In this document: positions 1 through 11,900 of the stretch, piece after piece
How positions within the stretch are numbered: the first letter of the stretch is position 1
Layout of the letters: every line of letters starts with the position of its first letter
Source of the DNA: a virus
Strand: one strand, 5' to 3'
Length of the DNA stretch: 11,900 bases
UHGV virus genome: UHGV-0199485
The notes under the pieces: generated by a model
Database searches by the model: none
Told to the model about the DNA's origin: nothing
The model's input: only the letters and a program-made list of their open reading frames with translations
Made by a program: the position numbers and the translations under genes

Positions 1-1524
1 ATGAAACGTGTAATCAGCTACATCAGATTCAGTTCTGAGCGACAAGCCAAAGGCGACTCACTACGCAGACAGTCTAAGATGGTTAATGACTGGCTTAAGG
101 CTCATCCTGAGTACTACCTTGACCAAGATTTATCTTTTCGTGATTTAGGTGTGAGTGGATTCACTGGTAAGCACTTGAAAGGTGGCTTAGGTGACTTTTT
201 AACCGCTATCGAGAAAGGGCTTGTTAAAGCTGGTGATACGCTCTTGATAGAATCTCTTGACCGTCTCTCACGTCAGGATATTGATATTGCTTCTGAGCTA
301 TTACGTCGTATCTTAAGGGCTGGTGTCGATATAGTCACACTGAGCGATGGTGAACATTACACACGAGAAAGTTTAAAAGACCCGTTAGCTCTGATTAAGT
401 CCATCTTGATTATGCAAAGAGCACATGAAGAGAGTCTGCGTAAGGCTGAGCGTATACAAGCTGCATGGGATGCAAAGAAAGAAGCTGCTAAAGCTGGTAT
501 CAAGATTTCTAAGCGTTGTCCTGCATGGCTTAAGCTTAATGATGACCGTAAGACCTTCTCTGTGATACCTGAGAAGGTAGAAACTGTGAGGAGATGCTTT
601 CAATTACGGTTAGAGGGTAAGTCTATTTGGGAGATTGTCAGGGCTCTTAATGATGAAGGTCACCAGACACTTAACCAGTACAAAGCAGGTAAGTTTGGTC
701 AAACCTCAGTGCAAGACCTTCTGAAAAATCGCTCTGTAATTGGTTACTTCACACCTAAAGGCTGTGAGGAGATAGCTGGTTATTTCCCCCCTATCATCCC
801 TGAGACTGATTTCTACAAAGTCCAGCAACTATCATATTCTCGTTACGGTAGAAAACCTGCTTCAGATAAACCATTGAGTGTGAATCTCTTTAAAGGTGTT
901 ATCCGTTGTTCTGAATGTGGTCATGCTTTGATTATCACAGGCTTTAGCGATACAAGAAACGGGATTTATCGTTGTCCTCTTCGTAATGAAAACCGTTGTA
1001 GTGCTAAAGGACTTTCACGTAAGCAAACCGATGGTACATTGCTTGCCCTGCTATCCCGTATAGACCGATTTGATAGCGATATGACGAATACCATAGACAC
1101 ACTGAAGCTACACCGTGAACACATCTCAAGCAATATTGAAAAGCTGGTACAGCTATCACTTGAAATTGAAGACTTGTCCGCTATTACCAGCAAACTAAAA
1201 CAGTTAAAAGGTGAGCTATCACAGGTTAATGCGGATATCGAGAAGGAGACACAACGCCTTAAATCTATTGATGTTGGTTGTTTGTCTGATTGTGACTTGA
1301 CTACAAAGGCGGGAAGGATTGAAGCACAACTGATAATCAAAAGTGCTGTTAAAGAGGTCATTTTAAATACTGCTAAACGTCGCTGTAAAGTGACTTTTCA
1401 CAACGGTAAGGTAATTGACTTACCTATAACAGAAGACCCCTCAGAGAATGTTACAGAGGCTATACAGTCGCTTTCTGAAGTCACTGAGAGGGGTTTAATA
1501 GATGTTGATGAGGTTATCATATAG
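1..1524 (+). CDS. Large serine recombinase (integrase-type)
   Basis: 507-aa ORF starting at window base 1. N-terminus MKRVISYIRFSSERQ places the resolvase-fold catalytic serine about 10 residues from the start. A long C-terminal extension follows, with Cys pairs (CSECGH ... YRCPLRNENRC, zinc-ribbon-like) and a coiled-coil tail, which is the large serine recombinase architecture. RBS and promoter lie outside the window. Confidence 0.85.
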   Translation: MKRVISYIRFSSERQAKGDSLRRQSKMVNDWLKAHPEYYLDQDLSFRDLGVSGFTGKHLKGGLGDFLTAIEKGLVKAGDTLLIESLDRLSRQDIDIASELLRRILRAGVDIVTLSDGEHYTRESLKDPLALIKSILIMQRAHEESLRKAERIQAAWDAKKEAAKAGIKISKRCPAWLKLNDDRKTFSVIPEKVETVRRCFQLRLEGKSIWEIVRALNDEGHQTLNQYKAGKFGQTSVQDLLKNRSVIGYFTPKGCEEIAGYFPPIIPETDFYKVQQLSYSRYGRKPASDKPLSVNLFKGVIRCSECGHALIITGFSDTRNGIYRCPLRNENRCSAKGLSRKQTDGTLLALLSRIDRFDSDMTNTIDTLKLHREHISSNIEKLVQLSLEIEDLSAITSKLKQLKGELSQVNADIEKETQRLKSIDVGCLSDCDLTTKAGRIEAQLIIKSAVKEVILNTAKRRCKVTFHNGKVIDLPITEDPSENVTEAIQSLSEVTERGLIDVDEVII

Positions 1525-1538
1525 TTGAGCTTCTATCG

Positions 1539-2312
1539 TCAGTAGCGCTTGTTAGGATTAACAGACAGCCTCTTCAAAACATTACCTGCACCAGCATTAT
1601 TAAGCACTTTCGAAGCTTGCCCATTAGCGGCATCTGAGAAGGTGCTTTTTCCATTCTCAACTCTGACACTTTTACTACAATTGATACGGGCTTGAAGTTG
1701 CTCATTAGAAAGTTCACTCGCAGAGCGATTATATAGCTCCTGACACATCAACATACCATTACCTAAACTTGTCGTAGTGTTCCCAGTGTTCTTTTTACTG
1801 GTAGCACCACCATCATTCGTGGTAGCGGTCTTGCCAGTAGCAGATGAAATATCAGTTTGCCCTACAATGGCTTTGAAGTTAATTTCCTGAAAAGTTAACT
1901 GGATTCTCAGACCATTTGAAATACCAACATCTTTAGAGGCTTTAAAGCTCGTGATAATGGAATCATCAATTTTAATTCCGTCTTTACAGATGACTGAAAT
2001 AATCTGCTTCTGGTCACGCCAGCTTTCAAGAGTGTCGATGAAGTTTTCTACTAATTGCCCCTGACGAGTTAATAATAAGCTACCTTCATAGCCAACTACA
2101 ACGACACCACTAATAGTGATTGTTCTGGGTGCTCTTTGCACATTATCTGTGACGGTTTGCCCTGATTGCATGTTCTGTGTAGTAACCTGCATAGGGCTGT
2201 CAAATTCCATGTTTTCAGTAGCTGATAAGGTTAAGAAGGCATCTACATTGTCTCTTAAGTGGAAATAGATGCCGTCTTTGCCAGTGTAACGAAGCTGATT
2301 AGTGTAAATCAT
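1539..2312 (-). CDS. Putative phage tail protein directly downstream of the tape-measure gene (distal-tail-protein position)
   Basis: ORF track gives 264 aa from an in-frame TTG at 2333. The first ATG (2312-2310) is preceded by AAGGAG at 6-nt spacing, so a 257-aa product from 2312 is preferred. Beta-rich N-terminal half, then a Thr/Asn/Gly-rich linker. The functional call rests on gene order after the tape-measure gene, not on a recognised motif. Confidence 0.5.
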
Positions 2313-2388
2313 TAAATTCTCCTTTGATTTCAAAGACTTAGTGCATTTTAATCATTTTTAACCAAGCCTTTGATATTTAAGTGTTTTA

Positions 2389-2458
2389 TCTGTTAAGCGT
2401 GAGCTACGTGAAAAATAATTTTTGGTGGGTATATCTGTTCAGGAGATTTCACGTAGCA
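2389..2458. repeat. Copy A of a 70-bp conserved dyad element (candidate activator-dependent promoter or recombination-type site)
   Basis: tctgttaagcgtgag-CTACGTGAAA-33 bp-TTTCACGTAG-ca. 68/70 identical to copy B (4534-4603). The 10-bp inverted-repeat arms are at 2404-2413 and 2447-2456. It lies between the tape-measure stop (2470) and the start of the next leftward gene (2312). Confidence 0.8.
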
Positions 2459-2469
2459 TTCGACTATTA

Positions 2470-4518
2470 TCAATCATCTTCTGGGAATGATGAACTTAAT
2501 AGCGTAGCTTCTGCGTATTGGTCGTAGATATTACTGCTAAAGGTCATAAAGCTGGTTTCATCTGGTTTAATGGCAACTTCACCACCAAGTGAAACTTTCA
2601 CAGGCTCCTGAATACGTTTGCTCAAAGCACTAATTTCATCTCTCAGGCTTTGGATATCCGTATTCGTTAATGCCGCATCTTGTCTCATGGTGATTAATTC
2701 TGGATGCTGGAAGTTAGCAAGATTCATAGCTGCACTATTAAACCAACCTTTCACATCGTCCATAGTAAATACTGGCTTAAGTCCAGATTCTTTAGCTAAC
2801 TCTGGTAATTTAGCTTGTGCTTCCATTCGTTCAGGTGTAGAGGCTAATCTTTCATAACCTGCATAGAGAGCGCTACCAGCTAATAGCATATTCCCAAGAT
2901 TCAGTCTTGATGGTTTCCCATTCTTTCTATTCACGTTATCCGCTGTAGTATCAGCAACCTGACCTAATCTTGTGATAGCAGTCATAAGCCCGTAAATACT
3001 TCTGGTTACACCAACAACTTTATTTACAGCAATAACACCAGCCAAGACTTTTAAACTATTAATCAAGCCAGAACCTAAAGCATCAACAACTTTCTTTTGT
3101 TCATCGGTTAAACCACGGTAAGCTAATGTCACCTCATCGAAGAACGCTCTTACCCTGTAACTGATATCAGTCAGGCTATCCACACCACTTGACATATCAG
3201 TCATCAAGCTACCAAGAGATTCACCAAGACTTTTACCGCTTCCACCTAAACTGTTTAAAAGCGTTGTTAAGCTTCGTGTGAAATCTTGCAGACCATTTTC
3301 AGAACCTCTGAAAATATCCGTTAATGAATTGTTCCAAGTATTCTTTAAGTTCCCTAACATTGTCTGCGTAGAGTCCTGAATAGCTTTCCAGCCACCTCTT
3401 GAATTAATCTGTGAACCAAGTTCTTTAGCAAACTTAGGGAGTGCATCAGAGGCTTTAACATCACCATTTTTCATCTTATCGAAAAGCTGTTTTTCAGTCA
3501 GACCTAAAGCCTTTGCAAATGCCTGAGTAGCACCCGGTAAAGCTTCAGATAGTTGCCCCTTAAGCTCTTCAGCCATCACCTGACCCTTAGAAGCCATCTG
3601 CGATACTGCGGTTAATGCTCTTTGAATCTGCTCATCTGAACGACCCATTAAACGAGCATATCCAGTTAAGTTTTTAAATAACTCTTCTGCCCCTTCAAGA
3701 CCCATCGTGTTCTTTGCAGATGCACCAAATGAAGCAAATTGCGCCTGTGTTTCGGTTGTGTCCATACCAGTAATTTGAGTTAAATCTTGAATGAACTTTT
3801 TGACCTGTGTACTTTGGTCACCGAATACGAAATCAATACTTCTTTCCGATGATGCACGTTGAAGGCCAACTTCCATAATCTTCTGATAAGCGGATAGTAC
3901 AGCCTGAAAGCTGATAAATGCACCTGCTGTTTTAACTGCTGCTGAACTCAAACTATCAAGACTATTAGCTGCTTTGTCACCGTTAATGCTGGTGGATGTA
4001 TGACCTCTGGCTTTAGCAATTGCTTCTCGTACACTTGAATTTAGTTTAGCAAGGGCTTCATTGAATTTTGAATTATCCATTGACCCAGCTTTAGCAGATA
4101 GCCCGTAAAACTGAGATTTGATGTATTTCTGCAAAATAGGGTCAAAGCCTTTTAACTTGCTCATGTTAGCCTGATAAGCTGCTCTTACTGCTCTATCACC
4201 TGTAACCCTTCTTGGCCTCGATTGTCTTGGCGGATTAATAACGTCATTAACCTGACTTGTGAAACGGAAAGCTTTAGTATTTTTTGCTCTAGCTTCCAGA
4301 CGGTCAAAAGTCTTATTAATTTTTCCTTCCATTGACTTCAAAGAAGCCGTTAAATTGCTGTCAAGTTTCTTGGTATCGACCTTAAACGCCCTATTCAAAT
4401 TACGTTCAATTCTTTGTGCTGACTGCAAAGCTGCCTTTTCAACTCTTTGCAAGCCCTTAACAACGTTCTCGCTGAAGCCTAGCTCAACGATAAAACTATC
4501 AACTGTGAATTTGCTCAT
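2470..4518 (-). CDS. Phage tail tape measure protein
   Basis: 682-aa ORF. The central segment ...SDEQIQRALTAVSQMASKGQVMAEELKGQLSEALPGATQAFAKALGLTEKQLFDKMKNGDV... fits the conserved tape-measure domain pattern. Helical N-terminal region and Gly/Ser-rich stretches are also typical. GAGGTGA lies about 10 nt upstream of the ATG. Confidence 0.75.
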   Translation of the reverse strand: MSKFTVDSFIVELGFSENVVKGLQRVEKAALQSAQRIERNLNRAFKVDTKKLDSNLTASLKSMEGKINKTFDRLEARAKNTKAFRFTSQVNDVINPPRQSRPRRVTGDRAVRAAYQANMSKLKGFDPILQKYIKSQFYGLSAKAGSMDNSKFNEALAKLNSSVREAIAKARGHTSTSINGDKAANSLDSLSSAAVKTAGAFISFQAVLSAYQKIMEVGLQRASSERSIDFVFGDQSTQVKKFIQDLTQITGMDTTETQAQFASFGASAKNTMGLEGAEELFKNLTGYARLMGRSDEQIQRALTAVSQMASKGQVMAEELKGQLSEALPGATQAFAKALGLTEKQLFDKMKNGDVKASDALPKFAKELGSQINSRGGWKAIQDSTQTMLGNLKNTWNNSLTDIFRGSENGLQDFTRSLTTLLNSLGGSGKSLGESLGSLMTDMSSGVDSLTDISYRVRAFFDEVTLAYRGLTDEQKKVVDALGSGLINSLKVLAGVIAVNKVVGVTRSIYGLMTAITRLGQVADTTADNVNRKNGKPSRLNLGNMLLAGSALYAGYERLASTPERMEAQAKLPELAKESGLKPVFTMDDVKGWFNSAAMNLANFQHPELITMRQDAALTNTDIQSLRDEISALSKRIQEPVKVSLGGEVAIKPDETSFMTFSSNIYDQYAEATLLSSSFPEDD

Positions 4519-4533
4519 TGTTCATATTTCACC

Positions 4534-4603
4534 TCTGTTAAGCGTGAGCTACGTAAAAAATAATTTTTGGTGGGTATATCTGTTCAGAAGATTTCACGTA
4601 GCA
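4534..4603. repeat. Copy B of the 70-bp conserved dyad element
   Basis: Same sequence as copy A with two substitutions (left arm CTACGTAAAA; core CAGAAGA vs CAGGAGA). It ends 15 bp upstream of the tape-measure ATG and directly follows a terminator-like hairpin. Confidence 0.8.
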
Positions 4604-4610
4604 CACATAC

Positions 4611-4653
4611 AAAAAAGGGAGAAACTACCGAATAATATCGATAATCTCTCCCC
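4611..4653 (-). terminator. Candidate rho-independent terminator for the 234-aa/71-aa transcription unit
   Basis: On the minus strand a 6-bp GC-rich stem (4617-4622 pairing with 4647-4652, GGGAGA/TCTCCC) with a 24-nt loop is followed by U6 (complement of A6 at 4611-4616). It sits about 50 nt after the 71-aa gene stop. The large loop weakens the call. Confidence 0.45.
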
Positions 4654-4701
4654 GTGTTATAGATTCGATAGAACCTATCTCATACACCCAACCAATCTTT
4701 T

Positions 4702-4917
4702 TTAATGCCTGACAAGATAATGTAATTCCGTTTCACCTATGATTTGAGCATCAGAAGGGATACGGTCAATACACCATTTTGGAATCTTGCGTGTTTTTGG
4801 TTTGTGTGAGGTGATAATTTGATGTTTGGTTTTAATTCTTAAGGCTGGCTTAGTTTGTAACTTTAAGTTTTCACAAACAGACTTAATAGTTTCATAGCGT
4901 TCTGTTAAATCAATCAT
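4702..4917 (-). CDS. Hypothetical small basic protein (71 aa)
   Basis: GAGGTG lies 4-5 nt upstream of the ATG. A 22-nt gap after the preceding gene suggests co-transcription. Lys/Arg-rich; no recognisable motif. Confidence 0.45.
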   Translation of the reverse strand: MIDLTERYETIKSVCENLKLQTKPALRIKTKHQIITSHKPKTRKIPKWCIDRIPSDAQIIGETELHYLVRH

Positions 4918-4939
4918 TCATCACCTCACATATGCATAA

Positions 4940-5644
4940 TTAAACAGCCTTGCTAAATTCTCGTGGAACACTCAGAAAATCATTGAAGCTGATAATCTGT
5001 GCCAACTCTTGACGGTACTCCTTAGCCAGCGCTTGATGGTCACTAATCAGCTTAGCCAGTCTTGATTTCAGCAAATTAATCTCATTTTCTCTTGCTTTCA
5101 TCAGTTTCTCTTTGGCAATTTCTTCAAGCTCAGCTTGTGATTTATCAGCAACAATTAGAGACAGTTGATGTGGCGCTCTGATGGCCCTTTCCGTACGAAT
5201 AACCCTTTGACCTTCTGGTAAATCTGCAATCACTTTACCAATCTCTACAGGGTCATACCCCCAACCGTCACGGTCTAGTCGAGAGAAATAAGCATAAGAA
5301 TTGGTTTGAAGCTCCATCAAAATAGCCATTTCGTCGATTTCGTCTTCAAGCTTGGACTGAATTTTCTCGTAAACACTTCTCATTGCTTCTTGAGAGTCTT
5401 TAATAGCTTGGAAATATCGGCGTTGCAGCTTCAGTTTCAAATCAAGCTCACATTCCTCATTCATCGAAAAATCAATTTCAACTCTTGGAATCTCGAGTGG
5501 TTCTGGTGGAATATATGGACCTTTATTTACTTCGTGTGATTCCCGCCAAGCTCTATCAAAAGATTCACGCAAACTTAATTCGTGAATATCAAGTGCACTT
5601 GGTTTGTTTTCGATAATCATTTCATGTTCATCACGGATAGACAT
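4940..5644 (-). CDS. Hypothetical acidic, predicted helical/coiled-coil protein (234 aa)
   Basis: AGAGGA lies about 9 nt upstream of the ATG. Glu-rich, with a C-terminal heptad-like segment (ELEEIAKEKLMKARENEINLLKSRLAKLISDHQALAKEYRQELAQI). No catalytic motif recognised. Confidence 0.6.
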   Translation of the reverse strand: MSIRDEHEMIIENKPSALDIHELSLRESFDRAWRESHEVNKGPYIPPEPLEIPRVEIDFSMNEECELDLKLKLQRRYFQAIKDSQEAMRSVYEKIQSKLEDEIDEMAILMELQTNSYAYFSRLDRDGWGYDPVEIGKVIADLPEGQRVIRTERAIRAPHQLSLIVADKSQAELEEIAKEKLMKARENEINLLKSRLAKLISDHQALAKEYRQELAQIISFNDFLSVPREFSKAV

Positions 5645-5676
5645 TATTATTTTTCCTCTTCTAAGATAATTTATGT

Positions 5677-5762
5677 TTCAGTTTTTAAAAAGCACACCTG
5701 ACAGCCTACGAACTTAGAAGAGACTTAAAAGCGTTTGCCAAGTGTGCTTTTTAAAAACTGAA
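5677..5762. promoter_or_regulatory. Perfect 21-bp inverted repeat separated by 44 bp (hairpin or operator candidate)
   Basis: TTCAGTTTTTAAAAAGCACAC (5677-5697) and its exact reverse complement GTGTGCTTTTTAAAAACTGAA (5742-5762). It lies about 30 nt upstream of the 234-aa gene start codon, inside the predicted leader. Confidence 0.5.
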
Positions 5763-6010
5763 TAGCCCTAGATAATTTCTTATAAAGGGCCATTCATAAG
5801 GTGAAGAAATTAAAAGAACATCTAAAGGATTCAAATGAATGAACAAAGATTTTTGATATGGCCTATTTAGTGTGGGCTAAATAAGCCATGACGAAAAGCA
5901 TTGCACCTTTCAGAATAACTATCCCTAGATGTAGATGGAATTGTTGAAAGAAATAAGAGAGAATTGCTCTCCCTATAGACTTCGGATAGAAGACTATCCT
6001 CATATATACA

Positions 6011-6039
6011 ATTATGTCATGCTCAAGGTTATTTGTCAA
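6011..6039 (-). promoter_or_regulatory. Candidate sigma70-type promoter reading leftward toward the 234-aa gene
   Basis: Minus strand TTGACA (6039-6034), 17-bp spacer, CATAAT (6016-6011). Confidence 0.35.
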
Positions 6040-6140
6040 CAGCTTTTTAACAGATTGGTAACATCAATTCTTATTTACTGTGTTACCTGCCAAGCAACCA
6101 ACAAATAAACCCAAAACTGTCCATAATACAATTAACGTCA

Positions 6141-6464
6141 TTAGTGAACCCTCATAGAATCCGCAACCAAAATATTGTCAGCGTACAGGATTGTCACAGC
6201 ACCTTTCAGAAATTGCTCTGGGGAAATATCGTATTTGTTCGTTTGCTCGATAACAAGCCTTTTCATGCTTGAGTCGCTAACGGGAAACATAAAACGTGGT
6301 TCACCAGTTTCAATCCCCTGAATAAAATCTTCAATTGCTTCTGAGTTTTCAGCCATCAGTTTCAACAGCCTGTCAAAGTCAATTGACACACCGGAATCAG
6401 TGAAAGCCTGTACCATCATGGCGGTGTCGGTATCAATAAAAATCTGTAATGGAAAGTTGTTCAT
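6141..6464 (-). CDS. Hypothetical acidic protein (107 aa)
   Basis: AGAGGA lies about 9 nt upstream of the ATG. A 15-bp palindrome AGATAG-ttt-CTATCT (6483-6497) sits immediately upstream of the RBS. No recognisable motif. Confidence 0.55.
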   Translation of the reverse strand: MNNFPLQIFIDTDTAMMVQAFTDSGVSIDFDRLLKLMAENSEAIEDFIQGIETGEPRFMFPVSDSSMKRLVIEQTNKYDISPEQFLKGAVTILYADNILVADSMRVH

Positions 6465-6651
6465 TTCTTAAAATCCTCTATGAGATAGTTTCTATCTAAT
6501 CCTATAAAACACATCTCAGACCTGCCAAAATAGCCATTCTGAGGCCAATAACCATGCGGGTTACAGAGGGAGTTGCACTGGCTGGTAAGGTAATTTATCA
6601 AATTAAGGTGCAACTCTGCCTGTAAAGTGCATTCTACCGTTACTTAGATGG

Positions 6652-7077
6652 TTATTTTGAATTGTCTTTATTAATCAATGATTTAACGTAGAAATACTGC
6701 CTCCGTGAAATACCATATTTTTCTGTGATGTATCGCTGAGATTGACCAGCATTTATGGCCTGAGTGATATCATCACGGTTATAGCGGTTACCACGGGATT
6801 TATATTTGTCACCATCCACATCTTCTGATGTATTGAAGTCTTCAATCAGCTTAATTGCATCGTGAAGGTCATCTTCTGAGGCATAATCGAAGGTATGGAT
6901 AATCTCAAAATCACCAGTATCTGCTGGTGCATTCTTCCATCTGGAGAAGCGGGATTTTAATTGCTGGTGTGTGAAAGGTTCAGCATTACGAGTTAAATCT
7001 TTCCATGTTCCGCTATTCTCACGGACAAGGTGGCCTCTATGGCGATAAAACGCATGATAATCAAATGTGCATAGCAT
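6652..7077 (-). CDS. Putative transcriptional regulator with C-terminal helix-turn-helix (Mor/C-like or resolvase-HTH-like)
   Basis: C-terminal segment RDDITQAINAGQSQRYITEKYGISRRQYFYV fits a DNA-binding HTH. The start codon overlaps the stop of the upstream gene (TAATG, 7075-7079), implying translational coupling. Confidence 0.55.
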   Translation of the reverse strand: MLCTFDYHAFYRHRGHLVRENSGTWKDLTRNAEPFTHQQLKSRFSRWKNAPADTGDFEIIHTFDYASEDDLHDAIKLIEDFNTSEDVDGDKYKSRGNRYNRDDITQAINAGQSQRYITEKYGISRRQYFYVKSLINKDNSK

Positions 7078-7367
7078 TAAACCCCCAGCCTATCCGCTAA
7101 TTGATGGACCTTTGCGCTTAACACCTGAATCATTGAGCAACCTGCTACTGCGGACTGTGCTTTGAGTAGTTCCAGTTGGTCCGTTGTGATTCTGATGGCC
7201 TTAGAACCCTCTGCAACACCCTTAACATTATCAAAAGGGGTAAGGGTTACCGGCTCTTTTAGAAGCTCTCCAACAAGCGCCGTATGCTTCATATCAGGGT
7301 ATTTGGCTTTGATTGCTGCCAGTCGTTCAAATGCCTCTGGCAAAAGGCGCGTAACTGTGTGAGTCAT
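7077..7367 (-). CDS. Ribbon-helix-helix-type DNA-binding protein (96 aa)
   Basis: AAGGAG lies 8 nt upstream of the ATG. C-terminal half KAIRITTDQLELLKAQSAVAGCSMIQVLSAKVHQLAD fits the beta-strand / helix / G-x-S turn / helix pattern of RHH repressors; the N-terminal half is RHH-like but less canonical. First gene downstream of the leftward promoter. Confidence 0.5.
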   Translation of the reverse strand: MTHTVTRLLPEAFERLAAIKAKYPDMKHTALVGELLKEPVTLTPFDNVKGVAEGSKAIRITTDQLELLKAQSAVAGCSMIQVLSAKVHQLADRLGV

Positions 7368-7402
7368 TGTAAAATCTCCTTAAATCTCTTACTCATACTA
7401 CA

Positions 7403-7453
7403 ATCTTAACATTTATTTAACATGTTGTCAACATCTCATTTACATGATATTAT
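7403..7453. promoter_or_regulatory. Divergent back-to-back promoters sharing a 13-bp palindromic operator
   Basis: Leftward: TTGACA (7431-7426), 17 bp, TAAGAT (7408-7403). Rightward: TTGTCA (7425-7430), 17 bp, TATTAT (7448-7453). The two -35 hexamers overlap inside the palindrome ATGTTG-t-CAACAT (7422-7434). Confidence 0.5.
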
Positions 7454-7503
7454 GGTTATAGGGGCTGATACAGGTGCTGTTTCCTTTCACAAAAGGAAAA
7501 TTA

Positions 7504-7680
7504 ATGCATGATTTTTTCACAGCAATTATTGAATCTCATCGTTTTAGCTCGTTGGGCTTTGCGGTATTTATTGTGCTATTGGTGTTTTGCGTTATGAATC
7601 GAGTCATTACAAAAAAGACAAAGCTTACAATTCGACTTAAACTTCTTCGTGTTGAGATAGAGATTTCAGTAAATAAATAG
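7504..7680 (+). CDS. Small predicted membrane protein (58 aa)
   Basis: ATG at 7504 is preceded by AAGGA at 6-nt spacing; the ORF track starts at an in-frame GTG at 7474. One hydrophobic segment (LGFAVFIVLLVFCVM) is followed by a basic tail. It is the only gene downstream of the rightward promoter. Confidence 0.4.
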   Translation: MHDFFTAIIESHRFSSLGFAVFIVLLVFCVMNRVITKKTKLTIRLKLLRVEIEISVNK

Positions 7681-7689
7681 CTGGTGGCC

Positions 7690-7986
7690 TTACCGGCACT
7701 TTCCCTTGATAATATTGGTGGCCCTCAGATTACCGGGGTCACCGTCTTTTAATCGTAGCTGGTGGACTGAATCCCAGATATCATAATGATACAGCACTGC
7801 AAACCTCAAAGCGTCAATCTTTAAATCTGTCACACCATCAAAAAAGAAATAATTCTTTCCTTCCTTCTTCGGTCGAATCCGGTAAACCTCCCCATGAGTA
7901 TCTTTCAGAAGATGACCTTCACGAGAAATGCTGTAGCGCCTTAATAGATAATCTTTGTATCGTTTTTCACCGTTATATTCTCTCAT
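7690..7986 (-). CDS. Hypothetical 98-aa protein translationally coupled to the replication initiator (weak HNH-like motif)
   Basis: Its ATG overlaps the rep stop (ATGA, 7983-7986) and GGAGGT lies 5 nt upstream. C-terminal VHQLRLKDGDPGNLRATN loosely resembles an HNH-type motif but lacks the canonical residue pair, so a nuclease assignment is tentative. Confidence 0.5.
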   Translation of the reverse strand: MREYNGEKRYKDYLLRRYSISREGHLLKDTHGEVYRIRPKKEGKNYFFFDGVTDLKIDALRFAVLYHYDIWDSVHQLRLKDGDPGNLRATNIIKGKCR

Positions 7987-8897
7987 TGGATACCTCCACC
8001 TGCATAGTACATTTTAGGCTTAACCCTTTGCTTCTTATTTTCACTAACTACTTTCTTCTTTGGTGTGAAAGAAAAGTCATCATCGTCACCATCATCAAAG
8101 TCATCGAGGTCATTAACCTTGTTCTTTAGCTTCGCCATTTCAATGCGTGATTTAATCTCTGCTTTGCGTTGTGCTTTTTTAATAGCCTCTTCACGCTCTG
8201 ACTCTTCATCAAGGTAATCATCGAAGGGGTCCATCTCATCATCAGTGGCGGGGCACTGTGTGTTTTTATGGTCACTATCAACATTCACATCAGAGATTTT
8301 ATCCTCCTCTAAGTCAGATGTTTTAGAAGCCTCTTTAGTAGCTTCACTATCAAGGTCAGATTCATTCATAGAGAGAAAATCATTTAATTCATCCAAAGAA
8401 AGAAAGTCATCTTCTTTATTGTTATTAATAAGTTCTTTCTTGTTATTACTGTTATTATACGTGTCAAAGATTTTGACTGACTGAGTAAAAAATTTTGACT
8501 CAGTGGGTAAAGAATTTTGACTCAGTGGGTCATCTTTCTTGACTGACTGAGTAACTTTAGACTCCAGCTTTGCCTTTCTGGCTTCCTTAGCTGTAAGCTC
8601 TGTTAAAACTTCCGGTACTTCATCAAGTGAATAAACTTTAATAACACACTGATTGCTTGCAACGTTAGTTTTCTTGATTAAACCATGTGCCTCAAGTCGT
8701 TTCATACATGCAATCACGGATGTTCTTGTGATTCCAGCATACTGACCAAGATGAGCATATGAAGGGGTATAATATTGCCCCTTATCGTGATAAAACTTCT
8801 GTTCATTCAACATGACAGTGTAAATAATACGGTCGGCAGCTTTAACGCCATTAGTCATCTGATAAATACGGTCATCAAACATGTGGAATTTTTCCAT
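7983..8897 (-). CDS. Replication initiator protein (winged-helix, RepA_N-like N-terminal domain) with acidic C-terminal tail
   Basis: Preferred start is ATG 8897-8895 (MEKFHMFDD...), preceded by AAGGAAAA at 7-nt spacing; the ORF-track start at 8954 has no RBS. N-terminal ...DRIIYTVMLNEQKFYHDKGQYYTPSYAHLGQYAGITRTSVIACMKRLEAHGLIKK... resembles the DNA-binding domain of RepA_N-type initiators. Iterons and an AT-rich tract lie inside the coding sequence. The C-terminus is a poly-Asp/Glu tail (DDFDDGDDDDF). Confidence 0.6.
   Translation of the reverse strand: MEKFHMFDDRIYQMTNGVKAADRIIYTVMLNEQKFYHDKGQYYTPSYAHLGQYAGITRTSVIACMKRLEAHGLIKKTNVASNQCVIKVYSLDEVPEVLTELTAKEARKAKLESKVTQSVKKDDPLSQNSLPTESKFFTQSVKIFDTYNNSNNKKELINNNKEDDFLSLDELNDFLSMNESDLDSEATKEASKTSDLEEDKISDVNVDSDHKNTQCPATDDEMDPFDDYLDEESEREEAIKKAQRKAEIKSRIEMAKLKNKVNDLDDFDDGDDDDFSFTPKKKVVSENKKQRVKPKMYYAGGGIQ
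8471..8554. repeat. Four iterons at exact 22-bp spacing (candidate origin of replication inside the rep gene)
   Basis: TTTTGACTGACTGAGTAA (8471), TTTTGACTCAGTGGGTAA (8493), TTTTGACTCAGTGGGTCA (8515), TCTTGACTGACTGAGTAA (8537). An AT-rich tract (about 8395-8465) flanks them on the low-coordinate side. On the coding strand they encode a low-complexity linker. Confidence 0.55.
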
Positions 8898-9159
8898 TAT
8901 ATTTTCCTTTTTAAAAATAAAACAAAGAAAGGGCTGACCACGTATAGTGACCAACCCCAGAGGGAGTGAATTAATTAGAAGATGGACTGATAAAGGAACT
9001 CAGAAGCCTGAGCGATTACGCGAGTATTAACAGCAAAAGGAAAAGCCTTGATTGAATAAGAGGCCGTGAAAATCTGTCAATACCCTGACGCCTCCCAACG
9101 TTGTAACCTCTTAATGTTCTGAGTTCTTTTATCAGCCCATATAGAAACTATAACAGATG

Positions 9160-9214
9160 TGATTATAAATTGCAACAATTATTTCACAGAATAATTACTG
9201 TTTGATTATAAATT
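9160..9214. repeat. Two exact 12-bp direct repeats TGATTATAAATT in the non-coding control region
   Basis: Copies at 9160-9171 and 9203-9214; on the minus strand each contains TATAAT. Function unknown (operator or -10-like boxes facing the rep gene). Confidence 0.4.
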
Positions 9215-9763
9215 AAGCAATCAAGCTAAAGGGTATTGACAAAGGGCTTGACAAGATTTTACCCTTTTAAAAGATACTTAAAAGATTCCGTTAAACAGGG
9301 TTTTCTTTCTGGTTTCTTCTCTCTCTTAAAAGCCTTTTAAGAATCCTATATAGAAGCAGTAAGTCTCAAAAACTCTGTGGGATAATTTCTAAAACACATC
9401 TCTCAGACTTCACTAGACGCATTCTAAGCCCCTAAATCGGGTAACTCTGGCAATCACCTTAAGCACTCTGAAAATAGCTTCAAAACTCGCTACAGAGCTT
9501 CCTGTGAACTGGTCTATGAATAGCCTAAACTGGTTGATAGGTTTGATTAAAATCTGTACAGATAATATCCAGCCTCTAATTTTTTTATAAAATCGTATTA
9601 GTCCCTCTTCATTTCTCTTCCACCGAATTTTTCGAAAATATCACAAGGCAGTGTATAGCTGCTAAGTACCCGCCACACCAGCTATGTGACCCCCTTTGCA
9701 GAATTTTAAAATATCTATTGACTTTCTATGTGAACTGTTATAAAGACCGCTCCATCTCTTAGG

Positions 9764-9856
9764 CGTACCGATATAGCATACTAAAAAGGTATAGCTAACC
9801 CCCTGTAAAAACCATACCGATTAGCCTTGTAAAACACTTTATCGGTACGTTATACT
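9764..9856 (+). promoter_or_regulatory. Candidate recombinase promoter overlapped by symmetric TACCGAT motifs (possible res-like or autoregulatory site)
   Basis: TTGTAA (9827-9832), 18 bp, TATACT (9851-9856). Inverted repeat CGTACCGAT (9764-9772) / ATCGGTACG (9841-9849), plus a third TACCGAT at 9815-9821. Confidence 0.35.
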
Positions 9857-9891
9857 TAACTCATCAAATGAGTAAGGCAAATGAGTATATT

Positions 9892-10434
9892 ATGGCTAAC
9901 ATCGGTTATGTTCGAGTTTCAACAATCCAGCAGATTACAGACCGTCAACTTGAAGGGGTCGTACTGGATAAGGTATTTACTGATAAAGCATCTGGGAAGA
10001 ATACAGACCGTCCACAACTAAAGGCTATGCTCGATTATGTTCGTGAAGGTGACACTATCCATGTACACGACCTGTCACGTTTAGGGCGTTCTACCGTGGA
10101 TGTATTAACGCTGGTGGATAAACTTTCACAGAGAGGTATCAAGGTTCACTTTCACAAAGAAGGTCTGATAACTGGTGACGATAACCCCACGTCTAAGATG
10201 ATTCTCACAATCTTTTCAGCAGTGGCTGAAGCTGAACGTAAAATGATGCTTGAGCGTCAACGAGAAGGCTATGAAGCTGCTAAAGCTGCTGGTCGTGTAG
10301 TTGGAAGGGGTAACGGTAAAGCGATTGACAGAGAAGGTATTAAAGCTGCTCTTGCTGCTGGTAGTTCAATCGCTAAAGTAGCCGCTCAATTCAACGTTGC
10401 CAAGTCAACTGTACAGCGTATTAAAGCTGAATAA
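9892..10434 (+). CDS. Small serine recombinase (resolvase / DNA invertase family)
   Basis: N-terminus MANIGYVRVSTIQQ with the catalytic serine, a resolvase catalytic core (..DLSRLGRS..), a Gly-rich linker and a C-terminal HTH (SIAKVAAQFNVAKSTVQRIKAE). The ORF track starts 8 codons upstream at 9868; 9892 is preferred from the family N-terminal pattern and promoter position. Neither start has a strong RBS. Confidence 0.85.
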   Translation: MANIGYVRVSTIQQITDRQLEGVVLDKVFTDKASGKNTDRPQLKAMLDYVREGDTIHVHDLSRLGRSTVDVLTLVDKLSQRGIKVHFHKEGLITGDDNPTSKMILTIFSAVAEAERKMMLERQREGYEAAKAAGRVVGRGNGKAIDREGIKAALAAGSSIAKVAAQFNVAKSTVQRIKAE

Positions 10435-10460
10435 TTTCTCATCACCTATATAGATTCATG

Positions 10461-10484
10461 GCCTCCTTAATTGGGGGCTTTTTT
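10461..10484 (+). terminator. Rho-independent terminator after the small serine recombinase gene
   Basis: GCCTCC (10461-10466), loop TTAATT, GGGGGC (10473-10478) with one G-U pair, followed by T6 (10479-10484). It lies 27 nt after the stop codon. Confidence 0.6.
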
Positions 10485-10490
10485 GTATCC

Positions 10491-10582
10491 TCTAAGCGTG
10501 TACTACGTGATGATTCGGATAAGAATTATCCTCATAAAATCTCCTGAACACTTACCCACCCTCAGAAATAACTTTCACGTAG
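10491..10582. repeat. Copy C of the dyad element, with the core in opposite orientation and 29 bp longer
   Basis: Shares TAAGCGTG-nn-CTACGTGA (10493-10510) and TTTCACGTAG (10573-10582) with copies A/B. Its 62-bp core contains AAATCTCCTGAACAC-TTACCCACC, the reverse complement of the A/B core GGTGGGTATATCTGTTCAGGAGATTT. Confidence 0.7.
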
Positions 10583-10655
10583 GAAATCGTTAAGGGTTTT
10601 ATAGTTACACTATGTGACCAACTGCATGAATAGCGTTATATATCCCTGTATATAG

Positions 10656-10671
10656 CACTATATATATAGTG
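10656..10671. promoter_or_regulatory. Perfect 16-bp palindrome CACTATATATATAGTG (operator-like)
   Basis: Exact palindrome in the intergenic region between element copy C and the 3' end of the 277-aa gene. A TATAGCA motif also recurs upstream of the recombinase (about 9771-9795). Confidence 0.3.
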
Positions 10672-10896
10672 TCTGGAGAGGAACGACTAACACGATACAG
10701 TTTACCCTGAAAAGAGACTTCACAGATTCTTTATATATTTCAATGAGTTAGGATAAAAAGGGACTATACCGATACTGCATAGAATCTGTGTAAAACTGCT
10801 TAGATATTTGAAGAAATACCGTTAAATTGCATAGTCATAGGGGTTGGAACAAGCCCAACTACACCTGTTTATGTCCTGTTATTTACAGGCATAGCA

Positions 10897-11730
10897 TTAT
10901 TGGTTAATTAATTCATTCGACTCTATATTATTACCTTTTTCTTTTTCCTTTTTAATTTTAGACTCAACCATATCTAACATTTTTAATGCCTGTGTTGAAG
11001 TTAGCTCTTTCTTTTGTCGTAGCGCGTTACGTATGGTAGAAGCTTCAATATCAGAAACTGTTAAAAGTTCTTCTACCCTACTCTTCAATTGCTGTAATGA
11101 ACGGCTATTATCAACTTTAAAGAAATCATTCATTACATCAAGTGAGGCAACAATCAAATCCTGTAGTCTCTCTTTTTCTTTTGCTATATTTTCAATAGTT
11201 TGTTTTTCAATAGATACTGACTCTTTTAAGTTGCTAATCTCTTTAAGCATCTGTTTCCTTGCTGTCTCAAGGTCTTCTGTGACCAACTCTTCACGCTTAC
11301 CACGCTCTACTTCCGCTTTAATATCAGCATCAATTTTAGCATTTTCTTTCTCTTCTTCTCTGGCAACCCGAACCTTTAACCCCGTTAACCTGATTGAATT
11401 AAGGTATTCCTTTTCTTTTGAAAGATAAATATTTTCACTGTGTTTATCTGTAGCCCATTTTTGAGCAAGAGAAAGTAACCATTGAGCATAAGGAGTAATA
11501 ACAGCTAGCACACTTCCAAAAAAGACAGGTGCTAACAGATAATGTACATAAAAATATTCCTGAGACAGAATATAATCTATTCGAAACTTAACAGGAGCAT
11601 CACTCATAAAGAGCATTGCCAAGTTAGGCCAATTGAACCATACCCATGCAAGAATGATATATCCCCATAATGGGCTTTTAATCCTATCGTTTATTGCTTG
11701 CATAGTAGAATCTAACCATCCATCACTCAT
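10897..11730 (-). CDS. Membrane-anchored coiled-coil protein (277 aa), function unknown
   Basis: GAGGG lies 6 nt upstream of the ATG. Two N-terminal hydrophobic helices (WGYIILAWVWFNWPNLAMLF; VHYLLAPVFFGSVLAVITPYAQWLL) are followed by about 180 aa of Glu/Lys-rich heptad-like sequence. Confidence 0.6.
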   Translation of the reverse strand: MSDGWLDSTMQAINDRIKSPLWGYIILAWVWFNWPNLAMLFMSDAPVKFRIDYILSQEYFYVHYLLAPVFFGSVLAVITPYAQWLLSLAQKWATDKHSENIYLSKEKEYLNSIRLTGLKVRVAREEEKENAKIDADIKAEVERGKREELVTEDLETARKQMLKEISNLKESVSIEKQTIENIAKEKERLQDLIVASLDVMNDFFKVDNSRSLQQLKSRVEELLTVSDIEASTIRNALRQKKELTSTQALKMLDMVESKIKKEKEKGNNIESNELINQ

Positions 11731-11806
11731 AGCTAACCCTCGGAAATCTTATCTTTCTGTCTATCATAACCACAAGCATCACCTTTAGGAACCATCTGAA
11801 ACGGGA

Positions 11807-11854
11807 GGTGTATTTAGACCTTGCTAATCTTCATCAGACACGTTTAAATACACC
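11807..11854. other. 13-bp imperfect inverted repeat with 22-bp spacer upstream of the 277-aa gene
   Basis: GGTGTATTTAGAC (11807-11819) and GTTTAAATACACC (11842-11854), one mismatch. A possible -10 TATGAT (complement of 11763-11768) lies between it and the gene start. Confidence 0.3.
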
Positions 11855-11900
11855 ACCTAAAGCGATACAATCGCGCTATTAGTTTTTATGGTGGTAAAGA

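Follow-up and report, generated by a model that had tools for sequence, protein, structure and literature searches.

The window analysed here, a stretch of 11,900 bp, carries an integrase-type large serine recombinase gene at one edge, as originally predicted, two tail genes for a tail tube initiator (TI) and a tape measure protein (TMP), a set of small ORFs, a replication initiator gene and a variable cargo region (Table 1). It is the whole element in circularly permuted form: base 11900 joins base 1 through attP, which lies within the last 100 bases and so connects to the integrase start at base 1.

Table 1 Genes and other features of the 11,900-bp window
Feature	Position	Strand	Remarks
Large serine recombinase (integrase), 507 aa	1–1524	+	Pfam Resolvase, Recombinase and Zn_ribbon_recom; phrog_95 integrase, E = 4e-79
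Tail tube initiator (TI, Dit-like), 257 aa	1539–2312	-	Dit_like; from ATG at 2312, ORF extends to 2333
70-nt inverted-repeat element, copy 1	2389–2458	-	TMP–TI spacer; stem GCTACGTGAAA / TTTCACGTAGC, loop about 33 nt
Tape measure protein (TMP), 682 aa	2470–4518	-	TMP_3; phrog_4036, E = 1e-86
70-nt inverted-repeat element, copy 2	4534–4603	-	Between terminator-like hairpin (4616–4653) and TMP ribosome-binding site
Palindromic motif GATTCGATAGnnnCTATCTCATA	4662–4684		Inverted repeat; second copy at 6479–6501, upstream of 107-aa ORF
71-aa basic protein	4702–4917	-	Immediately precedes TMP; no family match
234-aa acidic, helix-rich protein	4940–5644	-	First gene of tail-gene operon; weak DUF7384
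Long hairpin	5677–5762		27-nt arms, 93% complementary; leader between sigma70-like promoter and 234-aa gene
Sigma70-like promoter	6011–6039	-	11/12 match; precedes hairpin leader of 234-aa gene
107-aa protein	6141–6464	-	No family match
141-aa protein	6652–7077	-	C-terminal three-helix HTH; AF2 model, HTH pLDDT 83–87
96-aa protein	7077–7367	-	Omega_Repress, E = 0.18, not significant
Overlapping divergent sigma70-like promoters	7403–7453		Between 96-aa gene (minus) and small plus-strand ORF
Small membrane-like ORF, 58–68 aa	7474/7504–7680	+	Divergent from 96-aa gene
98-aa protein	7690–7986	-	Downstream of rep; no family match
Replication initiator	7983–8897	-	ORF 7983–8954, probable start 8897; phrog_8102/428/270; winged-helix N-domain, acidic C-terminal half
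Three 22-nt iteron-like repeats	8463–8550		Within initiator gene
Non-coding phage promoter-region homologue	9228–9358	+	About 70% identical to Felixounavirus region upstream of ekra_108
Small serine recombinase (resolvase/invertase type)	9868–10434	+	Resolvase plus HTH_7
Terminator	10460–10483		After small serine recombinase; 23/23 nt identical to phage ekra terminator
Degenerate third copy of 70-nt element	10537–10582	+	Opposite orientation; inverted repeat, 74% complementary
277-aa accessory protein	10897–11730	-	No family match; present in some relatives only
attP of large serine integrase	11804–11857		Imperfect inverted repeat, arms 11804–11828 and 11833–11857; probable crossover TT at 11830–11831

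Attachment-site boundaries and element-free genomes, both proposed earlier as checks, gave concordant results. In E. coli chromosomes that carry relatives, yecE is split precisely by the integrated element, and the relatives form units of 11.3–12.3 kb between the yecE halves, with housekeeping genes on both sides. In L001, L002, L004–L006 and L009, attL reads yecE...GGGTGATTTT / CATCAGACACG and attR reads ...CTTGCTAATCTT / AGACAGCC, the slash marking the junction; attB rebuilt from these is 100% identical to intact yecE, and the empty site is intact in 5,139 of 5,426 complete genomes. The flanks thus belong neither to a full-length prophage nor to a plasmid, and no plasmid matches to the element were found. 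The 11.9-kb window is a complete Escherichia mobile island rather than a fragment.

For none of the ORFs did Pfam, PHROGs, NCBIfam or PADLOC return a capsid, terminase, portal or lysis family, in agreement with the predicted lack of lysis, capsid and packaging genes. Together with the closed circle and the att sites in yecE, this upholds the original view of a satellite or integrative island and not a complete prophage. Likewise, no terminase small subunit, pac or cos mimic, capsid-size factor or tail chaperone was recognised in the element, and fragments of other structural genes were absent.

The replication module held up in part. Its initiator matches 'replication initiation protein' families (phrog_8102/428, E about 1e-10) and its gene contains iterons, but the label 'RepA_N-like' found no support, with zero RepA_N matches even at E ≤ 10; winged-helix matches (DnaD_N, HTH_36, HTH_Crp_2) were only weak. 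The initiator has 2,393 homologues, and one source names the identical Rep 'MAG TPA ... Caudoviricetes sp.'. At its own locus coordinates 8359–8631, relative L006 carries an HNH_3 endonuclease (E = 1.6e-5). The small regulatory switch that had been proposed corresponds to the back-to-back promoters, a candidate for this role, and the divergent small ORF is called at the matching position in relatives too. On one side of it lie a ribbon-helix-helix repressor suspected from its sequence (96 aa) and a probable DNA-binding regulator (141 aa). Homologues of the latter occur in Escherichia and Shigella only, one of them with weak HTH_23/HTH_7 matches; a fold search with the model gave no significant match.

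In the tail-gene operon, the 234-aa protein is found only in Escherichia, Shigella and Citrobacter, its model is of low confidence with long helices and its locus comprises two deep allelic classes sharing 25–28% identity. The position of the 71-aa gene is conserved in relatives. An Rfam miRNA-type match in the leader was spurious, produced by the hairpin itself. One copy of a 70-nt element precedes each tail gene; the repeat had been noticed before and is real (the two copies are 97% identical), but its description as promoter-like was not supported, no sigma70 consensus being present at these positions; it is a conserved inverted-repeat element. Every island examined, that of Citrobacter sp. 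among them, retains copy 1, whereas copy 2 is present in some only; the degenerate third copy does not fold, and no match to the repeat was found in phage genomes. The palindrome GATTCGATAGnnnCTATCTCATA agrees in 27/28 nt with a non-coding site in the Mooglevirus phage Sf15 and is also present in island L019.

At the far end, the promoter-region homologue has in common with the phage region an identical 18-nt palindrome (CTTAAAAGCCTTTTAAGA) as well as the double TTGACA and is followed by about 500 nt without an ORF; relatives have a Dam methylase gene in its place. The second serine recombinase is present as predicted but is variable cargo, relatives lacking it or carrying a replacement. The 277-aa protein can be read as a hydrophobic N-terminal region followed by a charged, coiled-coil-like remainder.

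TMP and TI are diverged homologues of tail-core proteins of Ounavirinae (Felix-O1-like, virulent myoviruses), corresponding to gp17 (TMP) and gp18 (tube initiator) of the Felixounavirus Bas63. The predicted tape measure gene was recovered with strong family matches; its product has the TMP_3 core in common with the phage protein, and no phage relative of this core is closer than Ounavirinae. The phage counterpart has 735 aa and is 28% identical overall to the TMP of the window; island TMPs are 25–53 residues shorter than the phage protein, with about 30% identity in the diverged core. Conservation with the phage TMP persists in all islands at the two ends, over ~45 aa at the N-terminus and ~10 aa at the C-terminus; in Bas63, the TMP C-terminus is seated in the hub and the C-terminal 25 residues touch the hub and the puncturing protein. 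The parts of TMP and TI that contact phage components are conserved and the remainder has diverged. The two genes are 89–157 nt apart in the islands, separated by the spacer with its conserved inverted repeat, whereas the phage genes overlap.

TI, a second tail gene overlooked in the earlier reading of the ORF at 1539–2333, matches PDB 9ndy ('Tube initiator protein gp018') with E = 6e-127; in Bas63, the TI hexamer links the C3 hub with the C6 tube. Against gp87 of phage ekra it shows 80% amino acid identity and is near identical over its first ~190 aa: this tube-like domain (about aa 1–190) is of phage type, and the C-terminal baseplate extension (about 70 aa) is island-specific. In four islands, the tube domain is 92–94% identical in nucleotides to ekra and only 78–81% to other islands, while the extension shows the opposite pattern (91–95% among E. 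coli islands, about 53% to phage). The tube domain was thus overwritten recently by the phage allele, in a phage-to-island gene conversion with a breakpoint at the domain boundary.

Both tail genes are maintained under purifying selection and not decaying: their ORFs are intact across lineages with dS above 1 and dN/dS is 0.10–0.28 (0.15–0.28 for TMP; 0.15–0.19 for the integrase between islands). One relative has internal stops in TMP and in its homologue of the 234-aa gene. The order int-TI-TMP-small ORFs-rep was constant across the E. coli loci read, and, among complete genomes of E. coli, about 9% gave a megablast match to the TI-TMP segment. In Citrobacter, the insertion site differs but the ORF series rep-small ORFs-TMP-TI is retained, and contig L018 has a serine recombinase of 514 aa preceding rep on its upstream side; L019, a more diverged metagenome contig, is integrated in yecE with a similarly compact architecture. 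Individual genes of the island have relatives in E. albertii and Shigella as well. Within the family there is recombination and reassortment among strains, and an identical attB is used in many lineages.

On balance, and with modest confidence, we favour the island being a self-integrating, self-replicating satellite or parasite of Ounavirinae that replaces phage TMP and TI in hybrid tails, and we infer that its transfer depends on a helper. This specific candidate helper is suggested because both structural genes are of Ounavirinae tail-core type (the TI match to 9ndy, the TMP relatives and the conserved TMP termini) and one segment was recently phage-converted; short Ounavirinae-type cis elements are also present (promoter-region homologue, identical terminator and Sf15 palindrome). 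Metagenome scaffold L022, described below, and the Caudoviricetes label of the identical Rep speak for the satellite reading too. In the proposed mechanism, Felixounavirus infection would cause the island to excise, replicate and express TMP and TI, which would take the place of the phage proteins on phage hubs and yield chimeric tails, shortened by about two tube rings. Such tails might aid island transfer in phage capsids, cut phage yield, or both, as Vibrio PLEs do to phage ICP1. Against this reading, no packaging or capsid-size factor was recognised that would bring an 11.9-kb genome into the capsid of an 87-kb phage, the attP junction was not found in IMG/VR viral contigs, genome-derived copies were all integrated and one relative has the internal stops mentioned above.

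The lack of a recognised packaging or capsid-remodelling gene would also suit an island devoted to defence. Its TMP and TI variants would enter Felixounavirus tail assembly as dominant-negative decoys, producing defective tails and protecting the population, the element being unpackaged and spreading otherwise. Conserved phage-contacting parts in otherwise diverged proteins also fit a poison subunit, and the two allelic classes of the 234-aa gene do not track TMP/TI similarity. Assembly-blocking defences are known, for example Rta of PLE11 (PMC12987554), and a prophage-encoded virion-assembly inhibitor (PMC10884400). We nevertheless regard this alternative as unlikely, if worth serious attention: a dedicated initiator, its iterons and an integrase whose attP is precise are hallmarks of an amplifying, mobile element. 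The family also recombines and reassorts among strains and occupies one attB in many lineages. Moreover, metagenome scaffold L022, which has 99.8% identity to the window, crosses the attP junction and ends in Felixounavirus TMP/TI sequence, although the junction could stem from tandem copies or from closure of the assembly graph, and the phage end from an assembly join through the common TI segment. Since PLEs combine defence with transduction, this alternative is partly nested in the satellite reading.

It is improbable that the tail genes of an integrative element instead serve a resident prophage or tailocin. Some islands do adjoin lambdoid prophages, and a figure legend mentions TMP genes in some cf-PICIs (PMC12987554, Extended Data Fig. 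10), but the neighbouring prophages vary between strains, virulent Ounavirinae are the only phage relatives of TMP and TI at meaningful identity, and the recent 92–94% conversion requires co-residence with an Ounavirinae phage. Least plausible of all is a decayed temperate Ounavirinae-like prophage left with integrase, replication and two tail genes: phage-derived structural genes do adjoin the integrase and one TMP has stops, but the compact 11–12-kb architecture recurs with exact att boundaries (E. coli loci and L019), Citrobacter retains the ORF series elsewhere, purifying selection spans dS above 1, the TI extension is conserved among islands and other structural fragments are missing.

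No membership of a known satellite family was detectable, and a published description of the yecE island was not found in the literature searched. For the satellite reading, the closest known mechanism would be chimeric tail assembly by Vibrio PLEs, the one setting in which hybrid tails have so far been demonstrated. There, PLE TMP and BhuB take the place of those of ICP1 in virions, tails are 10 nm shorter and tmp deletion lowers transduction by 96–99.9% (PMC12987554); reports of PLE-like elements come only from vibrios (PMC9410903). Compared by description, both kinds of element encode a shorter TMP of their own and a partner-type tail-core or baseplate protein (PMC12987554), which is the tube initiator in the island; PLEs have TAC, and PLE11 also has the hub protein BhuB. 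Both are chromosomal islands with a large serine recombinase and their own replication initiator, lack a full virion gene set and have a virulent contractile-tailed phage as partner. In contrast to PLEs, the island has Escherichia/Citrobacter hosts, Ounavirinae as candidate helper lineage, an initiator that is not RepA_N and no recognised equivalents of the tail assembly chaperone, NixI, TcaP or CapR, and its tail proteins are much closer to those of the helper (TI 80% identical and partly recently converted, against 20–41% for PLE11).

P4-like satellites of P2-type phages share with the island an E. coli host, a myovirus partner, replication and integration functions of their own and variable cargo regions. 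However, P4 has a temperate helper and integrates by a tyrosine integrase; it also encodes the alpha primase-helicase and controls capsid size through Sid/Psu and the helper through Delta/Epsilon. No homologues of these functions were detected in the island. PICIs and SaPIs are similar to it in size (about 12 kb) and, like it, have the integrase at one end and variable accessory genes at the far end, a divergent regulatory region and an iteron-bearing replication module, and need a helper to supply virion parts. The helpers of PICIs are temperate, and their integrases are mostly of the tyrosine type; PICIs carry Pri-Rep or AlpA modules together with the packaging or capsid-redirection genes TerS, Rpp, Cpm and Ccm. 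In the island, Pri-Rep, AlpA, TerS, Rpp, Cpm and Ccm were not detected, and PICIs use helper tails unchanged. The cf-PICIs are satellites in Enterobacteria that also mix self-encoded and helper-encoded virion parts, some with the putative tmp genes mentioned in the legend above. Yet their own genes supply capsid, portal, protease, connectors and terminase, and tails are all they steal, so that the island, with two tail-core genes and no head or packaging genes, is their inverse.

Family scans of the window recover an integrase-type large serine recombinase (LSR), a tape measure protein (TMP), a replication initiator (gene rep) and a second serine recombinase, so the inventory in the original prediction was largely right. 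Its tape measure stands, but the ORF adjacent to the integrase had been overlooked as a second structural gene, encoding a tail tube initiator (TI; PDB 9ndy). The predicted absence of lysis, capsid and packaging functions is borne out: no capsid, portal, terminase, sheath, tube or lysis families were found among the window ORFs (Pfam, PHROGs and NCBIfam), and a tblastn search of ekra, the Felixounavirus used as phage reference, with all window ORFs matched TMP and TI only. PADLOC gave no real defence-system match (the sole one, to LmuB at E=5e-4, falls on the integrase coiled-coil and is spurious), Rfam RNA families gave only sub-threshold chance matches in the window, and a PDB sequence search with Rep and with the 234-aa protein gave none. 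The structure model of the 234-aa protein consists of long helices only (pLDDT 55), and that of the 141-aa protein has a confident C-terminal HTH with no significant PDB fold match.

Features mapped in the window from a six-frame ORF listing and family scans (Pfam, PHROGs, NCBIfam and PADLOC)
Feature	Coordinates	Strand	Basis or remark
Large serine recombinase, three domains	1-1524	+	Family scans
Dit-like tail protein, the tail tube initiator (TI)	1539-2333 (ORF)	-	Family scans, PDB match
Tape measure protein (TMP)	2470-4518	-	Family scans
Small or unknown ORFs of 71, 234, 107, 141, 96 and 98 aa		-	98-aa ORF lies downstream of rep
Replication initiator (rep)	7983-8954, probable start 8897		PHROG 'replication initiation protein', E ~1e-10
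ORF-free stretch	~900 nt		Between rep and the small serine recombinase
Small serine recombinase	9868-10434	+	
277-aa protein	10897-11730	-	No family match; N-terminus read as hydrophobic, coiled-coil-like
attP	11804-11857		Imperfect inverted repeat; TT crossover at 11830-11831

Relatives of the window are present in 569 of 5426 complete E. coli genomes, always on the chromosome and with collinearity never above 71% (megablast). The integrated islands that we inspected in complete E. coli genomes are inserts of 11.3–12.3 kb that split yecE (DUF72), between yecD and yecN. Comparison of junctions identified the window's final bases (...GACCTTGCTAATCTT) as the right end of the integrated island; the left end (CATCAGACACGTTTAAATAC...) continues directly from it and leads to the integrase ATG (base 1), and the window therefore contains attP. 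Hallmarks of LSRs are Resolvase and Recombinase domains and a zinc ribbon with a coiled-coil, together with an attP that has an imperfect dyad and a 2-bp crossover. Here the resolvase catalytic, Recombinase and zinc-ribbon domains all score above cut-off (Pfam), the attP has both arms, and the TT is common to attP and attB. The attB rebuilt from the two chromosomal flanks is 100% identical to intact yecE, and the search for boundaries and for the empty site located attL and attR in relatives and an uninterrupted attB in 5139 of the 5426 genomes. A plasmid origin was rejected because megablast against 72,556 plasmids found no match to the window. With the closure of attP and the yecE junctions, this shows that the DNA is neither an internal part of a prophage nor a plasmid. 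It is a self-contained integrative element, and the proposal of a satellite or island rather than a complete prophage holds for this yecE-bounded unit, which has an attP and only TMP and TI as structural genes.

Two variants of the attP core are used on one attB, ...CTAATCTT followed by CATCAG... and ...ATGATTTT followed by TATTAG..., in the related E. coli islands L004/L005 versus L002/L006. Some strains have a prophage with a tyrosine integrase immediately upstream in the yecE region (L002 1-8003, SCU-387; L006 1-1500), so that the site holds two elements in tandem.

All island copies derived from genomes are integrated. The exact window TMP also lies on a 12,683-bp metagenome scaffold (L022; ENA ERZ28649150 scaffold_424, SAMN10275330) that is 99.8% identical to the window and passes through the attP junction. 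The first 335 nt of this scaffold are not island DNA: they carry the C-terminus of a Felixounavirus TMP and the start of a phage-type TI, the two genes overlapping as in the phage. This phage end reflects either a true phage–island recombinant or a join made during assembly via the shared TI segment; most simply, the sample was rich in both a Felixounavirus and circular or concatemeric island DNA, and the assembler linked the two via TI. For helper-dependent induction, packaging and transfer, this scaffold, with its attP junction and its phage DNA, is the sole and circumstantial sign. The attP junction had no exact match in IMG/VR, where the 234-aa protein was found on seven contigs of 20–55 kb; attL and/or attR are present in three of the seven, and the attP junction is absent from all seven locus extracts.

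Among 50,697 phage records, nucleotide matches were restricted to Felix-O1-like virulent myoviruses (~200 Felixounavirus records) and to two regions, the TMP gene at its 5' end and 530 nt of the TI gene (90–96% identity). TI is Dit-like (PF21821, 72.8 bits against a cut-off of 24.2), matches 'Tube initiator protein gp018' (PDB 9ndy_A, E=6e-127) and has 80% amino acid identity to ekra gp87, with the first ~190 residues almost identical and the final ~70 diverged. TMP matches PF20155 (TMP_3, 65.3 bits against a cut-off of 41) and phrog_4036 (E=1e-86) and is 28% identical overall to the phage TMP (682 versus 735 aa), the first ~45 residues being near-identical and a C-terminal motif, LLSSS(F/Y)PE, common to both. 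No closer TMP core was found among phages outside the Ounavirinae, the Felix-O1-like subfamily (best identity ~34%). In the cryo-EM structure of the Felixounavirus Bas63, the adaptor between the C3 hub and the C6 tube is the TI hexamer, a ~100-residue C-terminal extension of TI spans the baseplate, and the C-terminal 25 residues of TMP contact the hub and the puncturing protein (PMC12609058). Because this structure places TI and TMP there, the island encodes two proteins that lie at the heart of tail initiation; its TMP keeps the C-terminal motif that corresponds to the hub and puncturing-protein contact, and its TI the tube-like domain. One further record, GU169904.1 'Staphylococcus phage SA1' (147 kb), contains a TMP/TI region of Felixounavirus type, with 92% identity to the segment of the window, and looks like a mixed or mis-assigned entry.

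In islands from E. coli, another Escherichia lineage and Citrobacter freundii, which differ by dS of 0.2 to >2, TMP and TI are intact, with dN/dS of 0.10–0.28 and similar values for the integrase. Island TMPs are 682–710 aa, and the phage TMP (735 aa) is longer than every one; their termini are conserved with the phage in all islands, and the core is 5–35% identical. For TI, a domain-wise nucleotide matrix was decisive. The tube domains of the window, L001, L002 and L004 are 92–94% identical to ekra and 78–81% to L005/L006, whereas the C-terminal extension is 91–95% identical among the E. coli islands compared and ~53% identical to the phage. On the basis of this matrix, an infecting Felixounavirus has recently supplied the allele that overwrote the tube domain of some islands, and the breakpoint falls on the domain boundary; the island-specific extension was retained and is conserved also in Citrobacter islands. 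The TMP–TI region of the Citrobacter island has ~72% nucleotide identity to Mooglevirus and Felixounavirus and no converted tract, and the pair is therefore ancestral to the island family and not a recent pick-up. These comparisons show a tail-core gene pair that is conserved and tailored to the Ounavirinae. The relationship to these phages is specific, comprising homologous TMP and TI, conserved interfaces, gene conversion and shared cis elements.

The cis elements include non-coding DNA at several places. Window 9228-9358 is ~70% identical over 155 nt to ekra 79877-80029, the promoter region upstream of ekra_108, and the match includes a double TTGACA and an identical 18-nt palindrome, CTTAAAAGCCTTTTAAGA. 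This stretch is ORF-free, and sister islands have a Dam methylase gene there; its possible roles include driving a small RNA and titrating a phage regulator. The terminator that follows the small recombinase (10460-10483) matches ekra 87089-87111 at 23 of 23 nt and ekra 36234-36260 at 25 of 27 nt. A 23-nt palindrome, GATTCGATAGnnnCTATCTCATA, occurs twice in the window (4662-4684 and 6479-6501), twice in the diverged yecE island L019 from a metagenome contig (6495 and 9083), and once in the non-coding end region of Mooglevirus Sf15 (84337-84364, corresponding to L029 1501-1528; 27 of 28 nt). In both the window and L019, the 107-aa gene or its counterpart has a copy immediately upstream; neither ekra nor the other islands checked contain the palindrome. 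Taken singly, the promoter-region homologue, the terminator and the palindrome do not prove control by the phage; together, they show repeated acquisition of Ounavirinae DNA.

The TI–TMP segment matches 475 of the 5426 complete E. coli genomes (~9%), with 183 matching over at least 80% of its length. In a scan of 185,579 species, each represented by one genome, TI relatives were found only in E. albertii, Citrobacter sp. and Shigella flexneri; the 234-aa protein is confined to Escherichia, Shigella and Citrobacter, and the 141-aa protein to Escherichia and Shigella. Cargo occupies the right-hand third of the island: a Dam methylase, differing small recombinases, an HNH protein and the 277-aa protein. 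The idea that the small recombinase sits in an invertible segment was rejected, since relatives have unrelated recombinase genes and not an inverted copy. The 234-aa locus, the first gene of the tail operon, has two allele classes that are 25–28% identical (window 4940-5644, L001 12871-13581, L002 13321-14028 and L004 6535-7272 were compared); the classes agree in length and in a few motifs, and their distribution is reshuffled against the lineages of TMP/TI and of the integrase.

Within rep (8463-8550) are three 22-nt iterons that encode the repeated peptide TQSVK, and iterons within the initiator coding sequence are an arrangement known from lambda O. The suggestion that the initiator is RepA_N-like did not survive: it gave no match to the RepA_N profile even at E≤10, and its N-domain matched only weakly to winged-helix families (DnaD_N, HTH_36 and HTH_Crp_2). 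No Rep relatives were found in IMG/VR, and one source labels an identical Rep 'MAG TPA ... Caudoviricetes sp.'.

As is general for satellites, the island is a discrete mobile element, with an LSR and att sites, and has an incomplete set of virion, packaging and lysis genes. Scans with Pfam, PHROGs and NCBIfam set it apart from PICIs and SaPIs (no AlpA/Stl-type control, Pri-Rep, TerS, Rpp or capsid-morphogenesis families), from cf-PICIs (no capsid, portal, protease, connector or terminase genes of its own) and from P4-like satellites (no alpha primase-helicase, Sid/Psu, Delta/Epsilon or tyrosine integrase). PLEs, the satellites of Vibrio cholerae that exploit phage ICP1, have a RepA of the RepA_N family. 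The island differs from them in its initiator, which is not RepA_N, in its host, which is Escherichia, Shigella or Citrobacter rather than Vibrio, and in its candidate helper, which is an Ounavirinae phage rather than ICP1; no PLE hallmark genes, including TAC, were recognised in it. It resembles PLEs in having an LSR integrase (PMC9410903), and its TMP and tail-core partner, which are under purifying selection, may serve in chimeric tails as those of PLEs do. The island would work like a PLE but is not one, set apart by host, helper, initiator family and the described hallmark genes. The PLE TMP and hub protein BhuB replace ICP1 proteins in tails that are 10 nm shorter, deletion of the PLE tmp lowers transduction by 96–99.9%, and PLE11 also uses Rta to block the phage TMP (PMC12987554). 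That 2026 paper describes PLEs as the first satellites known to manipulate tail assembly, with putative tmp genes noted only in Vibrio PLE-like elements and some cf-PICIs (PMC12987554); PLE-like elements have been reported only in vibrios (PMC9410903). The literature search found no description of a satellite of Felix-O1-like phages or of this yecE island, with many subscription papers outside its scope.

On the boldest reading, to which we give a little under an even chance, this would be the first family of virulent-phage satellites outside Vibrio, a widespread Escherichia/Citrobacter island that parasitises Felix-O1-like phages by building its own TMP and TI into chimeric tails and keeps up with them by repeatedly recopying the phage's interface domains. 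On Felixounavirus infection the island would excise, with a directionality factor encoded by the phage or by the island, and replicate from the iteron origin. TMP and TI would be expressed from the operon headed by the 234-aa gene and would assemble on phage hubs with the phage tube, sheath, baseplate and fibres, giving chimeric tails ~8 nm (two tube rings) shorter, as expected from 53 fewer residues at roughly 1.5 Å each; the same scheme of chimeric-tail assembly has been demonstrated for PLE and ICP1. As a speculation drawn from that pair, an unassigned island protein, possibly the hypervariable 234-aa one, might discriminate against the phage TMP or TI. Packaging is the weak point of this mechanism, because neither TerS nor a pac mimic nor a capsid-size factor could be recognised. 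In the search for a packaging-site mimic, the best match to the phage non-coding end (21 of 22 nt) was not above the best of 100 shuffles, and a TCTTAACAG motif was enriched only weakly.

A defence-only island, whose tail proteins act as poison subunits, would account for the conserved TMP/TI interfaces, but it explains the integrase, attP, replication module and circular junction less well; we consider it unlikely, and the two roles, defence and transfer, coexist in PLEs. That the tail genes serve a resident prophage or tailocin is very improbable given their exclusive affinity to Ounavirinae and the recent gene conversion. Least credible is a decayed prophage, against which the exact att sites, the purifying selection and the repeated occurrence of one compact architecture all speak.

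Typing, biocontrol and therapy directed at Salmonella and E. coli make wide use of Felixounaviruses, and for this reason an interfering resident element in a sizeable fraction of strains would matter in practice. If the chimeric-tail satellite reading is true, the island would be an overlooked determinant of the success of such applications, and tail-core substitution would have evolved independently of PLEs. In the literature found, virulent-phage satellites are experimentally documented only for the ICP1–PLE pair, for which chimeric tail assembly was first shown in 2026 (PMC12987554). An unrelated E. coli island with PLE logic against Felix-O1-like phages would generalise the phenomenon and offer a system that is open to genetics and whose helper tail structures are already solved (Bas63). 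The domain-precise conversion from phage to island would mark the surfaces that must match the helper versus those that must differ, and so provide a direct handle on how a satellite biases tail assembly to its own parts.

The repeats before late genes that had been called promoter-like are not demonstrably promoters. This 70-nt element has a conserved stem of 9–11 bp (CTACGTGAA / TTCACGTAG) and a variable loop of 30–37 nt (RNA fold z -3.6), and it is found in the TMP–TI spacer of every island from which the spacer was extracted, including one Citrobacter sp. genome, and is sometimes duplicated upstream of TMP. A copied phage promoter was rejected, since neither the phage collection nor ekra matched the element, even when short words and mismatches were allowed, and its positions have no sigma70 consensus; sites for the small recombinase were rejected since the element is present in islands without that recombinase. 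It may serve as an operator, as a promoter that depends on the phage, or in the processing or stability of RNA. A degenerate third copy (10537-10582), in the opposite orientation, faces the 3' end of the 277-aa gene and has no folding and no obvious downstream gene. In the tail-operon leader (5677-5762), 27 bp pair almost perfectly around a 32-nt loop; this hairpin is downstream of the window's best sigma70-like promoter (6011-6039) and is the cause of a spurious plant-miRNA match in Rfam.

Follow-up and report, generated by a model that had tools for sequence, protein, structure and literature searches.

The question that this locus raises is why a tape measure protein (TMP) gene and one neighbouring tail gene should stand by themselves, facing the gene of a large serine recombinase. 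The window, i.e., the whole stretch of 11,900 nucleotides that was analysed, was first read either as a decayed prophage end or as a satellite-type element that takes the remaining virion parts from a helper by an “undescribed strategy”. The second of these, apart from the novelty claimed for it, is the best-supported reading. We believe, with a probability of about 0.6, that the window represents a small E. coli integrative element in its excised, circular state, and that this element is a satellite of a virulent Felix O1-like myophage (Felixounavirus) and swaps its own TMP and tail tube initiator into the tails of the helper. The part of the window that concerns tail formation contains the following features.

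1539–2312, minus strand: tail tube initiator (Dit-like), 257 aa (PF21821, E 3.5e-20; PDB 9ndy_A).
2389–2458, minus strand: first copy of a 70-nt cassette, just upstream of the tube-initiator gene; a 97% direct repeat of 4534–4603.
2470–4518, minus strand: TMP, 682 aa (PF20155, PHROG 4036, PDB 9ndy_F).
4534–4603, minus strand: second copy of the cassette, just upstream of the TMP gene.
4616–4653, minus strand: hairpin resembling an intrinsic terminator (16-pair stem, then a T run), which closes the upstream operon before the TMP cassette.

The assignment of the 682-aa reading frame to tape measure proteins holds. It scores 65.3 bits against Pfam PF20155 (TMP_3; cut-off 41, E 7.8e-18), reaches E 1.4e-86 with PHROG 4036 (“tail length tape measure protein”), and aligns at its N-terminus, core and C-terminal tip with the solved TMP of phage Bas63 (gp017, PDB 9ndy_F; E 1.6e-70); on this point the satellite proposal stands. 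The downstream “beta-rich” protein is also real and can be named more precisely: it is a tube initiator, the hexameric ring between the baseplate hub and the tail tube (72.8 bits against Pfam PF21821, Dit_like, cut-off 24.2; E 5.8e-127 against the Bas63 “tube initiator protein gp018”, 9ndy_A). Its mechanical open reading frame spans 1539–2333 on the minus strand; the true start is probably the ATG at 2312, preceded by an AAGGAG ribosome-binding site. The TMP gene lies directly upstream of it, in the order found in phage, and the profile and structure matches of both proteins are far beyond chance. The convergence described by the first-pass annotation is exact: the recombinase frame ends at 1524 and the tail gene stop begins at 1539, with 14 nt between them.

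No capsid, portal, terminase, sheath, tube or baseplate family was found among the other reading frames of at least 50 aa (Pfam, PHROGs, NCBIfam), which agrees with the initial impression that the two tail genes are the only structural ones. The full virion gene set is absent, as in a phage satellite, at the sensitivity that profile searches have; likewise, the element shows no recognisable pac or cos site, no gene that would redirect the terminase, no factor for capsid size and no tail chaperone. Since it has two tail genes taken from lytic phages of the Felix O1 type and no other virion gene, the element is probably a phage parasite that makes hybrid tails.

Two features define the element as a mobile unit.

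1–1524, plus strand: integrase, a large serine recombinase of 507 aa (Pfam Resolvase, Recombinase and Zn_ribbon_recom, all above cut-off).
11804–11857, no strand: attP, an imperfect inverted repeat (I9) with the crossover at about 11827–11831.

The recombinase also matches PHROG 95 (integrase) at E 4e-79 and adjoins both attP and the left junction of integrated copies. Position 11900 is contiguous with position 1 in a metagenome contig (L001), so that the 11,900 bp of the window form a closed circle bearing attP; both ends of this contig repeat window positions 2098–2283, and a tandem duplication instead of excision could in principle be conceived. A morphogenesis module adjoining the window would have pointed to an ordinary prophage; there is none, because the circle has no flanks. 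In the integrated copies the left junction corresponds to 11827–11900 and the right junction to 10614–11831, with yecE split. Integrated relatives are about 12 kb long, have exact ends inside yecE and are flanked by yecD and yecN; a copy with a 35% identical recombinase occupies a second site, tonB–yciI. The same gene set with exact ends is found at two chromosomal sites. The window is a complete 11.9-kb E. coli unit with a large serine recombinase and a yecE-targeting attP; a phage satellite is expected to be such a self-contained integrative element, equipped with a recombinase and attachment sites of its own.

Among 5426 complete E. coli genomes, 475 contain a match to the DNA of the two tail genes (183 of the 475 at a query coverage of at least 80%), in every case on the chromosome, and no other feature of the family is as constant as these genes among the relatives compared. 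A scan of genome contigs yielded two loci only, and it samples the range of host species poorly. An IS element lies within or near the TMP gene in about one quarter of the sampled chromosomal copies, which fits decay or counter-selection as well as an active satellite. The 2-kb insert in a Citrobacter TMP gene was considered as an intron or homing endonuclease of the kind found in ICP1 and proved to be an IS21-family element. The exact TMP sequence has also been deposited under the name of a viral MAG; this deposit and the free circle in a metagenome are no more than indirect hints of mobilisation by a helper.

The link to a helper relies on the tail genes and on two further features.

9228–9358, plus strand: non-coding stretch similar to an intergenic region of Felixounavirus (59 phage records at about 70% identity).
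10460–10483, plus strand: terminator identical to Felixounavirus terminators (exact matches in phage ekra).

When the whole ekra genome is compared with the element, only the tube initiator and the TMP have homologues. The tube initiator is 78% identical to that of ekra at the amino acid level; its residues from about 12 to 195 are almost identical to the phage protein, and the final 65 or so are diverged. The DNA of this N-terminal domain (1754–2283) is 93–96% identical to Felixounavirus genomes; megablast finds 212 phage records matching it at 90–96% of nucleotides, all with Escherichia, Salmonella, Shigella, Enterobacteria or Felixounavirus names apart from five (three generic “Phage”, one Staphylococcus, one Campylobacter), and the 20 listed of these 212 are mostly genomes of 83–89 kb. 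The TMP matches that of ekra over its full length in tblastn with 28% amino acid identity; residues 1–40 are 80% identical and the remainder 10–48%. The C-terminal motif LLSSS[FY]PE is retained, and in Bas63 the final 25 TMP residues touch the hub and spike (PMC12609058). Phage TMPs in the collection searched reach only about 30% identity to that of the element (and every phage record stays below 60%), so that the true helper could be an unsampled phage.

Both tail genes are under purifying selection, with a general dN/dS of 0.09–0.30 (0.14–0.30 for the TMP among relatives; for the tube initiator, 0.06–0.11). The TMP is exactly 682 aa long in 120 of the best 120 relatives. Satellite TMPs of 679–725 aa compare with phage TMPs of 735 and 742 aa, and are shorter in every relative checked; with a TMP 53–60 residues shorter than that of the helper, the tails are predicted to be shorter by about two tube rings (about 8 nm).

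As to the non-coding stretch, its 59 matching records all bear Salmonella, Escherichia, Shigella or Enterobacteria names, and the 15 listed of them are Felixounavirus-sized genomes (86–90 kb). It corresponds to ekra 79877–80029, upstream of gene ekra_108, and tandem TTGACA boxes and the palindrome CTTAAAAGCCTTTTAAG are common to both. The terminator has a 23-nt exact match at ekra 87089–87111 and a 27-nt match at ekra 36234–36260. The tube-initiator DNA, the TMP ends, the terminator and the non-coding stretch constitute the specific genetic link to a helper that characterises a phage satellite.

The remaining features of the window are as follows.

4702–4917, minus strand: conserved 71-aa gene next to the TMP gene, present in all relatives.
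4940–5644, minus strand: conserved 234-aa helical protein, in the place of the capsid gene of the E. coli satellites predicted in 2023.
6141–7986, minus strand: four conserved small genes (107, 141, 96 and 98 aa), syntenic in relatives.
7983–8954, minus strand: replication initiator (Rep; PHROG 8102/428, E 7.5e-11 and 1.6e-10, and lambda O-like families).
8400–8550, minus strand: putative origin, four iterons of about 22 nt and then an AT-rich run, within the initiator gene.
9868–10434, plus strand: small serine recombinase of the resolvase/invertase type (Pfam Resolvase, E 2.3e-37, and HTH_7), in the variable cargo region.
10503–10582, plus strand: third, diverged copy of the cassette, on the strand opposite to the other two.
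10897–11730, minus strand: conserved 277-aa protein, predicted to be helical throughout, with a hydrophobic N-terminal region.

The gene callers start the replication initiator at 8897, which gives 304 aa. Its Pfam matches are weak (HTH_Crp_2 and DnaD_N only), a RepA_N match is absent in Pfam and PHROGs, and tblastn of the protein against 50,697 phage records gave no match; an anti-satellite nuclease of the Odn type was considered, and no phage nuclease with the DNA-binding domain of Rep was found in these records. The iteron pattern has 6 matches against 0.21 expected, and the arrangement of the putative origin appears to be lambda O-like. In the 70-nt cassette, palindromic ends CTACGTGAAA and TTTCACGTAG flank TGAACA-N18-TATTTT; we take it as a putative promoter/operator unit. 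A scan for the sigma-70 consensus, with 27 sites against 32.4 in shuffled sequence, shows no excess and is uninformative on promoters.

The 71-aa gene occurs in two allele classes (about 50% and more than 90% identity), whose distribution does not follow that of the TMP alleles; its product has no family match in Pfam or PHROGs and no sequence match in the PDB, the solved PLE chaperone sequences included. PDB sequence searches with the 71-, 107- and 141-aa proteins for a tail chaperone or other solved folds returned nothing meaningful. The four small genes have no significant match in Pfam, PHROGs, PADLOC or NCBIfam, and NCBIfam and relaxed Pfam searches with the small reading frames gave nothing usable. 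Homologues of the 234-aa protein are limited to E. coli, Shigella and Citrobacter and are all annotated as hypothetical. The 277-aa protein, possibly located in the membrane, is 86–90% identical among the relatives at the yecE site and matches PHROGs of unknown function only. A hidden capsid or scaffold fold was considered for both of these larger proteins; their AF2 models (all-alpha with long helices, pLDDT 57, for the 234-aa protein; all helical, pLDDT 58, for the 277-aa one) are too poor for a fold search. In other family members the cargo region holds a Dam methylase or HNH gene. No tRNA genes were found in the window, and the single Rfam hit, of a plant miRNA model on a hairpin (33.6 bits against a gathering score of 90), is spurious.

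We presume the following course of events, in which mobilisation by the helper is read from the genes. Infection by the helper would induce excision and replication of the element, and the TMP and tube initiator would be expressed from their own repeated promoter-like cassettes. The two proteins would then take the place of helper gp17 and gp18 at the growing tail core, with the hub, spike, wedges, tube, sheath, fibres, capsid and packaging motor all supplied by the helper. Both would fit the helper parts, since the tube domain is near-identical and the N-terminal 40 residues and hub-docking C-terminal tip of the TMP are kept; what sets the pair apart would be the diverged interior of the TMP and the tube-initiator C-terminal arm. 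By this exchange the element may evade a block directed at tails, achieve a selective pairing of its own particles, or interfere with the tails of the helper. The satellite reading is favoured by the completeness of the 11.9-kb unit, by its own Rep and iterons, and by a virion contribution that consists of the TMP and tube initiator only. A narrower version of it is tentative, namely a “tail-core-only” satellite of a virulent coliphage, devoid of capsid-remodelling, packaging and chaperone genes, whose TMP/tube-initiator pair would both mark satellite particles (by shorter tails) and sabotage helper tails.

Among the rival explanations, we consider it unlikely that the window is an island that serves defence and is not transferred. 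Its two tail proteins would then be decoys or poison subunits that spoil the assembly of Felix O1-type tails, or would feed an abortive system that senses tails, protecting the population while the element itself stays unpackaged. A helper-identical tube domain joined to a diverged C-terminal arm is indeed the expected look of a dominant-negative subunit; no packaging or capsid function was found in Pfam or PHROGs, and the conserved 277-aa protein, possibly membrane-bound, stands at the other end of the element. Interference with tail assembly is a known theme of island defence (PMC11364771), and Rta is an example of it (PMC12987554). However, a poison needs less than a TMP of closely kept length with both docking ends retained and purifying selection over the whole gene; the element is fully equipped to excise and replicate, and its free circle was assembled from a metagenome. 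The satellite TMP of PLEs is a working tail part (PMC12987554), and interference and transfer can coexist. A known defence system was rejected as well: the PADLOC models gave just a weak LmuB hit (E 4.7e-4) on the coiled-coil region of the recombinase.

It is rather improbable that the element is a satellite of a different, unsampled helper, e.g., a temperate myophage, which acquired a Felixounavirus tail module in an old exchange. The low identity of the TMP to every phage record, about ten other genes lacking a phage homologue, and a Rep lacking a phage match would suit this. Against it, the N-domain of the tube initiator is 93–96% identical to Felixounavirus in nucleotides and nearly 100% in amino acids, at a dN/dS of 0.06, which implies a continuing constraint to fit the Felixounavirus tube and hub; also, the non-coding similarity and the terminator are found only in phages with Salmonella, Escherichia, Shigella or Enterobacteria names, Felixounavirus-sized among the matches listed.

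That conjugation moves the element, as an integrative plasmid-like or mobilisable island on which the tail genes travel as passengers, is very improbable. It would explain the Rep with iterons, the resolvase and the free-circle assembly, but family searches detected no relaxase, oriT-type or conjugation family in the element, all E. coli copies are chromosomal, and passengers would hardly be the most constant feature of the family. A plasmid origin was rejected, as the 72,556 plasmid records of PLSDB gave no megablast match.

Finally, the view that the two tail genes are a remnant of a full tail operon at a decayed prophage end is rejected: they do abut the integrase, as at many prophage ends, but the element is closed and complete with attP and its own replicon, it recurs with the same gene set and exact ends at two chromosomal sites and in hundreds of matching genomes, its genes are under purifying selection, and the related Felix O1-like phages are, to our knowledge, virulent and form no prophages.

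If the tail-swapping reading is true, about 1 in 11 (some 9%) of complete E. coli genomes have a match to the tail module of a parasite dedicated to lytic Felix O1-like phages. Such phages are used in Salmonella typing, food biocontrol and therapy cocktails; the island could lower the yield of Felix O1-type phages and spread by riding on them. In the “tail-core-only” version, E. coli, a tractable model host, would have its first PLE-like system. High-resolution structures of the helper (Bas63) would be available for such a system, and the question posed for PLEs in 2026, how a satellite TMP selectively replaces the helper TMP in tails, would become testable. The mosaic pattern makes predictions about the interfaces: the conserved tube domain and TMP ends must fit the helper, and selectivity is expected to reside in the diverged TMP interior and the C-terminal arm of the tube initiator.

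Comparison with known systems may begin with the Felixounavirus tail core itself (Bas63 gp17/gp18; PDB 9ndy, PMC12609058). The two proteins are direct homologues in the same gene order, with an almost identical tube-initiator N-domain and conserved TMP N-terminus and C-terminal tip. In the phage, gp17 and gp18 lie inside a full tail/baseplate operon, preceded by chaperone genes and followed by those of the hub, spike and wedges; in the element, no such operon surrounds the two genes, each of which has a cassette of its own in front of it, and the TMP is 53–60 aa shorter and about 70% diverged.

The P4-like elements, PICIs and capsid-forming PICIs (cf-PICIs) of Enterobacteria are also small E. 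coli integrative elements relying on virion parts of a helper, and some cf-PICIs carry putative tmp genes (PMC12987554). They differ in typically having tyrosine integrases and temperate helpers; profile searches found no AlpA, Pri-Rep primase, Psu/Delta/Sid, capsid, protease, portal, head-tail connector or small terminase in the element.

Closer are the E. coli satellites with a TMP and a baseplate gene predicted by Barth et al. in 2023 (PMC10055350), whose putative helpers are the Justusliebigvirus phages Muut, Inny and Mt1B1_P17 (PMC10055350, PMC10448857). They share with the element the host species and nearly all of the layout: an integrase, then on the opposite strand a Dit-like gene, a TMP, a small gene and further genes, an HTH initiator, and a small serine recombinase (60% identical between the two). 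Both have a PF21821 protein (E 3.5e-29 for the baseplate protein of their satellite L019) and a TMP and lack other tail genes. Identity with the element was nevertheless rejected: theirs carry a major capsid protein (Phage_cap_E in L019), where the element has the 234-aa helical protein, and a decoration protein (PMC10055350); they insert at tRNA-Thr or lysR by means of a tyrosine integrase, unlike the element with its large serine recombinase at yecE or tonB–yciI; and the tail genes of the two are not BLAST-similar. Strain C2 has an element listed by Barth et al. at 2.52 Mb and a copy of the present family at 0.78 Mb, so these are separate families.

The closest parallel is provided by the PLEs of V. 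cholerae: experiments have shown that they supply a TMP, a tail chaperone and a baseplate hub from their own genes and form chimeric ICP1-derived tails about 10 nm shorter (PMC12987554, Nature 2026). Taken with the 2023 prediction (PMC10055350), this means that the strategy is not “undescribed”: it has already been shown in cholera bacteria, and it is for this widespread E. coli family, which was not found in the searchable literature, that it is not described. The likeness is drawn between published descriptions of PLEs and an element known from its genes. Both are small islands with a large serine recombinase as integrase and their own replication initiator and origin; both exploit a virulent myophage (here judged from the genes); and both carry a TMP and an adjacent small baseplate-core protein, the TMP being shorter than that of the helper and only about 20–30% identical to it, and the baseplate-core protein more similar. 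PLEs differ in their Vibrio host and ICP1 helper, here replaced by E. coli and Felixounavirus; the element has no detected RepA_N domain in its initiator and no recognised tail chaperone, TcaP-like capsid scaffold, nuclease or other PLE effector. The second tail protein also differs: the BhuB protein of PLEs is 41% identical to its helper counterpart, whereas that of the element is a tube initiator with a tube domain near-identical to that of the helper.

Two of the roughly dozen genes in the window encode phage tail proteins, and they converge on a recombinase gene.

1539-2333, minus strand: tube initiator (Dit-like tail protein), next gene downstream of the tape measure protein; above the cut-off of PF21821 'Dit-like'
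2470-4518, minus strand: tape measure protein (TMP), 682 aa; scores 65.3 bits with Pfam PF20155 (cut-off 41)
1-1524, plus strand: large serine recombinase, 507 aa

The TMP also matches PHROG 4036 (E 1.4e-86) and gp017, the TMP of the solved virion of the Felix O1-like phage Bas63 (E 1.6e-70). Its neighbour, described as "beta-rich" in the first-pass annotation, can now be named: with E 5.8e-127 against gp018 of Bas63, it is the tube initiator, and translation probably begins at the ATG at 2312, which follows an AAGGAG site. In Bas63 this protein forms a hexameric ring that adapts the six-fold symmetry of the tube to the three-fold symmetry of the hub; a C-terminal arm of ~100 residues threads through the baseplate (PMC12609058). 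The remaining ORFs of the window have no match to capsid, portal, terminase, sheath, tube or baseplate families in Pfam, PHROGs or NCBIfam. Profile searches of both proteins therefore bear out the initial impression that the TMP and the tail gene after it are the only structural-looking genes; their convergence on the recombinase is also confirmed, with 14 nt measured between the stop codons. The tail-pair finding itself is real.

The window is a closed circle of 11,900 bp. A 12.7-kb metagenome contig (L001), whose TMP is identical to that of the window, runs from 2098 to 11900 and straight into 1-2283, with one stretch repeated at both contig ends; hence base 11900 joins base 1. A second contig (L002) spans the same junction. 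The flanks in which capsid, portal and terminase genes were to be sought do not exist, since the window closes on itself. Of 5426 complete E. coli genomes, 569 have matching related copies, chromosomal in every case (the 20 best records cover 57-71% of the window at 87-93% nucleotide identity). In the two copies examined, an island of ~12.2 kb interrupts yecE, the gene between yecD and yecN, and the order of its genes is the same. The E. coli strains SCU-387 (CP051688) and GmM077 are examples of carriers whose island is intact. The left junction of the integrated copy corresponds to window positions 11827-11900 and the right one to 10614-11831, which places the crossover within an inverted repeat.

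11804-11857: attP, imperfect inverted repeat containing the crossover

Considering the closed circle and the mapped attP junctions, the window is the excised form and not a prophage fragment. The DNA of the tail pair alone matches 475 of the 5426 genomes (183 over at least 80% of its length), in up to four places in a single genome. One genome has a second copy of the family between tonB and yciI (L018; NZ_CP123592.1, 2639714-2650840); its recombinase is 35% identical to that of the window, its TMP has 710 aa, and the tail pair and neighbours are the same. This copy and the multiple copies per genome indicate that the integration sites of the family have diversified. NR has an entry for the exact TMP under the name 'MAG TPA ... 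Caudoviricetes sp.'; judging by this name, the circle was probably deposited as a viral metagenome-assembled genome.

The element has a replication gene and a variable region.

7983-8954, minus strand: replication initiator, 304/323 aa; phage replication-initiator PHROGs
8400-8550: four iterons of ~22 nt followed by an AT-rich run, inside the replication-initiator gene
9868-10434, plus strand: small serine recombinase, in a region variable among relatives

The iteron pattern gives 6 matches against 0.21 expected; at the protein level, the repeats show up as a recurring TQSVK motif. By analogy, iterons within the initiator gene would recall the lambda O gene and origin. Comparison with three relatives (L006, L007, L018) delimits a variable cargo region at 8955-10896, from the initiator to the gene of a 277-aa protein, which in relatives contains a DNA adenine methyltransferase (Dam), an HNH endonuclease or other small genes. 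The other seven genes, none of which belongs to a known family, are syntenic in relatives from E. coli, Escherichia sp. and Citrobacter; for the 234-aa and 277-aa proteins, AF2 gave helical models of low confidence. The 71-aa and 234-aa genes (4702-5644), upstream of the TMP, each occur in two deeply diverged allele classes among relatives L006-L018, the other class being about 50% (71-aa) and about 27% (234-aa) identical to the window's. These classes assort independently of the TMP allele, and the TMP alleles of the relatives are themselves mosaic (46-95% pairwise identity). The 234-aa gene is closely preceded by an inverted repeat (5677-5762; 27 nt, 93% complementary, 32-nt loop); the sole Rfam match in the window falls on it and is spurious, since the model is one for a plant miRNA and the match is well short of the gathering score.

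In the whole 87-kb genome of the Felixounavirus phage ekra, homologues exist for just two window proteins, the tube initiator at 78% identity and the TMP at 28% along the full length. The DNA at 1754-2283 matches 212 phage records at 90-96%, with the names Escherichia, Salmonella, Shigella, Enterobacteria and Felixounavirus, as well as three generic 'Phage', one Staphylococcus and one Campylobacter; the 20 listed are mostly genomes of 83-89 kb. The tube-like domain of the tube initiator, residues ~12-195, is nearly the same as in Bas63 gp018 and has a dN/dS of 0.06 against ekra; the last ~65 residues have diverged. The TMP is mosaic relative to ekra: residues 1-40 are 80% identical, the interior 10-48%, and the C-terminal motif LLSSS[FY]PE is retained; the last 25 residues of the Bas63 TMP are the portion seen docking on the spike gp21 and the hub gp20 (PMC12609058). 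The conserved surfaces of the tail pair are exactly those touching helper-encoded parts. The TMP has 679-725 aa in eight relatives versus 735 aa in ekra and 742 aa in Bas63, and each of the 120 closest database relatives of the window TMP has exactly 682 aa. Comparison among the satellites gives the TMP a dN/dS of 0.14-0.30 and the tube initiator one of about 0.1; with such low values, the pair are working genes and not relics.

Two non-coding features also resemble this phage group.

10460-10483: intrinsic terminator after the small recombinase gene; exact 23-nt match to ekra 87089-87111
9228-9358: non-coding stretch of 130 nt, resembling an intergenic region of Felixounavirus-type genomes (~70% identity)

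A second ekra site (36234-36260) matches the terminator over 27 nt at 93%. Phage matches to 9228-9358 are confined to 59 records with Salmonella, Escherichia, Shigella and Enterobacteria names (the 15 listed have 86-90 kb), and the counterpart in ekra is intergenic. The stretch contains tandem TTGACA boxes and the palindrome CTTAAAAGCCTTTTAAG; the element may sense infection through it, as a promoter or regulator site of helper type. Both features point to the same helper group as the tail pair. Among 50,697 phage records, none has a TMP more than 60% identical to the window's; such low identity to known phages makes a satellite of an unsampled helper possible.

Each tail gene has the same repeated cassette just upstream.

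2389-2458 and 4534-4603: 70-nt cassette, a 97% direct repeat bracketing the TMP gene
10503-10582, plus strand: diverged third copy

The cassette has palindromic ends CTACGTGAAA ... TTTCACGTAG around a TGAACA-N18-TATTTT motif. It is found in 285 of the 5426 E. coli genomes, matches no phage record and is absent from relative L007. Together with a strong terminator between the TMP and the upstream operon, the shared cassettes suggest separate yet co-regulated expression of the tail genes. The cassette may act as a portable promoter/operator, or as a handle for recombination that exchanges TMP alleles.

The window is a complete integrative replicon with the tail pair as its only virion genes. We presume that infection by a Felix O1-like phage is followed by excision and replication of the element; the TMP and tube initiator of the element would then take the place of phage gp17 and gp18, the rest of the tail would be helper-built, and the resulting tails would be shorter by about two rings (~24 rings where the helper has 26; ~8 nm). 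The satellite-type element proposed in the first-pass annotation is the best supported reading. A pure defence island, with the tail subunits serving as poison, is possible and compatible with the same data, although it accounts less well for the strict conservation of TMP length and for the excision and replication machinery. A conjugative element or plasmid is disfavoured, as no relaxase was detected and no plasmid matched. The decayed prophage end, also considered initially, is excluded by the closed circle with exact ends, the prevalence in E. coli and the purifying selection.

Insertion sequences recur in the tail genes. A transposase lies under the match in 7 of 30 evenly sampled E. coli copies of the tail-gene DNA; an IS21-family element splits the TMP of a Citrobacter relative (L016, 11050-13061), and another insertion sequence splits the tube initiator of an IMG/VR contig (L010, 5215-7600), which continues with P4-like Psu/Delta/Ash genes. 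Counter-selection of TMP expression may account for these insertions, as may simple decay.

That a satellite should provide its own tail-length determinant had been thought undescribed; it is already described for the V. cholerae PLEs, satellites of phage ICP1, whose genes include those for a TMP, a tail chaperone and a baseplate hub. In particles of PLE11 (GenBank PQ783903), the TMP and hub are those of the PLE to the exclusion of the ICP1 proteins, and the tails are 10 nm shorter; the same authors noted tmp genes in other putative satellites (PMC12987554). The strategy is known; the element family itself is new and widespread, and our literature search revealed no report of satellites of Felixounavirus or of satellites integrated in yecE. 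For Justusliebigvirus phages, Barth et al. 2023 predicted 224 satellites in E. coli that carry a TMP and a 'baseplate hub' (PMC10055350). The one compared here has almost the layout of the window, and its baseplate gene also belongs to PF21821; however, it has a capsid gene and a tyrosine integrase, its BLAST similarity to the window is limited to the small recombinase, and in a strain carrying both it occupies a locus different from that of the window's family. The element resembles the PLEs in its large serine recombinase, its own replicon and a lytic myophage helper (here inferred). We believe that the element, a candidate PLE-like system in E. coli for which helper structures are solved, is worth testing.

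Follow-up and report, generated by a model that had tools for sequence, protein, structure and literature searches.

A 53-nt dyad cassette beside captured tail genes of an E. coli integrative island and in diverse phages: a candidate mRNA-leader stem-loop

The stretch of viral DNA analysed here (UHGV-0199485; 11,900 nucleotides, referred to below as the window) contains three copies of a portable 53-nt dyad cassette. The same cassette occurs in T7-like, P1/Cre-like, rV5-like and SU10-like phages, in lambdoid prophages, and on a contig encoding a Zot-like protein. It is tentatively read as a stem-loop of the mRNA leader that would act next to the translation start, a reading held at clearly less than even confidence. 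The cassette is apparently undescribed. A literature search by sequence string and by topic yielded no description of a 53-nt dyad, and Rfam gave no family match, only generic hairpin (miRNA) matches far below threshold. The window is the excised form of an approximately 12-kb integrative island of E. coli, which encodes a large serine recombinase, a replication initiator with iterons, a tape-measure protein (TMP) and a hub protein, the last two 80-95% like their counterparts in Felix O1-like phages. Because it has taken its TMP and baseplate-hub genes from Felix O1-like phages, the island is probably a satellite of such phages; no description of a satellite of these widely used virulent phages was found in the literature searched. 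About 10% of complete E. coli genomes carry a member of the island family. The initial annotation had described the surroundings of the repeats as a tail module; the tail genes are indeed present, but the DNA that carries them is an island and not a phage.

Table 1. Positions of the cassette copies and of the neighbouring features in the window
Feature	Position	Strand	Remarks
Copy A, dyad cassette	2389..2458	-	Slot between TMP stop and Dit-like gene; covariance model R1 53.6 bits, E 2.7e-12
Copy A core	2404-2456 (53 nt)	-	Arms 2447-2456 and 2404-2413
Copy A polar flank CTCACGCTTAACAGA	2389-2403	-	
Copy B, dyad cassette	4534..4603	-	Slot between terminator and TMP ribosome-binding site; R1 52.3 bits, E 6e-12
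Copy B core	4549-4601 (53 nt)	-	
Copy B flank CTCACGCTTAACAGA	4534-4548	-	
Copy C, diverged, opposite orientation	10484..10594 (about)	+	R1 21.3 bits, E 0.0015, insertion allowed for
Copy C parts	left arm 10503-10510; right arm 10573-10582	+	Left flank TAAGCGTGTA
Copy C insertion, 27 nt	about 10511-10537	+	Itself a hairpin; followed by the loop
Intrinsic terminator, …TCTCCCT TTTTTGTATG	4616..4653	-	Immediately 5' of copy B; present in every island compared
Intrinsic terminator after small serine recombinase gene	10460..10479	+	Directly upstream of copy C
Tape-measure gene (TMP), 682 aa	2470..4518	-	Downstream of copy B
TMP ribosome-binding site GAGGTG	4530-4535	-	
Dit-like / baseplate-hub gene, 257 aa	1539..2312	-	Downstream of copy A
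77-nt leader, copy A to Dit-like start	2313..2388	-	Predicted hairpin CAAAGGCTT/AAGTCTTTG, read from sequence

Copies A and B are direct repeats with an identity of 68/70, oriented in the same way as the minus-strand genes. A 69-nt pattern with at most three mismatches matches these two places alone, with 0 matches expected from 200 shuffles. In both copies the arms are CTACGTGAAA and TTT(C/T)ACGTAG, separated by a gap of 33 nt and spanning 53 nt from arm to arm. The initial description of two near-identical 70-bp elements, with 10-bp inverted arms about 33 bp apart and a span of about 53 bp, placed 5' of two leftward genes, is therefore accurate, and the two genes encode the TMP and a Dit-like protein. 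The hairpin directly before copy B, previously called terminator-like, is an intrinsic terminator (4653-4616). Copies A and B themselves are not called as intrinsic terminators, which requires a G+C-rich stem and a T-run; here the stem is followed by CTCACGCTTAAC. Between the end of copy B and the TMP start codon at 4518 are 15 nt, which include the ribosome-binding site; copy A lies 13 nt past the TMP stop and 77 nt ahead of the Dit-like start (2312). In leaderless islands, the distance from copy A to the Dit-like start codon is 24 nt. The 3' half of the predicted leader hairpin could alternatively pair with the ribosome-binding-site region TCAAAGGAG. All three copies belong to the 53-nt CTACGTG dyad family represented by model R1 and defined in this analysis by inverted arms CTACGTGA... 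/ ...TYACGTAG with an arm-to-arm distance of exactly 53 nt. In the island arms the outer 8-10 nt alone still pair, and the gene-side flank is CnCACGCTTAA.

The origin of the two tail genes can be seen in their similarity to those of phage ekra and its relatives. The Dit-like protein is 80% identical to ekra gp87, and the DNA of its gene shares 90-95% identity with Felixounavirus over positions 1754-2283. The TMP shares about 45 N-terminal residues and a short C-terminal LLSSSxPE with the ekra TMP, at 28% identity over the alignment. Among related loci fetched, every one retains copy A and about half contain copy B; the presence of copies B and C varies among islands. In E. coli strain SCU-387, which bears the island, copy A is identical to that of the window. 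The 53-nt span is found in 58/67 island matches. A search of E. coli genomes with the 70-mer, as had been proposed, gave matches in 465/5426 genomes, and the matches listed all fall under a tape-measure gene or in unannotated DNA. Two family members from outside the island gave zero matches in the E. coli genomes searched. On the question of a generic dispersed repeat, also raised initially, the 70-mer is not chromosome-wide, but the core is dispersed among many unrelated phages. Two further ideas about the island were discarded. An inversion of the recombinase-bearing segment was dropped, as the window and locus L003 just encode different recombinase genes. Antisense pairing of copy C with copies A and B starts from a 15-nt perfect match in the window, but across islands the loops show no co-variation.

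Across the wider family, the span of the cassette is its most regular property. All matches listed measure 53 nt from arm to arm when 43-68 nt are allowed, and 12/15 do so when 38-68 nt are allowed. Judged by comparison of the copies, the putative ancestral form is (gcg)CTACGTGAAATCTG-N25-CAGATTTCACGTAG(cgc), with 53 nt from arm to arm and a free 25-nt loop. An ORF start lies beside 73% of 123 distinct elements, compared with 61% for random positions, so that this proximity measure carries little information. Some copies adjoin genes for TerS or RepL-like proteins, and the rV5 copy is located inside an iteron-rich 2.6-kb non-coding region. No phage-encoded protein common to all carrier groups was found in the gene neighbourhoods examined.

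In T7, a single copy is found around the start of gene 18.5 (NC_001604, 36884-36936; model E 1e-8), and the record contains no annotation of the dyad. The left arm CTACGTGAAATCTG is identical to that of the island, the 53-nt span is equal, and the right arm GAATTTTTACGTAA resembles the island's TAGAATTTACGTAG. However, the 25-nt T7 loop encloses the start of gene 18.5, with its Shine-Dalgarno sequence GGGAGG and its ATG, and codons 3-7 form the right arm, whereas copies A and B have the complement (ACCCAC) in the loop and their ribosome-binding site is located 3' of the stem. In T7-like phages the left arm lies 9-12 nt ahead of the gene 18.5 Shine-Dalgarno sequence; in some of them it is intact while the partner arm has decayed. 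A separate T7 hairpin, at the position of R18.5, lies about 30 nt upstream of the dyad.

The P1 copy (NC_005856, 119-171) is located between loxP and cra-cre, 35 nt before a start codon. It resembles the island cassette in its arms, its 53-nt span and its gene-side flank, which is CGCACTTAGC in P1 and the related CTCACGCTTAAC in the island. In contrast to the island, the P1 left arm includes TAAAAT, annotated as the -10 of promoter P3cre/pR1, and the loop sense is opposite to that of copies A and B. The record shows this promoter overlapping the left arm, and the dyad itself is without annotation. ArgR/PepA have been shown not to bind next to loxP (PMC2409434). The loop is flipped between P1 and one P1 relative. 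The lox-dyad-cre order is kept between Cre proteins that are only 38% identical while the loops have fully diverged, which implies purifying selection on the arms.

If the cassette acts in the transcript, its stem-loop would be located in the mRNA leader beside the translation initiation region or, in T7, around that region. It would be read by host machinery common to all carriers, such as the ribosome and RNases. The expected effect would be on the 5'-end stability and/or the translation of the downstream cistron, and that cistron would be uncoupled from the one upstream. In the island, the cassette sits in the gap that separates a terminator or a stop codon from the ribosome-binding site of each captured gene (TMP and hub), and one further cassette, copy C, adjoins the conserved non-coding TGCATAGA-repeat block. 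A host-read leader of this kind would explain how a satellite re-wires captured tail genes without copying helper signals. It would also mean that T7, P1 and many prophages share an unannotated control module.

Several observations favour a leader element. Copies A and B lie just ahead of start codons and in the gene direction, and the T7 copy encloses the translation start of gene 18.5. In the Felix O1-like phage, the TMP and Dit genes abut with one base in common and zero spacer, so that they may be translationally coupled. The carriers are unrelated and, in the gene neighbourhoods examined, have no common phage-encoded protein. A 27-nt hairpin insertion is tolerated within the loop, and loop sequence and orientation vary freely while the arms are kept. 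All variants that were folded are predicted to form the stem, at z-scores of -3.8 to -1.35. Most substitutions in the arms, when followed in the direction of the gene, allow wobble pairing: G7.U47 occurs in 18/30 island variants, the flipped type has the wobbles G5.U49 and U1.G53, and A.C is seen once only.

Other observations count against a leader element. Covariation beyond conservation was not detected in the alignment, in which 83.3% of cells are paired compared with 84.0% in shuffles, and 3 pairs show double changes where shuffled controls give 3.9. The pairing is accounted for by the conserved arms. A plain hairpin does not explain why the left arm stays intact in T7-like phages whose partner arm has decayed. 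In P1, the position of the -10 (TAAAAT) within the left arm means that the hairpin would be missing from the P3cre/pR1 transcript, and an A.C mismatch appears when the arms are read towards cra. It is as sequence that the arms are conserved, and neither copy C nor the rV5 copy is followed by a gene. The folding z-scores of several variants are weak. Copies B and C lie just past strong terminators and would consequently be transcribed by read-through only. Of the three readings offered in the initial annotation, the structured RNA leader nevertheless fits the wider evidence best. It is possible, if doubtful, that the dyad forms a distinct class of cis-element in diverse enterobacterial viruses and that a single host factor (the ribosome itself, or a protein that binds RNA or DNA) recognises it sequence-specifically. 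If so, two laboratory workhorses would harbour the dyad unnoticed, T7 at its 18.5 start and P1 in the loxP-cre region.

The most direct alternative is a regulated promoter or operator, in which a factor would bind the two arms at their spacing of about four helical turns, and a promoter without a -35, in or beside the dyad, would fire into TMP and Dit, making each gene its own late transcription unit. The position of copies B and C behind terminators is the classic place for a promoter. Conserved arm sequence and a span fixed at 53 nt are as expected for protein-DNA geometry, each extended arm contains two GTGA boxes 9-10 bp apart, and the annotated P1 promoter overlaps the left arm. In addition, the early genes of the island have canonical sigma70 promoters while TMP and Dit do not. 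However, this reading is unlikely. A sigma70 promoter with at least 9/12 hexamer matches and a 16-18-nt spacer was not found in 2389-2458, 4534-4603 or 10484-10594, in agreement with the initial remark that the two repeats lack a convincing -35/-10 pair. Inspection of the sequence variants for sigma54, 32, 24 and 28 gave no consistent match. The only -10-like positions in the element (T40, A41, T45) are what decay has left of the outer portion of the ancestral right arm, CAGATTT, and the left arm of the island has TGAAAT, in which the critical second position is a G. A candidate "-10" spanning element positions 40-45 (TAnntT), from which transcription would begin at A52, was dropped because these positions correspond to that decayed arm in the wider family and because flipped loops exist. 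The loop flips relative to the gene, copy B is missing in about half of the islands, and copy C carries insertions of 27 to about 110 nt that disrupt spacing. No regulator common to the carriers was found in the gene neighbourhoods examined. The T7 copy sits among late genes, which the phage's own RNA polymerase transcribes; this speaks against a role as host promoter or host operator in T7.

The version of this reading in which the island mimics late promoters of its helper was evaluated in phage ekra, the one helper-type genome scanned in full. Exact and degenerate arm, flank and interior searches, a position weight matrix of positions 18-46 and the covariance model gave nothing above chance there, and blastn against 50,697 phage records gave no Felixounavirus match. 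The earlier suggestion of a promoter dependent on an activator or a phage polymerase is weakened by the missing phage motif, the arm-remnant "-10", the flipped loops, the islands without copy B and the T7 late region; its helper-late form is not supported. The late promoters of P2 and P4 carry an Ogr/Delta dyad, TGT-N12-ACA at -55, in helper and satellite alike. They resemble the present case in having dyad symmetry 5' of satellite late genes without a good -35. They differ in that the P2/P4 dyad is also present in the helper, whereas the Felix O1-like phage is without the island dyad. The PeSL ("promoter-early stem-loop") cassettes of T4-type phages, as Arbiol et al. (2010) reportedly described them, are associated with a strong sigma70 promoter. 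They are similar to the dyad as small repeated intergenic cassettes by terminators, with variable presence and a role as markers of recombination boundaries. The dyad, in contrast, lacks such a promoter, and the terminators adjoin copies B and C.

The distribution of the cassette raises the possibility of a selfish or recombinogenic palindrome, spread by recombination or template switching and shuffling modules in the manner of PeSL-type or MITE-like elements, with no dedicated role at TMP or Dit. This would agree with its scatter across unrelated mobile elements and with the variable presence of copies B and C. The loop interiors in islands are mosaics of 5' and 3' modules with clear recombinants, and loops are inverted in some lineages. 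Some empty TMP sites retain a "solo flank" remnant, ATGAACACTTAA. Such an origin is nonetheless rather improbable, as the cassette has neither a target-site duplication nor an associated transposase, copy A is present in every related locus fetched, and the arms appear to be under the purifying selection implied by the P1 group. With REP/BIME and Correia elements it shares short imperfect palindromes, a place in transcribed intergenic DNA and an outer CTAC...GTAG. Those elements, however, are chromosome-wide and have a dedicated transposase or target duplication, while the dyad is confined to mobile elements and has a 53-nt span. It does not classify as a MITE or Correia-like element, since filled and empty TMP sites differ without duplication and no chromosome-wide copies are among the matches listed.

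A further alternative is a replicon-level DNA signal, that is, a strand-symmetric single-stranded DNA hairpin used for priming, recombination or packaging and working in either orientation. The symmetric arms would give the same stem on both strands, and large genomes carry the dyad in single copy. Copies lie near cis-sites or genes of this kind, including loxP, the rV5 iterons, the TGCATAGA block, the TerS and RepL-like genes and the Zot-like contig. Within the islands, copies B and C are dispensable and copy A never is. The flank AAGCG(G/T) also resembles AAGCGG, a motif reported for PriA assembly sites. Such a function is quite improbable: T7 replicates with its own primase-helicase and yet has the dyad exactly at a gene start, the flank has a fixed polarity, pointing to the gene downstream in islands and P1 group alike, and known priming sites are less conserved in sequence.

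Inverted loops could also indicate a switch, in which an adjacent small serine recombinase flips the 33-bp interior via the 10-nt inverted repeats and thereby turns expression on or off. In copy C, which adjoins a Hin-like recombinase gene, and in the type comprising L002, L003, L046, L047 and L055, the interior runs opposite to its flanks. In the latter type the mean identity is 14/33 as reverse complement and 9.3/33 forward, and 27/5000 shuffles reach 14/33. An active switch is very improbable, because orientation is fixed per lineage over about 55 loci with the opposite state in no locus, most islands lack the small recombinase, a segment of 33 bp does not leave enough length for two-site synapsis, and P1 relatives show the same flips. 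The lineage-fixed orientation and the lack of an invertase in most islands likewise separate the cassette from invertons.

The initial annotation had also likened the arm geometry to attachment sites of large serine recombinases. An attachment or recombination site for the 507-aa enzyme of the island retains scarcely any probability: the overall size of about 53 bp and the outer inverted repeats fit, and nothing else does. The attP of the island (11804-11857, GGAGGTGTATTTAGACCTTGCTAAT / ATCAGACACGTTTAAATACACCACC) and the attL and attR of L002 are unrelated to the dyad in sequence. The interior is not symmetric, the odd length of 53 nt leaves no central dinucleotide, and the element regions of T7, P1 and rV5 contain no annotated or called serine recombinase. 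Integron attC sites (RYYYAAC ... GTTRRRY) do not match either, since the TTAAC-type motifs of the flank are direct and not inverted, and the island encodes no tyrosine recombinase. Several resemblances noticed by eye were set aside. Those to attC-like cores, REP/RAYT, Chi and CRP/PurR/FruR half-sites are inconsistent across the family. ATTTCAC of P1 ParB box A is found in the arms but is imperfect in P1's own copy, and only ATCTG of the T7 class II pause signal ATCTGTT belongs to the conserved part.

With regard to the tentatively preferred mRNA-leader stem-loop, a comparison is offered by the RNase III sites of T7, which, according to Dunn and Studier, are said to be conserved intergenic hairpins upstream of cistrons, present in several copies and read by a host RNase. 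Both types of hairpin are found just 5' of cistrons and in several copies per genome. They differ in architecture: the T7 sites have an interrupted duplex of about 20 bp with small loops, whereas the dyad has an 8-14(17)-bp stem with a 25-33-nt loop. Compared with the criterion of about two duplex turns for RNase III, island stems measure 8-11 bp and those of P1-type copies 14-17 bp.

The direct repeat described in the initial annotation is real and non-random. Its two 70-nt copies, A and B, are identical at 68 of 70 positions, and a 69-nt pattern with up to three mismatches matches these two places alone in the window (none expected from 200 shuffles). Both copies are oriented like the minus-strand genes and carry inverted arms, CTACGTGAAA and TTT(C/T)ACGTAG, separated by 33 nt, which gives an arm-to-arm span of 53 nt. 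The anatomy first described was right, as were the terminator-like hairpin directly before copy B, called here as an intrinsic terminator, and the want of a convincing sigma70 -35/-10 pair, none being called within copy A or B. A third copy, C, contains a 27-nt insertion that itself forms a hairpin.

Coordinates and settings of the dyad copies and associated features (window positions unless a phage or accession is given)
Feature	Position	Orientation	Setting
Copy B	4534-4603	minus	between intrinsic terminator 4653-4616 and RBS and ATG of the 682-aa tape-measure gene (TMP)
Copy A	2389-2458	minus	13 nt past the TMP stop, 77 nt ahead of the Dit-like/baseplate-hub gene
Copy C	~10484-10594	opposite to A and B	diverged; directly after the terminator of the small serine recombinase gene
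attP-like dyad of the large serine recombinase	11804-11857		intact; imperfect inverted arms of 25 nt with a 4-nt gap
Small serine recombinase gene	9868-10434		Hin/resolvase-like, 188 aa; variable cargo
Dyad, phage P1 and many relatives	NC_005856 119-171		between loxP and cra-cre
Dyad, two further Cre-like systems			Cre only 38% identical; order lox-like site, dyad, cre-like gene kept
Dyad, rV5-like virulent myoviruses			within 2.6-kb non-coding, repeat-rich region
Dyad, SU10-like phage			between two structural genes
Dyad, contig encoding a Zot-like protein
Dyad, contig with TerS and RepL-like genes			adjoins these genes
Dyad, lambdoid prophages			between endolysin and spanin genes (function by gene order and encoded N-terminus)
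Dyad, T7 and T7-like phages	T7 36884-36936		single copy in T7, E 1e-8

The window is not a phage. A matching island of ~12 kb is present in 569 of 5426 complete E. coli genomes (about 10%), inserted in yecE or beside tonB, and has relatives in E. albertii, Citrobacter, Shigella and gut metagenomes. The halves of the attP-like dyad correspond to attL and attR of integrated copies; consequently, the window represents the island after excision, in circularly permuted form. Besides TMP and the Dit-like protein, the genes of the island specify a large serine recombinase, a replication initiator with iterons and several small proteins. The Dit-like gene matches that of Felix O1-like virulent phages at 80% protein identity and 90-95% DNA identity (1754-2283), and TMP has in common with the phage TMP only about 45 N-terminal residues and a short C-terminal motif, LLSSSxPE. 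Because TMP and the baseplate-hub gene were taken from these phages, the island is probably their satellite and probably belongs to an undescribed family; no satellite of Felix O1-like phages was described in the literature searched. The small serine recombinase is absent from most islands, and island L003 has a different recombinase gene in the same place on the opposite strand.

The element was compared across about 55 related loci. Copy A is kept upstream of the Dit-like gene in all of them, cut by an apparent insertion in the Shigella locus L015. Copy B is found in about half, and where it is missing the TMP RBS comes immediately after the terminator. A type-C copy is present in most loci and missing in L007. 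The span is exactly 53 nt in 58 of 67 matches on one strand of the island loci, the others including 80-nt copies with an insertion and long type-C copies; in one IMG/VR island copy it is 54 nt. There is almost no variation in the arms and the gene-side flank CACGCTTAA, and the interior combines exchangeable 5' and 3' modules in mosaic fashion. One lineage (L002, L003, L046, L047 and L055) has the interior in inverted orientation with respect to the Dit-like gene, with a mean identity to other variants of 14/33 as reverse complement, a value reached by 27 of 5000 shuffles, versus 9.3/33 forward; the interior of copy C is likewise inverted relative to the flank motif. In several long type-C copies (L002 14751-14870, L010, L023 and others) the expanded loop holds ATCACCTCCTAA, a sequence close to the 16S rRNA 3' end (anti-Shine-Dalgarno); the complement of this sequence gives a strong Shine-Dalgarno ahead of a 6-codon ORF.

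The element is not a copy of a helper signal. The 87-kb genome of ekra, a Felix O1-like phage scanned in full, contains no dyad, no flank motif, no arm beyond chance and no PWM match above shuffles; the best hit of the covariance model has E 0.37 and the wrong length, and blastn against 50,697 phage records gave no Felixounavirus match. The late genes of ekra follow the layout of terminator, then RBS, without a promoter, so in this the islands without copy B resemble the phage. A helper-specific late promoter is excluded, and the activator-dependent or phage-polymerase promoter considered initially is weakened: there is no helper counterpart, the loop faces either way, copy B is dispensable, and the -10-like positions (T40, A41, T45) are the decayed outer part of an ancestral right arm. 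The suggested resemblance to large serine recombinase attachment sites also failed: the true attP lies elsewhere and is unrelated, and the element is of odd length without a symmetric core. An active invertible switch is excluded by an orientation fixed per lineage and by the small recombinase missing from most islands. Nor is the 70-mer a generic chromosomal repeat, since the E. coli matches listed fall under a tape-measure gene or in unannotated DNA; none of those listed is on a plasmid.

An IMG/VR scan with the arms alone recovered a wider group in many unrelated viral contigs, with the consensus (gcg)CTACGTGAAATCTG-N25-CAGATTTCACGTAG(cgc). The span was 53 nt in all matches listed when 43-68 nt was allowed, and in 12 of 15 when 38-68 nt was allowed. 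The dyad forms a widespread fixed-length family. By sequence, the nearest relatives are two unannotated dyads, one at the start of T7 gene 18.5 and one in the cre regulatory region of P1; the loop of P1 is inverted with respect to that of its relative L063, within homologous flanks. In T7 the loop includes both the Shine-Dalgarno sequence (GGGAGG) and the gene 18.5 ATG, and codons 3-7 form the right arm; several T7-like phages keep an intact left arm with a decayed partner. T7 RNase III sites, the PeSL cassettes of T4-type phages and REP-type palindromes are similar by analogy, but the element fails their testable defining features. No Rfam family matches the dyad, and a sequence-string literature search returned nothing relevant. 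The repeats are more interesting than at first sight, because they expose this family and a probable new satellite family.

Of the three readings first offered, a structured RNA leader agrees best with the evidence. The element would fold as a stem-loop in the mRNA leader and determine the downstream cistron's stability and/or its translation, a reading preferred tentatively, at low to moderate confidence. It is favoured by several observations. The gene neighbourhoods examined reveal no phage-encoded protein common to all carrier groups, which share host translation and RNA-decay machinery. The T7 element sits exactly on a translation start, in a region that T7's own polymerase transcribes. 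The island element occupies the space that separates a stop codon or a terminator from the RBS that follows, replacing the abutting, spacer-free junction of the TMP and Dit-like counterparts in ekra. Most arm substitutions, read in the gene direction, keep wobble pairing possible (18 of 30 variants have G7.U47, and A.C never occurs at that pair), and the loop accommodates the self-folding 27-nt insertion.

The mRNA-leader reading has weak points. No covariation beyond conservation was found, and the arm sequence is conserved even where pairing is lost. Copies B and C stand behind terminators, and neither copy C nor the rV5 copy has a gene downstream. In P1, the -10 (TAAAAT) of the annotated promoter P3cre/pR1 falls inside the left arm. 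These points leave room for three rivals, all unlikely: in order of decreasing probability, a protein-bound operator or promoter, a selfish recombinogenic cassette, and a replicon-wide signal in single-stranded DNA.

Several further features were observed. Copy A is abutted by three consecutive in-frame stops at the TMP 3' end (TGA TAA TAG, 2461-2472). The Dit-like leader (2313-2388), missing from 'leaderless' islands, contains a hairpin, CAAAGGCTT/AAGTCTTTG, whose 3' half could alternatively pair with TCAAAGGAG at the RBS; such pairing, if formed, might act as a translational switch. Lox-like 13-8-13 sites, ATAACTCCATATA-ACACCCAT-TATATGGAGTTAT in locus L065 (about 6620-6655) and AGTAATATAA...TTATATTACT in L081 (about 310-340), lie upstream of the diverged Cre-like genes and may form orthogonal lox/Cre pairs with them. 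Back-to-back sigma70 promoters at 7403-7453 (TTGACA-17-TAAGAT leftward, TTGTCA-17-TATTAT rightward), a region without a dyad arm, separate a 68-aa ORF from a 96-aa ORF whose N-terminus is ribbon-helix-helix-like by eye, with no Pfam or NCBIfam match; the region is probably the regulatory switch of the island. Three 22-nt iterons (GTCAAAGATTTTGACTGACTGA) lie at 8463-8550 within the 323-aa replication-initiator-like gene. Downstream of a strong sigma70 promoter (6039-6011), the 5' leader of a 234-aa gene carries a 27-nt inverted repeat, 93% complementary (5677-5762), whose loop contains CTTAGAAGAGACTTAAAAG; this motif is repeated at positions 9266 and 10707, and the intergenic regions of ekra hold recurring CTTTTAAGAG-type motifs of similar appearance. 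Directly past copy C, a non-coding block of ~270 nt (10583-10860) is 84-91% conserved across the six loci compared by blastn. It also aligns in L053, where the recombinase is just 68% identical and no obvious TMP- or Dit-sized ORFs adjoin its gene. The block, in which 4-5 TGCATAGA-like repeats occur together with small alternative hairpins, might serve as an origin or packaging site or specify a non-coding RNA.

Follow-up and report, generated by a model that had tools for sequence, protein, structure and literature searches.

As an initiator gene whose own coding sequence holds four regularly spaced repeats and an AT-rich tract, the gene at 7983-8897 (minus strand) raises the question whether these elements are the replication origin of the DNA that carries it, or whether they serve regulation, packaging or no function at all. 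The window, by which we mean the whole stretch of 11,900 nucleotides analysed here (virus genome UHGV-0199485), represents a mobile island, about 12 kb long and located in the E. coli chromosome, which carries this initiator gene with its internal candidate origin. Judged from sequence comparison, the repeat array together with the AT-rich tract is probably the cognate origin of the initiator, and the evidence is set out step by step in the following part.

The initiator and the island that carries it

The 304 aa encoded by the initiator gene comprise a winged helix at the N-terminus, an acidic module at the C-terminus and, between them, a disordered linker; the open reading frame starts with MEKFHMF, and a ribosome-binding site, AAGGA, is located 8 nt upstream. 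In PHROG the protein matches 'replication initiation protein / O-like' profiles with E values of 1e-10 to 5e-8, and its viral fold matches are replication initiators, one of them a 'replication protein O'. A Pfam search at E up to 1 gave no more than wHTH models below threshold, namely HTH_Crp_2, DnaD_N (at 1.3e-3) and MarR_2; a phmmer search of the single initiator protein against PDB sequences gave nothing meaningful, and NCBIfam and PADLOC gave no match for the initiator or for the unannotated ORFs. The first-pass annotation had left room for the protein belonging to an unrelated DNA-binding family. No such match was seen, and the PHROG profile, the predicted fold and the PDB sequence profile all lead to replication initiators.

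In the AlphaFold model the N-terminal DNA-binding domain (aa 1-115; 8553-8897, minus strand), which from this model and from fold and profile matches appears to be the specificity module, contains a winged helix confidently predicted over aa ~10-100 (pLDDT 86-94), with helices at residues 20-38, 47-54 and 58-70 and a beta hairpin at 74-88, and this is the single winged helix in the whole protein. Most of the iteron array, together with the AT-rich tract, codes for residues 125-164, which are predicted to be disordered (pLDDT <50), in agreement with the linker proposed in the first pass, and the C-terminal half is acidic and mostly disordered, the repeat region being flanked in the model by a winged-helix N-terminus and an acidic C-terminus just as had been annotated. 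The shared C-terminal module (7983-8418, minus strand) is made of DNA common to types A, B and C described below; it contains a helix at aa 231-259, a conserved acidic/aromatic motif, DLDDFDDGDDDDFSF (about 8067-8111), and the invariant residues L264, D265, F267, D268, D269, D273 and D274, and it is presumed to be the partner-recruiting part. Between the window and a relative, L027, codon positions 3, 1 and 2 carry 49, 14 and 6 of the substitutions in gene nt 1-343, a distribution indicating purifying selection on the initiator protein.

The island is bounded by a large serine recombinase (1-1524, plus strand; Pfam Resolvase, Recombinase and Zn_ribbon_recom) and its insertion site is yecE, for example in L001, where a DUF72 (yecE) gene is split into two halves with the island between them. 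The earlier description of an initiator next to an integrase holds only in part, since the bounding large serine recombinase is 6.4 kb away and the recombinase nearer to the initiator is a small Hin-type invertase (9868-10434). Upstream of the initiator gene there is a gene-poor region of 970 bp (8898-9867), in which a candidate terminator, a hairpin followed by a T run (8930-8958, minus strand), is read from the sequence 33 nt upstream of the initiator start codon. Downstream, where lambda has its P-like loader gene, the initiator gene is followed by an ORF of 98 aa (7690-7986) with no family match in Pfam, PHROG or NCBIfam. Moreover, no recognisable helicase, primase or loader was found in the island with PHROG, Pfam, NCBIfam and PADLOC profiles, nor was a recognisable terminase. 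In L001 and L025, the two relatives examined in their entirety, the gene order over ~12 kb is the same. The island, or at least part of it, occurs in 569 of the 5426 complete E. coli genomes (~10%); a scan of species-representative genomes added only one further Escherichia locus. No match was obtained by megablast of 7600-9300 against phage and plasmid collections, by tblastn of the initiator or blastn of the origin fragment against phages, by the IMG/VR scan, or by an Rfam search of the whole window, and no description of the island was found in the literature searched.

A repeat array and an AT-rich tract within the coding sequence

Four 18-bp iterons at 22-bp spacing had been annotated at 8471-8554, and they are indeed there, with starts at 8471, 8493, 8515 and 8537 (steps 22/22/22). 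In the direction of transcription, iteron 1 (8537-8554) reads TCTTGACTGACTGAGTAA on the window strand and TTACTCAGTCAGTCAAGA on the gene strand, iteron 2 (8515-8532) reads TTTTGACTCAGTGGGTCA and TGACCCACTGAGTCAAAA, iteron 3 (8493-8510) TTTTGACTCAGTGGGTAA and TTACCCACTGAGTCAAAA, and iteron 4 (8471-8488) TTTTGACTGACTGAGTAA and TTACTCAGTCAGTCAAAA. The outer units 1 and 4 are alike at 17/18 positions, as are the inner units 2 and 3, with 13-15/18 between outer and inner; the dyad symmetry of these type A units is weak and partial, as in the TGAC-N7-GTCA of iteron 2. Tandem Repeats Finder (TRF) reports period 22 with 3.0-3.3 copies, and a separate repeat search returned four copies at spacing 22/22/22. 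When the whole window was scanned for arrays of any period from 15 to 30, the best four-copy array was the one of period 22 at 8471 with 45/54 matches, against a mean of 29.7 (sd 1.1) and a maximum of 34 in 200 dinucleotide-preserving shuffles. Consensus searches of the window place units at the array only, with 3 matches each against 0.03 expected. The iteron array is more than chance. It occupies codons 115-143 of the initiator (gene nt 344-427), ~340 nt inside the gene and away from the promoter position, and neither DnaA boxes nor IHF consensus sites were found at the candidate origin.

A repeat inside a gene may belong to the protein or to the DNA. A protein-level repeat was rejected, as a period of 22 is not divisible by 3 and translation of the units runs through three frames: in the order 1, 2, 0, 1 they give the unrelated peptides VTQSVKK, DDPLSQN, LPTESK and FTQSVKI. 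Between the window and L027 ('type A2'), the 14-nt iteron cores are identical at 51/56 positions (91%) and the spacers, which have changed in concert, at 17/32 (53%), and within the array codon positions 3, 2 and 1 carry 7, 7 and 6 differences, without codon-position bias. With cores kept, spacers diverged and no such bias, the constraint follows the 22-bp register rather than the codons, and by this comparison the iteron repeat is maintained at the DNA level. It should be mentioned that the N-terminal halves of the first E. coli type A loci are nearly identical, and that the within-type synonymous-site comparison was made with L026 and L027 and not with those loci.

The AT-rich tract, a candidate DNA-unwinding element, had been described as adjoining the iterons within the initiator coding sequence; it was located at 8395-8462, inside the ORF 7983-8897 (minus strand) and downstream of the iterons in the direction of transcription. 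Its AT content of 77.9% ranks at the 99.5th percentile among windows of equal size across the sequence. Within the initiator gene the richest 40-nt window, starting at gene nt 441, reaches 82% AT against a gene mean of 62.7%; in the whole window, AT content peaks upstream of the gene, at about 9149. Between the window and L027 the tract shows 97.9% identity, compared with 79.9% for the wHTH coding region, and the high identity of the tract to those of L026 and L027 could be due to recombination of the shared C-terminal module instead of selection.

Diverged types and known in-gene origins

The arrangement is not confined to the type of the window. In fact, five types, A (that of the window), B, C, D and E, share one order of parts, in which the winged helix is followed by about 4 repeats of period 22-24 and these by the AT maximum, each type with a different repeat sequence (period 22 in type A, 23 in types B and C). 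The N-terminal domains of types A, B and C, all in E. coli islands, are mutually 35-45% identical; the units of type B, AACCA-N5-TGGTT, and of type C, GTGACA-AAA-TGTCAC, are clear dyads. The blastn matches of type B and C genes end at query positions 436-453, and from gene nt 480 on types A and B are exactly identical over 394 nt; the N-terminal domain varies together with the iterons while the C-terminal half is shared, and the DNA match breaks off in the AT tract. Lambdoid phages likewise exchange the N-terminal domain and iterons as one module on a common C-terminal half. The type of the N-terminal domain and the repeat core are concordant in 25/25 loci, a concordance that is confounded by physical linkage since the two are ~100 nt apart. 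P0133 and P0139, distant relatives of shorter length (about 200-225 aa), have no tandem array in or beside the gene, so an in-gene origin is not universal in the wider family.

Inside the AT tract there is a conserved 15-mer, AACAAGAAAGAACTT (8430-8444, minus strand), a candidate binding or loading site, which is the longest exact word between types (16 nt for A-D, 15 nt for A-E, 20 nt for D-E), the proteins of types D and E being only 25-29% identical to the initiator of the window. In type E it is read in another frame, giving EQERTFK vs NKKELI. The window has a single copy of the 15-mer, and neither the Felixounavirus genome nor the lambda ori region contains it.

Among known systems, lambda O is similar to the island initiator in length (299 and 304 aa), and both genes carry four partly palindromic iterons in their middle, at gene nt 349-433 in lambda and 344-427 in the island, followed downstream by the AT maximum of the gene at nt 441 in both. 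The lambda iteron TCCCTC-N5-GAGGGA has the same dyad form as island types B and C, and in both elements iterons and AT tract encode what in the island is a predicted linker between N-terminal DNA-binding and C-terminal partner domains. Both proteins match phrog_678 (4.8e-8 for the island initiator, 1.7e-35 for lambda O) and phrog_345 (2.4e-4 and 5.2e-17). However, Phage_rep_O (PF04492) has no island match at E up to 1, types B and C included, while the lambda O control reaches 5.7e-36, and BLASTP finds no similarity between the two proteins. Lambda moreover has a P-type helicase loader gene directly downstream, the product of which is bound by the C-terminal domain of O, and the island has the 98-aa ORF without a known family in its place; the acidic, mostly disordered C-terminal half of the island protein is unrelated to the C-terminal domain of O, and the host element is a 12-kb serine-recombinase island and not a lambdoid phage.

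The initiators of the RepA_N class offer a second comparison. In pSK41 Rep, of 319 aa, a 120-aa N-terminal domain binds four Rep boxes central in rep, and the ori DNA encodes a linker dispensable for the Rep protein (PMC5703833). RepA_N initiators (pSK41 Rep, pTZ2162 RepA) and the island initiator both have four repeats central in the gene, in a segment that is predicted to be disordered in the island. The predicted island N-terminal domain matches RepA_N structures including a Rep-DNA complex (4PQL, 4PT7, 4PTA, 5KBJ; Foldseek E 7e-5 to 1e-3, TM 0.52-0.56 of target), which suggests the DnaD-like winged-helix fold of RepA_N N-terminal domains. On the other hand, the RepA_N Pfam model (PF06970) has no island match at E up to 1, the C-terminal half is predicted to be acidic and largely disordered in contrast to the compact five-helix DnaD-like domain of pSK41 Rep, and RepA_N proteins are Gram-positive plasmid initiators whereas the island is Gram-negative and chromosomal.

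These staphylococcal RepA_N initiators come next after the RepA of the Vibrio cholerae satellite PLE among the solved matches. The N-terminal domain of PLE RepA, PDB 4RO3 (PMC7145576), is the best PDB fold match of the modelled island domain (Foldseek E 5.7e-5, target-normalised TM 0.69, 113 columns) and also the best PDB sequence-profile match (4ro3_A, E 2.8e-4, aa 24-96, with the profile of alignment A2). The sequence identity is only 18-20%, and the relationship is distant, as the profile signal is weak. Both PLE and the island are integrated by a large serine recombinase and both are without their own helicase and primase (PMC7145576 for PLE), but the PLE origin (repeat 3, NCR3) is non-coding and ~1 kb upstream of repA, whereas the island repeats are inside the gene. 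PLE RepA is unable to drive replication without the helper phage (PMC7145576), a dependence that is proven for PLE and only suspected for the island. SaPI/PICI and P4 are integrated satellites as well, which replicate after excision from an iteron-bearing origin; their initiators have helicase and primase activities and are sufficient for autonomous replication (PMC7145576), whereas the island initiator is without both domains. As for Rep_3-type iteron plasmid initiators (pi, RepE, TrfA), which have a Rep_3 profile or two tandem winged helices and 19-22-bp iterons outside the gene, membership was rejected, since the island protein has no Rep_3 match and a single winged helix in the model, and its iterons are in-gene.

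A probable origin, rival readings and a possible helper

The proposal that the origin lies inside the initiator gene, as in lambda O and RepA_N, thus gains support from the DNA-level repeat, the layout of five types, the positions shared with ori-lambda and the initiator matches. We assign a probability of about 0.8 to the reading that the four 22-bp-spaced repeats and the AT tract are the vegetative origin of the island, within the gene of the initiator that recognises it. For such an origin, the steps that we infer for binding, melting, partner recruitment and timing would be as follows. Dimers of the N-terminal winged helix would bind the four partly palindromic iterons and a bent nucleoprotein complex would assemble, like the lambda O-some or the pSK41 Rep-box complex; the complex would destabilise the AT-rich tract directly downstream, and the acidic C-terminal module, shared across specificity types, would recruit the helicase and primase of another genome, either the host or, more likely in view of the island having none, a helper phage. 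Replication would take place after excision by the large serine recombinase. The claim that the element replicates autonomously after excision goes beyond the evidence and is doubtful for an island in which neither a helicase nor a primase nor a loader can be recognised.

It is also conceivable, but in our opinion unlikely, that the repeats are sites of the same protein used for regulation only, such as autorepression, handcuffing copy control or a transcription roadblock, with the true origin elsewhere, e.g. in 8898-9867. PLE is the closest relative that has been characterised, and its origin iterons are found in the non-coding NCR3 and not in repA (PMC7145576). Further, iterons commonly act in initiation and control alike, and the AT peak of the window at about 9149 is upstream of the gene; yet no further repeat copy is found in the window, 8898-9867 included, and the repeats are 340 nt into the gene and not at the promoter. 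Moreover, the AT tract adjoins the repeats in every type and contains a conserved, frame-independent word, and the layout is superimposable on two proven in-gene origins, those of lambda and pSK41.

It is very improbable that the array is a functionless relic or a slippage by-product in a low-complexity linker, or that the island is a decaying non-replicating prophage remnant. Three of 26 sampled loci do have a deletion of one unit that frameshifts the initiator gene, from which it follows that some island copies are dead, and the linker region carries other indels, among them a 72-bp deletion in the copy of the window itself. Against this stand conserved cores beside diverged spacers, one architecture in five types with unrelated repeats, the purifying selection on the protein, and a ~12-kb island with the same gene order in L001 and L025, at least a part of which is present in the 569 genomes mentioned above. 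The pac sites of P22, SPP1 and P1 lie in terminase genes, and small terminases have winged-helix/HTH N-terminal domains that bind repeats in their own gene, so that the array could by this likeness be a site for pac-type packaging or for recombination, bound by a DNA-binding protein of the small-terminase-like or recombination-directionality kind. The island must carry some packaging signal, as it has no recognisable terminase. We nevertheless give this the smallest chance, for neither terminases nor excisionases appear among the profile and fold matches, which without exception are replication initiators, and an adjoining AT tract with four-fold 22-bp phasing consists of origin features.

An origin inside the gene of its own initiator is textbook knowledge for lambda and RepA_N plasmids, and therefore the layout itself is unsurprising to a specialist. 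Under the preferred reading of an in-gene origin, the island would nonetheless be a clear Gram-negative chromosomal example of it, with an initiator closest to PLE RepA, and its five matched natural specificities of initiator and iteron on a common C-terminal module would provide material for studies of recognition, incompatibility and module exchange. The design has its cost, as seen in the 3/26 loci where slippage of a single unit frameshifts the gene.

As a separate observation, Felix O1-like phages appear to have in this island an undescribed satellite, the links to Felixounavirus being circumstantial; PLE is tied to the lytic myophage ICP1 and the island apparently to Felix O1-like phages. 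The island iterons are not found in the Felixounavirus genome and neither is the 15-mer, hence the island does not borrow the initiator sites of that phage. We suggest, tentatively and with rather less than even confidence, an undescribed satellite family of E. coli which parasitises lytic Felix O1-like myophages as a counterpart of the Vibrio pair PLE/ICP1. Its in-gene origin would be a replicon of interchangeable cassettes of winged helix and iterons, with at least five specificities, on a constant acidic C-terminal module, and the 15-mer would load the replisome of the helper instead of that of the host. The locus offers a concrete replicon for testing whether the widespread island lives as a satellite on Felix O1-like phages.

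Repeats and AT-rich tract within the initiator gene

The four 18-bp iterons that the first-pass annotation placed in the initiator gene (7983-8897, minus strand) are real, starting at 8471, 8493, 8515 and 8537 with a spacing of exactly 22 bp. In a blind scan of the window for four-copy arrays with periods of 15-30, this array was the best of all, with 45 of 54 matches, while dinucleotide shuffles reach only 29.7±1.1 (maximum 34); further copies of the unit are found nowhere else in the window. The adjoining AT-rich tract (8395-8462) is confirmed as well: at 77.9% AT it ranks at the 99.5th percentile for this window. Both features lie, as claimed, wholly within an ORF of 304 aa that is preceded by a good ribosome-binding site and begins where its annotated homologues begin.

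A period of 22 does not divide by three; successive units fall in frames 1, 2, 0 and 1 and encode unrelated peptides. Judging from the sequence, the repeat is a DNA feature rather than a protein feature. The best test is the comparison of the window with L027, a diverged relative that shares 88% of the initiator's first 115 residues. In the part coding for the winged helix (gene nt 1-343) the two are 79.9% identical, and the 69 differences fall 49/14/6 at codon positions 3/1/2, a pattern that reads as the signature of protein-level purifying selection; across the array, identity is 91% for the 14-nt cores and only 53% for the remainder of each period, with differences spread 7/7/6 over the three codon positions and no codon bias. 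Moreover the L027 spacers are altered in concert, being AAGAAAGT or AAGAAACT after units 1-3 and GAAACT after unit 4, which points to homogenisation among the repeats. In the E. albertii copy (L026), the winged-helix part is 91.5%, the array 98.9% and the AT tract 100% identical to the window.

Many sampled E. coli relatives match the window only in the 3' half of the gene, the DNA match ending in the AT tract, and the 5' halves form three homologous but diverged types with a protein identity of 35-45%. Type A carries the window's repeat with period 22; type B has ACCCAACCAGAATTTGGTTACCT with period 23 and a dyad AACCA-N5-TGGTT; and type C has GACAAAATGACACCACTACCAGT, also with period 23, and a dyad GTGACA-AAA-TGTCAC. 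In all three the arrays occupy the same place in the gene and are followed by its AT maximum (80-85% AT). Repeat core and N-terminal type are concordant in 25 of 25 loci, partly due to physical linkage. The more distant types D and E (25-29% identical) have a different 22-24-bp repeat in 3.3-3.9 copies, and the AT maximum again comes next. Types A, D and E have a 15-20-nt word in common within the AT tract, AACAAGAAAGAACTT (window 8430-8444); as type E reads it in another frame, it too is a DNA-level element. The genes for P0133 and P0139 (201-225 aa, in L031 and L032), distant relatives of the N-terminal domain, contain no tandem array, so the in-gene origin seems confined to the long, two-module proteins. 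The family is narrow: a search of 1.84 billion representatives gave no more than 19 clusters at E ≤ 1e-3.

The in-gene design has a cost: with units of 22 or 23 bp, losing one puts the initiator out of frame. Exactly one unit is deleted in 3 of 26 sampled relatives, namely 22 bp in the type A gene of L022 (1235-2181) and 23 bp in the type C genes of L013 (1235-2153) and L024 (2980-3925); the annotation lists two of these genes as frameshifted pseudogenes. The window initiator itself is without 72 bp of linker (24 codons, EEESLKKG...CDIKEDDF) present in other type A genes, an in-frame deletion flanked by two direct copies of TAAAGAAGATGACTTT (gene nt 479; window about 8404-8419). In the last type C unit of L013 (about 1720-1735) the palindrome centre is inverted from GTGACAAAATGTCAC to GTGACATTTTGTCAC, which a hairpin-mediated loop flip would give.

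The initiator and known in-gene origins

In a Pfam search the winged-helix matches of the window initiator were all sub-threshold, including DnaD_N at 1.3e-3, and the type C initiator passed the HTH_36 cut-off. In PHROGs, types A, B and C all belong to 'replication initiation protein / O-like' families, and phrog_678 and phrog_345 are matched by lambda O and by the initiator family alike. In an AlphaFold model computed from 15 sequences, aa ~10-100 form a confident winged helix (pLDDT 86-94) and aa 125-164, coded by most of the array and the AT tract, are disordered; the C-terminal part has short helices at 168-179 and 231-259 and disordered, acidic tails. This C-terminal module is constant across types, with an invariant L-D-x-F-D-D-x-x-x-D-D in the nearly invariant acidic/aromatic motif DLDDFDDGDDDDFSF close to its end (aa 263-277; window 8067-8111, minus strand). 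The motif may resemble the acidic tip at the C-terminus of bacterial SSB; after it come a basic stretch and a conserved KPKMY(Y/F)AGGG end. The best PDB fold match is 4RO3, then 4PQL, 4PT7, 4PTA and 5KBJ, of which 4PQL and 5KBJ, going by their PDB titles, belong to the same RepA_N initiator group as 4PT7 and 4PTA. The family sequence profile again ranks 4RO3 first in the PDB (E 2.8e-4), and the viral fold matches are replication initiators, one being a 'replication protein O'. 4RO3 comes from PLE, a Vibrio cholerae phage satellite, and represents the N-terminal domain of its RepA; 4PTA and 4PT7 are initiators of staphylococcal RepA_N plasmids (PMC7145576).

The parallel with lambda O and RepA_N plasmids drawn in the first-pass annotation holds, the design being a known one by position and number of repeats. 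In the lambda record four iterons occupy nt 349-433 of the O gene (299 codons) with the AT maximum from nt 441; here they occupy nt 344-427 of 304 codons with the maximum at 441. In pSK41 Rep (319 aa) a 120-aa N-terminal domain binds four Rep boxes central in rep, and the central segment coded by the ori is a linker that the protein can do without (PMC5703833). PLE, the closest relative, has its origin outside the initiator gene; the repeats here are inside. The initiator matches neither of the Pfam models defining the lambda O and RepA_N families (PF04492, PF06970), and BLASTP against lambda O gave no match. We file it as a new addition to the 'DnaD/RepA_N/O-like winged-helix initiators with an in-gene origin', outside PF04492 and PF06970.

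In the most likely mechanism, dimers of the initiator would bind the four phased sites with their partly palindromic sequence, the nucleoprotein complex would open the adjoining AT tract, and the constant C-terminal module would recruit helicase and primase from outside the island, in which Pfam, PHROG, NCBIfam and PADLOC recognised no gene for either; the sequence-level steps are observed, while binding, melting and recruitment are what we infer. Three other explanations are weaker. Purely regulatory binding sites, with the origin elsewhere, are disfavoured by the absence of other copies of the repeat from the window and by the AT tract and the word conserved in it. A pac or recombination site is disfavoured by the absence of any terminase-like signal from the matches, and a relic is contradicted by the conservation of the cores and by an architecture that recurs across types. 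The reading of an origin within the initiator gene is thus supported overall, except for the 'autonomous' replication initially proposed, which is its least secure part because PLE RepA is unable to fire without proteins of the helper phage ICP1 (PMC7145576).

The island and its links to Felixounavirus phages

The window (11.9 kb) covers almost all of an island of ~12.2 kb that splits yecE (DUF72) in related E. coli chromosomes. By ORF and profile assignments, it begins with a large serine recombinase (1-1524, plus strand), followed by a Dit-like tail/baseplate protein (1539-2333, minus), a tape-measure protein (2470-4518, minus), a series of small ORFs of no known family, the initiator, a Hin-type invertase (9868-10434, plus) and a 277-aa coiled-coil protein (10897-11730, minus). 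Of 5426 complete E. coli genomes, 569 have a related island or parts of one, in every case in the chromosome; phage and plasmid collections gave no DNA-level match.

GATC is absent from each of three independent islands (window 1-11900; L001 14883-27093; L025 2416-14648) against ~40 sites expected under a first-order Markov model, while the chromosome flanking L001 is normal (63 and 81 against 59 and 57 expected). Two distant-relative loci are depleted too (L028, 3 against 24 expected; L030, 5 against 33). The phage vB_EcoM_LNA1 (MZ311863), a lytic myophage of the Felix O1-like group, has no GATC in 88,369 bp and, as the island, 39% G+C. Its proteins match the island's Dit-like protein at 77.5% aa identity (DNA 92% over 551 bp) and the tape-measure protein at 28.6% over the full length, and the matching genes are adjacent and in the island's order (11258-14286 in L033 and L034; window 1539-4518). 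Taken together, the GATC absence, the G+C, these two matches, the PLE-like initiator and the large serine recombinase suggest that the island is a satellite or parasite, so far undescribed, of Felixounavirus phages; we found no account of it in the literature.

Surroundings of the initiator gene

A 98-aa ORF (7690-7986, minus) overlaps the initiator stop codon (ATGA) and holds the place where P follows O in lambda; no P-like gene lies downstream here, and the ORF has no match among the families of Pfam, PHROG, NCBIfam and PADLOC. An ORF of 96-98 aa is annotated at this position in most inspected relatives, the exceptions being L026 (59 aa), L015 (frameshifted) and the truncated L014 (absent). 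Upstream, a terminator-like hairpin with a T run (8930-8958, minus) stands 33 nt before the ATG and the nearest promoter-like site on the initiator strand (9147-9175, minus) ~250 nt before it; expression may therefore need read-through of the hairpin between them. In most relatives a gene for a Dam-family (PF05869) N6-adenine methyltransferase lies ~360 bp upstream of the initiator; the window and L017 instead show a gene-poor stretch and the opposite-strand Hin-type invertase (window 8898-10434).

Some short intergenic segments resemble Felixounavirus DNA: 131 nt at 9228-9358 (69% identical), with two TTGACA boxes, and 27 nt at 9689-9715 (96% identical), just before a promoter-like TTGACT. 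A third, a terminator hairpin at 10461-10487, GCCTCC-N6-GGGGGC-T6, has similar hairpins at two places in vB_EcoM_LNA1.

Follow-up and report, generated by a model that had tools for sequence, protein, structure and literature searches.

A 994-bp non-coding gap between rep and a recombinase gene as a probable regulatory hub and cargo slot of an E. coli island related to Felix O1-like phages

The question raised by this locus is what nearly 1 kb of non-coding DNA does within a compact mobile element. The window analyzed in this study, that is, the whole 11,900-nt stretch of UHGV virus genome UHGV-0199485, corresponds to an integrative island of E. coli, ~12 kb in size, in its circular form. A reading made from its letters without database searches (here called the sequence-only reading) had pointed to a 994-bp non-coding region between the divergent rep and recombinase genes. 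Our analysis confirms both the boundaries and the size of this region. The rep gene on the minus strand starts at the ATG at 8897-8895, the same start that PGAP picks in a 98%-identical relative (L001), and the small serine recombinase gene starts at the ATG at 9892, which makes the catalytic Ser residue 10; the gap therefore extends from 8898 to 9891. These 994 bp are genuinely non-coding. No ORF of at least 60 aa lies inside the gap, as had been claimed, and the only one that touches it is a 64-aa TTG ORF at 8775-8969, antisense to rep. The longest ORFs within the gap have 23-34 aa and every one of them starts with TTG or GTG, while the longest ATG ORF has 24 aa and no Shine-Dalgarno sequence. 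The TTG and GTG ORFs are disrupted by frameshifting indels in close relatives, and the homologous stretch in RefSeq genomes carries no PGAP annotation. A small protein gene too short for the original ORF list, which had been named as a finding that could explain the space, did not emerge from the ORF scan or from the indels of the relatives.

To place the gap in its context, the island itself has to be described. It carries genes for a large serine integrase and a lambda-O-like Rep, together with tail genes that are 90-96% identical to those of Felixounavirus. Phage-derived tail genes encode a tape measure and a Dit-like protein, the latter gene being 94-96% identical to its counterparts in 212 Felix O1-type phage records, and one island terminator is identical to phage at 23 of 23 positions. 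No capsid or terminase genes are found in the island; two candidates for small DNA-binding proteins are a 96-aa product of 7077-7367 and a 141-aa product of 6652-7077. Of 5426 complete E. coli genomes, 569 contain recognizable parts of this family of islands, and searches of a plasmid collection in near and distant modes reveal no match and no sign of a plasmid replicon. Nor was the island found in IMG/VR as a contig of its own; pattern scans of this collection return a single contig for module B (described below), whose start simply falls within an island, and none for the rep promoter core, with no virome sign of packaging. Judged from its sequence, the island most likely exploits virulent phages of the Felix O1-like kind as their satellite or parasite, and we infer a helper relationship with Felix O1-type phages in which the island would be the satellite and would sense its helper. 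One function that had been suggested for the gap, an attachment site, is located elsewhere. When positions 11701-11900 are joined to 1-200, they align unbroken to an integrated copy (L002), running through its right end (15971-16101) and then its left end (3880-4150). The circular junction mapped through attR and attL of this copy places attP at approximately 11804-11857, where an imperfect palindrome surrounds the crossover (~11827-11831), outside the gap and ~1.9 kb away from it. For another suggested function, a transfer site, the analysis gives no indication.

A comparison of the window with L001, L002, L041 and 34 loci found through Rep resolves the gap into modules. Closest to rep is a promoter-like site on the minus strand (9175-9147), which consists of a -35 box TTGCAA (9175-9170), a 17-nt spacer and a TG-extended -10 box TATAGT (9152-9147). 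This predicted promoter satisfies the sigma-70 spacing of 16-18 nt between the two boxes, and the promoter scan calls it both in the window and at the equivalent place in a type-2 relative (L029). Just upstream of its -35 box lies the palindrome ACAG-N8-CTGT (9186-9201), a candidate operator that is invariant in all relatives. The core at 9134-9202 is almost invariant across 29 aligned relatives, even where Rep is merely 45-54% identical, and the near-invariant module made up of promoter and palindrome spans 9147-9201. As a separate observation, ACAG-N8-CTGT has the form of a LexA box in reversed order. The 12-bp direct repeat TGATTATAAATT listed by the sequence-only reading is indeed found in exact copies on the plus strand at 9160-9171 and 9203-9214, the first in the spacer and -35 box of the rep promoter and the second across the module junction at 9204. 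The second copy is missing in Dam-type relatives, and the repeat by itself is not a significant signal, since an exact 12-mer repeat occurs in 7% of composition-matched Markov-1 random sequences.

Between this promoter and rep lies a leader with a strong folding signal. Transcription from the predicted start at ~9140 would produce a 5' leader RNA of the rep operon that reaches to the rep ATG (8895-9141, minus strand). The minus strand of the leader folds at -78.9 kcal/mol (z = -5.8) and the plus strand at -63.2 kcal/mol (z = -4.2), and the leaders of the other rep types display the same folding architecture. Most of the structure belongs to a rod-like domain at 8981-9141 on the minus strand, with 53 bp in 5 helices, in which the 5' end of the RNA pairs ~145 nt downstream; a long inverted repeat (8982-9019/9103-9140) underlies this rod. 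A covariance model (R1) built on 4 type-1 leader sequences retrieves the type-2 and type-3 leaders at full length with 70-82 bits (E ~1e-16), while its search of phage ekra gives no match. In an alignment fitted to R1, 97.2% of cells are paired and 16 of the 53 pairs have changed on both sides, as compared with 0-2 in slid controls, most of these changes reflecting one deep split between two leader families. The one-sided changes are from A-U to G.U, which fits RNA of the minus strand alone. MAFFT and RNAalifold applied to mixed leader types recovered the closing stem alone because the inner helices were misaligned, and the covariance-model alignment was used instead. Two relatives, L036 and L037, lack the rod altogether.

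Near the rep side of the leader lies an intrinsic-terminator-like hairpin (8913-8958, minus strand). Its stem at 8958-8930 has 12 bp, including 4 G.U pairs that are possible in minus-strand RNA alone, and is followed by a U-rich tail that ends ~20 nt before the rep start codon. The terminator scan calls this hairpin with the tail UUCUUUGUUU on the minus strand, adjoining the rep RBS. In the type-2 and type-3 leaders a hairpin of different sequence, with 11 bp and 2 G.U pairs, occupies the same place; no more than a short UUUUC tail follows it, and the scan does not report it as a terminator. The window shows the arrangement expected of an attenuator, in which the hairpin and U-tract of the predicted transcript immediately precede the rep RBS. 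The promoter scan finds no plus-strand promoter-like site between 8898 and 9140 from which a counter-transcript could start. A scan of the whole window with the covariance models of Rfam 15 (E <= 1), C4 antisense RNAs of the P4/P1 type among them, returns three weak unrelated matches and none in 8898-9891, and the match to MIR9563 at 5666-5776 is just a long hairpin. The suggestion that the gap might hold a small RNA thus survives in part: sequence and comparison support an RNA element in the form of a folded rep leader that includes the terminator hairpin, and not a free-standing known sRNA. Neither an Rfam match nor a folding signal in the central 500 nt is found. We consider the rep leader a candidate new cis-regulatory RNA, composed of a 160-nt rod and a terminator.

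On the other side of the rep promoter, 9205-9345 forms a promoter/leader module of phage type on the plus strand. The dyad described in the sequence-only reading is present in it, with arms AAAGGGTA (9228-9235) and TACCCTTT (9260-9267) that enclose TTGACA boxes at 9236-9241 and 9249-9254. The repeated TTAAAAG motif, reported from the letters alone, proves to be strongly enriched, with 16 copies in the window against 4.8 +/- 2.3 expected and none of 200 shuffles reaching 16; 5 copies are clustered within 9264-9340, and a palindrome, TCTTAAAAGCCTTTTAAGA, lies at 9324-9342. Over 130 nt the module is ~70% identical to an intergenic region that, in 233 phage records, precedes a DUF5681 gene (ekra_108 in phage ekra, RPN213 gp016). 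All of these are Ounavirinae, and no other phages match among 50,697 phage records. The best blastn E-value is 1e-6 in both database searches, and 190 of the 233 records cover at least 80% of the module. Exact words are shared as well: a 20-mer between the window module and L003, a 19-mer between the window and phage ekra, and a 25-mer between Dam-type islands and phages. Phage ekra itself has three tandem-TTGACA sites, with the same dyad at its tRNA promoter, and contains 35 copies of CTTAAAAG against 5.4 expected. Although both TTGACA boxes of the module are perfect -35 elements, neither is followed by a -10 hexamer at 16-18 nt, and the promoter scan makes no call; the MZ726791 entry carries a promoter predicted by its depositors at the equivalent position, a call that requires a 15-nt spacer. 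When ekra_108 and ekra_107 were used as tblastn queries on the window and on 30 relatives, no DUF5681 gene or remnant was found downstream. The downstream partner of the module varies, being a plus-strand recombinase gene here, a minus-strand recombinase gene in L041 and none in L029. The variants thus point to no single output of the module.

The middle of the gap is made up of two further modules. A 200-nt filler (9345-9547) is specific to the dam-less variant, which is carried by strains such as E. coli Z1323CEC0012 (NZ_CP148435), BA92 (NZ_CP176406) and 2012C-4227. Among 5426 E. coli genomes, 18 have the filler in its entire length and 12 more have partial or weak matches; it is never annotated, and it is at least 92% conserved across mosaic backgrounds. 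It shows no folding signal, and the possibility that it is a relic of dam or of the phage DUF5681 gene was rejected, as no similarity to either could be found. Next to it lies module B (9548-9745), which contains the palindrome ATCTGTACAGAT at 9552-9563, a T-run at 9578-9588, a near-invariant block at 9658-9700 and a promoter-like TTGACT-N15-TATAAA at 9718-9744. Module B occurs in nearly all relatives with 76-97% identity, and its folding z is ~0 on both strands. A structured ncRNA was likewise considered for 9272-9760 and rejected, with z ~0 on both strands. In Dam-type relatives the T-run of module B is preceded by a hairpin, and the 137 nt from the phage-type module to the T-run fold with z = -4.6 to -4.9. 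Essentially all of the 30+ variants, which span three rep types and several sites of integration, contain the phage-type module and module B in one and the same orientation. In most relatives dam is positioned between the rep promoter and the phage-type module. The claim that length alone sets the gap apart therefore holds as a peculiarity of this variant; the same interval holds a gene for a 220-aa Dam methyltransferase in most relatives, so that the length of the gap is partly that of a cargo slot without a gene here.

The right-hand segment (9746-9891) belongs to the recombinase. Three copies of (G/A)TACCGAT(A/T), putative half-sites, were located by motif search within 9764-9849: CGTACCGATA at 9764-9773, ATACCGATT at 9814-9822 and, in inverted form, TATCGGTACG at 9840-9849. 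These repeats, which may be res-like or autoregulatory, switch with the recombinase allele, and the MRTFLYARVS-type allele carries TGTCTATA/TATAGACA instead. The promoter scan also calls a site on the plus strand, TTGTAA-18-TATACT (9827-9856), which overlaps the right-hand repeat and is the predicted promoter of the recombinase. The expectation that the gap would hold promoters and operators is thus upheld at the sequence and comparative level by the rep promoter with its palindrome, the tandem-TTGACA module and the recombinase promoter.

Several other explanations of the gap have to be weighed against this picture. One is that function is confined to the promoter and leader of rep and to the 146 bp next to the recombinase gene, and that 9205-9745 is debris of cargo (dam) exchange, similar among islands through recent spread and not through selection. 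The sharp module junctions with swapped content, the rarity of the full-length filler (18 of 5426 genomes), the folding z of ~0, a 23-nt deletion in L012 and a truncation in L038 all speak for such a functionless centre. We consider it unlikely, however, given the single orientation of the phage-type module and module B in essentially all of the 30+ variants with three rep types and several integration sites, the different exact 19-25-mers that two island types keep in common with phages, and the conservation of the filler (at least 92%) in otherwise mosaic backgrounds. Another explanation is that 9205-9345 or the module B block at 9658-9700 mimics a packaging signal and serves as the start site for packaging by the helper terminase, like the pac or cos copies in PICIs and P4. 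This would agree with a phage-type module that is core to every island variant, homologous to Ounavirinae DNA only and without a fixed downstream gene, with the clustering of CTTAAAAG motifs also at the left end of the phage genome, which is non-coding, and with the conservation of module B in the absence of a coding or folding signal. Against it, the DUF5681 gene beside the homologous phage region is ~6 kb from the large terminase gene, with a tRNA cluster between them. A small terminase encoded by this gene would favor pac mimicry; no source names the DUF5681 protein a terminase and no PDB sequence matches it; Pfam gives DUF5681 alone, PHROG and NCBIfam give no function, and its AlphaFold model is poor (pLDDT 66), with all Foldseek E-values >1. 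Module B, in turn, shares no word of at least 13 nt with phage ekra beyond low-complexity A/T runs. We regard a packaging signal at this place as improbable.

A hidden gene, either for a small protein or for a free-standing sRNA, might also explain the space. Several 23-34-aa TTG or GTG ORFs are available for the former, and an sRNA of ~125 nt is plausible in Dam-type relatives because the 137 nt that lead to the hairpin and T-run fold significantly better than shuffles. The window variant, however, has lost both the first and the terminator hairpins of this putative sRNA, its 321-nt equivalent has z = -0.14, and the gap has no Rfam match at E <= 1. For a protein, the frameshifting indels in close relatives and the limit of 24 aa on ATG ORFs, none with a Shine-Dalgarno sequence, weigh against it, making a hidden gene very unlikely. 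The origin of replication of the V. cholerae PLE lies in a non-coding region, and a long AT-rich non-coding stretch beside rep with many repeats and dyads invites the same interpretation here. This is hardly credible for the gap, because iterons are found inside rep: four tandem 22-bp copies with internal dyads, followed by AT-rich repeats, at 8463-8550, which mark the probable origin outside the gap. In the other two rep types, 3 and 4 copies of distinct 23-bp iterons occupy the corresponding part of rep. All three types thereby resemble lambda, in which ori lies within gene O, and the repeat search reveals no iteron-like tandem array in the gap. Least credible of all is a hin-type invertible promoter switch worked by the adjacent small serine recombinase, even though PHROG names this family 'DNA invertase' and the gap contains predicted promoters. 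No strong inverted repeats surround a promoter segment, and the best pairs into the recombinase gene have 21-24 nt at 71%. The sole exact inverted repeats (9764-9773 and 9840-9849), 66 nt apart (9774-9839), enclose no complete predicted promoter, and the modules have the same orientation relative to rep in all of the 30+ relatives.

Having weighed these alternatives, we favor the view that the gap, a mosaic whose modules can be exchanged, serves both as a composite regulatory hub and as a hotspot for cargo in a ~12-kb island that is likely a satellite of Felix O1-like phages. We assign this reading, both for the gap itself and as the overall explanation, a probability of roughly 0.6. On the basis of the mapped modules, the regulatory hub might work as follows. 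The near-invariant sigma-70-type promoter at 9175-9147 (minus strand), together with its palindrome, would fire leftward into a 245-nt leader, whose first 160 nt would form the 53-bp rod and whose terminator hairpin would lie directly before the rep RBS. Control of Rep synthesis may then act at a step that follows initiation, through attenuation or antitermination or through the stability of the RNA, and replication from the iterons inside rep would be subject to the same control. Back to back with the rep promoter, the rightward module appears to have been copied from a specific promoter/leader region of Ounavirinae; it could put island transcription under host or phage factors that act on the phage's own copy, and so link the island to infection. 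The right-hand 146 bp would provide the recombinase with its own promoter and cognate res-like repeats, while the middle (9345-9745) combines the rare filler with the conserved module B. A more specific proposal goes further: the gap may be the switch by which a so far undescribed family of satellites in E. coli senses its helpers, virulent phages related to Felix O1. In this switch the phage-derived promoter block and a new structured RNA attenuator before rep would couple replication to infection, and the interval would double as a slot for cargo exchange. We offer this proposal only tentatively and consider it possible rather than probable.

Satellites of virulent phages are known from few systems, such as PLE with ICP1 and the PICMIs in vibrios, and Felix O1-type phages are widely used in typing and biocontrol of Salmonella and E. 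coli. Full-text searches that covered Felix O1-type phages, the Ounavirinae, islands of E. coli and the DUF5681 family revealed no description of a Felix O1-type satellite, and a search for work on transcription in Felix O1 or other Ounavirinae returned nothing relevant. If the proposal is true, the copied phage promoter module and the RNA gate on replication would give a testable handle on how a helper is detected, the island could explain failure of or resistance to Felix O1-based applications, and one more candidate cis-regulatory RNA, the 160-nt rod with its terminator, would be added to those known. Should it be wrong, the region would still illustrate cleanly how the regulatory DNA of a mobile element can be modular and recombine.

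Several known systems invite comparison with the gap. In P4, a leader transcript, the CI RNA and premature termination upstream of alpha control the replication gene. The arrangement proposed for the island is similar in that expression of the replication gene would be gated within a long structured leader, with long-range complementarity and terminators, and not by a classical repressor alone. It differs from P4 in that the island leader shows no sequence or Rfam similarity (E <= 1) to it and the island Rep is lambda-O-like with an internal ori instead of a primase-helicase. The P4 promoters Psid and PLL resemble the late promoters of P2 and respond to Ogr/Delta. The island, too, carries promoter sequences of the type of its candidate helper and would share its transcriptional signals, whereas its likeness is direct homology (~70% over 130 nt) to one Ounavirinae intergenic region with sigma-70-like tandem -35 boxes and without a fixed downstream gene. 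Transcription of rep in pT181, pIP501 and pAMbeta1 is attenuated by antisense RNA. With these plasmids the island has in common a terminator hairpin immediately 5' of the rep RBS within a structured leader, although the promoter scan finds no counter-transcript promoter in the island leader. In the res-tnpR arrangement of the Tn3 and gamma-delta resolvases we see a parallel to the recombinase-proximal segment, where repeated putative half-sites and the recombinase's own predicted promoter immediately precede the gene for the small serine recombinase and change with its allele; the island differs in having just three recognized half-site copies in 86 bp and no partner transposase. PLE of V. cholerae (PMC9638900) is likewise a small chromosomal island with a large serine recombinase as integrase, its own replication initiator, sizeable non-coding control DNA and a tie to a virulent myovirus (ICP1), which for the present island is a probable one. 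Unlike PLE, to which it is unrelated in sequence, the present island has its ori inside rep and has phage-derived tail genes. Finally, although the flanks of the island slot are non-coding modules rather than genes, and slot 1 is gene-free in the window, the organization recalls the hotspots of P4-like satellites and P2-like phages (PMC9122126), in which conserved flanks enclose swapped content, the island slot being filled with dam, with nothing, or with small recombinases in either orientation.

By comparative sequence evidence, the 994-bp gap between the divergent replication and recombinase genes is probably the control region of a mobile island with a putative helper phage, and its anatomy and its homology to phages are solid. 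The gap is real as the sequence-only reading had described it, extending from the rep start codon (ATG, 8897-8895, minus strand), which is also the start used by PGAP in the 98% identical copy L001, to the start of the small serine recombinase at 9892. The rep product is lambda-O-like (PHROG 'replication initiation protein', E 1e-10), and the recombinase carries Resolvase and HTH_7 domains. The absence of any ORF of 60 aa or more was also confirmed: the longest inside the gap is 34 aa, such ORFs all have TTG or GTG starts, no ATG ORF exceeds 24 aa or has a Shine-Dalgarno sequence, and the homologous stretch in RefSeq genomes is free of annotation. The 12-bp direct repeat, the dyad, the tandem TTGACA boxes and the TTAAAAG motifs that had been reported were all recovered at their positions. 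With 16 copies, five of them within 77 nt, TTAAAAG exceeds its expected number (4.8 +/- 2.3). The 12-bp repeat by itself is not significant (chance level 7%).

Comparison of the window with 34 loci found via Rep and three RefSeq copies reveals that the gap is a mosaic with sharp junctions. A rep-type-specific leader (8898 to about 9084), for which there are three rep types, is followed by module A (9085-9204), whose core at 9134-9202 is near-invariant everywhere, even at 45-54% Rep identity. Slot 1 is a 343-nt non-coding block in the window (9205-9547); in about two thirds of the relatives, here called Dam-type, it holds a gene for a 220-aa Dam methyltransferase on the minus strand and then a shorter version of the phage-like block. 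Module B (9548-9745) is found in nearly all relatives, and slot 2, from 9746, carries varied small serine recombinases on either strand, or none, each with its own upstream sequence. The dam product is a DNA N-6-adenine methyltransferase of 220 aa; its gene, carried by L002, L006, L007 and L009 among other loci, is flanked by the rep promoter and the phage-type module, is truncated in L036 and L037, and has no homolog that we could find in ekra, the Ounavirinae phage used for comparison (L040). Of 5426 genomes, 18 carry the filler at 9345-9547 in full and another 12 match it partially or weakly; it is at least 92% conserved across mosaic backgrounds. It has no folding signal, and its origin as a dam relic was ruled out, there being no similarity to dam. 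Module B contains a palindrome, a T-run, a near-invariant 43-nt block (9658-9700) and a weak promoter-like site directed rightward (plus strand), with neither coding nor folding signal. The final 146 bp of the gap travel with the recombinase allele. The repeats CGTACCGATA, ATACCGATT and TATCGGTACG at 9764-9849 overlap a promoter-like site and resemble a putative res or autoregulatory site; with the other common allele, TGTCTATA/TATAGACA repeats take their place.

On the rep side, a promoter scan places a promoter-like site for rep (TTGCAA-17-TATAGT, extended TG) on the minus strand of module A, adjoined by the palindrome ACAG-N8-CTGT (9186-9201), and recovers it in a type-2 relative too. A long inverted repeat begins exactly at the predicted transcript start (about 9140). 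As minus-strand RNA, the leader of 247 nt has a folding energy of -78.9 kcal/mol (z = -5.8), compared with -63.2 kcal/mol for the plus strand. This fold comprises a 160-nt rod of five helices, a 23-nt linker and a 12-bp hairpin with a U-tract, which was scored as a terminator by scan and lies about 20 nt upstream of the rep ribosome-binding site. Since 4 of the 12 hairpin pairs are G.U, the hairpin is good in minus-strand RNA only. The remaining rep types have leaders that adopt this fold despite their different sequences, and a covariance model built on four type-1 rods recovers the type-2 and type-3 rods over their full length at 70-82 bits, while no rod was found by the same search in 87 kb of phage. 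In the model alignment 97.2% of cells are paired, and 16 of 53 pairs are changed on both sides as against 0-2 with the partners slid, in an alignment that is fitted to the model and in which a single split, separating the leader families, accounts for most of the changes. Inside each family, pairs altered on one side only go from A-U to G.U, a pattern specific to the minus strand. The hairpin of type-2 and type-3 leaders has a UUUUC tail only and is not scored by the terminator scan, and the whole rod is missing from the L036 and L037 leaders. We infer that the leader would gate Rep expression, whether through attenuation, antitermination or the stability of the RNA. By eye, the apical loop GGGAGG of leader helix 3 (P3; 9098-9085) is complementary in minus-strand RNA to the C-rich linker CACUCCCUCU (8973-8964) that precedes the terminator, and the two co-vary between leader types (GGGAG/CUCCC versus GGGGA/UCCCC, again by eye), a complementarity that could reflect a pseudoknot or a contact resembling an anti-SD.

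The phage-type module at 9228-9358 has a match in Felixounavirus and Mooglevirus genomes, in the spacer between divergent genes that precedes one small gene (ekra_108 in ekra, gp016 in RPN213; Pfam, DUF5681 only), and ekra_108 heads a long gene block that comprises a tRNA cluster and then runs on to terminase, head and tail genes. Queried alone, the module matches 233 of 50,697 phage records, every one of them Ounavirinae of 84-92 kb, and 190 of these cover at least 80% of it at about 70% identity. Among the exact words common to both are TTGACAAAGGGCTTGACAAG (20 nt) and the 19-nt palindrome TCTTAAAAGCCTTTTAAGA, which occurs once in the window and once in ekra. The tandem TTGACA boxes and the dyad singled out by the sequence-only reading are characteristic of these phages: in ekra there are three tandem-TTGACA sites, a tRNA promoter with the same dyad AAAGGGTATTGACA...TACCCTTT followed by TAATAT, and 35 mainly intergenic copies of CTTAAAAG against 5.4 expected. 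Six copies of CTTGACAAG also occur in ekra, mostly at promoter-like positions. Dam-type islands have the module to the right of dam in the same orientation, with another exact 25-mer common with phages; it is therefore a core part of the island family, and has probably been refreshed through recombination with phages.

These similarities, together with a promoter predicted by the depositors of one phage at the homologous spot, suggest that the module is a helper-type promoter/leader, so that rightward transcription of the island would answer to the signals that act on the copy in the phage. A scan found no -10 hexamer at 16-18 nt from either TTGACA of the module, no phage gene remnant was found downstream of it, and the gene that follows varies, being a plus-strand recombinase in the window, a minus-strand recombinase in L041 and none in L029. 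Less probably, the module may be a protein-binding or packaging site. As for a small RNA, predicted folding makes a short RNA plausible in Dam-type relatives, where z is -4.6 to -4.9 for the 137 nt extending from the module to a hairpin with a T-run; the window has lost those hairpins, and its equivalent 321 nt give z = -0.14. In ekra, the leader of the DUF5681 gene (L040 35880-36030) has a hairpin, AGATATC...GATATCT, and then a T-rich run, which hints at promoter-proximal attenuation in the phage itself; the same hairpin in a Dam-type island copy (L029:4853-4874) is terminator-like by scan.

Attachment, another function proposed for the gap, maps elsewhere. Positions 11701-11900 joined to 1-200 align unbroken to the right end (attR) and then the left end (attL) of integrated L002; therefore the window is the circular (excised) form, with attP at about 11804-11857 and an imperfect palindrome GGTGTATTTA...TAAATACACC. 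A replication origin in the gap is ruled out by four tandem 22-bp iterons inside rep (8463-8550), which have internal dyads and are followed by AT-rich repeats. The other two rep types have their own 23-bp iterons at the equivalent position (L029:6350-6418; L017:5290-5380), so that all three carry rep-type-specific tandem iterons of 22-23 bp in 3-4 copies.

The window is a small integrative element with a large serine recombinase (1-1524), a Dit-like 'baseplate' protein, a tape measure protein, small hypothetical genes, Rep, the gap, the small serine recombinase and a 277-aa protein. Parts of it were detected in 569 of 5426 complete E. coli genomes, every time on the chromosome and never on plasmids, at varied sites (within yecE in L002, the wrbA-ymdF interval in L001, the tonB-yciI interval in L041). 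With 212 records of Felix O1-type phages its Dit-like gene (1754-2283) shares 94-96% identity, and the terminator 3' of the recombinase (10461-10483) is identical at 23 of 23 positions to that at the right end of ekra. Such helper-like tail genes on a small island may interfere with or hijack tail assembly, and the element would be consistent with a satellite of virulent Felix O1-like phages or with a parasite on them; full-text searches covering Felix O1-type phages, the Ounavirinae and islands of E. coli turned up no account of one.

Several other features of the element were observed. At its 5' end, the tape measure gene shares 86% identity with Felix O1-type phages (both tail genes, 1539-4518). 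A 70-nt element, itself a 10-bp inverted repeat (CTACGTGAAA...TTTCACGTAG), lies 5' of both tail genes (2389-2458 and 4534-4603, 97% identical), has a partial inverted copy 3' of the small recombinase (10537-10582) and has no match in ekra. A second long non-coding stretch (5645-6140, 496 bp) contains a hairpin with 27-nt arms, 93% complementary (5677-5762), whose loop bears ACTTAGAAGAGACTTAAAAG, a near-copy of the tandem motif of the phage promoter region; an Rfam MIR9563 match there was spurious. This stretch also has a phage-like promoter, TTAAAAAGCTGTTGACA-17-CATAAT, at 6039 on the minus strand. A third, module C (10435-10896, 462 bp), is kept across relatives and begins with the terminator at 10460-10485. 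Within the leftward gene block only one ORF (7474-7680) is on the plus strand. Its 68-aa product, for which the L001 annotation gives a hypothetical protein of 61 aa, contains a hydrophobic helix and could be either toxin-like or a small membrane protein.

Compared with known systems, the rep side of the island is alike in working principle to P4, with its leader-based control of the replication gene, and to plasmid rep attenuators, although the scan finds no counter-transcript promoter in the island and an Rfam scan assigns the leader to no described RNA family. The probable origin inside the initiator gene follows the layout of lambda, in which ori lies within gene O. The behaviour of the slots recalls the P4/P2 hotspots (PMC9122126). 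The helper-type promoter DNA recalls the P4/P2 late promoters, but here the likeness is direct homology to one Ounavirinae region.

Follow-up and report, generated by a model that had tools for sequence, protein, structure and literature searches.

A probable Tn3/gamma-delta-like multimer-resolution cassette in a putative Escherichia coli phage-satellite island

Multimer resolution is the usual role of small serine resolvases on small plasmids. In systems such as RP4 ParA, Sin and beta, a stand-alone res site and its resolvase keep the replicon monomeric. Sin and beta use two subsites together with an architectural protein; in Sin, the accessory site takes the form of a direct repeat. The resolvase gene of Tn3 and gamma-delta is autoregulated from res. 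The res of Tn3 consists of a 28-bp site, a 22-bp spacer, a 34-bp site, a 5-bp spacer and a 25-bp site (PMC12217951). A resolution system consisting of the resolvase gene S027 and a restored res has been described for the integrative island SGI1 (Veress, Szabo & Kiss 2025, PMC12217951). Its res, which has been verified by experiment, has the dimensions 28/22/30/2/25; the centers of boxI and boxII are 51 bp apart, boxI is the one far from the gene, and boxII is overlapped by a promoter (PMC12217951). The Tn3-like resolvase of SGI1 was shown experimentally to resolve cointegrates at close to 100% efficiency and to eliminate island multimers and tandem arrays, the multimers approximately three orders of magnitude better than homologous recombination alone (PMC12217951). 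Separately, a putative family of E. coli satellites was noted bioinformatically by Barth, Dunham & Seed 2023 (PMC10055350); its members carry tape-measure and baseplate genes and modular replication initiators, and integrate by means of a tyrosine recombinase or a "novel serine recombinase". The words resolvase, invertase and multimer are absent from the main text of that paper, and a resolution cassette appears to be undescribed for the family.

We analyzed a stretch of viral DNA of 11,900 nucleotides (UHGV-0199485), hereafter the window. Positions 10614-11831 matched the right end of chromosomal islands up to attR, and positions 11827-11900 matched the 70 bp directly upstream of the integrase gene in integrated islands; the window is thus the circular, attP-containing form of an 11.9-kb E. 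coli island that integrates into yecE. The integrase gene adjoined attL in integrated copies, and yecE was interrupted by the island in strains PT62, SCU-387 and GmM077. Of 5,426 complete E. coli genomes, 569 contained relatives of the whole element as islands in the chromosome. The features of the backbone were as follows.

1..1524, plus strand: large serine recombinase, the island integrase, 507 aa (Resolvase, Recombinase and Zn_ribbon_recom domains).
7983..8954, minus strand: lambda-O-like replication initiator (PHROG replication-initiation families).
11804..11857, unstranded: attP dyad of the circular form (inverted repeat I12), core at approximately 11827-11831.

A tandem-repeat analysis revealed 22-bp iterons at 8466-8544, inside the replication initiator gene. 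A Dit-like gene and a tape-measure gene showed approximately 93% DNA identity to Felixounavirus phages. The element is therefore regarded as a putative small replicating phage-satellite-like island, and its backbone fits the description of the satellites of PMC10055350 (a set of 224 elements), the match being one of description. Rfam and tRNA scans of the window returned no RNA genes, and a PADLOC scan of the uncharacterized ORFs and the resolvase returned no defense function. Exact-match searches for the attP junction gave no hit in IMG/VR or in JGI metagenome contigs.

Near the right end of the window, the ORF at 9868-10434 (plus strand) was identified by domain search as a small serine recombinase, with PF00239 at 2.3e-37 and a C-terminal HTH_7 at 3.5e-5. 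The closest solved structures were those of the gamma-delta and Tn3 resolvases (approximately 3e-31 over the full length; 2.5e-31 for gamma-delta, aligned full-length, and approximately 3e-31 for Tn3), and the Gin invertase matched at 2e-25. Nucleotide homology with paralogues starts exactly at the ATG at 9892, and PGAP homologues have 180-183 aa, so that the true start is very probably this ATG, judging from sequence comparison, giving a protein beginning MANIGYVRVST. The transcription unit contained two features.

9892..10434, plus strand: resolvase of the small serine recombinase family, 180 aa, catalytic domain at the N terminus, HTH at the C terminus (PF00239, HTH_7).
10460..10479, plus strand: intrinsic-terminator-like hairpin closing the resolvase transcription unit (terminator scan).

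The protein has the catalytic domain, the Ser and Arg residues, the HTH and the length of small serine recombinases (approximately 180-200 aa), and the catalytic-type residues Y6, R8 and S10 are all present. The ORF list and domain searches revealed no DDE transposase and no ORF of approximately 1000 aa in the 11.9-kb element. Neither a tnpA of that size nor terminal inverted repeats of approximately 38 bp, as in a Tn3-family transposon, were found, and the element is bounded by the att sites of a large serine integrase. These results bear out the preliminary description, which had placed a resolvase/invertase-family enzyme outside any Tn3-type transposon. The "transposase" label given by PGAP to some homologues of a 234-aa ORF was rejected, as it had no Pfam or NCBIfam support.

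We then examined the DNA upstream of the resolvase gene. The heptamer TACCGAT occurred in the window at 9766-9772 (plus), 9815-9821 (plus), 9841-9847 (minus) and 10767-10773 (plus), that is, four times against 0.6 expected, a count reached in 0 of 200 shuffles. An exact inverted 9-mer pair, CGTACCGAT (9764-9772) and ATCGGTACG (9841-9849), was also present. A cruder enrichment test was marginal, 5.5% of mononucleotide shuffles containing some 7-mer at least three times in 160 bp, and was replaced by a test of half-site clustering. Three of the six near-matches to GTACCGAT (at most one mismatch) in the whole 11.9-kb element fell inside 91 bp (Poisson P of approximately 2e-6, with the element's own background). 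Because the 7-mer test was only marginal, weight was placed on comparative evidence. A promoter-like site, with TTGTAA at 9827-9832 and TATACT at 9851-9856, lay between and over the second and third TACCGAT motifs. The promoter assignment is a consensus match only, because the scan gave no excess of promoter-like sites over shuffles in this region. The three upstream motifs, the exact inverted 9-mers and their overlap with a candidate promoter were thus all present as initially reported.

The motifs could be arranged into a res-like site directly upstream of the gene, with half-sites from -127 to -3 relative to the ATG at 9892 and a 28-bp dyad furthest from the gene.

9765..9792, unstranded: candidate res site I (crossover), 28 bp, 8-N12-8, the same geometry as the first dyad of related subtypes.
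9793..9813, unstranded: spacer between sites I and II, 21 bp, 95-100% conserved.
9814..9848, unstranded: candidate res site II and operator, 35 bp, exact inverted TACCGAT pair, 97-100% conserved.
9827..9856, plus strand: sigma-70-like resolvase promoter, TTGTAA, 18 nt, TATACT (promoter scan, consensus match only).
9868..9889, unstranded: candidate accessory site III, two degenerate tandem half-sites, as upstream of the ATG in other subtypes.

The left arm of site I is GTACCGAT (9765-9772, at -127) and the right arm, 20 bp further, is AAGGTATA (9785-9792), which is degenerate with three of eight positions mismatched. The center is AT at 9778/9779, so that positions 9765-9792 have the size of approximately 28 bp and the central dinucleotide of site I in a Tn3-type res. 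The arms of site II, ATACCGAT (9814-9821, at -78) and ATCGGTAC (9841-9848, at -51), flank the -35 hexamer. Sites I and II have a center-to-center distance of 52.5 bp, an integral five helical turns. Sites I and II are inverted pairs, and the third group consists of two weak tandem half-sites, ATGAGTA at 9868-9874 and 9882-9888, in the same orientation, 14 bp apart and adjoining the start codon. Site III is the weakest part of res, each copy having three of eight mismatches, and may alternatively be drawn as a weak 24-bp dyad at 9852-9875. Its tandem rather than inverted arrangement differs from the canonical Tn3 res, a point to be counted against the resemblance. At the level of sequence, the candidate promoter (9827-9856) lies within and beside site II, which agrees with the location of the promoter over boxII in SGI1 and Tn3. 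In the preliminary description the 9-mers had been presented as an inverted pair; they are exact, but they do not form one site, as one of them belongs to site I (left arm) and the other to site II (right arm). Its proposal of a resolution site overlapping the enzyme's own promoter is supported by the res-like geometry, the conserved layout and the putative promoter in site II.

To evaluate this arrangement, we compared the upstream regions of several resolvase subtypes, listed here with protein identity, half-site, site I geometry, distance between the centers of sites I and II, and spacing of the tandem half-sites.

Window and Citrobacter L012 type: 93% protein identity (L012); GTACCGAT; 8-N12-8; 52.5 bp; 14 bp.
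L010 type: approximately 65% identity to the window; GTAGTGAT; 8-N12-8; 52 bp; 14 bp.
L015/L016/L017 type: 53-55% identity; GTAGCGAT; 8-N12-8; 60.5 bp; 14 bp.
PT62 type, unrelated: 36% identity; GTCTTAAAAG; 10-N6-10; 63.5 bp; 13 bp.

The half-site sequence co-varied with the resolvase subtype while the layout of res stayed the same, and the recognition-helix regions (AKSTVQRIK, STQTVQRIK and STNTISRIK) changed along with the half-sites. The unrelated PT62-type resolvase, which occupies the same island slot, also had the inverted, inverted and tandem half-site layout. Site I of L015 was a near-perfect 32-bp palindrome, GTGTAGCGATTAAGCATCCTTAATCGCTACAC, with a central AT, and window positions 9763-9794 matched it at 21 of 32 positions counted by eye, including the center GCAT. 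The second dyad of the L015/L016/L017 type surrounded a -35-like "GCCTTG", that of the L010 type was weaker with a weak right arm, and the L013/L014 subtype had a first dyad of 32 bp and less clear later sites. The spacing of 60.5 bp in the L015/L016/L017 type is off helical phase; this off-phase spacing in one subtype and the degenerate right arm of site I in the window both depart from what a resolution site would be expected to have.

Conservation was high within the window subtype. Identity over 9765-9848 was 93-100% across 12 homologous cassettes, and site I alone was 93-100% conserved, its degenerate right arm and center GCATAC being invariant. In the most diverged, the Citrobacter cassette, site I was 100%, site II 97% and the gene 92% identical, and the flanks were 51-81% identical. 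As the non-coding DNA is more conserved than the gene, and as the layout survives replacement of the half-sites, these sequence comparisons are strong evidence that the upstream region is a functional res-type protein-binding site.

A binding site of this kind might serve a domesticated DNA-binding repressor, the dyads controlling its own or neighboring transcription and recombination having been lost. The best-conserved dyad, site II, does lie directly over the promoter, site I has a degenerate right arm, and Asp67 of gamma-delta is replaced by Ser. However, Y6, R8 and S10 were retained in 74 of the 76 relatives aligning over those positions, and the equivalents of R68 and R71 were kept in nearly all. 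Ser at the D67 position was the majority state among 80 relatives, plasmid-borne ones included, and is therefore no sign of decay. If the region were a pure operator, there would be no need for the 28-bp dyad located 52 bp upstream, whose conservation is 93-100% and whose center, GCATAC, is invariant. The genes to the left have their candidate promoters (9591-9562 and 9175-9147) at a distance of 170-600 bp from res. We consider a function restricted to repression unlikely, and a resolvase acting at res is preferred.

The whole element was then scanned for both sites, using 32 bp for site I and 39 bp for site II, at a threshold at which shuffled sequence yields a mean of 1.5 hits. No second crossover site beyond chance was found in the element, indicating one res per element. 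The fourth TACCGAT (10767) was considered as a site-I-like copy, having at first sight the same 26-bp span, yet it was not returned at the scan threshold. The right-end block containing it is conserved as well in an island whose resolvase is unrelated, and for these two reasons the fourth motif is probably unrelated.

The single res also bears on whether the enzyme is an invertase of the Hin/Gin type that flips a segment of the island, for example one bounded by the 70-nt dyad elements, of which A and B are direct and C is inverted.

2389-2458: dyad element A.
4534-4603: dyad element B.
10537-10582: dyad element C.

The inverted orientation of C relative to A and B would suit such an enzyme, and the best PHROG family of the protein is labeled "DNA invertase". 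Against this, the protein scored higher against the gamma-delta and Tn3 resolvases than against Gin, and reached 70 bits with the Mpi invertase model, for which the cutoff is 272 bits. The element contained no second, inverted crossover-like site, and the homologous islands examined were all colinear, as were the related cassettes with their flanks, with no orientation polymorphism; the pair of inverted crossover sites and the occurrence of both orientations in nature that mark Hin, Gin, Cin and Pin were thus not found. Action on elements A-C, suggested in the preliminary description, is not supported: they lack TACCGAT-type half-sites, a copy-C-like element is kept in an island without a resolvase, and islands with an unrelated resolvase keep the same backbone. 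These elements, which were also absent from the phage collection, were rejected as substrates. The invertase reading is largely refuted and must be considered highly improbable.

To understand how the resolvase gene is distributed, we compared the content of its slot among islands. In the window the slot, at approximately 9700-10495, contains the motifs, the resolvase gene and the terminator. The islands in yecE were otherwise colinear, and the content of the slot varied. SCU-387 and GmM077 had 440-455 bp without a match to the window, and no convincing ORF was found in the SCU-387 stretch. PT62 carried the unrelated resolvase (36% identity) in the opposite orientation. Sister islands without any resolvase exist, which suggests that the function is dispensable. 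The identical 180-aa protein was indexed in 68 blocks of the assembly collection, and in all eight places shown it was the last gene, at the island end far from the integrase gene. Three attachment sites are represented among those eight islands, one beside msyB, one within yecE and one at a locus close to putA; the integrases of islands with the identical resolvase had 507, 509 or 547 aa. The gene had initially been called an orphan; that term does not fit what is a regular, exchangeable cassette of a defined integrative island family. A paralogue of approximately 65% protein identity took this terminal position in small islands that have a tyrosine integrase; one of these islands carries a major-capsid gene. 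Matches at the level of this paralogue were found in about 300 genomes, and the PT62-type gene in 183. At the DNA level, the cassette was absent from the plasmid and phage collections searched, and an exact-match search for site II in IMG/VR gave no hit.

Comparison of strain A10 with the window showed 34% identity for the integrase, 52% for the tape-measure protein and 98.9% for the resolvase. The near-identity of the resolvase despite the divergence of the other two suggests that the cassette has been exchanged between island lineages. The resolvase itself might insert, excise or swap its cassette between islands at res, which would explain the same cassette in diverged backbones and a slot that is empty (as in L008 and L009) or filled either way round (as with the reversed PT62 resolvase). 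Circular records of approximately 2 kb that carry only a related resolvase also exist. Outside the gene, however, these circles have no DNA in common with the islands, and no second crossover site flanks the cassette. Homology of the cassette extended on the left to near 9700 and ended on the right at varying points, from the stop codon to beyond 10600. Breakpoints at the center of site I, which would be scars of resolvase-mediated exchange, were sought and none was found. The lack of a breakpoint at the candidate crossover center argues for homologous exchange via conserved flanks and not for site-specific movement, so that self-mobility of the cassette is improbable. A candidate insertion within res of strain GB089 was rejected because the extra DNA lies downstream of the gene.

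Taken together, positions 9765-10479 probably constitute a self-contained, autoregulated multimer-resolution cassette of the Tn3/gamma-delta type, composed of res, the resolvase gene and a terminator. Since the element has a single res and the homologous islands are colinear, inversion or deletion within a monomer is excluded, and the natural substrate must be a molecule that contains the element twice. Such molecules should be able to arise, given that the element excises, carries an initiator and an origin of its own, and uses a serine integrase for integration. Relatives with 56-65% identity are encoded by small plasmids, among them one of 5.5 kb with a ColE1-type RNAI match, which lends support to multimer resolution. 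Of the functions proposed in the preliminary description, resolution of multimers of the replicating element is the best supported, in view of the lambda-O-like initiator with iterons and the single res.

We infer DNA binding, strand exchange at the central AT, autoregulation and the biological substrate of the resolvase as follows. Resolvase dimers would bind at three places, namely the 28-bp site I, the 35-bp site II and the promoter-proximal accessory site. With two directly repeated res on one molecule, recombination at site I, with the crossover at its central AT (9778/9779), would delete the intervening DNA and release monomers. Possible substrates are multimeric circles that arise after excision through replication or homologous recombination, arrays integrated in tandem, and concatemers from helper capsids. 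Occupation of site II and the proximal half-sites would cover the resolvase promoter from -35 to +1 and thereby cause self-repression. Resolution may matter after transfer, as an element of approximately 12 kb carried by a helper of 83-88 kb (the record lengths of the matching phages) may arrive as a concatemer. In the lytic phase, a satellite packaged from concatemers might gain little from resolution, which is a consideration against such a role at that stage.

One cassette type or another was present in very roughly 500 of the 5,426 complete genomes, the island context having been checked for a handful. It is conceivable, although we advance this tentatively, that at least three interchangeable resolvase-res cassette types form a standard module of a large E. 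coli phage-satellite family and act as a Cre/lox-like monomerization device. If this is true, the approximately 12-kb satellite, on replicating or on being packaged as a concatemer in a helper capsid made for 83-88 kb of DNA, would be cut to unit circles for the large serine integrase, and the same device would collapse tandem chromosomal arrays. We found no description in the literature of a monomerization step of this type for any phage satellite. The cassette adds an undescribed exchangeable module to the recently noticed E. coli satellites of Felixounavirus-like lytic phages. It predicts that multimers occur during satellite replication, transfer or integration, and that copy structure is controlled as in SGI1. 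The series of subtypes with matching half-sites (GTACCGAT, GTAGTGAT, GTAGCGAT and GTCTTAAAAG) in one res architecture provides a set for studies of resolvase-DNA specificity, and the resolvase subtypes could be a source of orthogonal recombinase tools.

Compared with the known systems, the candidate res is like that of Tn3 and gamma-delta in its 28-bp site I with a central AT, a spacer of approximately 22 bp, a site II of 34-35 bp and approximately 53 bp between the centers. Unlike Tn3 and gamma-delta, the window has no tnpA and no 38-bp terminal inverted repeats, and is hence no transposon; the third subsite is no evident 25-bp dyad, and the substrate would be multimers of the element instead of transposition cointegrates. 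The tandem promoter-proximal half-sites resemble the direct repeat of the Sin accessory site, whereas the three half-site groups of the window differ from the two subsites of Sin and beta, and its system is not known to need an architectural protein. As in SGI1, a small serine resolvase is carried in the backbone of an integrative element, and res is upstream of the gene, its site I lying furthest away and its site II being overlapped by the promoter. The spacer is 21 bp here and 22 bp in SGI1, the central dinucleotide is AT here and AC in SGI1, and boxIII of SGI1 is a weak 25-bp dyad whereas the window has tandem half-sites. SGI1 excises, replicates and depends on a helper, as the element of the window, a putative satellite, would do; the helper of SGI1 is a conjugative IncC plasmid and not a phage. 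The system is thus of an already known type, that of Tn3/SGI1-like resolution, and what is new is its putative phage-satellite setting.

The window began at the ATG of the integrase gene, and its last 74 bases corresponded to the sequence found directly upstream of that gene in integrated copies. The latter result indicates that the whole window represents the excised circle; window 1-11900 is a circular permutation of a yecE-integrating island. The features discussed here were located as follows.

Features of the island discussed in the text
2389-2458, 4534-4603 and 10537-10582: three copies of an element of approximately 70 nt, with the outer dyad CTACGTGAAA...TTTCACGTAG
4940-5644, minus strand: 234-aa ORF
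8466-8544: 22-bp iterons, within the lambda-O-like initiator gene
9181-9340: cluster of five CTTTTAA/ACTTAAAAG repeats, inside the 0.9-kb stretch 8955-9891
9552-9563: palindrome ATCTGTACAGAT, perfect over its 12 bp, some 200 bp upstream of res, the candidate resolution site of the resolvase
10897-11730, minus strand: 277-aa protein, adjoining attP
11804-11857: attP dyad

DNA comparison of the Dit-like and tape-measure genes (1539-4518) revealed identities of about 90-96% to lytic Felixounavirus phages, including ekra, VpaE1, LTH02 and others, and the remainder of the island had no match among phages. This sequence similarity points to a recent exchange of tail genes between the satellite-like island and its probable helper. 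Two copies of the 70-nt element, in direct orientation, lay on either side of the tape-measure gene (2389-2458 and 4534-4603), and the third, inverted, was located directly past the resolvase terminator (10537-10582). The element was not found in the phage collection, and an island without the resolvase retained a similar copy. Its possible role is that of a regulatory or promoter element linked to helper infection.

From the appearance of its sequence, the 277-aa protein seems to start with a membrane segment at its N terminus, after which comes a charged region resembling a coiled coil. The protein was present in some of the sister islands (related chromosomal islands) only; its PHROG matches were limited to families of unknown function, and PADLOC gave no match. 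This protein may be accessory cargo. Homologues of the 234-aa ORF were labeled by PGAP as 'transposase' in some genomes and as 'hypothetical protein' in others. The transposase label was considered unsupported because Pfam yielded only a sub-threshold DUF7384 match and NCBIfam yielded none.

The stretch 8955-9891 contained no ORF of at least 50 aa, other than one reaching 5 aa into it from the left, and 2-2.4 kb without annotated genes occupied the equivalent position in sister islands. The 22-bp iterons and the repeat cluster are probably origin or control sequences. The palindrome at 9552-9563 was scored as two overlapping matches to the half-site, a single arm of the candidate resolvase-binding sites, with one mismatch each. 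It lacked the geometry of res, and sister islands carried a similar sequence.

Three circular 'plasmid' records of approximately 2 kb, NZ_CP116175.1 (L101, 1985 bp), NZ_AP027492.1 (1952 bp) and NZ_CP130129.1 (Salmonella, 2000 bp), had as their sole annotated gene a resolvase with 61% identity to that of the window. L101, which appeared G+C-rich by eye, contained three copies of ATTACTAC upstream of this gene as well as GGGTTACTYA repeats, and showed no RNAI-type replicon match. In E. coli PT62 (L001), the equivalent island slot was occupied at 14177-15053, in the opposite orientation, by an unrelated resolvase (36% identity), of a gene type that 183 complete E. coli genomes carry. The PT62-type resolvase has a half-site of its own, GTCTTAAAAG, the copies of which follow the inverted / inverted / tandem layout of the window.

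Follow-up and report, generated by a model that had tools for sequence, protein, structure and literature searches.

The third of three short dyad elements (copies A, B and C) in the stretch of DNA analysed here, which we call the window (11.9 kb), carries a core that is turned round relative to the cores of the other two. It lies 6 nt past the terminator of a gene of the resolvase/invertase family, a distance given in the original prediction and reproduced when we counted from the T-run of that terminator. The locus thus raises the question of whether the dyad is a module that can be flipped, possibly by the enzyme encoded next to it, or whether C is a site that has diverged from its sisters.

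The window is a chromosomal island of E. coli, integrative and about 11 kb in length. Related islands were found in 569 of 5,426 complete E. coli genomes, that is, in about a tenth, and were chromosomal in every case; they occupied several integration sites, for example within yecE, in the tonB-yciI interval and beside dinB. In addition to several genes of no assigned kind, the island holds the following features:

1-1524: large serine integrase gene.
1539-2312, minus strand: Dit-like tail/baseplate gene, its product 80% identical in amino acids to ekra_87 of phage ekra.
2470-4518, minus strand: tape measure protein gene, its N- and C-termini like those of the Felixounavirus tape measure protein.
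7983-8897: lambda-O-like replication initiator gene, with iterons inside the gene.
9892-10434, plus strand: small serine recombinase gene (Resolvase and HTH_7 domains), closest to the gamma-delta/Tn3 resolvase.
10460-10484, plus strand: intrinsic terminator of the recombinase gene.

It is at both of its ends that the tape-measure protein has sequence in common with the Felixounavirus phage protein, and parts of the two tail genes reached 90-95% DNA identity to virulent Felixounavirus phages.

All three copies of the dyad share a flank, TAAGCGTG-nn, and 10-bp inverted arms, CTACGTGAAA and TTTCACGTAG, around a centre of 33 nt. Measured from arm to arm, A extends over 2404-2456, B over 4549-4601 and C over 10503-10582, and their parts are arranged as follows:

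2392-2456, minus strand: copy A, consisting of flank, arm (2404-2413), 33-nt loop and arm (2447-2456), located between the stop codon of the tape-measure gene and the Dit-like gene.
4537-4601, minus strand: copy B, the same cassette, between a terminator (4616-4653) and the ribosome-binding site of the tape-measure gene.
10493-10502: conserved flank of copy C, TAAGCGTGTA, which on the minus strand is TACACGCTTA, the leader-side flank.
10503-10510: left arm of copy C, CTACGTGA; the last two A of the arm were moved to 10538-10539 by an insertion.
10511-10537, minus strand: net 27-nt insertion in copy C, a mini-hairpin of the family motif2, reading TATGAGGATAATTCTTATCCGAATCA on the minus strand.
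10540-10572: loop or core of copy C, TCTCCTGAACACTTACCCACCCTCAGAAATAAC, 33 nt, in the reverse complement orientation of the A/B core.
10573-10582: right arm of copy C, TTTCACGTAG.
10583-10595: right flank of copy C, GAAATCGTTAAGG; A copies in relatives have a homologous right flank (AACACCGTTAAAT, CAAACTGTTAATT).

Copies A and B are 97% identical over 70 nt. As 70-nt direct repeats (2389-2458 and 4534-4603) they bracket the whole tape-measure gene, and homologous recombination between them would remove it.

The combined flank and arm, TAAGCGTGNNCTACGTRA, matched exactly three times in the window, at 2394, 4539 and 10493, with 0.01 matches expected by chance. All three matches were on the plus strand, so that C keeps the left flank and arm orientation of A and B, as had been predicted. 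The core word AAATCTCCTGAACA was found on the minus strand in A and B and on the plus strand in C, and the longest inverted pair of the window joins 2404-2449 to 10537-10582 (46 nt, 74%). Relatives of the island hold clean C copies, with a 33-nt loop and without the insertion (L005, L107, L108, L124, L143 and L144). Over the 33-nt centre such a clean copy agreed with the reverse complement of A at 21 of 33 positions, compared with 7 of 33 for A read directly. Only 6 of 100,000 shuffles reached 21/33, and the similarity of the inverted core, aligned base by base, therefore exceeds chance. The core of C matches, as predicted, the reverse complement of the A/B core.

The flanks of the dyad are themselves partly palindromic, with TTAA lying 8-11 nt outside each arm in many copies, and we considered whether the whole element had been inverted through them. 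This was rejected: the left flank of C was identical at 13 of 14 positions to the left flank of a B copy (that of L105) and at no more than 9 of 14 to any reverse-complemented right flank, and ACACGCTTA was an invariant flank, in 21 of 21 distinct copies, only once C was read on the minus strand. On its other side C is flanked by CTTAACAGTTTC, which is its 5' flank when C is read on the minus strand and which matched the flank of an A copy (ATTAACAGTTTG). Downstream of C on the same strand, ACACGCTTAGAGAGTGGATACAAAAAAG resembles the tape-measure leader ACACGCTTAAAGAGGTGAAATATGAAC, and the sequence after C looks like a decayed tape-measure leader with its ribosome-binding site and start. The frame is thus co-oriented at all three sites, further outward than the original prediction had noticed, and only the part from arm through loop to arm is reversed. 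This is the footprint that had been foreseen, namely DNA between short inverted repeats turned round.

A 29-bp insertion in C had been counted as part of this footprint. An insertion is indeed present, with a net size of 27 nt, but it is separate from the inversion, being an independent mini-hairpin and a member of the motif2 family. This family consists of mini-hairpins of 20-28 nt, built as (Y)ATGAG-stem-loop-stem-GAATCA, in more than 20 sequence variants whose stems covary. Three further copies were located in the window:

4662-4684, minus strand: motif2 copy.
5978-6003, minus strand: motif2 copy, directly downstream of a strong promoter-like sequence (6039->6011) and upstream of a terminator-like hairpin (5974-5956).
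6479-6501, plus strand: motif2 copy, in the opposite orientation.

Copies of motif2 occur in both orientations, are inserted at many sites in the related islands (L002-L144) and differ in presence and absence among relatives; the behaviour of the family is that of a very small, island-specific insertional element, and some motif2 sites have short direct repeats (ACTAT, ATC). The same insertion as in C, with identical junctions, was found in copy B of L131 and L138, where it adjoins the arm at the AAATCT end of the loop, on the opposite frame side from that in the C of the window. Since one insertion stands on opposite frame sides, either arm-plus-loop segments passed from one copy to another in antiparallel register, or the insertion came first and the loop was turned afterwards.

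Reversal of a spacer between short inverted repeats, through RecA-independent recombination or template switching at quasi-palindromes, has been described for E. coli plasmids. The dyad resembles these cases in that a short reversed spacer lies between repeats of 10 bp, or of up to about 21 bp if the outer flank is counted, with repeats and flanks left in place, and in that a rare event was followed by fixation; it differs in that the event is deduced from paralogs and orthologs and was not observed happening. The opposite frame sides of the shared insertion suggest antiparallel gene conversion between sister copies as an equally good route. Two routes had been proposed for the inversion. A non-enzymatic one, by template switching or recombination at the arms of the hairpin, fits best, and the part proposed for the neighbouring recombinase is unsupported.

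The three sites are not alike in their occupancy. Site A was filled in every examined island that keeps the junction of the tape-measure and Dit-like genes, always with a loop of 33 or 34 nt, and this held even in the most divergent islands. Site B is optional, being empty or occupied by motif2 only in many relatives. Within E. coli genomes, copies of the dyad were restricted to this island family, at a median of one place per genome; none was found elsewhere in these genomes or in 185,579 species representatives, and none outside Escherichia/Shigella. A search of genome contigs with the flank-plus-arm pattern returned almost only chance matches. The complete genome of the related helper-type phage ekra contained no paired arms, core or motif2, and a phage collection gave no significant match to the dyad; a dyad that mimics a promoter or site of the helper phage was rejected on these grounds. 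Searched against Rfam, the whole window gave no relevant match at E<=1. The dyad is not an intrinsic terminator, as the terminator scan was negative and no T-run follows either arm on either strand. Readings of GTTAAG/CTCACG(C)TTAA as integron attC-like or Tn3 inverted-repeat-like were set aside as short resemblances with the other defining parts missing, and none of the sigma-54, sigma-E, MotA-box, IHF, CRP, TyrR or NarL sites, compared by eye, fitted across the core types.

We propose that the dyad would be a cis-acting leader cassette, made up of the arms, the 33-nt centre and then, on the minus strand, the invariant flank ACACGCTTA, which leads into the ribosome-binding site that serves the tape-measure or Dit-like gene. 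Its action on the minus strand would most likely be that of a transcribed stem-loop, in a 5'-UTR or an intercistronic RNA, with a putative role in processing, in stability or in the binding of a regulator; what counts would be the stem and the 3' flank, and the sequence and orientation of the loop would matter little. C would be a paralog in the same frame orientation beside a decayed leader and ribosome-binding site, probably a relic, whose loop would have been turned a single time, when its palindromic arms, or the arms of a sister copy, served for recombination or template switching. The 27-nt mini-hairpin would have entered C later. The orientation of C is now fixed, so that C is not a switch, nor does it serve as a substrate for the resolvase encoded beside it. 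Taking the leader cassette, the minus-strand stem-loop and C as a fixed paralog jointly, we give this account a little better than an even chance.

The arms provide the evidence for a particular strand. On the minus strand the eight outer arm pairs were almost always paired, with 91% of arm cells paired. One-sided changes in the arms produced G.U wobbles on this strand (16 cells), together with one GC->AU compensation; the same changes on the plus strand are C.A mismatches. By a rough count, independent wobble-making changes numbered 11-12 on the minus strand versus 2 on the plus strand (binomial p roughly 0.01). Covariation shuffle controls were marginal (33/500 and 45/500), and there was only one compensatory pair. 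These substitutions, which at all three sites are almost all G.U-compatible, suggest a strand-specific stem-loop in which the orientation of the loop carries little weight. Strand-biased C->T mutation could be an alternative source of the G.U asymmetry. The composition skew at third positions follows the sense strand of each gene, and any bias that transcription of the recombinase gene imposed on C would therefore run in the opposite direction. As minus-strand RNA, A folded at -16 kcal/mol and B at -17 kcal/mol; relative to shuffles their z-scores were -4.1 and -3.2, respectively.

The loop would be dispensable in sequence, since its length stays constant at 33-34 nt across five or more core types, of which one (L002) bears no sequence relation to the others. 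Site C is hypervariable, with six architectures that include empty sites, as is expected of a relic; no gene follows C on the minus strand, so that any function of C there is no more than putative. Two observations count against the RNA reading as such. Arm and flank are conserved as sequence beyond what pairing needs, which also fits a protein-binding site, and an unstructured loop of 33 nt is unusual for a functional RNA hairpin. Hairpins that process or stabilise phage mRNA, such as the RNase III sites of T7 and protective 5' stem-loops, offer the nearest functional comparison: the dyad likewise stands between cistrons, just upstream of ribosome-binding sites in a tail-gene operon, and copies with both outer flanks could form an irregular extended stem of about 20 bp. 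In contrast to those hairpins, its loop is large and its conservation exceeds the need for pairing. The RNA stem-loop is thus favoured but not established.

Conservation of the arm sequence itself is also what a DNA-level promoter or operator cassette would predict, an alternative that we hold to be unlikely but worth weighing closely. The loop would then be a weak activator-dependent promoter, TGAACA-18-TAnnnT, with its start inside the downstream arm; the arms, which lie about four helical turns apart, and the flank would be operator half-sites for a host, helper or island protein, and in C the promoter would have been turned so as to fire rightward into a conserved block at the right end of the island. 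Most core types do have a TAnnnT hexamer in the corresponding position (TATTTT, TAGATT, TAGAAT, TAACTT), and in several of them TGAACA lies 18 nt upstream; however, core types T3, T4 and T5 lack the -35 hexamer, T5 lacks the -10 as well, and in a promoter scan no copy of the dyad reached the threshold for a consensus sigma-70 promoter. Loop polarity at A and B always agrees with the downstream gene, and copy B stands behind a strong terminator; yet site B is empty in many islands, which implies that this gene does not need B. To the right of C there is nothing coding and no structured RNA for a turned promoter to serve, no DNA-binding protein is common to all islands, and, to judge by their G.U pattern, both arms are transcribed.

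The presence and absence of copies at sites B and C could instead reflect a selfish, MITE-like element, a mobile cassette of arm, core and arm that landed beside TTAAGYGT in either orientation and has no function for the island. The dyad has terminal inverted repeats, its arms are better conserved than its core, the flank-like sequence TTAAGTGTT is present at empty sites, and a second, clearly insertional family of mini-hairpins inhabits the same islands. We nevertheless find this doubtful: pairs of filled and empty sites at B and C gave no clean target-site duplication, copies are confined to three fixed sites of this one island family, and site A is always occupied, at constant loop length, even in the most divergent islands. 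The same balance is met when the dyad is set beside Correia elements (CREE), ERIC and REP/BIME. Like them it is a short intergenic unit with terminal inverted repeats, forms hairpins that would be co-transcribed with neighbouring genes, has an internal part in either orientation and is polymorphic in presence and absence; unlike them it stands at three fixed sites of one island family, with no target duplication and no Rfam match.

The possibility that the core is still being turned was addressed by comparing orthologous loci. In about 60 islands, drawn from genomes of E. coli and from gut metagenomes (including L002-L005, L103-L133 and L136-L144), the loops of all A and B copies pointed one way and those of all C copies the other. 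Synthetic flipped versions of A, B and C were searched by BLAST against the 5,426 E. coli genomes, and none of the three was present in any of them; the best full-length identities, 82.4%, 80.9% and 75.9%, are the values given by the unflipped copies. No site showed polymorphism of orientation, whether in the 393-466 matching genomes for A and B, the 175 for C, or the metagenome contigs. The related genomes thus offered one orientation per site where a flip-able module had been envisaged, and the orientation of C is an old, one-off rearrangement that is now fixed, not a working switch. Moreover, all anchors were collinear in all loci, with no inversion or deletion bounded by dyads.

Two readings keep the core mobile in spite of this. 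In the first, which we consider very improbable, the polarity of the cassette could be reset: the arms would recombine at a useful frequency only in the excised, replicating island within a helper-infected cell, re-orienting the loop signal or swapping loops and their mini-hairpin passengers among the three sites, and chromosomal assemblies would display the resting state. In the second, the neighbouring serine recombinase or another enzyme would flip the core between the 10-bp arms, the copies being snapshots of phase variation. The segment does lie between inverted repeats and does occur in both orientations when paralogs are compared, and a resolvase/invertase-family gene ends 58 bp upstream of the C flank, features shared with invertons such as fimS with FimB/FimE, hin/hix and the Mpi-controlled promoters of Bacteroides. 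In contrast to those systems, the orientation of the dyad is fixed at each site across hundreds of genomes, there is no consensus promoter, and the recombinase is interchangeable or absent. The inverted segment is only 33 nt, far shorter than the known substrates of serine invertases and below the size that is synapsed and inverted. The active switch is largely refuted, and we leave it hardly any probability.

The slot beside C either lacked a recombinase or was occupied by a small serine recombinase of one of three kinds, which share about 36% identity and are encoded on either strand. The arms of the dyad were unchanged whichever recombinase occupied the slot, C-type dyads stood beside two recombinases only about 36% identical, and A-type dyads were present in islands without any small recombinase. 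The dyad is therefore independent of the neighbouring recombinase, and C is not a substrate of the adjacent resolvase. For the enzyme of the window, a better candidate site lies upstream of its gene:

9765-9848: candidate res-like site, with GTACCGATA half-sites at 9765 (plus strand), 9813 (plus strand, one mismatch) and 9840 (minus strand).

Two of these half-sites are inverted and 57 nt apart, with the third between them, and they overlap a promoter-like site of the recombinase gene. In L002-type islands, GTCTCAWAAG repeats likewise fit a res-type site better than the dyad does. A module flipped by this enzyme is thus unsupported, because the recombinase is interchangeable or absent, resembles a resolvase and has half-sites of its own upstream. 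Although the arms have the outline of resolvase half-sites (a specific 6-7 bp followed by an A/T tract), and A and B flank the tape-measure gene as direct repeats, with C inverted relative to them, it is scarcely credible that the dyads are res or accessory sites of the small recombinase, serving multimer resolution or the deletion or inversion of segments between them: they do not depend on the type or presence of recombinase, the 53-bp span from arm to arm does not fit res subsites, the anchors are collinear in all loci, and better candidate sites stand beside each recombinase gene. A fourth, near-identical GTACCGATA word was noted at 10766, within the conserved right-end block. The recombinase slot before that block is a cassette site (L002, L005, L104 and others), and some islands carry a DNA adenine methyltransferase or an HNH endonuclease near it.

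The island itself looks like an undescribed phage satellite or a tail-interference island; a literature search found no description of such an island. Like PICI, P4-like and PLE satellites it is small and integrative, with an integrase, an iteron-bearing replication initiator and homologs of helper structural genes, and unlike them it has Felixounavirus-related tape-measure and Dit-like genes and a large serine integrase. Iterons of 22 nt (GTCAAAGATTTTGACTGACTGA and variants) at 8463-8550, within the O-like initiator gene, are probably its replication origin. Several gut-metagenome contigs (L104, L106, L108, L109, L112 and L124; 11.0-12.0 kb) have the size of a whole island, and another, L119, is circularly permuted, running from the Dit-like gene through the integrase to the right-end block; together these contigs hint at excised circular or packaged forms.

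The right-end block (10640-10880) is a non-coding stretch of about 240 nt kept in every island, whatever its type of integrase or recombinase. It stops at the hairpin CCTGTTATTTACAGG, beyond which sequences differ by integration site. It contained no conserved ORF and no convincing RNA structure (alifold -13 kcal/mol over 259 columns), and a structured RNA driven from C was rejected as its nature; it may act at the level of DNA, in packaging, in recombination directionality or as a replication origin. Elsewhere in the island a perfect 20-nt inverted repeat, TCGTGAAGGTCATCTTCTGA, occurs at 6860-6879 and 7905-7924, 1 kb apart and in two different ORFs, bracketing a region of divergent promoters (7403-7453); the pair is also found in L002 and L122. 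Its inverted junction was present in no genome, and it was rejected as a real invertible segment.

On the minus strand, ahead of the tail genes, a near-consensus promoter, TTGACA-17-CATAAT with TG (6039->6011), is followed by a mini-hairpin and then by the terminator-like hairpin at 5974-5956, and a second strong terminator (4653-4616) directly precedes the tape-measure gene. Expression of the tail-gene operon would therefore seem to depend on read-through or antitermination. Similar junctions of hairpin, TTTT and ribosome-binding site were noted in the late operons of the related phage. The proteins of 234 and 71 amino acids encoded upstream of the tape-measure gene showed no similarity to phage tape-measure chaperones and were rejected as their homologs.

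In summary, the inverted core of C is ordinary, if neat, molecular evolution within the class of palindromic intergenic cassettes, and the stakes of this finding itself are modest. It is a clean natural case of reversal, followed by fixation, of the spacer that separates two short inverted repeats, and it also shows that material was exchanged, in antiparallel register, among sister copies of a palindromic cassette. It is also a warning that an inverted core beside a recombinase gene is insufficient to call a phase switch. The context matters more; the host island and its mini-hairpin family are also more unusual than the inverted core. About one in ten complete E. coli genomes carries an island in which this cassette marks the leaders of tape-measure and Dit-like genes, and if the stem-loop controls these tail genes, it would give access to the timing with which a possible satellite or tail-interference island attacks phage.

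Follow-up and report, generated by a model that had tools for sequence, protein, structure and literature searches.

Variable defense hotspots of phage satellites and P2-like prophages have reportedly been described by Rousset et al. in 2022. The DefensePredictor systems DS-40 and DS-43, each a single protein, and the two-gene system DS-13 were validated in E. coli, and DS-43 is listed as a structural homologue of the Cas13b-associated membrane protein Csx28 (PMC13092281). Here, we analyzed a stretch of viral DNA of 11,900 nucleotides (UHGV virus genome UHGV-0199485; hereafter the window), focusing on the target gene at positions 10897-11730. Like DS-13, DS-40 and DS-43, its product is predicted to combine an N-terminal transmembrane part with a helical, coiled cytoplasmic body, with no enzymatic domain and a length within 220-310 aa, and it is encoded in accessory DNA of E. 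coli. Like SieA and SieB of phage P22, it would be a small, prophage-expressed inner-membrane protein encoded by a stand-alone gene on a temperate element (PMC10883804).

A conserved gene at the end of the window

The open reading frame proposed at 10897-11730 was recovered with exact coordinates on the minus strand, with an ATG start and a length of 277 aa. Its parts are given below.

10897-11730, minus strand: coding sequence of the target gene (277 aa plus stop), encoding a predicted membrane-anchored coiled-coil protein (open reading frame list, homologues, purifying selection)
11737-11741, minus strand: Shine-Dalgarno sequence GAGGG, 6 nt 5' of the ATG (read from the sequence)
11446-11730, minus strand: codons 1-95, the conserved N-terminal membrane module of the target gene
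11119-11445, minus strand: codons 96-204, a charged long helix, predicted coiled coil (AF2, composition, periodicity, PDB hits)
10897-11118, minus strand: codons 205-277 plus stop, a small C-terminal region of three predicted helices (AF2)

Proteins 100% identical to the product were found on 449 public contigs, and close homologues (n = 179) were found in Enterobacterales (E. coli, Shigella, Citrobacter, Serratia, Klebsiella, Pantoea, Pectobacterium and others). When 1.84 billion cluster representatives were searched exhaustively with HMMER, 585 clusters (50% identity) reached E<=1e-3, most of them 220-380 aa in length and aligned from residue ~7 to ~180-200. A homologue search with the N-domain alignment returned 7 fragments, and a related-locus search with the close alignment returned only 4 genome loci and 3 viral loci. 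Across five E. coli alleles, dN/dS for the whole gene was 0.2-0.5, falling to 0.05-0.17 over codons 1-95; values of dN/dS >1 among E. coli alleles rest on <10 substitutions and do not demonstrate positive selection. We conclude that the target open reading frame is a real gene under purifying selection.

The sequence-only reading had described a single-gene unit near the edge of the element, and both descriptions were accurate: no same-strand open reading frame of at least 30 aa was present within 463 bp downstream, and the gene starts ~100 bp from the attachment-site crossover. A consensus scan for a sigma-70 promoter upstream of the target gene found none, which makes expression in the integrated state no more than presumed and counts against a role in defense.

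All database names for family members are 'hypothetical', and no mention of the protein accessions was found in the literature. As had been stated from the letters, the target protein carries no enzymatic motif, nor any other domain of Pfam, NCBIfam or PADLOC; against PADLOC-DB v2.0.0, it gave zero matches at E<=1. Among 52 diverse relatives, PADLOC returned only weak matches to LmuB, JetC and PD-Lambda-1 (best 1.4e-5), which we read as compositional coiled-coil noise, and Pfam returned only coiled-coil noise and one leucine-rich repeat (LRR) match. The only family profiles matched by the target protein using hmmscan were five PHROGs, all of 'unknown function': 13369 (E = 1.1e-15), 35327 (6.8e-11), 4780 (7.6e-11), 22645 (7e-6) and 8191 (5e-4), with the best match spanning the N-terminal membrane module at residues 9-93. 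The relationship to these PHROGs is one of true sequence homology; because the clusters carry no functional annotation, membership in them explains nothing about function. As judged from these searches, the target protein represents a widespread, uncharacterized family absent from Pfam, NCBIfam and PADLOC.

A predicted membrane hairpin and a long charged helix

Two N-terminal transmembrane helices had been proposed for the protein. This largely held as a prediction: segment 60-78, with a Kyte-Doolittle mean of 1.9, is a clear transmembrane segment and AF2 modeled a hairpin, but the hydrophobicity of the first segment was weaker. Segment 25-43 (IILAWVWFNWPNLAMLFMS) reached a Kyte-Doolittle value of only 1.34, under the classical transmembrane threshold, because it is rich in Trp. 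From 39 diverse N-terminal sequences, AF2 produced a confident helical hairpin (pLDDT 90.8, pTM 0.66) with helices at 20-32/34-42 and 60-99. The same model placed an amphipathic helix at 3-17 and a short loop helix at 47-55, with the long helix running from residue 60, and helix 20-42 is Trp-rich, carrying the motif WxWFNWPN and a kink at N33-W34-P35. Residues R16, P20, N33, W34, P68 and P80 were invariant in 52 diverse members that are 15-38% identical overall, and the short, predicted periplasmic loop was extremely conserved. On these alignments, the putative membrane hairpin is the most conserved part of the protein.

The long charged coiled coil was likewise confirmed as a prediction by the AF2 helix, composition, periodicity and PDB profile hits. 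In a full-length AF2 model built from 27 close sequences (pLDDT 70.5), one continuous helix extended over residues 60-204, with pLDDT ~80-90 over residues 101-220 and a low-confidence N-terminus. Residues 96-277 contain 28% Glu+Lys and no Trp or Pro, and their top hydrophobic periodicity was 3.5 residues, a modest signal. PDB profile matches of the family were coiled coils only, such as myosin and ATP synthase subunit b.

Three further helices (209-222, 225-238 and 245-272) were modeled in the C-terminal region (205-277), which is retained only in the close family; distant relatives carry other C-termini, and one family member ends in LRRs. LRRs are typical sensors. A helix-turn-helix (XRE/HigA-like) assignment for residues 205-277 was considered and rejected, with matches that were all sub-threshold (HigA, E = 0.22) and nothing relevant in the PDB profile search; the C-terminal region had no PDB or Pfam match.

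Of the remote-homology and structure-prediction searches that had been suggested, PDB profile searches with the N-domain, the C-domain and the whole family gave nothing beyond coiled coils, and Foldseek against the PDB with the full-length AF2 model gave no match. No fold match suggestive of a pore was found in the structure searches, which counts against a reading in which the protein perturbs the membrane.

A circular element that looks like a phage satellite

The window (1-11900) is a complete, circularized 11.9-kb element rather than a piece of something larger. It opens at the ATG of the integrase gene (position 1), its last 69 bases match the sequence just upstream of the integrase at the left junction (attL side) of integrated copies, and the match between the window and integrated islands stops at ~11831. 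The attachment site is the following feature.

11804-11857, no strand assigned: imperfect palindrome forming the attP site of the large serine recombinase and the boundary of the element, crossover near 11829-11832 (inverted repeat, attL match)

No other gene lies between the target gene and the attachment site, and the target and integrase genes diverge from either side of attP. Of 5426 complete E. coli genomes, 569 matched at least part of the window, and every element copy inspected was inserted in yecE, a DUF72 gene.

Besides the large serine recombinase, the element encodes a Dit-like protein, a tape measure protein, a DnaD_N/HTH replication-like protein and several unknown proteins; no lysis genes were found in the window. 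The Dit-like protein and its equivalent in the Felixounavirus phage ekra share 80% identity, and stretches of the element's Dit-like gene show 90-96% DNA identity to 212 phage records, mostly Felix-O1-like. The tape measure protein comprises 682 aa versus 735 aa in the phage and is 28% identical overall, with the first ~40 residues and the C-terminal end in common with the phage protein. From these sequence comparisons, the element looks like a satellite of Felix-O1-like lytic phages, and it might perhaps redirect tail assembly. No description of it was found in the literature, and the surrounding element may be more novel than the target gene itself.

Two further observations concern the element core. 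A non-coding block at ~10560-10890, which includes a small hairpin at 10875-10889, was conserved across the four element copies compared, irrespective of the flanking cargo; Rfam gave no match on the window, this block included, and candidate functions for the block are a packaging site, an origin and a small RNA. Small open reading frames lie at 7474-7680 (plus strand, 68 aa, with a hydrophobic stretch) and at 4702-4917 (minus strand, 71 aa).

The gene had been placed next to a recombinase and flip-element region. The recombinase is present: a small serine recombinase of the Resolvase+HTH_7 type (188 aa) is encoded at 9868-10434 on the plus strand, 463 bp from the target gene. The flip element did not stand up, as no convincing inverted-repeat pair bracketing a segment was found. 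Three inverted-repeat pairs with a spacing of ~1.9 kb lack mirror order and resemble chance matches, and an invertible promoter or flip element controlling the target gene was rejected, with no consistent inverted-repeat pair in the window. In other element copies, the presence of the small serine recombinase is not tied to that of the target gene.

The target gene is swappable cargo in a variable slot

Close alleles of the target gene were present in 46-49 of 5426 complete E. coli genomes, corresponding to ~9% of the element-matching genomes. Strain C311 has an empty slot, with the element ending ~90 bp past the conserved non-coding block. In YZLc1-3 (L026, 16141-17061), the slot instead holds an unrelated hypothetical protein of 306 aa on the opposite strand, WP_000658747.1, for which no Pfam or PADLOC match was obtained and which is another cargo candidate. 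Other element copies carry family members that are 44%, 38% or 34% identical to the target protein, such that four divergent allele lineages of the target family occupy the same slot; despite this extreme allelic divergence at the slot, the elements are otherwise 88-93% identical. The upstream cargo also varies between copies, being a Dam methylase, FRG/PDC-S15, an HNH protein or the small serine recombinase. The target gene is thus swappable cargo in a slot proximal to the attachment site.

Exchange also appears to reach into the gene itself. In the 44% identical allele P0301, residues 1-61 are 100% identical to the target protein and the remainder ~30% identical, with 98.4% DNA identity over the first 183 nt. 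Furthermore, among E. coli alleles, codons 151-200 of the window allele (11280-11130) showed a dS of ~0.45 versus ~0.17 for the whole gene. The mosaic structure of P0301, together with the raised dS in codons 151-200, points to recombinational exchange of cassettes, or segments, inside the gene.

In some diverged alleles, another reading frame overlaps the stop codon. These downstream open reading frames lie at 9833-10369 in L036 (178 aa), at 10818-11354 in L015 (178 aa) and at 10833-11111 in L013 (92 aa), and follow alleles that are 44%, 34% and 40% identical to the target protein, respectively. Within the element, an overlapping extra frame of 174-178 aa accompanies two slot-allele lineages. 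None of the three in L036, L015 and L013 had a Pfam or PADLOC match. Some lineages may thus consist of two genes; no partner of this kind accompanies the window allele.

Relatives reside on mobile DNA, often near defense genes

Co-localization with known defense genes or hotspots was found among ~15 loci inspected by hand and counted without a background statistic. The loci were as follows.

Klebsiella island: tyrosine integrase, AbiTii, resolvase and Shedu SduA_C, with the homologue as the last gene
Metagenome contig: large serine recombinase, then AbiTii, then the homologue
IMG/VR prophage: homologue convergent with PD-Lambda-4_A (PADLOC, 2020 bits)
E. coli ECONIH4: a 100%-identical copy adjoining a TPR protein and an FRG protein (PDC-S15)
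Rahnella P2-like prophage: homologue directly 3' of the CI repressor, co-oriented, at the prophage end
Klebsiella lambdoid phage ST11-VIM1phi8.2: homologue as an antisense moron between the replication and nin genes
Serratia lambdoid prophage: homologue in the replication/nin region, co-oriented
Klebsiella prophage: homologue adjoining the integrase at the prophage end
Ewingella and Serratia fonticola: DruM-like cytosine methylases near the homologue
Degraded Pectobacterium island, Citrobacter braakii island and Pectobacterium island: no recognizable defense neighbor

The prophage positions of the relatives are typical of protective genes expressed in the lysogen, and ten plasmid records also carry relatives. 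Small serine recombinases, which have been reported as markers of defense genes in a 2026 paper (PMC13552941), were found near family members in five inspected loci. In ECONIH4, the segment upstream of the target gene (L010, 9296-12891) contains ISLad2, a TPR protein, an FRG-domain protein (PADLOC candidate PDC-S15) and two hypotheticals, and may be a multi-gene defense candidate in its own right.

Proposed function and alternative explanations

As variable cargo at the end of the element, with relatives next to known anti-phage genes, the target gene is a reasonable anti-phage candidate. We tentatively propose an accessory inner-membrane protein whose likely role is to protect the carrier cell, and hence the element, against other phages, a proposal whose chance of being correct we place a little short of even. 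The sequence-only reading had offered superinfection exclusion, abortive infection or another anti-phage activity; of this, an accessory and probably anti-phage role is supported by context, whereas homology to PADLOC models, to SieA/SieB or to the validated membrane-plus-helical systems compared was not obtained.

We infer the topology, oligomerization, sensing and membrane damage of the target protein along the following lines. Judging from the conserved residues R16 and K18 ahead of helix 1, and K91 past helix 2, the N- and C-termini would both be cytoplasmic, with a two-helix hairpin enclosing a periplasmic loop of ~17 residues. The conserved hairpin may be the working or effector module, or a contact module, because a segment that did nothing but anchor the protein would not be its most constrained part. 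The long cytoplasmic helix would drive formation of a dimer or oligomer as a coiled coil, while the variable distal coil and C-terminal region could serve as the sensor or specificity part. A phage cue would be sensed by the cytoplasmic part; the membrane hairpins would then reorganize and perturb the inner membrane by depolarization or permeabilization, and this perturbation would abort the infection.

The main rival to abortive infection is exclusion at DNA entry, in which an inner-membrane protein blocks the entry of the incoming phage genome without killing the cell, by disturbing either the ejection or tape-measure channel or a host membrane factor on which DNA translocation depends. We consider this unlikely, though it accounts for several observations. 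The protein is a small membrane protein of temperate elements at lysogeny-side positions (after CI in the P2-like prophage and at prophage or island ends), and it is in such settings that Sie proteins, P22 SieA among them, are classically found (PMC10883804); extreme conservation of the loop would also be expected if the loop contacts a conserved host or phage component. However, the protein has no homology to P22 SieA or SieB (hhalign probability <1%), and a cytoplasmic coiled coil of 110 residues has no obvious role in blocking entry. Moreover, the exchangeable parts, including the LRRs of one member, are predicted to be cytoplasmic, so that intracellular sensing fits better than recognition at the periplasmic face.

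Slightly more doubtful still is an accessory membrane protein with no part in defense, for example a toxin or addiction module that stabilizes the element, a modulator of the host membrane, or a conjugation or mobile-element factor. Several loci have no defense neighbor, relatives are found on the ten plasmid records, and the small frame (92 or 174-178 aa) overlapping the diverged alleles resembles a two-gene toxin-antidote layout. The window allele nevertheless lacks a partner frame, and the recurring neighbors are phage-defense genes rather than addiction or conjugation genes. The extreme allelic divergence at one fixed slot in elements that are 88-93% identical also speaks against this explanation. 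Such divergence at a fixed slot is typical of arms-race genes.

Helper interference had also been raised by the sequence-only reading and has lost ground. In the form of a satellite-specific factor for such interference or for the element life cycle, acting on a Felix-O1-like helper, for example on its lysis timing, tape-measure insertion or genome entry, to favor the satellite, it is improbable: it draws on the relationship of the Dit-like and tape-measure genes to Felixounavirus and on the four divergent lineages of one family in the same slot, but ~90% of the element-matching E. coli genomes have no detectable copy of the gene and some slots are empty, so the element can complete its life cycle without the gene. 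Family members are also common in prophages of the lambdoid and P2-like kinds and in tyrosine-integrase islands that show none of the element's tail genes in the stretches examined, with the homologue outside the lysis cassette in the lambdoid prophages inspected.

Returning to a protective role at the membrane, a bolder form of the proposal is possible, although we regard it as more doubtful than the protective role as such. The Trp-rich hairpin (R16, P20, N33-W34, P68, P80) may be a new, widespread effector module of a single-protein abortive-infection or exclusion family on mobile elements of Enterobacterales, whose cytoplasmic cassettes, LRRs included, would be swapped by recombination just after residue 61, and which would be the preferred slot cargo of an undescribed Felix-O1-like satellite. 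If so, the 585 clusters at 50% identity would constitute a new, compact (277 aa) and enzyme-free anti-phage family, and the constant hairpin with its swappable cytoplasmic cassettes would make separation of sensor and effector experimentally easy. The element would then be a fourth kind of E. coli satellite-like element with a defense hotspot. If the gene has no effect on phage, it remains an ordinary uncharacterized moron.

Comparison with known systems

The likeness to the validated single-protein and two-gene systems does not extend to homology. With the family profile, hhalign probabilities for DS-13B, DS-40 and DS-43 were 0.5%, 2.2% and 0.1%, respectively, and homology was rejected; unlike these systems, the target family has a specific Trp-rich WFNWPN hairpin. 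Homology to P22 SieA (hhalign probability 0.54%) and to SieB, the exclusion protein of the P22/lambda type (0.91%), was likewise rejected, and SieA (164 aa) and SieB (192 aa) are much shorter than the target protein (277 aa).

Two other membrane proteins were compared. ATP synthase subunit b, the second-best PDB profile match (E = 0.034, residues 88-173), also places a long charged helix after an N-terminal membrane anchor, but the likeness is one of coiled-coil composition only: subunit b has one transmembrane helix instead of a hairpin and an unrelated genomic context. A class II holin (two transmembrane segments, ~70-150 aa) was rejected, as the target protein has 277 aa with a cytoplasmic extension of 190 residues, and prophage homologues lie apart from holin and lysozyme genes.

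At the level of the element, the arrangement is like the hotspots of Rousset et al. in that a fixed slot on a small integrative element receives differing cargo, here ranging from empty through four allele lineages to the 306-aa gene. As far as could be told, the element belongs to none of the P4-like, PICI, cfPICI and PLE types; it uses a large serine recombinase, inserts in yecE and has tail genes related to those of Felix-O1-like phages. With membership in named families confined to PHROGs of unknown function, the target protein, by analogy, appears to resemble the small, non-enzymatic, membrane-anchored single-protein defenses.
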